Assembly: GCF_000012545.1 (NCBI RefSeq)
Contig: NC_007681.1
Span: forward strand, 1,710,001-1,742,000
Length of the DNA: 32,000 nt
Reading direction: 5' to 3'
DNA from: Methanosphaera stadtmanae DSM 3091
GTDB lineage: Archaea; Methanobacteriota; Methanobacteria; Methanobacteriales; Methanobacteriaceae
Shown piece by piece: positions 1-32,000 of this stretch. Both the position numbers and the translations under genes were made by a program. Numbering within the stretch: position 1 is the stretch's first letter; every line of letters begins with the position of its first letter. The notes beneath the pieces were generated by a model. The model saw nothing but the letters and a program-made list of their open reading frames with translations, was not told where the DNA came from and did no database searches.

Positions 1-324
1 TTCTGGTGTTACATTATATGGAATAACTTCATATAATTCAGAGTTTTTATTATGTCCTTTAAATATATCATGTGCCTTTTGAACATTAGATATTGCTGAT
101 GAAATTATTTTTGCTTCCCTTCTTTCACAGATTTCAATGGTTATTCTTTGAGCATCTCTTAATTGGTATGCTTCTAAGGATAGGGGATTATCATCAACTA
201 CTTTTAATAGACTTTGAAGATAATTAGATGCATCATCATAAAAAGAATCATCAATTTCAGATAATGGTCCATCAGTTCTTTCTTTCTTTTGTATATCTCT
301 TAACTTTCGAAAAAAATCATTCAA
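1..324 (-). CDS. GINS-family replication factor subunit (Gins51-like), N-terminal part; the gene runs off the left edge
   Basis: My own translation of the minus strand from TTG at 324-322, which follows an in-frame TAA: LNDFFRKLRDIQKKERTDGPLSEIDDSFYDDASNYLQSLLKVVDDNPLSLEAYQLRDAQRITIEICERREAKIISSAISNVQKAH... The helical pattern (FY, R..KI) resembles the archaeal GINS A-domain, and the gene is adjacent to PCNA. It is absent from the ORF track because it is truncated. Confidence 0.45.
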   Translation of the reverse strand, partial: MNDFFRKLRDIQKKERTDGPLSEIDDSFYDDASNYLQSLLKVVDDNPLSLEAYQLRDAQRITIEICERREAKIISSAISNVQKAHDIFKGHNKNSELYEVIPYNVTPE

Positions 325-427
325 TTATATTATCCCCTTTTTTTAGTATTTTTTATATAATTCAACTACTATTTTTTCCTAATTTAAATTCTTTATTAAA
401 AAAAATAAAGAGAGCATCACGTTATTA

Positions 428-1162
428 TTAATCTTCTTCTTCAAGTCTAGGTGCTAATAGGAATGAAAGTAATCCTTCCTCATTTAGAAGTTCTAAATAT
501 AATGTTAAAGGCATGTCTGTACCTATTGAGAGATATGTGTTGTCTGAAAATTTTTCTGCTTTTAACATTTCCTTAATATTACTTATAGCATAAACAGCTC
601 TTGCTTTTTCATTTATTTTTTCACCATGAAGATATTCTATTTTTGCATCAGCAAAGTCTCCAACAGCCTCTAGAGTTAATTTATCTTCATCTACTTCAAA
701 TGATACTCTATCAGATACTATTTCAATATCTTGTATTGCTTCTTTAAGTATTGAAACTGGAATAGGTATTTTTATGTCATATGGAATATCTGGTTGGGAG
801 GGAGTATCATATTCTAAATCTATAAGTTTTACTTTGAATGTCTTTTTAACTGCTCCTTCAAATGTTAAAATAAGATTACCAACATCTACTGTTAATTCCA
901 TTACATCATCATTTTTTGATCTTTTAAGTACTTTCATTAATTCTTCAGTATCTAAATTTAATTTAATTGGTTTATCACATTCATAAATATCAAATAAACT
1001 TTCCTTTAATTCCAGGTGTACATATGTAATATGGCTTCTGTCAATTGCATTTAATCTAAGTCCATCAGAATCAACTTCTATTTGTACTTCATCAACTATT
1101 GATGAAATTGCATCAAAACTTGTTTTAAAAATACTTGGATCACTTAATACTAGTTTAAACAC
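428..1162 (-). CDS. pcn: DNA polymerase sliding clamp PCNA
   Basis: 244 aa, the typical archaeal PCNA length and two-domain pattern (MFKLVL...SFDAIS...VDE...GL.L.A.D.SH...), with an acidic C-terminus LAPRLEEED. Confidence 0.9.
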
Positions 1163-1350
1163 TATAAAATACTCTCCTTTATAAATTCAATTTTTTTATA
1201 TTATATATAAGATTTGAATTTAGATAATAATAAATTTATCATTTAATAATGAATTATTATAAAAATAGTACTGCAATACTTAAAAATAGAATGAATCATA
1301 TAAACAACTACTTTAATTAAAAAAAGATTTTTCATGAATCGATACCTAAC

Positions 1351-2139
1351 TTATTTTTCCTTTTTTTCATGTTTTGGTTTAGGCATTTCATCATTTGAAT
1401 CAAAATTAGCAATTTCATTAAGTCCAAGGAATGATATTATTTTATTGTAGAATGCTAATACCATAATAAGTATTCCAAGTAATATAAGTCCCATTGCAAA
1501 GGATTCATGTTCTCCATTTATTACATGATCTGATACTGTAATAACTTCAGTAAATGATTGTATTACTCCTATCAAAAATATAATTACACCCAATACACAT
1601 ATTGCAGTTTGAAGTAGTGAATTTTTGTTAAATTTAAAATTACCAGATACTGATACTTTTTTCTTAATTCTATCTGTGTTAAATTGATTTAATAATGGAA
1701 CTCCATTTTCATCAACTTTAACATCATCAATTATTTTAGTAGATTTATTTTTAGATAAAGATTTATTTGAATCGAATTTTTCATCTTCATTTTTATCTTT
1801 AACTTCAGATTTAACTTCTTTTACATCTTCAGATTTAGTATTATCTTTAACTTTAGGTTCTACTATTTCTGTACTTTCTTCATTATCATTATTAATATCA
1901 ACTTTATCAATGACTTCCATTAGTTTAGATGCTTTATATGATGAATTTTCTTTAACAATAGCCCCTGATTTACTATCATATTCTGGAATAAATTCAGCAC
2001 CTTGTTGATCTATTACATCTAAAGGATCTTTTTCTGTTTCAATAGTAGGTTCATCAATTTTATTTAATTCATCCAAGGGATCAATTTCAGTATGATTATC
2101 CTCATTTGAGTTTTTATCTTTATTTGACACTGTCATCAC
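1351..2139 (-). CDS. hypothetical membrane protein with an acidic/Lys-rich low-complexity N-terminal region
   Basis: 262-aa ORF. About 170 aa are D/E/K/N-rich, followed by two hydrophobic helices (LLQTAICVLGVIIFLIGVI; FAMGLILLGILIMVLAF). I recognise no family. Confidence 0.5.
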   Translation of the reverse strand: MMTVSNKDKNSNEDNHTEIDPLDELNKIDEPTIETEKDPLDVIDQQGAEFIPEYDSKSGAIVKENSSYKASKLMEVIDKVDINNDNEESTEIVEPKVKDNTKSEDVKEVKSEVKDKNEDEKFDSNKSLSKNKSTKIIDDVKVDENGVPLLNQFNTDRIKKKVSVSGNFKFNKNSLLQTAICVLGVIIFLIGVIQSFTEVITVSDHVINGEHESFAMGLILLGILIMVLAFYNKIISFLGLNEIANFDSNDEMPKPKHEKKEK

Positions 2140-2333
2140 AAATTAAATAATTAGGATATATTTCCTTATTTTATTAAAAGTTAATAATATAATTCCCAGT
2201 TCATGTAACAAAAACAATATAACAACATGAACATATGTTTTAATTCTTAATTATTAATTTAAATCTTAATATAATAAATAACTTACTATTACGTAAAATA
2301 ATACAAAAATAAAATATAGTAATATTTTTCTTT

Positions 2334-2340
2334 AAAAAAA
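2334..2340 (-). terminator. oligo-T (T7 on the minus strand) archaeal terminator candidate downstream of tfs
   Basis: A7 run on the plus strand, 21 nt past the tfs stop. Archaeal RNA polymerase terminates at oligo-T tracts. Confidence 0.35.
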
Positions 2341-2360
2341 GATAATATTAAAGATTATAC

Positions 2361-2678
2361 TTAATCATATTCTCTCCAAGTATAATCACATTCAGTACAT
2401 CTGAAAAATCTTGTTTCTGATTCATCAGCACTTCTTGTTTGTTGTAACCACCAAAATGCTAATTTATTACCACATTTTGGACAAATAACCTTTATTGTAG
2501 GTAATGTTTTTACATTTCCATCTGTAACAATCACTGTATCTTCTTTATCAACCTTTTCAGCAACTTCGTATTGTTTTTTTGATTCTTCAGTTACTCCTTT
2601 TTCATATCCACATGCATCACATGTAAATTTACCATCTTTTGGAAATAATACTTTTCCACATTCAGGACAAAATTCCAT
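2361..2678 (-). CDS. tfs: transcription factor S (TFS; TFIIS/RpoM-like)
   Basis: 105 aa. N-terminal Zn ribbon CPECG..CDACG, and the C-terminal TFIIS-type ribbon CPKCG...[22 protein letters not shown] with the acidic hairpin. Confidence 0.9.
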
Positions 2679-2769
2679 TTGTAATCTAAATCTCCTTATT
2701 TTTTTATGATTTATTAAGTTATATTTTATCTATTACAATTAATATTAAATTATGTATAATTACTTTTAT

Positions 2770-3171
2770 TTATAAACTAGCATCATTAATTATAATTTCA
2801 TGATCAAATGCTAAATCTACATCTTTTAAATCATCAATTTCAATAAATATTGCATCTTTTGCATCAGAATCAGAATGAAGTTTTCCTCCAATTATATGTG
2901 CAATATATGCTACTGTAACAGTATGTCCTCTCGGGTCACGATTTGGATCTGAATAGACCCCTACTAGTTTATCTAATGTTATATCCAATCCAGTTTCTTC
3001 TTTTGCTTCTCTCACTGCAGCATCTTCAACCTTCTCCCCATATTCCACAAATCCTCCAGGTAGAGCCCAGTGATTTTTAAATGGATTGTTTAATCTTTTT
3101 ATGAGAACAATTTTATTATTATCTATAATTAAAGTATCTACTGTTAATGCAGGATTTCTATATTTTGACAT
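2770..3171 (-). CDS. NUDIX hydrolase (ADP-ribose pyrophosphatase-like)
   Basis: NUDIX box GGFVEYGEKVEDAAVREAKEETGL (GX5EX7REUXEEXGU). Confidence 0.85.
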   Translation of the reverse strand: MSKYRNPALTVDTLIIDNNKIVLIKRLNNPFKNHWALPGGFVEYGEKVEDAAVREAKEETGLDITLDKLVGVYSDPNRDPRGHTVTVAYIAHIIGGKLHSDSDAKDAIFIEIDDLKDVDLAFDHEIIINDASL

Positions 3172-3372
3172 GAAAAAATATATATTTAAAATAATTAATG
3201 TAGATTTCGAATATTAAATTTCATAAAAAAAAGAAGAACGTTATTAATTTATAAAATATCATTAATAATATTAAAGATATGATGATAACATCAATTAAAA
3301 TATTCACAAAATCAATTATTTGATAATTAAAAATTTAATAGAAAATAAGTTAAAAATTTCAAAAATCCAAAT

Positions 3373-3380
3373 AAAAAAAA
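3373..3380 (-). terminator. oligo-T (T8 on the minus strand) terminator candidate downstream of rpoL
   Basis: A8 run on the plus strand, 15 nt past the rpoL stop. Confidence 0.35.
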
Positions 3381-3394
3381 TAAAAAAGAATTAA

Positions 3395-3661
3395 TTATTC
3401 TTCAAATCCCTTAATTAATGCATCTTTAAATGATAAAGCTTCTTCTTTAACTTCTTTTGCAGCGTTAGTCATTGATTTTCTTGGATTTGAACTACGAATT
3501 TCAAATTCTGGTTGTCCAATAAGAGGATGTGTAATATCATATGCAGCAGCATCAACCTCATCATAATCCATGAGTCTTTTTCTTAAAATATTACATATTG
3601 TATGACTTTCTCCAGTAATTTCCAATACTAATTTTTCAGGTTGTTCTTCAATAACTTTCAT
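3395..3661 (-). CDS. rpoL: DNA-directed RNA polymerase subunit L (Rpo11)
   Basis: 88 aa with the motif pattern L.I.GE.HT..N.LR..L......AAY...HPL. It lies in the conserved dph2-csl4-rpoL block. Confidence 0.85.
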   Translation of the reverse strand: MKVIEEQPEKLVLEITGESHTICNILRKRLMDYDEVDAAAYDITHPLIGQPEFEIRSSNPRKSMTNAAKEVKEEALSFKDALIKGFEE

Positions 3662-4229
3662 CTATATATTCTCCATATTTACTTGATAATTTACGTGAAT
3701 CAATAGTTCCACATTCACATTCTAACACATGTTTTTTATTTAACTTCATGTATTTACGGCAATTAACACACATTGCCTTTATAACACCTAGATTATCCTG
3801 TAAAGTTGATAATTCAATATACTCTGGACCTAAAATAGAGTTTACCTCTGCTTCAACAATATCCCCTATCTTAAATAAATCATATACTGTTGAATTATAC
3901 TCATCAGATACCTTTGATATATGAATATAACCCTTATAAGCTGCAACCAATTCACGATTAGAACCCACAATCTTCTTAATTGTAATTAGTACTTTATGTG
4001 CTTTAACATCAGTCACATACCCAATAACAGTATCTCCTACTTTTATCTGCTTTGGAGCATTTCTAGAAATTACAGATATTGTTTTTTCAACATCATCAAC
4101 AGATACTCTACCATAAATACTTGATTTAACATATCCCTCATCAACATATGTCCAATCAAAGGGAGTATATTCCTCATAAGTACATAGAATTTCTCCAGGT
4201 AATACTATTTCATTTTCTTCATGATTCAT
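3648..4229 (-). CDS. csl4: exosome complex RNA-binding protein Csl4
   Basis: 193 aa. S1-like central domain (GDTVIGYVTDVKAHKVLITI...) and a C-terminal Zn ribbon CVNCR...CECG. It overlaps rpoL by 14 nt, as is typical for this superoperon. Confidence 0.8.
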   Translation of the reverse strand: MNHEENEIVLPGEILCTYEEYTPFDWTYVDEGYVKSSIYGRVSVDDVEKTISVISRNAPKQIKVGDTVIGYVTDVKAHKVLITIKKIVGSNRELVAAYKGYIHISKVSDEYNSTVYDLFKIGDIVEAEVNSILGPEYIELSTLQDNLGVIKAMCVNCRKYMKLNKKHVLECECGTIDSRKLSSKYGEYIDESY

Positions 4230-4336
4230 TTAAATTACTACCTATAATAACATGAACTAATGTTTTATCAATAGAATTCAATAAATTTATATTATATTAA
4301 TATCTTTTTTTAATTAATAATAAAATTATCCATAAC

Positions 4337-5356
4337 TCATGTTTGTTCATCATGGATTATAATCTCATCCATTTGATAATCATCCCAATCCCTAATACCT
4401 AACACAATTTCCAATTCACCTGGTGTTAAAACAGGCTTCTTATACATTGCACTATCATCAATAGCAATTCTTGGACATGCAGTCATTACAAATGCATCCA
4501 AATCAAATGGTAATAACCTATCTGGAGAAATATAATCCATATTTAGTAATTTAGCCTTGAATCCATGCTTTTTAATTAAATTTTGTAATGATATGGCTAA
4601 ATCAAAACGTAATTGACCTTTTTTTGAAGAAATTATAATTCCATATGATTTTGCCTCTTTAGCTTTAGTTATTCTTGCAAATCTTACACGAAGAATCTTA
4701 TCATAAAATGCTTCAATATCCCTTGACTTACCAGTAAATGGATCAGCCAATAGAACAGGTTTTTTTGTAAATAATTTAACTCCAAGAGCATGAAAATCTC
4801 CACTTCCCACATAGATTATAACATCAACATCTAAATTCTTTATAGACGTAAAATTACAACCTAACACCTGTGCTTGAGAGGTTCCCATACCATTATCAAG
4901 TTTTACAATATAACCTTCATCTTCTATCAATGAAATCATTTCATCTAATTTATGAATATGTTGTGTTGTTGTTACAAGACCAATTGTTTTAACATTATCA
5001 TCTAAACTAGATAATGCATCTTTAATTGGAACTTCAACATCAGCACTAGAATATGCTTCTATAAACAAAGTAGGACATTCTGTTTTAATAGGCAATGGAG
5101 TATGTGCAAAATGCACAACTAAATCAATATGATGATTTACTTTATTATCTGCTAAATCACATGCCCCAAAACATGGATCTGCATCTATTATAATGTTAAC
5201 ATCATCTACAACTTCACTAATTCTATCTGCAACATCCATTGCATCAACTTTAAGTCCTTCTGGAAATTGTAAAATAACATTAGAAGCACCTATTTCTTCG
5301 ATTTTATCTCGAATAACATCTATTTTATAGTCATAATCTATTGTTGCCATTATCAT
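4337..5356 (-). CDS. dph2: diphthamide synthesis protein Dph2 (2-(3-amino-3-carboxypropyl)histidine synthase)
   Basis: 339 aa. The three-domain Dph2 pattern with conserved Cys (DADPCFGACD, VLGCNF, MTACPRIAIDD), next to csl4. Confidence 0.8.
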   Translation of the reverse strand: MIMATIDYDYKIDVIRDKIEEIGASNVILQFPEGLKVDAMDVADRISEVVDDVNIIIDADPCFGACDLADNKVNHHIDLVVHFAHTPLPIKTECPTLFIEAYSSADVEVPIKDALSSLDDNVKTIGLVTTTQHIHKLDEMISLIEDEGYIVKLDNGMGTSQAQVLGCNFTSIKNLDVDVIIYVGSGDFHALGVKLFTKKPVLLADPFTGKSRDIEAFYDKILRVRFARITKAKEAKSYGIIISSKKGQLRFDLAISLQNLIKKHGFKAKLLNMDYISPDRLLPFDLDAFVMTACPRIAIDDSAMYKKPVLTPGELEIVLGIRDWDDYQMDEIIIHDEQT

Positions 5357-5364
5357 ACACCAAA

Positions 5365-5946
5365 TTAATCTTCAACAATTGTAACTTTTCCATCAACCAT
5401 TTTAATTCTAACTAGTGTATCTATAGTATATCCTGTTTCTTTTTCTACAATTTCCCTACCTTGATCTTTTTCTATTGGTAAAATAATATTAACCAGATTT
5501 GCTCCAATTCTATCAAATGCTTTTATTACACTAAGAAGAGTTCCACCAGTACTTACAACATCATCTATAAGTAATATATTATCATTTTCATAAATTCCAT
5601 TGATATATAATTCATTTTCACTGTAACCTGTTTGTTGATGTACTTGACATTCACCTTCAAGACCATATGATCTTTTACGTACAACAACAAAAGGTATACC
5701 TGTTTTAATAGATAAAGCTGTAGCCAATGGAATTCCCATTGATTCTATACCTACAATTTTATCAATTAATTCAAGATTATAATTATCAATAATATAGTCA
5801 ATAATATCATTTAATAAATCTGGTTCTACAAGAGGTACACCATCACTTATAGGATGTACAAAGTAGTAATAATCACCTTTTTTAACAACAGGACATTCTA
5901 ATAACGATTTTTTTAACTCATCTAACATGCAAAAACCCCATATCAA
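5365..5946 (-). CDS. hpt: purine (hypoxanthine/guanine-type) phosphoribosyltransferase
   Basis: PRPP-binding motif [13 protein letters not shown] and the archaeal Hpt-like N-terminus. The true start is probably the ATG at 5928 (MLDELKK...). Confidence 0.75.
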
Positions 5947-6164
5947 TTAATAAAAAGTATAATTCCCATTAAGTATTCAATGTTTATAATGAATCCAATT
6001 AAGATAACTTTTCTATTAAATATATATAAGTTGTTCTAAATTATTATTTTTTAAGGAAGATATTCCATATTAGAAAAATAGGAAAATATTTAGATAATTT
6101 TATTAAATTCATAATATCAATATAAAAGTAGATAAAAATAGTATTTAATTATAATCTATTACCA

Positions 6165-6170
6165 AGGAGG
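6165..6170 (+). promoter_or_regulatory. Shine-Dalgarno site AGGAGG for srp54
   Basis: AGGAGG lies 6 nt upstream of the ATG at 6177. Confidence 0.6.
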
Positions 6171-6176
6171 TCAAAA

Positions 6177-7511
6177 ATGCTAGAAGGATTAAGTGAGAGT
6201 CTAACACAAACAATGAAAAAATTAGCGGGAATGTCTATAATCGATAAAAAAACATTGAAAGATGTTACAAAGGATATACAAAGAGCACTCATACAATCAG
6301 ATGTAAATGTTAAAGTAGTATTTGGTCTTACAAAAAAAATAGAAAAACGAGCACTTGAAGAAGAATTACCAAAAGGACTAAGTCCTAAAGAACATGTAAT
6401 GCGTATTGTATACCAAGAGCTAGTAAATTTAATTGGTGAAAAACCTGAAGAACTAAAAATTAACAGGAAACCATACAAAATAATGATGTTAGGTCTACAA
6501 GGTAGTGGTAAAACAACTACAACAGCAAAATTAGTGAAACATCTGAAGAAAAAAGGACATACATCAGCAATAGTATGTACAGATACTTGGAGACCTGCAG
6601 CATATGAACAGTTAAGACAACTAACAGAACCATTAGATGTACCAGTATTTGGAGATCCTGAAAATAAGGATGCAATTGATCTTGCCAAGAAAGGACTTGA
6701 AAAATGTGGTTCTAAATACGATGTAATATTAGTTGATACAGCAGGAAGACATAAAGAAGAAAAAGACCTACTTGACGAAATGGCTGAATTAAGCCAAATA
6801 GTTCAACCTGATGAAGTAATACTTGTTATAGATGGAACAATAGGACAACAAGCACGTAGCCAAGCAGAAACATTCAAGAAAACAACAGATATTGGTTCAA
6901 TTATAGTAAGTAAACTTGATGGATCTGCAAAAGGTGGAGGTGCATTATCTGCTGTAGCTGAAATAAGAGCACCAATAAAATTTATAGGTACAGGAGAACG
7001 TGTGGATGACTTTGAAGCATTTGATCCTGAAAGATTTATTTCACGATTACTTGGAATGGGCGACCTTGACACATTAATAGAAAAAGCTGCAGAAGTAACT
7101 TCAGAGAAATCTGATAAAGAAATGATAGATTCCATCATAAGTGGTAAATTTACATTAAAAGATATGGAAAATCAGTTAGAAATGATGAATAAAATGGGAC
7201 CTATCCAACAAATAATGAAATTAATACCAGGTCTTGGTAATCAACTACCAGCCAATGCATCAAAAGTAACAGAAGAGAAACTAGGAATGTATAAAATACT
7301 AATGAATTCAATGACAACATATGAATTGGAAAATCCTGAAGTAATTAAAAAATCAAGAATAAATCGTATAAGTAGAGGAGCAGGACTTACAAATGATGAT
7401 GTTAAAGACCTACTTAAATACTATAATGTAACTAAGAAAGCCTTAAAAGGTATGGGTAAACGTAACATGAGTGGACCTATGGGTAAACTTATGCGACATA
7501 TGCAAAGATAA
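6177..7511 (+). CDS. srp54: signal recognition particle protein SRP54
   Basis: 444 aa. SRP GTPase motifs [15 protein letters not shown] and SKLDG, plus a Met-rich M domain ([17 protein letters not shown]). Confidence 0.95.
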
Positions 7512-7525
7512 CCCCCATTCACCTT

Positions 7526-10435
7526 TTATTTACCACACTTTTTTTCATAATCATCAATAATTTTATCAACACGTTTCTTAAATGTATGCTCTTTTACAAG
7601 ACTTGGATTAATAGGACCTATCTTTAAAGCTTCTTCTATCTTATTATTAATGTCTTTTTCACCATCATACAATACAACAGCATTTTCTGGGAAAATATCC
7701 CTAATACCATATATATTATCTGACAAAACAACAGTTCCACAAGCTACAGCATCAAATATTCTGTTGGATATAAATCCCTTTTCACGCATATCCTTCCAAT
7801 GATCATTTAATACAACTTTTGTAGATGAATATGCTTTATATAACTGTTTATTTGGAATATGTTCCGCTATAATGTATTTATCATCAACAATTCCATTCCA
7901 ACCATCACCATACACATTCAGGTCATATTCTGTTGGTAATAAATCATGAAGTACTTTTCTATATACATTTCTTGAATTACCTACAAACAATAATTGAGTA
8001 TCATATTCTGGTGTATATTGTCTATGAAATAGTGTTGTGTCAGTACATTGTAATAATTCTTCAACATCTGTTTTAAGAACATTCTTAAGTGCATTTGTCC
8101 AGTATTTTGATGCAACATAAACCTGATTATATGAATCATACTCACCAACACTTACCAAATCAGGATGAGATATGTTCCACATGATATTATAATGTATTAT
8201 TTTAGGAACATATTCATATAATCCCCTAAGTAGAATTACAACATCATACAATCCATCACTAACTGAATCCCAGTTAATTTTTTTCTGTAATTTACAATAA
8301 TATCCTTTTTTATTAAATTCATGTTGTAAGTGGATGGCAAAATGGTAATCACCCCATATTCTTTTATCATATTCCTCAGTTACTGGTATTTTTATTAGAA
8401 TCTTTGTGGATTTAACATAATCTAAAAGAATTTCAACAAGTTTATTAGCACGTATATCATATGTATAATGTTTTAATACCATTGATTGAAGTTGTTCTAC
8501 TTTTGCTTTTCTTCTATCTGGATTTGATATATAAAAGTCCAATAATTCCTCAAGTGATTCCTTTGAATCATATATTGGCAATTTATCTCCAAAAAATTCC
8601 CGTATACCCTCTTTTCCATTACTTATTACAAGTACACCTACAGCTAAAGCATCAAATACTCTTGTATTAATAGATGATGATGTGTCTGTAAAGTCTGTTG
8701 CATCATCAAGTACTATTTTTGTAGATGCATATACCTTTGGCATGTTCATATAGGATATTCTCTTCTTATAGAATGATTTAAGTTTGGTTTTATCCCACCA
8801 GTTACCATATAAATTAAAGTCATATGGAATATCCTCTGGAACAAGAGAATTTACTAGATCTCTTTCTCTATCATCCCAATAATTACCAGCAAAACAATAA
8901 TCACATTCATATTTTTTTACACTTTCCACTTTTGAATTATACATAGATGTGTCTGTTGCCTTTGGAAATAGTATTGGTTTATATCCAGTATTTTTTTCAA
9001 TATATTTAATTCCTTCAGTATTTGAGACAAGAACAATATCATATGATTCAAAATAGGATTTATTAACCCACCATTCAAACCAATTAATTACCCATGCAAT
9101 TTTTATTAGAAGAGAATTTTTTGTCTTAATTTTATCAATATCATACCTATTTAAGAATGATATTAAAACATCAATATCTTCATTTATATTATAAATATCA
9201 TCAATTTTTTCAGATAGAAATTCAGTTTCATATCCCATATTATTAAGACTTCTAGCCAAACCCATACCAATAAAATAATCAGCTATATTTGCATGTTTAC
9301 CCTTTTCTGATACTACAAATGCAATTTTTAATGGTTTATCCGTGAATATATTATTTTTATTGATTTTATCTATGAATAATTCTTTTTTTAGAAAGGTATT
9401 CCATTTTTTTACGAAAAATGTTCTATTTTTTTCCTCTCTTTTATCTAATAAATCCTGTATAGGTGATTTTTCAGATTCATCCACAGAATAGAACAGTATT
9501 GAATCTGTATTACAGTAATTTACATAGCCCTTCTCATATAATTTTAGACATAAATCCTCTATTTCAAAACCATTATCATATTCTAAACTAAAACCACCTA
9601 CTTCATTAAATTTAGATTTCTCAACAAGTAACATATGTGATAATGCCGGTACTGGTTTAGTACTTGTTTTACTAGGAACATATGGTTTTTTATCATTAAT
9701 ATCATAAGGCACTATTTGAGTATTAATTTCCTTAAAACTCGTACCATCGTTTTTAATATATAGTTGATTGTTTGATACTTCCTTAGAATATACTATTCTT
9801 GAACCTACAGCCCCTACATCATCATGAGAGGTTGCTGTATCTAATAGATGATTAAGCCATCCATCCACCACATTTACTGAACTATTTAAAAATAGAACAT
9901 AATCTCCAAATACATATTTCATAATTTGTGAATAAATGTTTGAAAAGTTCTGATTTTTTTGATTATATATTTTTAATGGTATATTTCTAGATATTGACTT
10001 TAAAGATTCCATTAAAGTGCTTTCTATTCCATTATTAATGAGAATCAATTCATAATTGGGATAGTCTGTATGTTTTATAATTGAGTTAAATAATTGTTTT
10101 AAATGGGAAGTATTATTATTGAAAATAAAAATAGATATTTTTGGAGCATTATCATCATATTTTTTGTATGATTTTACTTCTATATCCTTTATTACTTTAT
10201 TAGGTTCATGAATATGAGTAAATTCCCTAATTTTCTTAAATAATTTATCTAATGATTTAATATGAGTTATTTTTTGAGCATTTATTACCTGATTTTTATT
10301 CTGTGTATGCTGATTTGATAAGGAATTTTTATATAGATAGCATTTGCTAAAGAATCTACTCTCATGTAGAAGTTCCTTAATATTCCCTGTTAAATCACTG
10401 ATTTTATTCTCTTTAAATAACATCTGCATAACCAT
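7526..10435 (-). CDS. large multi-module glycosyltransferase (GT2-like N-terminal module plus two CgeB/GT1-like C-terminal modules)
   Basis: 969 aa. GT2-like segment (ISIFIFNNN...YELILINNG...VLFLNSSV..GW). Two repeated modules: YASTKIVLDDA...NTRVFDALAVGVLVISN and YSSTKVVLNDH...SNRIFDAVACGTVVLSD. Confidence 0.7.
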   Translation of the reverse strand: MVMQMLFKENKISDLTGNIKELLHESRFFSKCYLYKNSLSNQHTQNKNQVINAQKITHIKSLDKLFKKIREFTHIHEPNKVIKDIEVKSYKKYDDNAPKISIFIFNNNTSHLKQLFNSIIKHTDYPNYELILINNGIESTLMESLKSISRNIPLKIYNQKNQNFSNIYSQIMKYVFGDYVLFLNSSVNVVDGWLNHLLDTATSHDDVGAVGSRIVYSKEVSNNQLYIKNDGTSFKEINTQIVPYDINDKKPYVPSKTSTKPVPALSHMLLVEKSKFNEVGGFSLEYDNGFEIEDLCLKLYEKGYVNYCNTDSILFYSVDESEKSPIQDLLDKREEKNRTFFVKKWNTFLKKELFIDKINKNNIFTDKPLKIAFVVSEKGKHANIADYFIGMGLARSLNNMGYETEFLSEKIDDIYNINEDIDVLISFLNRYDIDKIKTKNSLLIKIAWVINWFEWWVNKSYFESYDIVLVSNTEGIKYIEKNTGYKPILFPKATDTSMYNSKVESVKKYECDYCFAGNYWDDRERDLVNSLVPEDIPYDFNLYGNWWDKTKLKSFYKKRISYMNMPKVYASTKIVLDDATDFTDTSSSINTRVFDALAVGVLVISNGKEGIREFFGDKLPIYDSKESLEELLDFYISNPDRRKAKVEQLQSMVLKHYTYDIRANKLVEILLDYVKSTKILIKIPVTEEYDKRIWGDYHFAIHLQHEFNKKGYYCKLQKKINWDSVSDGLYDVVILLRGLYEYVPKIIHYNIMWNISHPDLVSVGEYDSYNQVYVASKYWTNALKNVLKTDVEELLQCTDTTLFHRQYTPEYDTQLLFVGNSRNVYRKVLHDLLPTEYDLNVYGDGWNGIVDDKYIIAEHIPNKQLYKAYSSTKVVLNDHWKDMREKGFISNRIFDAVACGTVVLSDNIYGIRDIFPENAVVLYDGEKDINNKIEEALKIGPINPSLVKEHTFKKRVDKIIDDYEKKCGK

Positions 10436-10524
10436 TAACTTTTTAATAATAATTTATTTAATTAGATATATAAGAATTTAATAATAATATAGTATAATAT
10501 AACATAGAATTATAGGAGTATTAA

Positions 10525-11748
10525 ATGACAGAAAAAGAATATAATACAAGACAAACACAAAACTATGCTTTATGTCCTAAATGTCTATCTAGAATATATA
10601 GAAATCCAAAAGATAGAGACAATTCAATAATACCATTGATTAATAATACTCAAAAATGTAGTATTTGTAACAATCTACTTTTAAATGAAGATAAAATATT
10701 TAAACTTATTCTAAAAAAAATAAAGATGTTAAAAATTGAATTTGACACTTTTTTAATAGCAACACAAATAAATAATCAGACAATTACTAAAAATCAAAAA
10801 GAAATTTACAAAATAACAAATTATCATGGAAATAATGACATAAAGCACCAAATAAGACGGGATATAAGTCGTTTAATTGAAGAAAAATTAGGTAAAACCT
10901 ATGATTATAAAAATCCTGAAGTTGTGATAATGGTAAAAATAAGAAAAAAACCATATAAACACAATCCATACCCAGAAATAAGTAATGTTAATATTTTTAT
11001 TGATTCTAACCCAATATTTATTGAAGGTAAATATCGTAAGTTAGTACGTGGAATTCCACAAACAAAATGGCCATGTACACATTGTAAAGGAAAAGGATGT
11101 GAAGCTTGTGATTATACAGGACAACAATATAAAGATACTGTTGAAGACCTAATATCAAGAGAGATACTTCCAATGACAAATGGAAACACGACAAAATTCC
11201 ATGGATCTGGAAGAGAAGATATTGATGTTAGAATGTTAGGTGAAGGTAGACCTTTTGTAATTGAAGTAAAACATCCCTTTAAAAGAAAAATCGATTTAAA
11301 ATTTCTTAGAGTTCTTGTAAATAGTCATAGTGATGGAAAAATAGAAATAAATGACTTAAAATACGTTACTAAAGAAAGAAAAGCAAGTATAAAAAATAGT
11401 TCTGTTGAAAGTTACAAAATATACTCTGCAATAGCTGAATTTGAAAATGGAGTTACAAGTAAGGATATCTATAACATTGAAAAATTAAAAACCATAGATC
11501 AAAGAACTCCAATACGCGTAGAACATAGACGTGCTGATTTAATAAGAACAAGAGAAATTAAAAATATTGAAGTTGAACGGATAAATAGTAAAAAATTACA
11601 TCTTATAATTAAATGTCAAGGTGGATTATATATCAAAGAACTTATATCTGGAGATAATAATCGTACAAAACCAAGTGTATCAAGTATAACCAATAATCAA
11701 GCAGAATGTACACAATTAGATGTTTTAAAAGTACACATCCCAGAATAA
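10525..11748 (+). CDS. pus10: tRNA pseudouridine(54/55) synthase Pus10
   Basis: 407 aa. N-terminal Zn ribbon CPKC..CSIC, second cluster CTHCKGKGCEAC, catalytic region GREDIDVRMLGEGRPFVIEV. An AGGAG site lies 6 nt upstream of the start. Confidence 0.85.
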   Translation: MTEKEYNTRQTQNYALCPKCLSRIYRNPKDRDNSIIPLINNTQKCSICNNLLLNEDKIFKLILKKIKMLKIEFDTFLIATQINNQTITKNQKEIYKITNYHGNNDIKHQIRRDISRLIEEKLGKTYDYKNPEVVIMVKIRKKPYKHNPYPEISNVNIFIDSNPIFIEGKYRKLVRGIPQTKWPCTHCKGKGCEACDYTGQQYKDTVEDLISREILPMTNGNTTKFHGSGREDIDVRMLGEGRPFVIEVKHPFKRKIDLKFLRVLVNSHSDGKIEINDLKYVTKERKASIKNSSVESYKIYSAIAEFENGVTSKDIYNIEKLKTIDQRTPIRVEHRRADLIRTREIKNIEVERINSKKLHLIIKCQGGLYIKELISGDNNRTKPSVSSITNNQAECTQLDVLKVHIPE

Positions 11749-12152
11749 TAAAGATATAATTCAATTTCTATATAAACAATAGTTATACTTATAAACTATA
11801 AAATAAATAAATATTACACAATATTAAAACATAGAATATTATTCTAATTTATATTAATGAAATTCTATAAAAAAACCTATAATCTTATAGAATCATTGCT
11901 AAGAAAAAATATTTTAAGAATTATATAAAAGAACTATGTTTATAATGTAAAAAATAATTTCTTTCTAGCTCTGAAGAAATCATAGATAATAACTCATTAA
12001 CGGATAATTAGAATTTAAGTATTTACTTAACATAATTAGTTATACTAATATAGCTAAAGTCAAACCTAAGACTTATAATTAAACCTATAAAAGTGATTAA
12101 ATTTAAATCACAAAAAATAAATTAAATTCTAAACATAATTGAGATGATATAG

Positions 12153-12443
12153 ATGAGAAAATCAAAAGGATTTAAAAGTCGATCAAGATATAAACTTAAA
12201 AGAAGCATCAGACCTAAACGAGCTAATCCAATATCCAGAAAAATACAAGTATTTGAAGTAGGAAACAAAGTACATATAATAGTAGATTCAAGTATCCACA
12301 GAGGACAACCACATCCAAGATTCCATGGAAAAACTGGAGAAGTAGTTGGACAAAAAGGAAAAGCTTATCTTGTTGCTATTAAAGATGGAAACAAAGCAAA
12401 AGAATTAATTATAAGACCAGAACATCTTAAATTACAAGAGTGA
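12153..12443 (+). CDS. rpl21e: 50S ribosomal protein L21e
   Basis: 96 aa: [15 protein letters not shown]...[16 protein letters not shown], the characteristic L21e sequence. Confidence 0.9.
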
Positions 12444-12445
12444 TT

Positions 12446-12808
12446 ATGATGATTGGAAAAAAAGTCATTGATACAAAACCTATTACAATATCTGAAGCAA
12501 AAGAAATTCTAATGAAAAAAGTAGAAGAAAAAGTGGATGAAAATAACGAAATCGATGGCCACCAATTTACATATGAACAGAATCTCACTATTGACTATGT
12601 CAATAAATTTGCACTATTAGATGCTGATGATGCTAAAGAATTAAGAACTAAATTAGAAGAGTATCTTACACCTGTGCAAGCTGTAAAAGTAGTGGACTTA
12701 ATGCCTGAAGATCTTGATGATCTTAGATTAATCTTTGCAAAAGAAAGAGGAACTTTCGAAACAGATGCATTAAAAAACATTTTAGATTTATTGGATCAAT
12801 ATCGATAA
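12446..12808 (+). CDS. rpoF: DNA-directed RNA polymerase subunit F (Rpo4)
   Basis: About 120 aa, acidic and helical, in the conserved position right after rpl21e. The ORF opens at GTG 12440, overlapping the rpl21e stop; ATG 12446 is the more likely start. Confidence 0.7.
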   Translation: MMIGKKVIDTKPITISEAKEILMKKVEEKVDENNEIDGHQFTYEQNLTIDYVNKFALLDADDAKELRTKLEEYLTPVQAVKVVDLMPEDLDDLRLIFAKERGTFETDALKNILDLLDQYR

Positions 12809-12907
12809 ACCTTCCCCTACTTTATTCTTTCAATAACCACCAAACAAATAAACTTATTTTAATTAATTACTAGTTAATCTAAAAACCATTAATAGGACAA
12901 TAAAACT

Positions 12908-13723
12908 ATGTCAAATACAAAAGAGATACTAGAAAAATATAATATTAAACTAGATACAAATAAGAGTCAAAACTATCTAATTGATGATAATAAACTTAAC
13001 ATAATTCTAGAAAATGCAGATATTCAAGATAATGAAACAATTCTTGAAATTGGTGCTGGAATTGGAACACTAACACTTCCTATGGCTAAAAAAGCTAAAA
13101 AAGTAATAGCCATAGAAAAGGATCCTATTATAGTTGACATACTAAAACAACAAATCATAAAAGAAAAACTAACAAACATAGAAATAATCAAAGATGATGC
13201 TCTAAAAGTAGACTTTCCAAAGTTTGACAAAGTAGTTTCAAATCTACCATACCAGATATCTTCACCAGTGACATTCAAATTACTAGAATATCCCTTTAAA
13301 AAAGCTATTTTAATGTATCAACTAGAATTTGCAAAAAGAATGCAGGCAAAACCAGATACGCATGAATATTCTAGATTATCAGTTGCCCTATCCTATAGAG
13401 CAGATACAAAAATTATAGATACTTTACCTCCTGAAGCATTCATACCAAAACCTAAAATTAAAAGTGCAGTAATAGAATTAATACCTAAAAATAACAAACC
13501 AATTGATAAACTATTAGATAATACAATACGAGCCTTATTCCAACATAGAAATAAAAAAGCAAAAAAAGCATTAATTCAATCAGCACATGAATTAGGTGTT
13601 GATAAAAAGGTATTAAAACAAAAATTAAGTAATGTTACTAATGACTTATTTGAAGAAAAAGTATTTAAACTAACTCCAACTCAAATAAAAGAAATATCAT
13701 TAATATTAGAGGGAAATCTATGA
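12908..13723 (+). CDS. ksgA: 16S rRNA dimethyladenosine transferase KsgA/RsmA (Dim1)
   Basis: SAM motif ILEIGAGIGTLT and the catalytic SNLPYQISS. Confidence 0.9.
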   Translation: MSNTKEILEKYNIKLDTNKSQNYLIDDNKLNIILENADIQDNETILEIGAGIGTLTLPMAKKAKKVIAIEKDPIIVDILKQQIIKEKLTNIEIIKDDALKVDFPKFDKVVSNLPYQISSPVTFKLLEYPFKKAILMYQLEFAKRMQAKPDTHEYSRLSVALSYRADTKIIDTLPPEAFIPKPKIKSAVIELIPKNNKPIDKLLDNTIRALFQHRNKKAKKALIQSAHELGVDKKVLKQKLSNVTNDLFEEKVFKLTPTQIKEISLILEGNL

Positions 13724-14313
13724 AATATGAAAATATTAAGTATAATGAATGTGATGAAGTATATCCTCCAGCAGAGGACACTTTTTTATTAATTGATAAT
13801 CTTATTGTTAAAAATAACGATTCTGTTCTAGAAGTAGGTTGTGGATGTGGAATTGTTAGTATTGCTGCATCATTAAATGCAGAAAAAGTAACATCTATTG
13901 ATATTAATCCACATGCTATTAAATGTACAAAAGAAAATATTAAATTAAACAATAGAAAGAACATTGAAGTAATAGAAAGCAATTTATTTGAAAAAATAGA
14001 TGATAAATACGATTTAATACTATTTAACACACCATATCTTCCAGTGACAGAAGAAGAACATGATGTTGATGATGATTATAGTAAAGCATGGGATGGTGGT
14101 GTAGATGGAAGAAAAGTTATTGATGCTTTTTTAGAAGAAGCACCAAAATATTTAAAGGAAGATGGAACAATTCAATTAGTACAATCATCCCTTAGTGATA
14201 ATGAAAAAACATTAAATTATCTAAATAACAATGGATTTAATGCTAAAATCACAGAAAAATATCATCAATTTTTTGAAGATATTACATTAATCAGTGCTAA
14301 AAGAATTCTATAA
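13720..14313 (+). CDS. HemK-related (Mtq2/PrmC-like) SAM-dependent methyltransferase
   Basis: SAM motif VLEVGCGCGIVS and the NPPY-like FNTPYLP. An ATGA overlap with ksgA matches the conserved archaeal neighbourhood. Confidence 0.7.
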   Translation: MKYENIKYNECDEVYPPAEDTFLLIDNLIVKNNDSVLEVGCGCGIVSIAASLNAEKVTSIDINPHAIKCTKENIKLNNRKNIEVIESNLFEKIDDKYDLILFNTPYLPVTEEEHDVDDDYSKAWDGGVDGRKVIDAFLEEAPKYLKEDGTIQLVQSSLSDNEKTLNYLNNNGFNAKITEKYHQFFEDITLISAKRIL

Positions 14314-15201
14314 ATCAAGAACTCTACCATTATTTAGTGATAAATTAGAATCTTCCACTTCTTCTTTATTTTTAAGAGAATTTATATATGTTTTAATTCT
14401 GTCTATTACTTCAAGTATTTCATCCATTTTAGAGTATGTTCTTTGAAGTTTTTCTTCAATATCCCCACATACATCATCATACTGTTTTAAATAGTATAAT
14501 TTTTCTGTAGTAAACTCATTTAATAAAATTTCCTTAGTTGATGTTAATTCTTTTTCTGTATCAAGAACATTATTCAAAAATGTATCTTGTAATTGTGGAT
14601 TACAATCTAATTCATGTTTACTTTCCTCAAAATCATCAATATCCTCTTCAAGTAAACCATTATAGAAGTTATCTATAATTTCATGATATTCCCTTACTTC
14701 AAATTCAGCATTGGTATTTTTATAATCATCAGACTTTACTAATGATTCATATTGAGTTGTAATAACCATCTGTTCTCTAGCCATGAGTAATGCATCGTTT
14801 AATTTTGTCTCCATATCACCAAAAATATCATCCATTGATTTTAAAGCTTGTACTTGAATAGGATCATTTACAATATCGTATAATGAATCTGTGAAATTAA
14901 CTAAAGCTTTTTTTTGAGTACTAATATCATTTAATATCTTTTGTTTTTCCGATTTTGATAGCATGAAAATTCTAGAGGGATGATTTAAGTAAAATTCTAT
15001 TTCTTCCTTTGTAGTTTGAGCATCCTCCATTGTTGTGTTAATTGAATCATTCATAGCATATAGTGATTCATAGAGATTTTTTATATAAATCTTGTTGTTT
15101 ATAACAACAAGTTCATTATTACAGTTTGAACAAATACCACCTTCATCCATATTTAGATTATTTCCACAGAAAGGACAATTATAAAACAATAATATCACCA
15201 C
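14308..15201 (-). CDS. zinc-ribbon protein with a long acidic helical (coiled-coil-like) region; last gene of the candidate operon
   Basis: 297 aa. N-terminal CPFCG-x13-CSNC ribbon; the remainder is D/E/K/L-rich and helical; C-terminus NGRVLDL. GTG start 4 nt after the stop of the upstream gene. Confidence 0.6.
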   Translation of the reverse strand: MVILLFYNCPFCGNNLNMDEGGICSNCNNELVVINNKIYIKNLYESLYAMNDSINTTMEDAQTTKEEIEFYLNHPSRIFMLSKSEKQKILNDISTQKKALVNFTDSLYDIVNDPIQVQALKSMDDIFGDMETKLNDALLMAREQMVITTQYESLVKSDDYKNTNAEFEVREYHEIIDNFYNGLLEEDIDDFEESKHELDCNPQLQDTFLNNVLDTEKELTSTKEILLNEFTTEKLYYLKQYDDVCGDIEEKLQRTYSKMDEILEVIDRIKTYINSLKNKEEVEDSNLSLNNGRVLDL

Positions 15202-15205
15202 GTAA

Positions 15206-15928
15206 CTAATTTAATCTACCAATAATTATTTCTCGTATCATTTCACCATTAAATAGAACATTATGTTGTCTACCTTCAATATTTATTGTAATAGAATTAT
15301 TATCTACGCCAATAAAGTATTCAGGTTTTTGTTTATTTGATCTTTGAATTTTAATTCCATCAAGATAATCTTCAATTGAAACTATCTTATTTATATCTAT
15401 ATTAGTTGTTCTATTAGAACCTAAAAACATGATTCTTTTATTTGTAATTAAGAGTTTTCCATTATCAATATTTCTTATCTCATCATGTGATTCACTTCTA
15501 CCTCTTGTACCACCAGTATGGAGAGTAATTCCCTTTGCAATTCTAATTGATGTTCCACCATATCCTCCCCTACTAACCCTTACAGCACGAGGCTCTTGCA
15601 AAGTTATATTTTCCAATTCAAGTATTGGATGTTCATTTTTCTTTAATAATAAGTCTACTGAATTAATTTGTGGTAACATGGGATTATCAGTACTTAAAGT
15701 ATCCATAAATACTTGAATATCACTATCACGTATTCTTGCTAATTCTTCTTTTTGTGCTTGTTCTATTTCTCCATTTGACAGTCCACCTTCTGTAATCCTA
15801 TCCCACTCTTCCATTGTTAACGGTTGATTATAATAAGTCCATAAAGGAGTATTGGTAATAGCTGTGTTAATAAATTTATATAGATTATTTTCTTGTTTAA
15901 ATGATGTTTTACAAGTATTACACATCAA
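15206..15928 (-). CDS. PH-like (bacterial PH/GRAM-like) domain protein; 3-prime portion of a frameshifted triple zinc-ribbon gene
   Basis: The 240-aa track ORF starts at TTG, but my translation shows the frame stays open upstream to 16243 with no ATG/GTG/TTG start. That extension encodes CPNC (the second half of a ribbon) and a CPLC-x21-CNTC ribbon. C-terminal part: Gly-rich strands RVSRGGYGGTSIRIAKGITLHTGGTRGRS, then DNGKLLITNKRIMFLGSNR...IVSIEDY..GIKI. Confidence 0.6.
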   Translation of the reverse strand: MMCNTCKTSFKQENNLYKFINTAITNTPLWTYYNQPLTMEEWDRITEGGLSNGEIEQAQKEELARIRDSDIQVFMDTLSTDNPMLPQINSVDLLLKKNEHPILELENITLQEPRAVRVSRGGYGGTSIRIAKGITLHTGGTRGRSESHDEIRNIDNGKLLITNKRIMFLGSNRTTNIDINKIVSIEDYLDGIKIQRSNKQKPEYFIGVDNNSITINIEGRQHNVLFNGEMIREIIIGRLN

Positions 15929-16199
15929 TATTATAGAATCTGAGAATAATCCATCTTTTTCATAAATATTAAGCCTATTATGACATAATGGACAATCTAT
16001 AGATGAAAAACCATTGTTTTTATATTCATATATCTCATTTATTTCACTATTTGATAAATTATCAGAGAATATATTTTGCCATTCACCTATTGTAAAACTC
16101 TTATATAAATACTTGTTTCTAGCTCTTGTACCTTCATGTGCATTTGTAAGGGTTAAATTAGTATTATCTTCACGAAATTCAAGACCACAATTTGGACAA

Positions 16200-16484
16200 T
16201 TATGATAAGTTCCTCCAGATAAAGCCTGTTTTTGTATAAGTATTCAGTTGACTACTACAATGTGGACAAATACTATTATCATCCACATGGGAATTATCTC
16301 CATTATAGTTAAAATTGTTGTTATTTTCATTATAATTGTTGTTATAATCTACATCATAATTTGGCTCAAAATTATCTTCATTTGAATATTGATTATTTTC
16401 TACTGGAAATTTATATCCACAATTTATACAATACTTTGAATTTTCAATACGTTCACTTCCACATTCTGGACAAAAATTATTCAT
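16200..16484 (-). CDS. zinc-ribbon protein fragment; 5-prime portion of the frameshifted gene
   Basis: 94 aa. FCPECG-x10-CINCG ribbon, an Asn-rich linker, then CPHC followed by a short out-of-frame tail. It joins the 15206-16243 frame if one T of the T5 run at 16229-16233 is removed. Confidence 0.6.
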   Translation of the reverse strand: MNNFCPECGSERIENSKYCINCGYKFPVENNQYSNEDNFEPNYDVDYNNNYNENNNNFNYNGDNSHVDDNSICPHCSSQLNTYTKTGFIWRNLS

Positions 16485-16492
16485 AATAACAC

Positions 16493-17089
16493 CTACATCA
16501 TATTTTCAAAGAATTTTCTAATTTCTTTATTATTACCCATACCATTTACAACAAAAGAACCATCTTTATTTAATCTAATTTCAATCTTATTTTCTATAGA
16601 ATCTAAATTATTCTCTAAATAACTGTATTTATCTGTTAAAAAATGATATTTCTGATTTAATGATCCAATCCAAGGTTTTTTATACGTGATTTTATCTTGA
16701 TTAAAAAAACCAGATATTAAAATATCAGTTTGTGATAATAACTTATTCCAATTGCTACAATTAATTTTTCTAATAATATCATAAGTATATCCTGTAAAAG
16801 TAACAATAGAAAGACCATTATCATGTAATATTACTGCTAATTCACCTAACGCCTTTGATTGTAGAAATGGTTCTCCACCAGAAAATGTAACACCTTCAAT
16901 ATCCTTATTTTTAAGTATATTCTTAGCTAACTTCTTAACATCATACAAAATACCCCCATCTAAATCCCATGTTTGGGGAGAATTACATCCAATACAATGT
17001 TTTAAACATCCTTGTACAAATATAGAAGTTCTATTTCCCGGTCCTTCCACCATAGTATTTTCAATAATAGTATTTACTCTTAAAAACAT
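16493..17089 (-). CDS. NrdG-type radical SAM activating enzyme (anaerobic RNR activase family)
   Basis: 198 aa. VEGPGNRTSIFVQGCLKHCIGCNSPQTW (CxxxCxxC cluster motif), SGGEPF, FTGYTY, GSLNQK: the pattern of small glycyl-radical-enzyme activases. Confidence 0.8.
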   Translation of the reverse strand: MFLRVNTIIENTMVEGPGNRTSIFVQGCLKHCIGCNSPQTWDLDGGILYDVKKLAKNILKNKDIEGVTFSGGEPFLQSKALGELAVILHDNGLSIVTFTGYTYDIIRKINCSNWNKLLSQTDILISGFFNQDKITYKKPWIGSLNQKYHFLTDKYSYLENNLDSIENKIEIRLNKDGSFVVNGMGNNKEIRKFFENMM

Positions 17090-17116
17090 AAAATCACTAT
17101 AACCTCCGAGATATTA

Positions 17117-18775
17117 CTAGAAATCTAATGTTCTTCCACCTCTAGAATCACTAATTTCATCATCAGGAGTTGGAATTTCTGGTTTTGGATTATTAGAATC
17201 TGTTGATGTTTGTGTATACTCCATCCTATCTTCTTGTGCTGTTGCTGCTACTGCTCTTACATTAGCCCAATTACGTATACTTATTATTTGTTCTGCTTGT
17301 GTTACACTTAAAGGTACTGTATTTTTAACAGCATTTTCAAAGTCATTTAATGTTATGCTACGATCTTCAGAAAATGCATCATATAATCCCATGACAACAA
17401 TTTGTTCCAATTCAGATCCACCAAATCCTTCAGTAATATTAGAAAGATGTTTTAATGTTTCATCATTAATTTCAAAATCTCCCCTTACTTCAGGATAAGT
17501 TAATCTAGACTCCAAATGTACTTTAAATATCTGTTTTCTTTCATTAAATGTTGGTAAATCAATAAAAAATATTTCATCAAATCTACCTTTACGCATCATT
17601 TCTGAAGGTAGGCTATCTATATTGTTTGCTGTTGCTACAACAAAAACTGGTTTTGTTTTTTCCTGCATCCAACTAAGAAATGTTCCAAATATACGACTTG
17701 TTGTACCACTATCTCCACTACCACCAAGTCCACTAAAACCCTTTTCTATTTCATCAATCCAGAGAACACATGGTGAGATTGCTTCAGCCATTTTTATTGC
17801 TTCACGCATATTTGATTCACTATTTCCAACATACATGTTAAATACTTTTGAAACATCAAATCTAAGTAGAGGTAAGTGCCACATTGAACTTATAGATTTA
17901 GCTATTAAACTCTTTCCACAACCAGGAACACCTGTTAATAACACCCCTTTAGGTGAAGGAAGTCCATATTTTTTTGCTGAATCTAACCATGATTTATCAC
18001 GTTTTGATAACCATTTCTTTAGATTTTCTAGTCCACCAACATCTTCTATTTTTACTTTTGAATCTATGTATTCTAGAATATCACTTTTTTTAATAACTTG
18101 ACTTTTTTCCTTTAAAACAATATCCACATCCTCAGAATTTAAACATCCGTCATTAACCATAGCTCTTGCAAATGCGTTTTCAGCTTCTTGTAATGTTAAA
18201 CCTACAGCTGCTTTAACTAATTCTTCTTTTTCTTTTGGATTTAGATTTACTTTTAAATTTCCACCACTATTATCCCTTATTATTCCATCAAGAACAGATG
18301 CTATCTCATCTGATGTTGGCAAATCAAAATCTAAAACTGTAATATCCTTTTTTAAATCATCAGGTAATGTGAATGTTGGTGACACAAAGATAACATTTCT
18401 AAAATTTCTTGCTTGTTTTAAGTTAGGAATAAGATCTTTAAGAAATCTTACAACAGTATCATCAAAGTTACCTGAAGTATTTTTACAGAAAACATGGAAA
18501 TCCAAGAATATAAATAAAGCATCTTCTTCACATTTTCTAACAAAATTCAATGCTTGTATTTTCTCATAAGTATCCTCCTGTATCATCCCATTTGAGTCTT
18601 TAAATCCCTCAGAGGATTTCCATACATATACCTTTCTTACACTATTAATTAAATCTGGTGTAGATACAATTCTTGTTAATTCCTTTATTAATCTAGTTTC
18701 CTCATAAGTTGTTATGTGAATATATGGAAATCGAGCCCTTAATAAATCACATGTTTCTTTCTCAAAATTATTCAT
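17117..18775 (-). CDS. Ycf46-type AAA+ ATPase (N-terminal domain plus a single classical AAA module)
   Basis: 552 aa. Walker A GVPGCGKS, Walker B CVLWIDEIEKGF, and SGDSGTTSRIFGTFLSWMQEKTKPVFVVATANNIDSLPSEMMRKGRFDEIFFIDLP. This closely matches what I recall of cyanobacterial/plastid Ycf46, including N-terminal RFPYIHITTYEETR. Disordered C-terminal tail ending GGRTLDF. Confidence 0.8.
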   Translation of the reverse strand: MNNFEKETCDLLRARFPYIHITTYEETRLIKELTRIVSTPDLINSVRKVYVWKSSEGFKDSNGMIQEDTYEKIQALNFVRKCEEDALFIFLDFHVFCKNTSGNFDDTVVRFLKDLIPNLKQARNFRNVIFVSPTFTLPDDLKKDITVLDFDLPTSDEIASVLDGIIRDNSGGNLKVNLNPKEKEELVKAAVGLTLQEAENAFARAMVNDGCLNSEDVDIVLKEKSQVIKKSDILEYIDSKVKIEDVGGLENLKKWLSKRDKSWLDSAKKYGLPSPKGVLLTGVPGCGKSLIAKSISSMWHLPLLRFDVSKVFNMYVGNSESNMREAIKMAEAISPCVLWIDEIEKGFSGLGGSGDSGTTSRIFGTFLSWMQEKTKPVFVVATANNIDSLPSEMMRKGRFDEIFFIDLPTFNERKQIFKVHLESRLTYPEVRGDFEINDETLKHLSNITEGFGGSELEQIVVMGLYDAFSEDRSITLNDFENAVKNTVPLSVTQAEQIISIRNWANVRAVAATAQEDRMEYTQTSTDSNNPKPEIPTPDDEISDSRGGRTLDF

Positions 18776-18814
18776 TTTCTTGCCCTTTTTTAGTTAGTAT
18801 GAGAAGTAATAATA

Positions 18815-19573
18815 TTAATCAATGTTTAAAGTTAATATTATAGAATTGTTGTTATCAACTACTTCTGATTCTACCACATATTTTTCTTTTTTGATTTTAT
18901 CCATAACTTTATTATATGTTATTTCTTGAATAGCTTCCTTATATTCATCAGTTAAGTTTTGAATATAACTCTTAGCTTCTTTTCTATTAAAATCTCCTAC
19001 AAACATTATGTCATATGTTCCTTCAGTTGTTTTGTTAAGTAATATTTTACCATTACCTTTAAATTTCATTAAATCCTCTTGAGAAGCAAATCCTAAAAAA
19101 CTACTTCTCATTATAGATTCTATTACATAAGAATTAGTCATAATAGTAGAAATTTTAAATTTAGGAAGTTCTTTTTTCTTTTCTTCTATTTTTTCTGAAG
19201 AATCAATTTTTAATATAGGAGCTCCTGTAATTTTTGTATATTCCGCACATATTGCATTGACAAAATTAATTGTATCTTCTCTAGGGAAGTTTCCTGTAAA
19301 AAGAATTTCAACTTTCTGACCACCCTGTGTATAAAATAACATTTCCCCTTTATTTCTAAATTCCATTAGTTTTTGTTTATTTTTAAAACCAAAAAAATTA
19401 TTGGGGTTATCAAACACTACATCCATTCCTGCTAAGTTATCAACATTTGTTTTAACTTTGAAACTAACACCATTTACCTTATCGCCTAATTCTGTTATAT
19501 CAACAGCCGCATCAATTTTATCAAGATCACTACTTCCCAATGAACGTGGAACTGATTGTAGATGTAAACTCAT
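18815..19573 (-). CDS. Ycf35/DUF1257-like protein with an internal duplication
   Basis: 252 aa. Starts MSLH... and ends ...ITYNKVMDKIKKEKYVVESEVVDNNNSIILTL, as I recall for DUF1257. Two homologous segments: FFGFKNKQKLMEFRNKGEML...VEILFTGNFPREDTINFVNAICAEYTK and FLGFASQEDLMKFKGNGKIL...YDIMFVGDFNRKEAKSYIQNLTDEYKE. Confidence 0.5.
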   Translation of the reverse strand: MSLHLQSVPRSLGSSDLDKIDAAVDITELGDKVNGVSFKVKTNVDNLAGMDVVFDNPNNFFGFKNKQKLMEFRNKGEMLFYTQGGQKVEILFTGNFPREDTINFVNAICAEYTKITGAPILKIDSSEKIEEKKKELPKFKISTIMTNSYVIESIMRSSFLGFASQEDLMKFKGNGKILLNKTTEGTYDIMFVGDFNRKEAKSYIQNLTDEYKEAIQEITYNKVMDKIKKEKYVVESEVVDNNNSIILTLNID

Positions 19574-19587
19574 AAAATCACCTGAAT

Positions 19588-19794
19588 TTAATAATTTTTA
19601 TTTAAGAATTCTTTATTCTGAGTATTCATTTCTTTTTCATAGTATTCTGGAGTGTACTCTTTTTTAACTACTTTAGAATCAGTTAATTCCTCTATAATTT
19701 TTAAATAATCCTCACATTTTTGACCTTTAATTCCTTTTGTTTCAGCTTCAACTACGCCATCTTTACGAATCTTAATAATTAATTTTTTAGACAT
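19588..19794 (-). CDS. DUF2997-like small protein; first gene of the candidate operon
   Basis: 68 aa. LIIKIRKDGVVEAETKGIKGQKCEDYLKIIEEL...TPEYYEKE fits the DUF2997 pattern I.I..DG.V..E..G..G..C.....E.L....T.EYY (from memory). A GGTGGA RBS lies upstream. Confidence 0.55.
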   Translation of the reverse strand: MSKKLIIKIRKDGVVEAETKGIKGQKCEDYLKIIEELTDSKVVKKEYTPEYYEKEMNTQNKEFLNKNY

Positions 19795-20083
19795 AATTCC
19801 ACCATGTTATTAAATTCTTATTATTATATTTCTTTTTAAATTAATAAATTTATTCTATTACTTTTTGATAAAAGATAATCTAAAACTACTATGAGAATAT
19901 TAGAATTATTTAAAATAGATAAGAAAGTAAAAAAACATGATATACTCTATTTATTAGATAAAAGTAATTTTTATTAATGAATAAGTATAAAAGTAGAATA
20001 AAAGAAATATATTTTAACTTATATCATTTTAGAAATTAATAAAAAGATATTGAAAGTTTTTAATTTAAAAGAAGGAGATTCAA
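19795..20083. promoter_or_regulatory. divergent promoter region between the candidate operon and the ComEA-like gene
   Basis: 289-bp AT-rich spacer between divergent genes. RBS GGTGGA (plus coordinates 19798-19803, minus strand) precedes the ATG at 19794. RBS GGAG at 20074-20077 lies 6 nt before the TTG at 20084. TATA boxes cannot be pinned by eye in this composition. Confidence 0.4.
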
Positions 20084-20635
20084 TTGTCAGACAATGATGC
20101 GTGTATTGGATGTGTAGCACTTATATTTTTAATCTCTATTGTTGGAGCTTTGTGGCCTGCAGGAAGTGTTATTTTATTTTTTATCATTGGTTTTTATATT
20201 TTATATCTATGTTTTAAACCTCCTGAAAATAAAGATGAACATACCTATAACAACACAGAAAACCAAAACAATAACAGAAACAATAACAGAAATAAAAACC
20301 AAAACAATAAACATAACCCAGCTGATGACTTCAATAATATAAATAATGAAAATATTAGACCAAATGAAGTTAATAGAAAGAACAAAAACATTGAAAAAAT
20401 AGATATTAATACTGCAGGAATTGATGATATTAAAAAGTTACCTGGAATAACTATAATTTCTGCTAAAAAACTTATCCAATATCGTGAAAATGGAAATTAT
20501 GTTAAATCAATGTATGATTTAGGAGAAAAACTAAATTTAAAAGATTATCAATTAGAGCAACTACGACCTTATGTGTTGATTTCTAAAAATAAAGAATACA
20601 CAACAACCAACTACACTAGAAGGGTAGATTTATAA
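20084..20635 (+). CDS. membrane-anchored ComEA-like helix-hairpin-helix DNA-binding protein
   Basis: 183 aa with a TTG start and a strong RBS. N-terminal hydrophobic helices (CVALIFLISIVGALWPAGSVILFFIIGFYILYLCF), an Asn-rich linker, and C-terminal HhH IDINTAGIDDIKKLPGITIISAKKLIQYRENG. Ends RRVDL. Confidence 0.65.
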   Translation: MSDNDACIGCVALIFLISIVGALWPAGSVILFFIIGFYILYLCFKPPENKDEHTYNNTENQNNNRNNNRNKNQNNKHNPADDFNNINNENIRPNEVNRKNKNIEKIDINTAGIDDIKKLPGITIISAKKLIQYRENGNYVKSMYDLGEKLNLKDYQLEQLRPYVLISKNKEYTTTNYTRRVDL

Positions 20636-20658
20636 TATGTAATAAATACATATACTTC

Positions 20659-20665
20659 TTTTTTT
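20659..20665 (+). terminator. oligo-T (T7) terminator candidate after the ComEA-like gene
   Basis: T7 run 24 nt past the stop codon. Confidence 0.4.
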
Positions 20666-20691
20666 ATTTAAGATAAAAATAAACAATATTT

Positions 20692-20708
20692 AAAAAAATA
20701 GAAAAAAA
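20692..20708 (-). terminator. two oligo-T (T7) runs on the minus strand after the NRAMP-family gene
   Basis: A7 at 20692-20698 and A7 at 20702-20708 on the plus strand, directly downstream of the minus-strand stop at 20722-20724. Confidence 0.4.
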
Positions 20709-20721
20709 TAAGAAGTTTCTA

Positions 20722-21981
20722 TTACATGAAACTTGTTATTACCAATATAATTACAAGTATAGTTATTATAACTGTAATTATCCATGCTACTATATTATAC
20801 CATTTAGAGTTTACATACTCCCCCATTATTCTTTTATCATTTATTATCATTAGCATCAATACCAATATAAATGGGAGAAGTATACCATTTAGTACCTGTG
20901 AAAAGAGTAATATTTGCATTAAAGGTATATTTGGTATTAATATAATTATTGCACATACAAATATCATACCAGCATATAATCCATGGAACATTGGTGCTTC
21001 TTTAAAGCTTTTTGAAATTCCTGTTTCAAATCCTAAACTTTCACATACATAGTATGCTGTGGATAATGGAAGAATAATTGCACTAAATAATGATGCATTG
21101 AGAAATCCTAATCCAAATAATATTCCAGCATATTCACCTGCAACAGGAATTAATGCAGTTGCTATATCTTTTACATCACTAACAGGTGTTCCTACAACAT
21201 GTATTGTTGCTGCACATGCTATTAATATAAATAATGCTACTACTCCAGTAAATATTGGTCCAAGTATTGATTCTGCCCTTGAATACTTAAGTTCATCCTT
21301 ACTTACTCCTTTTTCTACAACTGATGATTGTAGATAGAATTGCATCCATGGAGCTATTGTTGTACCAATAAGTCCTACAACCATTGTAATATATGGCGTA
21401 TCTAGCTGTACCTTTGGTACTACGGAACTTGCTACTAGTGACCAGTCGGGATGTGCCATTAATCCTGCTACTATATATGAAATATATACTAATGAGAATA
21501 TTATGAATATTTTTTCAACATTTTTATAATTTCCCTTTATTACAAGTAACCATATTATTATTGCAGCTAATATTACCGATATATATGATGGTATACCAAA
21601 TATTTCTGAGGATACCACTATACCTGAGAATTCTGCTAGTGTATTTCCCATATTTGCTATTAACAATCCTATCATTATAAATATGGTTATTTTTACCCCT
21701 ACTTTTTCACGTATTAAACTTGCAAGTCCCTTACCTGAAATTATTCCCATTCTAACACCCATTTCCTGGGCTACTATTAATGAGAATATCATTGGTATAA
21801 ATGTCCAGATGAGATTATATCCATACTGTGCTCCTGCTAAACTGTATGTTAATATTCCTCCACTATCATTATCTACCATTGCTGTTATTAATCCCGGTCC
21901 TAATACTGATATAAATATAAATATAGAAGCAAGAGTTGGATAATTTTTTAATTTATGTTTTACAAAGTCTGAAAATGTCAT
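20722..21981 (-). CDS. NRAMP/SLC11-family transporter with NRMT-like (Mg-type) site substitutions
   Basis: 419 aa, about 11 TM helices. TM1 region GPGLITAMVDNDSGGILTYSLAGAQYGYNLIW has DSGG where canonical NRAMP has DPGN. TM6 region GTTIAPW stands where canonical NRAMP has GA.VMPH. Confidence 0.75.
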   Translation of the reverse strand: MTFSDFVKHKLKNYPTLASIFIFISVLGPGLITAMVDNDSGGILTYSLAGAQYGYNLIWTFIPMIFSLIVAQEMGVRMGIISGKGLASLIREKVGVKITIFIMIGLLIANMGNTLAEFSGIVVSSEIFGIPSYISVILAAIIIWLLVIKGNYKNVEKIFIIFSLVYISYIVAGLMAHPDWSLVASSVVPKVQLDTPYITMVVGLIGTTIAPWMQFYLQSSVVEKGVSKDELKYSRAESILGPIFTGVVALFILIACAATIHVVGTPVSDVKDIATALIPVAGEYAGILFGLGFLNASLFSAIILPLSTAYYVCESLGFETGISKSFKEAPMFHGLYAGMIFVCAIIILIPNIPLMQILLFSQVLNGILLPFILVLMLMIINDKRIMGEYVNSKWYNIVAWIITVIITILVIILVITSFM

Positions 21982-22000
21982 TATATCTTACCTCATATTT

Positions 22001-23227
22001 TTATCTAAACATTTTTGGAATTCTCTTTTTCCATGCTGTAGGTAGTATAATATCTATTGCATCATCTACTGTAATTATTCCTTTCATCTTATTGGATTCA
22101 TCAACAACTGGAAGTGCTATTAAGTTATATTTAGCAACTATTTTAGCTACTTCATCCTCTTCTTCATGTACATCAACAGATATGAATTCATGTTTCATAT
22201 AATCATATATTGGAGTATTATCATCATTTAAAAGTAATTCTCTTATTGTTAAAATTCCCTTTAATGTTTCATCATCAGATAATACATAGATATAGTATAA
22301 AGTTTCCACATCATCTGCTATTCTTCTCAATTCATCCATTACTTCTTTTGTAGTTATATTTCCTTTTACTGATGCATATTCTGTTGTCATTATACCTCCA
22401 GCAGTATTTTCTGGATATCTTAGTAATTCCCTTAATTCTCTTGATTCTTCAGGATCCATTAATTGAAGAATTTCTTCTTTTTTCTCATCAGATATTGATG
22501 CTAATAGGTCTGCTGCATCATCTGGTGACATTTCATCAATTAAATCTGCTGCTTCGCGTTTTTCCATTTCTGTAAGAATTGTCTTCTGTTTTTCGGGAGA
22601 TATTTCTTCAAATGCATCTGCAGCTGATTCATCATCTAATGAATTTAAAATACTCATTGAATCTGATATTCCTAAGTTATCCACAATATCTGCTATGTCT
22701 GCTGGATGTAATCTTGTTAATTTTTTCTTGGAAACTTTAAGTTTTAAATTTGTAAAATCCAATGAATCTATATCATTCCATGAAATTATATTATCTTCTT
22801 TATAGAATTTTTTTGAGATATTTCCAAGCCCCAATCTTCTAAATAGACCATTTATTCCAATATCTACACCTATTATATAGTAGTTTCCCCTCTTACATGA
22901 TATTTCCACATCATTTACTCGTCTTATTTTACTTCCTTCCATGTCCACTACTTGTCTATCAAGTATATCTCTTGATAATTTAATTGTTGAATCTTGTTTT
23001 GGATATTGTTTTATGTCTTCTAATGGTTTATTTAATTTTATTTTTGTCTTAGTGATTTTTTCTATGTTCGATGAGGGTATAAAATAATTTTCTCCATTAG
23101 CTCTTATTTTTATTGCTTCTATGAGAGGATATGTTCTGTCAGAAGATATAATTATATCTTTAACTTTCCCATAATCCTCATTATTAAGGTCAAAAACTTT
23201 TTTATTTAATAATTCTGTAAGATACAT
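22001..23227 (-). CDS. soluble MgtE-N domain plus CBS-pair protein with an N-terminal PRC-barrel-like region (no membrane domain)
   Basis: 408 aa. MgtE_N-like acidic helical repeats (LHPADIADIVDNL...AADAFEEISPEKQ...AADLIDEMSPDDAADLL), TAGGIMTTEY, then a CBS pair (ALPVVDESNKMKGIITVDDAI). The protein ends before any TM segment. Confidence 0.75.
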   Translation of the reverse strand: MYLTELLNKKVFDLNNEDYGKVKDIIISSDRTYPLIEAIKIRANGENYFIPSSNIEKITKTKIKLNKPLEDIKQYPKQDSTIKLSRDILDRQVVDMEGSKIRRVNDVEISCKRGNYYIIGVDIGINGLFRRLGLGNISKKFYKEDNIISWNDIDSLDFTNLKLKVSKKKLTRLHPADIADIVDNLGISDSMSILNSLDDESAADAFEEISPEKQKTILTEMEKREAADLIDEMSPDDAADLLASISDEKKEEILQLMDPEESRELRELLRYPENTAGGIMTTEYASVKGNITTKEVMDELRRIADDVETLYYIYVLSDDETLKGILTIRELLLNDDNTPIYDYMKHEFISVDVHEEEDEVAKIVAKYNLIALPVVDESNKMKGIITVDDAIDIILPTAWKKRIPKMFR

Positions 23228-23259
23228 TGTTCTACCCTCATTTTACTATGTTACGCTAT

Positions 23260-23712
23260 TTATCCATCCAAATCTACTTTTAGAGGTTCTTCTTTTAATT
23301 TTTCCATTACTATTAATTCTCGTAATTCTTCTATTCCATCTATTGTTCTAATTTCTGAATTAACTATATCATTTAATTCTTCTAGTGTATGTGCCCATAC
23401 TTTTATTAAAATATCATATTCTCCAGAAATACTGTATACTTGTGATACTTTGTCTAGTTTTGGTAATTCTATTTCTACATTTTCATGTTTTTCTGTTTCT
23501 GTTTGAATAATTATCATTGCAATAACTTTTATTCCTATGGCTTCTGGATTGATTATTGTCGTGTATTGTTCTATTATATTGTTATTTTCTAATTTTTTAA
23601 TTCTATTTGATACTGTTGAGTCAGGTATTCCTGTTTTTGAAGATATTTTTGATATGGGCATTCTCGAATTAGATATTAGTTCTGTTAAAATCTTTTTATC
23701 ATTTTCATCCAT
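23260..23712 (-). CDS. Lrp/AsnC family transcriptional regulator
   Basis: 150 aa. N-terminal HTH (DENDKKILTELISNSRMPISKISSKTGIPDSTVSNRIKKLE) and a C-terminal RAM/AsnC_trans_reg-like domain. Confidence 0.85.
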   Translation of the reverse strand: MDENDKKILTELISNSRMPISKISSKTGIPDSTVSNRIKKLENNNIIEQYTTIINPEAIGIKVIAMIIIQTETEKHENVEIELPKLDKVSQVYSISGEYDILIKVWAHTLEELNDIVNSEIRTIDGIEELRELIVMEKLKEEPLKVDLDG

Positions 23713-23963
23713 TGAAAATCATCCACTTTTTTTATGGTATCTTTTTATCTAGATTATATTTTTCTAAATAAAACTATATATAATTTGGTGTATTTCCCAA
23801 TTATTATAATAAATATGGGGAAATTCCTCATTTAATTAAAAAAAATTGTTGAAAACCTCAAAATTTATAAAATATTTAAGAATAAAAGAACATGATTAAA
23901 TATGATGATTTACAAGTAAAGATAATATTAAAAAAAATAGTTAAAAAAGAATATAAAGAAGAT

Positions 23964-24647
23964 TTATTGATGTTTATTTGTTAATAAAAGAAATAGTTTC
24001 CTATAAAATCTTACAATATAACCAACAACAACACCTGCAAATATAGTTCCAAGACCCACTCCCTTAAATGTACCAAAGAAAATTAATGACATGATAACTC
24101 CTAAAATCACGTTTGTTGTGTCAAAATATGTTTTAAGTTTTCCAAAATCAGTATGTGTAACTGAATGAATAGCTAATGATACTCCTTCTCCTGGAAGAAC
24201 TATTGCATGAGAATTAACTTCAAAAAAAACTCCTAATGCTATTATAATACAGCTTATAAAACAAATAAACCATTGCATCACATAAGATGTTGGTATTATA
24301 TTTATTGTTAAATATAATGAGAAATCTATAAAATAGCCAAAAATAAAATTCACAATTATTTGTAATAATTGAATTTTTGGAAATTTTGATCTAAGAATCA
24401 ATATTTGAATTATAATAAGTAATGTATTAAAAAGAATAGTGATTGTTCCCAGTGATAATGGAAATTTAAAACTTAACACATAAGGTATACATGAAATTGG
24501 AGTAGTACCAAGATTAGATCTTACTGATAATGCTACACCAAATGACATTATAAATAAACCTATTATTAAAATTGAATAATTATTTAGTACTTGTTTATAA
24601 TCTATTTTATACAAATCTAGTTTTATATAATCATTTATAGTTTTCAT
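23964..24647 (-). CDS. integral membrane protein, YczE/YitT-like
   Basis: 227 aa, about 6 TM helices. The N-terminal pattern IIGLFIMSFGVALSVRSNLGTTPISCIPYVLS resembles the YczE/DUF6198 family (from memory). Confidence 0.5.
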   Translation of the reverse strand: MKTINDYIKLDLYKIDYKQVLNNYSILIIGLFIMSFGVALSVRSNLGTTPISCIPYVLSFKFPLSLGTITILFNTLLIIIQILILRSKFPKIQLLQIIVNFIFGYFIDFSLYLTINIIPTSYVMQWFICFISCIIIALGVFFEVNSHAIVLPGEGVSLAIHSVTHTDFGKLKTYFDTTNVILGVIMSLIFFGTFKGVGLGTIFAGVVVGYIVRFYRKLFLLLTNKHQ

Positions 24648-24726
24648 AATCTCTTATACTAGTATATCTCTTTTTTAATATTTAAAAGAAAGTTTAATGT
24701 GGAAATATGATATTTCCACTAGATTA

Positions 24727-25575
24727 TTAATTAGAAATACTTAATTTTAATATGTATATTTCAGGATCATATATAGAATCTAAGTATTTTTCCAGATTAT
24801 TTTCATCATAAACTAAATATGATGTTGTATTTGTATTTATATGAATGTATATTGTATCACTTTCTGAATTAAGTAAAGATTCAACCTCTTGATTTATATT
24901 CTTTTTATTAGATACTGTGTTATTTACTTGTTGATTGTATGTATTTGATAATATGTAATTAGTTTCATTATTTGAGACCATATAAAATATTCCATTATAC
25001 ATTGATGTTCTATTAATTGAAAAAGGTTTACATTGCCAAATACTACTTGAATTATTATGATTATATGGACAATAATTCATATACTTATGACTTTTAATAG
25101 TGTAAATATCATAGCCATAATCAATTATTATAGGAACTTCCTTCGAATAAATATTATTTCTATTCTCTAAGCTATATTCACCCGCAATATATTCTTGATT
25201 TTTAGGATTATTTTTAGGATATACTATTAATGAATAAGACAAACCTTTTGGAAAAAAATCATCGATTAAATCAGTATTATTTTTAAGTTTAGATAACTTA
25301 TTATAACTTATTTGATAAGATAAACTATTTTTTCTAAGACCAATTGTTTTTATATCTTTATCTGAAAGATTATCCCAATTACTTGGAGTTCCCTCACTCA
25401 TAATAAGAGTATCCATTGTATCCTCAAGAATTTGATTTGTCATTCTATTATCCAATATCATTACTTGATTATTATTAATTGTATTAAATATGTAAAGTAT
25501 CATAGAAATACAAATTACTATAATTATAATATACAATATTAATTCTGTTATTATTAATTGTCCTTTTGAATTCAT
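24727..25575 (-). CDS. hypothetical secreted/surface protein with an archaeal class III (type IV pilin-like) signal peptide
   Basis: 282 aa. N-terminus MNSKGQLIITELILYIIIIVICISMIL fits K-G/Q cleavage followed by a hydrophobic helix with Glu near +6. The rest is Asn/Tyr-rich with no further TM helix. Confidence 0.5.
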   Translation of the reverse strand: MNSKGQLIITELILYIIIIVICISMILYIFNTINNNQVMILDNRMTNQILEDTMDTLIMSEGTPSNWDNLSDKDIKTIGLRKNSLSYQISYNKLSKLKNNTDLIDDFFPKGLSYSLIVYPKNNPKNQEYIAGEYSLENRNNIYSKEVPIIIDYGYDIYTIKSHKYMNYCPYNHNNSSSIWQCKPFSINRTSMYNGIFYMVSNNETNYILSNTYNQQVNNTVSNKKNINQEVESLLNSESDTIYIHINTNTTSYLVYDENNLEKYLDSIYDPEIYILKLSISN

Positions 25576-26501
25576 AACCCATACTTATTTTTATGACCAT
25601 TATCCAAGTATAATATCGTATTATTATCTAATATATGTACTTGTCCCATATACTGTCCTTCTGTATCGTTTAATAAAACATGATCTATAGATACTGGTGC
25701 TTTTTCTACAATTCCTGTTGGTATTACAAATGTTTCAATACCATAATCTAGACAAGATGTTTTATTTTCTAATCTACAAAATATACATAAACCATCATGA
25801 CTTTCATGATAATAATGATTATTAATACAATTAAGAATTGTTGTATTGTTATTTCCATGTTCTTCATAATTTGTATATGGACAAGGCTTTATAACACAAC
25901 CAGATATTGCATTATCATATACTCCACTATTTTCTAATTGAGTTATTTGATTATAATAAACAATATCATTTGAAAGAGCAGTATCTGCTTTTAATATGGC
26001 AAATGGATCATATACTGGATATTCATCATCTACTAATTCAACATAAATCTTCTTACCTTGACTTATGTTACTATCTTCTCTAAATTTAGAATCAATTTTA
26101 TATGATACTTCTAATTGAAATGGATTTGTCTTTGATGTTTTAATATCTGTAACATTACATGATATTATACAACCCATATTTTTTTCATAAAATACTTCTT
26201 TTTCTTTTAATTTGTAATTTATATCTGTTATAAGTTCTTCGGTAGCATTCACTAATGGTTTTCTATTTATAATTACAGATAATGTTAAATTATTCATTGA
26301 TTTTCTTGTTAATAGAGGTATTTCCCTTTGAAAATCATTAGTTACAATGGTTAATTTATTATCCTGAATATTTTCTACTGTTTTATTAATATAGTGATTT
26401 TCTTGTTCAATTATTGTTATTAAAAGAAACATAATAGGTATTATCATGACCATAATGAGAATACCAGTTATATATCCCTTATTATCATTTAATAGTTTCA
26501 T
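25572..26501 (-). CDS. hypothetical pilin-like protein with a Cys/His-rich C-terminal domain
   Basis: 309 aa. N-terminus MKLLNDNKGYITGILIMVMIIPIMFLLITII. C-terminal half contains GCVIKPCPY, LNCINNHYYHESHDGLCIFCRLENKTSC. Overlaps the downstream gene by 4 nt. Confidence 0.45.
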   Translation of the reverse strand: MKLLNDNKGYITGILIMVMIIPIMFLLITIIEQENHYINKTVENIQDNKLTIVTNDFQREIPLLTRKSMNNLTLSVIINRKPLVNATEELITDINYKLKEKEVFYEKNMGCIISCNVTDIKTSKTNPFQLEVSYKIDSKFREDSNISQGKKIYVELVDDEYPVYDPFAILKADTALSNDIVYYNQITQLENSGVYDNAISGCVIKPCPYTNYEEHGNNNTTILNCINNHYYHESHDGLCIFCRLENKTSCLDYGIETFVIPTGIVEKAPVSIDHVLLNDTEGQYMGQVHILDNNTILYLDNGHKNKYGL

Positions 26502-26630
26502 AATTATTATAAATAATATATTAAAAATGTATTACAATATATGTTATATATAAATTGATAATTTATAAAAGTTATTATAATTTTAAACATTGTATAAAAT
26601 TAATAAAAAAATAAGTTTCTGCTGAAATAA

Positions 26631-26966
26631 TTAATCTATTATTTCAACTGAATTTACAACCACGCCAAGTTTATATTTTTCAGATGAATATTCATCTAAT
26701 TGTCCCATAATATCCATAATCACGCGCATATTACCATCATCAAGAAAGGATAACAGTCTAGACTGGAAATGTTCCCAATGTTCTTCTTTATCTGTACCAA
26801 TATAAGTTCTACTTATAGTTGATATATCTTCAAACCATTTTCCAGAACTTTGATATTCAAGTGTTTCATCCACTGGAAAACCAATTGTTGTAATTCTAAG
26901 GTCTATTGATAAATTATCATCAACTGATAATATATCTCTTATTGAATAATGAACTATTCTATCCAT
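26631..26966 (-). CDS. hypothetical protein
   Basis: 111-aa ORF with ordinary, non-low-complexity composition. I recognise no family. Confidence 0.4.
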   Translation of the reverse strand: MDRIVHYSIRDILSVDDNLSIDLRITTIGFPVDETLEYQSSGKWFEDISTISRTYIGTDKEEHWEHFQSRLLSFLDDGNMRVIMDIMGQLDEYSSEKYKLGVVVNSVEIID

Positions 26967-27309
26967 ACAAATTCCTTCAAAATAATTTCTATGTAAATAA
27001 TATATTTTCTACACATATAATACTATTTATTAAAACAAAATGTAAAGAAAAATTAAATAAATATGATTATTTATCAAATAAAAGTAAGTTTTTCCCTTAG
27101 ATTAACCTATAAAATAAAAAATTCTATTAAAATTTATTTTATTAAATTAATTATTATTACTTAAAAATATATTAAATTAAATACTTCTTACTTTAAATAA
27201 AAGTAATACTTTTTACTCTAAATAAGCTATAAATGTATTAAATACCTTTAATAGTATTAAACTACATAGGATTATTAAAAAATATATTTAAAAGTAATAC
27301 ATTTTATAG

Positions 27310-28197
27310 ATGATAAATATGACAAATAAAGATACAGGAATATTATTAGTAGGACACGGTAGTAGAATTCCATATAATAAAAATATAATAAAAAAGATAA
27401 GAGAAAAATACCAAGAAATAATGCCAGACTACAACATAGAAATAGGATTCATGGAATTAGTAGAACCAAACATACCAACAGCATTTAACAAACTTAAAGA
27501 AACAGGAGTTAATAAGATAATAGTAAATCCCGTATTTTTAGCACATGGAATGCATACAAAAGTAGATATACCAACAATACTTGGATTAGAACCAGAAGTA
27601 GACCTAGAAAAACTACACATGCACCAACATGAACATAATCATAGTCATCACCATCATCATAGAGAAGCAAAATCAGAACCTGTGGACTTTGATGGAGAAA
27701 TAATATATCTTGAACCATTAGGTGCAGATGATAAAATAGTGGAAATAATTTCCAATAAAATCAATTCAAAACTAGAAAAAGATTCTCAAGATACTGGAAT
27801 ACTATTAATAGGACATGGAAGTAATCTTCCATATAATAATGAAGTTATTAAAACTATTGCAGAAAAATACATTGAAAATTCAGGAGATTATCCTATAGAA
27901 ACAGGATTTATGCAATTAAGTAAACCTTCAATTCCAGAAGCATTTAATAAACTCAAAGAAAAAGATGTGAAAAAAGTTATTGCTCTTCCAATATTTTTAG
28001 CACATGGAATTCATACAAAACTAGATATACCAACAGCACTTGGACTTAATCCACAACCCATTGAAAACTATCCAGTATCTAACGTATCAACAAGTGATGT
28101 TGTTGAATTTGATGGAGAAATAATATATCTTGAACCATTAGGTGCAGATGATAAAATAGTGGAAATAATACAAAATCGTGTAAATAAATATTTATAA
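27310..28197 (+). CDS. cbiX: tandem-fused CbiX(S)-CbiX(S) class II chelatase (sirohydrochlorin cobalto/nickel-chelatase family; CfbA/CbiX-like)
   Basis: 295 aa containing two complete CbiX small domains, each with GILL[VI]GHGS..PYN, F[ML][EQ]L..P.IP.AFNKLKE, [VI]FLAHG[MI]HTK.DIPT.LGL and FDGEIIYLEPLGADDKIVEII. Only the first half carries the His-rich loop HMHQHEHNHSHHHHH. Confidence 0.8.
   Translation: MINMTNKDTGILLVGHGSRIPYNKNIIKKIREKYQEIMPDYNIEIGFMELVEPNIPTAFNKLKETGVNKIIVNPVFLAHGMHTKVDIPTILGLEPEVDLEKLHMHQHEHNHSHHHHHREAKSEPVDFDGEIIYLEPLGADDKIVEIISNKINSKLEKDSQDTGILLIGHGSNLPYNNEVIKTIAEKYIENSGDYPIETGFMQLSKPSIPEAFNKLKEKDVKKVIALPIFLAHGIHTKLDIPTALGLNPQPIENYPVSNVSTSDVVEFDGEIIYLEPLGADDKIVEIIQNRVNKYL
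27688..27749 (+). repeat. 62-bp perfect direct repeat, copy 1 (C-terminal end of CbiX domain 1)
   Basis: tttgatggagaaataatatatcttgaaccattaggtgcagatgataaaatagtggaaataat is identical at 27688-27749 and 28108-28169 by manual alignment. Confidence 0.9.
28108..28169 (+). repeat. 62-bp perfect direct repeat, copy 2 (C-terminal end of CbiX domain 2)
   Basis: Identical to 27688-27749 and 420 bp downstream of it. Confidence 0.9.
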
Positions 28198-28394
28198 TAG
28201 AAACTGTAATATACTTATAAAAATAATCTCCCAATTACATAATTTGTATTAATTAGTTTACATATATTAAATAATATAAAAGTAGTTAATATACTTAATA
28301 ATAAATAGATGTTAATTTAATATAATAACTAAGAAATAGTTTATTAATAAAAAGAAAATTTCAAATTATTAATAAAAAAAACATAACTCAATAC

Positions 28395-28399
28395 GGAGG
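28395..28399 (+). promoter_or_regulatory. Shine-Dalgarno site GGAGG for the DUF35 gene
   Basis: GGAGG lies 7 nt upstream of the ATG at 28407. Confidence 0.55.
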
Positions 28400-28406
28400 A
28401 TTATAT

Positions 28407-28805
28407 ATGAGTGACATTATAAGAGGATGGCGTCATAACGATCAAAGATATAATTTAATAGGAACTAAATGTAAAACATGTGGAGAAACATTTTTTCCAA
28501 AACAAGTAGTTTGTCCTAACTGTAGAAGCCACGGAAGCATTGAAGATCTCCAATTTAAAGGAACAGGTAAAATTTATACATACTCAATAATCCATGCTGC
28601 TACTGATGAATTCAAAAATAATTCACCATATGCTGTAGGTATAATAGAGCTTGATGAAGGAGCTAAAATAACAGCACAAATTGTTGATTGCGACTTCGAT
28701 GAAATAGAAATTGGTGACGAAGTAGAAGTAGTATTTAGAAAAATAAGAGAAGATGGAAAAGAAGGAGTAATAACATATGGATACAAATTCAAACTCAAAG
28801 AATGA
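28407..28805 (+). CDS. DUF35 family Zn-ribbon/OB-fold protein
   Basis: 132 aa. CKTCGETFFPKQVVCPNC rubredoxin-like ribbon followed by the OB fold (GKIYTYSIIH...PYAVGIIELDEGAKITAQIV...IGDEVEVVF), the typical DUF35 architecture. Confidence 0.8.
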   Translation: MSDIIRGWRHNDQRYNLIGTKCKTCGETFFPKQVVCPNCRSHGSIEDLQFKGTGKIYTYSIIHAATDEFKNNSPYAVGIIELDEGAKITAQIVDCDFDEIEIGDEVEVVFRKIREDGKEGVITYGYKFKLKE

Positions 28806-29262
28806 TACTGGAATATTATTAATAGGTCATGGAAGTAGACTACCATACAACAAAGAAGTTATAAGTGCAATTGCAGAAAAATATGCACAAACAAAACCTG
28901 ATTACAACATAGAAGTAGGATTCATGGAATTAGCTGAACCAAACATACCAACAGCATTTAACAAACTTAAAGAAACAGGAGTTAACAGAATAATAGTAAC
29001 ACCTATCTTTTTAGCACATGGAATGCATACAAAAAGAGACATACCAACAATACTTGGATTAGAACCAGAAGTAAAAGAAGAACCTAATGGACACCATCAT
29101 CACGAACATGAACATCACCATGAACATGGGCATCATCACCACCATCACCATGGTGAAGTAGAAAAAGTTGAGTTTGATGGAGAAATAATTTACACCGAAC
29201 CAATAGGTGCAGATGATAAAATAGTTGATATTGTATCTGAAAAAGTAAATAAATACTTATAA
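28777..29262 (+). CDS. cbiX: CbiX(S)-type class II chelatase with a long His-rich loop (CfbA/CbiX-like)
   Basis: 161 aa. GILLIGHGSRLPYN, FMELAEPNIPTAFNKLKETG, IFLAHGMHTKRDIPTILGL, His tract HHHHEHEHHHEHGHHHHHHH, FDGEIIYTEPIGADDKIV. Overlaps the DUF35 gene by 29 nt if the ATG at 28777 is used. Confidence 0.8.
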   Translation: MDTNSNSKNDTGILLIGHGSRLPYNKEVISAIAEKYAQTKPDYNIEVGFMELAEPNIPTAFNKLKETGVNRIIVTPIFLAHGMHTKRDIPTILGLEPEVKEEPNGHHHHEHEHHHEHGHHHHHHHGEVEKVEFDGEIIYTEPIGADDKIVDIVSEKVNKYL

Positions 29263-29316
29263 ACAATACAACAAAATAACCTCCCTTTTTTTAATACTAA
29301 TTTTAAAAATTTAATT

Positions 29317-30327
29317 ATGATTAATATGAAAATATCAAAGATAGGCGAAAGAAAACTAATACAAAGACTTCTTAAGAAAAGAGATGAAACTCTAGGAAAT
29401 ATTGATAATACAATTCTTAAAAGTTACCATGATGATGCTGCAATAGAAGAAAATACTTCAAAATATACTGTCTTATCAACAGATATGCTTATACAACATT
29501 CTCATTTTCCAAAACAAATGACCTATTTTCAGATGGGAGAAAAAATAGTAACAGTAAATGTTAGTGACATTCTTGCAATGAATGCAACACCAGTATCTAT
29601 TCTCATAGCAATGGCACTTCCTAGCACATTAACAATAGATGAATTTGATGAAATAATTGATGGTATTTTATATAAATGTAAGGAATATGGTGTAACTCTT
29701 ATTGGAGGAGATCTTAATCAGTCAGATGAAATTATTCTTAGTGCAACTACCACGGGAAAAATAAATAAAAATATTAAATTACAAAGTAATATTCAAGAAG
29801 ATAATCTGGTGGCTATAACAGGACAACTTGGAATGCCTGCTGCAGCACTAGATTTACTTAGCAAATATGAAATTAAAGATTTATCTAATGAATATGAAGA
29901 GATTATAAAGAGTATTCTTGAACCAAATCTACCAATAAAAACTGCTAAATTTCTTAGAGAACATCCCACACTCATCACTAGTATGACAGACATAACTGAC
30001 GGACTTGCTATTGAATTAGGACATTTACATGAAAAAAATACCAACATTGGATTTGAAATATATGCAGATAAACTTCCATATAACAAGCACATTTCACAAA
30101 TAGCTACTGAAAATAACAAATCATTAAATGAATACCTTCTCCATTTTGGAGAGGAATTTGAACTATTATTAACATTAGATAAAAAAGAATACTTGAAATA
30201 TAAAGATAAATTAAATAATATACATATTATTGGTAAAGTAAATAACTCTGATAAAATTACATTAATAAGTCAAAAATCTGTTAAAACTATGAAAATAACA
30301 GGTTATGAACATTTAAAGGAGAATTAG
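29317..30327 (+). CDS. thiL: PurM-superfamily protein, ThiL-like (thiamine-monophosphate kinase / AIR synthase-related)
   Basis: 336 aa. IGERKLIQRL..., DDAA, STDMLIQHSHF, VNVSDILAMNATP, LIGGDLN: the ThiL-like motif order. Confidence 0.6.
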   Translation: MINMKISKIGERKLIQRLLKKRDETLGNIDNTILKSYHDDAAIEENTSKYTVLSTDMLIQHSHFPKQMTYFQMGEKIVTVNVSDILAMNATPVSILIAMALPSTLTIDEFDEIIDGILYKCKEYGVTLIGGDLNQSDEIILSATTTGKINKNIKLQSNIQEDNLVAITGQLGMPAAALDLLSKYEIKDLSNEYEEIIKSILEPNLPIKTAKFLREHPTLITSMTDITDGLAIELGHLHEKNTNIGFEIYADKLPYNKHISQIATENNKSLNEYLLHFGEEFELLLTLDKKEYLKYKDKLNNIHIIGKVNNSDKITLISQKSVKTMKITGYEHLKEN

Positions 30328-31269
30328 ATGACCTGCAATATCTGTCCAAATTATTGTAAATCTGATATAGATACAATTTGTAAACAAAACCCCCAATATG
30401 ATGATGAAAATGTAATTGATGCAGCCTCAGTTGCAATAGATCCAATAGAAAAAAAACCATTATATCATTACTTACCTGGAACTAAAACATTATCCATAGG
30501 AACTGTTGGTTGTAACTTAAATTGTATGAATTGTCAAAATCACACAATAGCACGACCTGAAAATGCTTTAATTGTACCTACAAAATCATATACTCCAGAA
30601 CAAATAGTTCAAAAAGCAATAGATAATGATATTCCAAGTATTTCATGGACATATAATGAACCAACAATACATCCAAAATGGATAATAAATACATCTCATC
30701 TTGCAAAAGAATATGATATTAAAACAATACTTGTTACAAATGGATACACATCCCAAGAAACTTTAGATAATTTATTAGAATATGTTGATGCTGTTAATGT
30801 TGATATTAAAAGTTTAGATGATGCATTTTATAAAAATGTTTGTTCTGGACGACTTGAACCTGTACTAAATTCTGTAAGATTCTATGTAAAAAATAATATT
30901 CATACAGAAATTACCAATTTATTAATACCAGGATATAATGATAATATTGTTGATATGAAAAAGATAATAAACTTCGTAGTTAAATTATCTGATAAGATAC
31001 CACTTCATTTCTCAGCATTCTATCCACAATATAAACTAAGTTCACTTGAACCTACCTCTGCAAATATCGTGTATAAAGCATGTGATCTTGGACAATATCT
31101 TGGATTAAAATATGTTTATCCTGGAAATGTCCCTGTATCCTACAAGAACAATACGTATTGTAAAAACTGTAGACATCTACTAATTGATAGAAGCAACAGT
31201 ATAAAAAGTTACATAAAGGATAAATGTGCTTGTCCTAACTGTAACCATAAAGTAGATATTATAATTTAA
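30328..31269 (+). CDS. AmmeMemoRadiSam-system-type radical SAM enzyme (PflA-like)
   Basis: 313 aa. N-terminal CNICPNYC, DPIEKKPLYHYLPG, radical SAM cluster GCNLNCMNCQNH, WTYNEPT, VTNGY, VDIKS, ITNLLIPGYND, C-terminal CKNC...CPNC ribbon. The ATG directly follows the thiL-like TAG stop. Confidence 0.8.
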   Translation: MTCNICPNYCKSDIDTICKQNPQYDDENVIDAASVAIDPIEKKPLYHYLPGTKTLSIGTVGCNLNCMNCQNHTIARPENALIVPTKSYTPEQIVQKAIDNDIPSISWTYNEPTIHPKWIINTSHLAKEYDIKTILVTNGYTSQETLDNLLEYVDAVNVDIKSLDDAFYKNVCSGRLEPVLNSVRFYVKNNIHTEITNLLIPGYNDNIVDMKKIINFVVKLSDKIPLHFSAFYPQYKLSSLEPTSANIVYKACDLGQYLGLKYVYPGNVPVSYKNNTYCKNCRHLLIDRSNSIKSYIKDKCACPNCNHKVDIII

Positions 31270-31324
31270 AATCTTATTTTAAAAAAAAGAATGGGGAAAG
31301 AACATGTAGATTATTTTTTTTAAT

Positions 31325-32000
31325 CTAAAATGTTCCACCTCCACCTCCACCAAATCCACCACCAACATCACCAATATCTCCAAAGGAGCCTGTATCTGTG
31401 ATTGATGTGTCAGGATCATGTAATAATGAATGCATAAACATATTTCCTCCATACATTGAGAAAAATACTGCATCTGATTCATAGTATTGTTCTTCTGGTA
31501 GATTTATGTATTTAAAGTATTTTTTCATGTTTCCACTTGCTTCACTTGCACAACCAAGTGCTGTTGCATAGACAAGATATTTTCCCCATACTTGTATAGA
31601 TGCTGGAGGATATTCTTTTATGAGACTATAATCCTTAATATATTTTTCAAAGTTTTTCCATTTATCATGGAATTCCTTTCCTTCAGATGTCCATTGTCCA
31701 AATATTGTATCAGGTAGTGCAAATACTATAGCTGATTCTATCGTTAATATAACACCTAGAACTAATGCAATATTATTATAATCACCCTTTGTAAGGCTAC
31801 TGTAGATTATTATTATCAAACCACTAATTAATAGCAGTGCACATACTAGTGATGCAACCTGATTACCCCTATTATTAAATAGTTTTCGTACTTCTAAGCT
31901 ATTTACTTCCTTATTTACATCTATTTTCCAAGCATCCATAAATTTACTAAATTCTACAGAATCCATACTACTTAATGAAATATGTCCTTCATCATCCTTA
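31325..32000 (-). CDS. DUF2207-like membrane protein, C-terminal part; the gene continues past the right edge
   Basis: The frame stays open upstream of the M at 31966 through to 32000 (..KDDEGHISLSSMDSVEF). TM helices and the poly-Gly C-terminus GGGFGGGGGGTF are typical of DUF2207 proteins. Confidence 0.6.
   Translation of the reverse strand, partial: KDDEGHISLSSMDSVEFSKFMDAWKIDVNKEVNSLEVRKLFNNRGNQVASLVCALLLISGLIIIIYSSLTKGDYNNIALVLGVILTIESAIVFALPDTIFGQWTSEGKEFHDKWKNFEKYIKDYSLIKEYPPASIQVWGKYLVYATALGCASEASGNMKKYFKYINLPEEQYYESDAVFFSMYGGNMFMHSLLHDPDTSITDTGSFGDIGDVGGGFGGGGGGTF

Follow-up and report, generated by a model that had tools for sequence, protein, structure and literature searches.

The locus described here, which lies in a window of 32,000 nucleotides of DNA from the gut methanogen Methanosphaera stadtmanae, belongs, judging from sequence comparison, to a conserved cassette that moves horizontally and in which five gene families are co-inherited, namely an AAA+ ATPase (A), a DUF1257-like protein (Y), a DUF2997 protein (d), a radical SAM enzyme of a clade of its own (R) and a membrane-anchored HHH_3 helix-hairpin-helix (HhH) protein (H). 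One and the same cassette, combining an unfoldase, a radical enzyme, two small uncharacterised proteins and membrane-anchored DNA-binding proteins with a common short tail, is common to distant bacteria, archaea and plasmids. It appears to be undescribed so far, and no description of it was found in PADLOC, in the NCBIfam system models or in a literature search. The original prediction of a co-conserved, uncharacterised multi-gene system was borne out, the partners being kept in all 26 loci compared and their adjacency not being fortuitous. In contrast, the conserved unit does not consist of the six genes that were proposed, but of the five-family core, which includes a divergent gene at 20084-20635 that had been overlooked.

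Six co-directional genes on the minus strand span positions 19794 to 14308 and are separated by 14, 39, 27, 8 and 4 nt; both this block and its spacings, as predicted, were exact on recheck. The 289-bp AT-rich region at 19795-20083 that had been placed upstream is also present. It is a divergent intergenic region (no strand assigned) that matched no Rfam family and presumably contains the promoters for both divergent transcription units. At the opposite end, a convergent methyltransferase gene (13720-14313) shares 6 nt with the end of gene 6. Pus10, L21e, Rpb4/RpoF, KsgA and an MTS methyltransferase were identified in the flanks, which confirmed the expected housekeeping flank of pus10, rpl21e, rpoF, ksgA and a hemK-like gene.

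Wherever the contig allowed, A, Y, d and H were encoded within a few kb of every radical SAM gene scoring at least 176 bits on an HMM of the R family, and they were found beside none of the homologs below 170 bits. The partner genes were present in 26 of 26 non-redundant loci with an R of this clade, from Bacillota, Actinomycetota, Melainabacteria, Planctomycetota, Riflebacteria and two archaeal orders. Hosts include Halalkalibacterium, Clostridium, Neobacillus and Paenibacillus, as well as Methanobacterium, Methanosphaera, Methanomethylophilaceae, Gastranaerophilales, Riflebacteria and Planctomycetaceae. The cassette is plasmid-borne in B. cereus/thuringiensis, Rhodococcus and Paenarthrobacter, with IS elements flanking some of the plasmid cassettes. 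Gene order and genomic site vary among the loci; R comes immediately after H in 17 of 25 loci, and the two genes commonly overlap by 1-4 nt. The suggestion that the block is accessory cargo fits at the scale of the genus and above, where plasmids of some bacteria carry the cassette and other Methanosphaera species have it at different genomic sites. Within M. stadtmanae, by contrast, its site did not differ among the six assemblies examined. Identical copies of the AAA+ protein are recorded on about 600 contigs, and this, together with the fixed site, looks more like a core function.

Matches on viral contigs included true cassettes in 3 of 80 cases. Neighbours of the cassettes were mostly ordinary genes, about 3 of 132 giving strong PADLOC matches, and no defence-island signal was found in this survey of 132 neighbours. 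The proposed PADLOC check for a known system likewise yielded no fitting system model: d, Y and H of the window had no match, the matches to A and R were generic and far from family level, and the sole match of gene 6 was weak (PDC-M09A, E 0.0017).

The fourth gene of the block (16493-17089, minus strand) encodes R, a radical SAM enzyme of 198 aa (Fer4_12, E 4.5e-31) with the NrdG/PflA-like motifs VEGPGxR, Cx3Cx2C and GGEP and with about 50 additional C-terminal residues that are specific to the family (W-x-G-S-x-N-Q-x-Y-H-F-L ... DG-x-x-x-x-NG). Its only PDB relative by sequence is PflA (3C8F/3CB8). This gene could in principle be the organism's plain NrdG lying beside unrelated hypothetical genes, since its best match is NrdG both in NCBIfam (TIGR02491, 104 bits, E 6e-30) and in PHROG, and relatives are named 'anaerobic ribonucleoside-triphosphate reductase activating protein' in some databases. 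However, we consider this explanation extremely improbable. The score lies under the curated NrdG cut-off of 126 bits, the clade has its own extension and always stands beside A, Y, d and H, and an NrdD-like ORF was next to an R-clade gene in 0 of 26 cassette loci, compared with 24 of 60 control loci of NrdG-like genes, which also had none of the cassette genes. A chance neighbourhood is thus contradicted by the extension, the constant partners and the absent NrdD, and the low score and missing NrdD neighbour also indicate that R is not a ribonucleotide reductase activase. On sequence grounds, R is a distinct NrdG/PflA-like clade, separate from the housekeeping NrdG. This supports the earlier reading of an orphan NrdG-type enzyme. 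In addition, no conserved glycyl-radical fingerprint was found in the cassette proteins, the single look-alike, in gene 5, being unconserved.

The first two genes of the block encode small proteins. The 68-aa protein d (19588-19794, minus strand) belongs to DUF2997 as predicted (Pfam PF11211, 64.3 bits against a cut-off of 24), matches phrog_23133 and carries the conserved motif DG-x-[IV]-x-x-E-x-x-G-[IV]-K-G-x-x-C ... EYYE; DUF2997 proteins were found in 26 cassette loci. Y (18815-19573, minus strand; 252 aa) consists of two beta-alpha-alpha-beta-beta-alpha domains and has the family-typical C-terminus E-x-E-x-[IV]-x-[ED]-[DN]-N-S-I-[IV]-L-T. It had been called a duplicated Ycf35/DUF1257-like protein; the family alignment shows the duplication to be real, but the relation to DUF1257 appears only below threshold, as Y had no DUF1257 match in Pfam and PF06868 (DUF1257) touches 4 of 28 members of the Y family, all below threshold. 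An AlphaFold2 model of Y (mean pLDDT 78) had no significant neighbour in the PDB.

Gene 3 (17117-18775, minus strand) encodes the 552-aa AAA+ ATPase A (Pfam AAA, E 1.8e-33), as originally predicted. Its N-terminal domain (residues 1-230) is degenerate, D1-like and without a P-loop, and its classic-clade D2 domain contains the pore loop MYVG, the Walker B motif DEIE and arginine fingers. These are followed by a disordered linker and a tail ending in DEISDSRGGRTLDF; among the cassette loci, RGGR is nearly invariant in the A tails. The closest PDB sequence is the D2 domain of VAT/p97, and the p97-like AlphaFold2 model (pLDDT 86, below 62 in the tail), in which the pore loop is intact, could be aligned with p97, Rix7 and AFG2 across about 545 columns. 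A also matches phrog_8638 at 5e-144, and one Methanosphaera genome contains two AAA+ paralogs. These features suggest that A is a Cdc48/p97-like unfoldase of the threading kind with an active D2 and an inactive D1-like domain.

The overlooked gene (20084-20635, plus strand), transcribed divergently from the six minus-strand genes, has a TTG start with AGGAG 7 nt ahead and encodes H, a membrane-anchored protein of 183 aa (Pfam HHH_3, E 9.3e-16). Two N-terminal hydrophobic helices are followed by an Asn/Arg-rich repeat linker, an HHH_3 domain and the end TRRVDL, and this C-terminal tail agrees with the family consensus. H also had a ComEA HhH match in the NCBIfam/Pfam profile search and was matched by an HMM for which the YxeC/HHH_3 proteins encoded in bacterial cassettes served as input. 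A 12-nt tandem repeat (AAACAATAACAG; 20266-20310, plus strand; 3.8 copies by TRF) encodes (NNNR)n in the linker, and its number is the sole difference among the variants of 183, 187, 219 and 223 aa in M. stadtmanae assemblies. H paralogs are expanded up to sevenfold in cassette loci.

The last two genes of the block are lineage-specific. Gene 5 (15206-16484, minus strand) is a pseudogene here, read in two frames (16200-16484 and 15206-15928) because, compared with intact alleles, it has lost 2 bp at about 16221/16222 (GGCTT[CT]TATCTGG). Slippage in the run of A is not the source of the frameshift. An intact 426-aa gene was found in 4 of 6 other M. stadtmanae assemblies and the same deletion in 2 of 6. 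The intact allele encodes three zinc ribbons and, at the C-terminus, a PH-like domain, the Pfam/NCBIfam search giving zinc ribbons and weak PH-like matches; homologs of the PH-like domain occur in unrelated genomic contexts, and residues 65-243 of the gene 5 product share homology with the N-terminus of an HhH-plus-tail protein of Methanosphaera sp. ISO3-F5. The zinc ribbons, PH-like domain and frameshift noticed earlier are thus real, but gene 5 is an accessory gene inactivated in this strain and lies outside the conserved core. Gene 6 (14308-15201, minus strand; about 293-297 aa), whose product has a zinc ribbon at the N-terminus, then a long helical stretch and finally the tail NNGRVLDL, has an ortholog (27% identity, E 7e-25) ending in GDGRLLDL within another Methanosphaera cassette. 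Its inclusion in the system was correct in so far as it has the tail and this ortholog, but it is not core; its sequence suggests a lineage-specific tail-bearing client or adaptor.

Several of these proteins share a tail. A tip of the form R-x-hydrophobic-D/E-hydrophobic-COOH ends 22 of 23 A proteins and 32 of 35 H proteins, and was found in 0 of 66 other core proteins, in 0 of 824 control proteins and in 4 of 319 other genes of the cassette loci. Two of these four are gene 6 and its ortholog; the other two, for a TPR protein and an Mrr_cat nuclease, lie directly against the cassette in a single locus. The tip is absent from the AAA+ proteins of triads lacking R (Pseudanabaena and B. licheniformis elements), which suggests that it tracks the presence of R; a P. 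polymyxa variant has R and an AAA+ protein without the tip. The tip may be read as a docking peptide that would link the unfoldase and interchangeable DNA-binding or DNA-cutting proteins to one receptor, and since it tracks R and is absent from R-less relatives, R would most probably be this receptor. A glycyl-radical site in the H tails is unlikely because the residue before the tip Arg is not a conserved Gly (E-R in Melainabacteria, T-R-R in the window).

The original prediction had weighed a conflict system against a protein-modification machine, and of the two the new evidence rather favours a conflict system directed at DNA. Tentatively, and with somewhat less than even confidence, we favour a mobile system of this kind in which tip-docked DNA proteins, an unfoldase and a radical SAM enzyme work at the membrane. 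H would supply one or more DNA-touching proteins, usually a membrane-anchored HhH protein and in one locus an Mrr-type nuclease; A would remodel or extract the tip-bearing proteins; and R would take a hydrogen atom either from bound DNA or from a glycine of a partner protein, most plausibly one in the invariant RGGR of the ATPase tail. The whole would act on DNA at the membrane as a defence or exclusion module, to which M. stadtmanae adds its zinc-ribbon extras, with gene 5 broken in this strain. Variable order and site, H expansion, AAA+ paralogs and IS-flanked plasmid cassettes point to mobility and conflict, as does a sister radical SAM clade, encoded beside ArdA on conjugative plasmids in one operon with MkoA-like helicase, PIN and ClpB-like AAA genes. 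Ordinary neighbours, few viral cassettes and the fixed site in M. stadtmanae speak against conflict.

Alternatively, though rather unlikely, the cassette could be a protein-remodelling or stress machine, in which a Ycf46-like unfoldase and its DUF1257/DUF2997 partners form a chaperone-like module, the tip-bearing membrane proteins are substrates that it extracts or unfolds, and DNA binding by HhH is incidental or regulatory. R would then modify a partner protein, for example at the RGGR tail or at G-[IV]-K-G-x-x-C of DUF2997, by a glycyl radical or another radical-derived change. Consistent with this, every one of the closest characterised relatives of R (NrdG, PflA, YjjW) activates a protein glycine, and R keeps their GPGxR, Cx3Cx2C and GGEP motifs; A has an intact pore loop and p97-like architecture, RGGR is near-invariant, the neighbourhoods are housekeeping-like, and the cassette does not change site among the M. 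stadtmanae assemblies examined. Furthermore, an R-less AAA+/DUF1257/DUF2997 triad on a cyanobacterial plasmid adjoins Hsp70/GrpE, and cyanobacterial ycf46 belongs to a stress-induced operon tied to growth arrest; both observations point to protein remodelling and away from a role on DNA. However, no cassette protein has a conserved glycyl-radical fingerprint, and the occurrence of the cassette in the aerobes Rhodococcus, Paenarthrobacter and B. cereus speaks against a stable glycyl radical, which would be oxygen-labile; obligate aerobes are among the hosts. H-R is the best-conserved gene pair, H has a DNA-binding fold and is replaced by an Mrr nuclease in one locus, and plasmid carriage and patchy inter-domain spread are atypical for a core proteostasis factor.

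A third reading, which we consider improbable, is DNA maintenance, uptake or repair, in which a ComEA-like HhH protein would hold DNA at the membrane, R would repair or modify it by chemistry like that of spore photoproduct lyase (SPL) or the putative 'DNA modification/repair radical SAM' proteins, and the ATPase would recycle the complex. The HHH_3/ComEA-type domains, the translational coupling of H and R, a precedent for fused Fer4_12 and HHH_3 domains, the ordinary neighbourhoods and the lack of a toxin-like effector in most loci would fit this. But NrdG/PflA are much closer to R than is any radical SAM family that acts on DNA; among the NCBIfam matches listed for R there is no DNA-repair family, whether SPL or of TIGR03916 type; and the diversified H paralogs, Mrr client, variable order and plasmid spread fit the favoured conflict system better than repair.

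When the cassette is compared with known systems, NrdG (TIGR02491) and PflA share with R the small single-cluster Fer4_12 fold, the N-terminal GPGxR, Cx3Cx2C and GGEP, whereas R has the extra C-terminal segment and scores below the NrdG cut-off, adjoins the AAA+, DUF1257-like, DUF2997 and HhH genes but never NrdD or a protein with the glycyl-radical fingerprint, and occurs also in aerobes. The cyanobacterial and plastid Ycf46/Ycf35/DUF2997 set resembles the cassette in its DUF2997 domain, its DUF1257-related middle gene and an AAA+ protein of the same two-domain architecture as A; on a Pseudanabaena plasmid, an HMM of the A N-domain matches (E 2.5e-41) the AAA+ protein encoded next to genes annotated as DUF1257 and DUF2997, and the DUF2997-ycf35 pairing is already recorded in cyanobacteria (PMC4284462). 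For Ycf46, associations are physiological only (stress, CO2, circadian clock), its mechanism not being established. However, in the cyanobacterial and phage versions examined the radical SAM and HhH genes are missing and the AAA+ protein has no tip, and cassette Y falls below the Pfam threshold for DUF1257, has an extra N-terminal segment (hydrophobic in bacterial members) and is duplicated in Methanosphaera. The Fer4_12 + HHH_3 fusion, itself uncharacterised, has in one protein the domains that the cassette encodes in adjacent, often overlapping genes, but it belongs to another radical SAM clade, lacks the tip and is partnered by neither AAA+ nor DUF1257 nor DUF2997. Among known anti-phage systems, similarity to viperin (pVip, to R) and IetAS (IetA, to A) is generic only. 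The Mokosh-like variant on conjugative plasmids, which also recalls Dodola, in which the sister clade stands beside an MkoA-like helicase (E 7e-102), PIN and a DolB-like ClpB ATPase, shares solely the radical SAM clade with the window cassette. Type II unfoldases (Cdc48/p97/VAT) share the tandem AAA architecture, classic-clade D2 and aromatic pore loop of A, whose D1 differs in having no P-loop. HbYX, GQYL and the SSB tip are extreme C-terminal peptides that dock proteins onto a receptor. The cassette tip differs in motif from HbYX and GQYL, with no proteasome-like partner encoded; in A it follows a disordered linker, much as the tip of bacterial SSB does, and by analogy different proteins presumably dock through it to one receptor.

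Homologs of the radical SAM protein encoded by gene 4 of the window were numerous (1,634 at E <= 1e-5), and the best matches, of ~197 aa each, came from Methanosphaera, Methanobacterium, Clostridium, Halalkalibacterium and other taxa. In H. halodurans, Clostridium sp. and Methanobacterium, the genes follow the order AAA+ (~550 aa), a ~150-aa protein, DUF2997, a YxeC/HHH_3 protein (~247 aa) and the radical SAM gene last; two further Methanosphaera species have the same families, but at other genomic sites and in other gene orders. HMMs built from six cassettes were then applied to 80 genome loci found with the radical SAM alignment. Wherever the radical SAM protein (R) scored 176 bits or more and the contig was sufficient, genes for the Cdc48/Ycf46-like AAA+ protein (A), a DUF1257-like protein (Y), DUF2997 (d) and a membrane HhH (HHH_3) protein (H) were present within a few kb. 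Loci with an R score below 170 bits had zero cassette genes and comprised true NrdG-like proteins (165-175 aa) and a cyanobacterial group of ~208 aa. The members of this cyanobacterial group (loci L040, L045, L047, L062, L065, L068, L074, L078 and L080) are 33-39% identical to R of the window, lie in varied housekeeping contexts without cassette genes or NrdD nearby, and are a separate orphan activase-like family. The co-inheritance of the five families is accompanied by a coupling of H to R, in that H directly precedes R in 17 of 25 loci, often with an overlap of 1-4 nt; A is followed by Y in 16 and R by A in 14 of the 25 loci.

The original prediction, that six genes at 14308-19794 form a co-conserved and undescribed system, was therefore right as to the existence of a co-conserved system but not as to its membership. 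Genes 5 and 6 were not found in bacterial or Methanobacterium cassettes, and the predicted set left out the divergent HhH gene at 20084-20635, which is the H component of the window. Because of this, and of the co-occurrence scan, the unit is taken to be the five genes A-Y-d-H-R, and it is very likely that they make up a real, self-contained and undescribed cassette.

In the window, whose G+C content is ~26%, the six minus-strand ORFs were found between 19794 and 14308 as predicted, with gaps of exactly 14, 39, 27, 8 and 4 nt, and the neighbouring Pus10, L21e, RpoF, KsgA and methyltransferase genes were as described. Most of the family labels were borne out by profile searches: gene 1 matched DUF2997 (PF11211; 64.3 bits against a Pfam gathering threshold of 24.1), gene 3 Pfam AAA (E 1.8e-33), gene 4 (16493-17089) the Fer4_12 fold (E 4.5e-31) and gene 5 zinc ribbons, with weak PH-like matches. 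Gene 6 (14308-15201) gave a weak match to a double zinc ribbon. Gene 2, however, had no match to DUF1257/Ycf35 (PF06868, gathering threshold 22.2 bits), although the internal duplication attributed to it is real.

The frameshift reported in gene 5 was also confirmed. It results from a 2-bp deletion (GGCTT[CT]TATCTGG, ~16221/16222), and the gene is intact (426 aa) in four of six other M. stadtmanae assemblies and has the identical deletion in the remaining two; the deletion is a true strain polymorphism and not a homopolymer sequencing slip. A second site of variation lies inside the H gene, at 20266-20310, where a 12-nt tandem repeat encodes (NNNR)n in the HhH linker. Assemblies of M. stadtmanae differ in repeat number, from ~2 to 13 copies, and the encoded proteins range from 183 to 223 aa; two assemblies have Ns there. 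This could be either a contingency-type length polymorphism or an assembly difficulty. For gene 6, translation could begin at GTG (15201 or 15198) or at TTG (15189). Some assemblies instead call the start at an ATG further downstream, for a product of 280 aa in which the zinc ribbon would lose its first CxxC; when the ortholog is aligned, the upstream starts are preferred. Slight degeneration of the M. stadtmanae copy is possible, as residue 22 of R (16493-17089) is Ser, against Cys in 15 of the 16 family members aligned (...NRTC[IV]..., outside Cx3Cx2C), and the tail of its HhH protein, TRRVDL, is without the usual Gly/Glu.

A short C-terminal tip, R-x-hydrophobic-D/E-hydrophobic, is common to A, H and accessory proteins. 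The AAA+ proteins end in [ST]-R-G-G-R-[TAS]-[LIV]-D-[FVL] and the HhH proteins in (G/E)-R-x-[ILV]-D-[FLYIW]. When one regular expression was run over every called gene, the tip was found in 22/23 AAA+ and 32/35 HhH proteins, in none of 66 other core proteins, in 4 of 319 other genes of cassette loci, and in none of 824 genes of control loci. Gene 6 (NNGRVLDL) is one of the four outside the core; the others are its ortholog in a different Methanosphaera cassette (27% identity, E 7e-25; GDGRLLDL) and two genes abutting a cassette of Gastranaerophilales. The counts in cassette and control genes make the tip a specific badge of the proteins of this system, and gene 6, which carries it, is by this measure part of the system. 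Gene 5 lacks the tip, but its zinc-ribbon region shows homology to the N-terminal part of the HhH-plus-tip protein of Methanosphaera sp. ISO3-F5, and in the metagenome scan its relatives were found only in M. stadtmanae itself. In the Gastranaerophilales MAG (locus L020, 5015-8549), the HhH genes are replaced by those for a 926-aa TPR protein and a 246-aa protein with the Mrr_cat restriction-endonuclease fold, whose tails are ...KKGRAVEW and ...YGRRLDV.

In sequence, the AAA+ of the window is nearest to the VAT and p97 D2 domains. Its AlphaFold2 model (pLDDT 86) aligned over ~545 columns, covering both domains, with p97, Rix7 and AFG2, and on this basis residues 1-230 are predicted to form a D1-like fold. 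This N-domain is without a Walker A/P-loop (ITTYEETR in place of GxxGxGKT), and the D2 domain, as read from sequence, has the pore loop MYVG, Walker B and arginine fingers. Docking of the tail within the same molecule was considered and rejected, since the tail has a pLDDT of 42-62 in the AlphaFold2 model and follows a low-confidence linker. With 5,302 cluster representatives at E <= 1e-30, its family is a large one, has the tip in a minority only and includes phage members (phrog_8638, E 5e-144); copies 100% identical to the AAA+ of the window are on record on ~600 contigs. The DUF1257-like family is a distant relative of DUF1257, as its HMM matches an annotated DUF1257 protein (E 3e-7); four of its 28 members match PF06868, all below threshold (best E 4.7e-4). 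Its structure, predicted from a 7-sequence alignment of gene 2 (pLDDT 78), has two β-α-α-β-β-α domains and no significant PDB neighbour. The H gene of the window encodes two N-terminal hydrophobic helices followed by HHH_3 (E 9.3e-16).

The nearest NCBIfam model to gene 4 is that of NrdG (TIGR02491), to which it scored 104.1 bits, below the curated equivalog cut-off of 126.1. No NrdD-like ORF (large, with a C-terminal RxxGY glycyl-radical loop) was found in the 26 cassette loci or in the window, against 24 of 60 control loci with NrdG-like genes, in which it lies directly upstream, mostly within 300 nt, and ends in ...RRITGYLVGT. R has the activase motifs Cx3Cx2C, GGEP and N-terminal G-P-G-x-R, and in alignment A1 residues C28, C32, C35, G71-P74, E15-G16-P17 and R20 are invariant. 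Two sequence motifs were considered and rejected. As a candidate glycyl-radical site beside an activase, VRVS(R/K)GGY of gene 5 resembles the RVSGY loop of PFL, but the residues at this place are unrelated in PH-domain homologs of Prevotella and Yersinia plasmids. As to SRGGR as a universal mark of partners of the R clade, a MkoA-like helicase of Moellerella ends in SRGGRV but its Polaromonas ortholog in EGRRR, which leaves a weak lead.

Cassettes occur in Bacillota, Actinomycetota, Melainabacteria, Planctomycetota, Riflebacteria, Methanobacteriales and Methanomethylophilaceae, and on plasmids of B. cereus/thuringiensis (between IS4 copies), Rhodococcus and Paenarthrobacter. They can be as small as ~4 kb (Halalkalibacterium, Methanobacterium, Rhodococcus), and H paralogs are expanded up to sevenfold. 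Methanosphaera sp. ISO3-F5 (CP118753) has two AAA+ paralogs (P0221 and P0230), each 73% identical to the AAA+ of the window, on one 2.5-Mb chromosome, and may therefore hold two cassette copies. Carriage by phages was rejected as a general feature, since only three of 80 viral-contig matches were true cassettes and the remainder were phage NrdG genes. Enrichment in defence islands was likewise rejected: the 132 neighbouring genes, scanned with Pfam and PADLOC, were mixed and mostly housekeeping, with ~3 strong PADLOC matches, and no further conserved partner was found among them.

Several variants were also seen. AAA+/DUF1257/DUF2997 triads without R occur on a Pseudanabaena plasmid and a 205-kb linear element of B. 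licheniformis, and their AAA+ is without the tip. The former (L184; Pseudanabaena galeata plasmid pPg_01, 129.8-138.0 kb) is an operon for GrpE, an Hsp70-family protein, DUF1257, an ATP-binding protein, a hypothetical protein, DUF2997, a Ycf46-like AAA+ and a 734-aa protein, which ties the triad to Hsp70-type chaperones. On Paenibacillus polymyxa plasmid p-YT9A (L182), a tip-less AAA+, a bona fide DUF1257 protein, DUF2997 and a radical SAM protein are found with two HhH-less membrane proteins that end in SRVIHF and KRVIRL, with His or Arg at the acidic position of the tail. At both ends of a viral contig of jumbo-phage size (L174/L175; IMG/VR 3300035034_002798, 171 kb), genes for a tail-less Ycf46-like AAA+ and DUF2997 lie inside the terminal repeat, ~1-4 kb from an NrdG-like gene. 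A sister clade of the radical SAM protein (36% identity) comes last in a five-gene operon, after a MkoA-like SF1 helicase (PADLOC MkoA, E 7e-102), an 800-aa PIN_4 protein, a coiled-coil hypothetical protein and a ClpB/DolB-like AAA+. This operon was found on Moellerella plasmid NZ_CP093250.1 (178.8-188.8 kb; L090/L180), a conjugative plasmid on which it adjoins ArdA, and on Polaromonas pPNAP02 (L181), and it has the look of an undescribed system related to Mokosh, one that likewise pairs an unfoldase with an activase-like radical SAM protein.

The tip could act as a docking peptide on a flexible linker; a similar docking logic is found in the C-terminal tip of SSB and in the HbYX/GQYL tails of proteasome activators. 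R is the probable receptor, because the tip goes together with R and is lacking in those R-less triads that were examined, and because only R has a family-specific extra segment. The clients so recruited would bind DNA (HhH) or, in one case, cut it (Mrr_cat), which favours a system directed at DNA, while its mobility, the modular swapping of clients, the expansion of paralogs and the Mokosh-like sister operon lend it the flavour of a conflict system. We tentatively put a DNA-directed conflict system at slightly less than an even chance. In the main alternative, the cassette would be a machine for protein remodelling or stress, with R forming a radical on a partner protein, and the invariant RGGR of the AAA+ tail would be the best candidate for the radical site. 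However, a stable glycyl radical sits poorly with the aerobic cassette hosts Rhodococcus, Paenarthrobacter and B. cereus, the Gly is not conserved among H tails, and in silico no substrate with a glycyl-radical fingerprint was found among the cassette proteins or their neighbours; we consider this alternative possible and on the whole doubtful. A more novel form of the conflict-system reading, a new class in which the tip couples an activase-like R and a Cdc48-like unfoldase to exchangeable DNA sensors or effectors tethered to the membrane, with radical chemistry aimed at invading DNA or at a protein switch and not at metabolism, is speculative and on the whole doubtful. If true, it would be a new use of glycyl-radical-activase-type enzymes, which so far are known only as partners of a few anaerobic metabolic enzymes.

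As predicted, the cassette is not a known defence system in PADLOC-DB 2.0 or NCBIfam 20.0. In PADLOC-DB 2.0, with the HhH protein outside the scan, DUF2997, the DUF1257-like protein and the gene-5 C-terminal protein had no match, gene 6 had a single weak match, and A and R had only generic similarity to IetA, TRIP13 and pVip; NCBIfam 20.0 (June 2026) has no model specific to the cassette. Full-text literature searches outside subscription journals (DUF2997, DUF1257, Ycf46 + radical SAM, NrdG + defence, Fer4_12 + HHH_3) yielded no description of it. The compact cassette is transferable to model hosts and testable, and the tip is a mutable handle for pull-downs and genome-wide discovery of clients. 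The host, a methanogen prevalent in the human gut, varies between strains at two points of the system: gene 5, with its deletion, and the linker repeat of the HhH gene. For cyanobacterial Ycf46, Ycf35 and DUF2997, only conservation and physiological associations are known. Since the AAA+/DUF1257/DUF2997 core is homologous to them, biochemistry done here should transfer to the cyanobacterial and algal-plastid genes, and the new-class form of the conflict-system reading, if true, would provide the first mechanistic handle on the three proteins in cyanobacteria and plastids.

The AAA+ has the layout of Ycf46-type proteins, a degenerate N-domain and one AAA domain, with full-length homologs at E < 1e-100 across 150 cluster representatives, and its N-domain HMM matches AAA+ genes beside annotated DUF1257/DUF2997. 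As to ComEA-type DNA receptors, which have HHH_3 and an N-terminal membrane anchor and lie among competence genes, the HhH protein of the window matched HHH_3, but it scored 25.8 bits against the comE subfamily model (cut-off 152), and its context is the cassette and not competence genes. For R, PflA is the sole solved relative by sequence, aligned over PflA residues 13-88. The VEGPGxR, Cx3Cx2C and GGEP of R are typical of glycyl-radical-enzyme activases, from which it differs by an added conserved C-terminal segment of ~50 aa, W-x-G-S-x-N-Q-x-Y-H-F-L....
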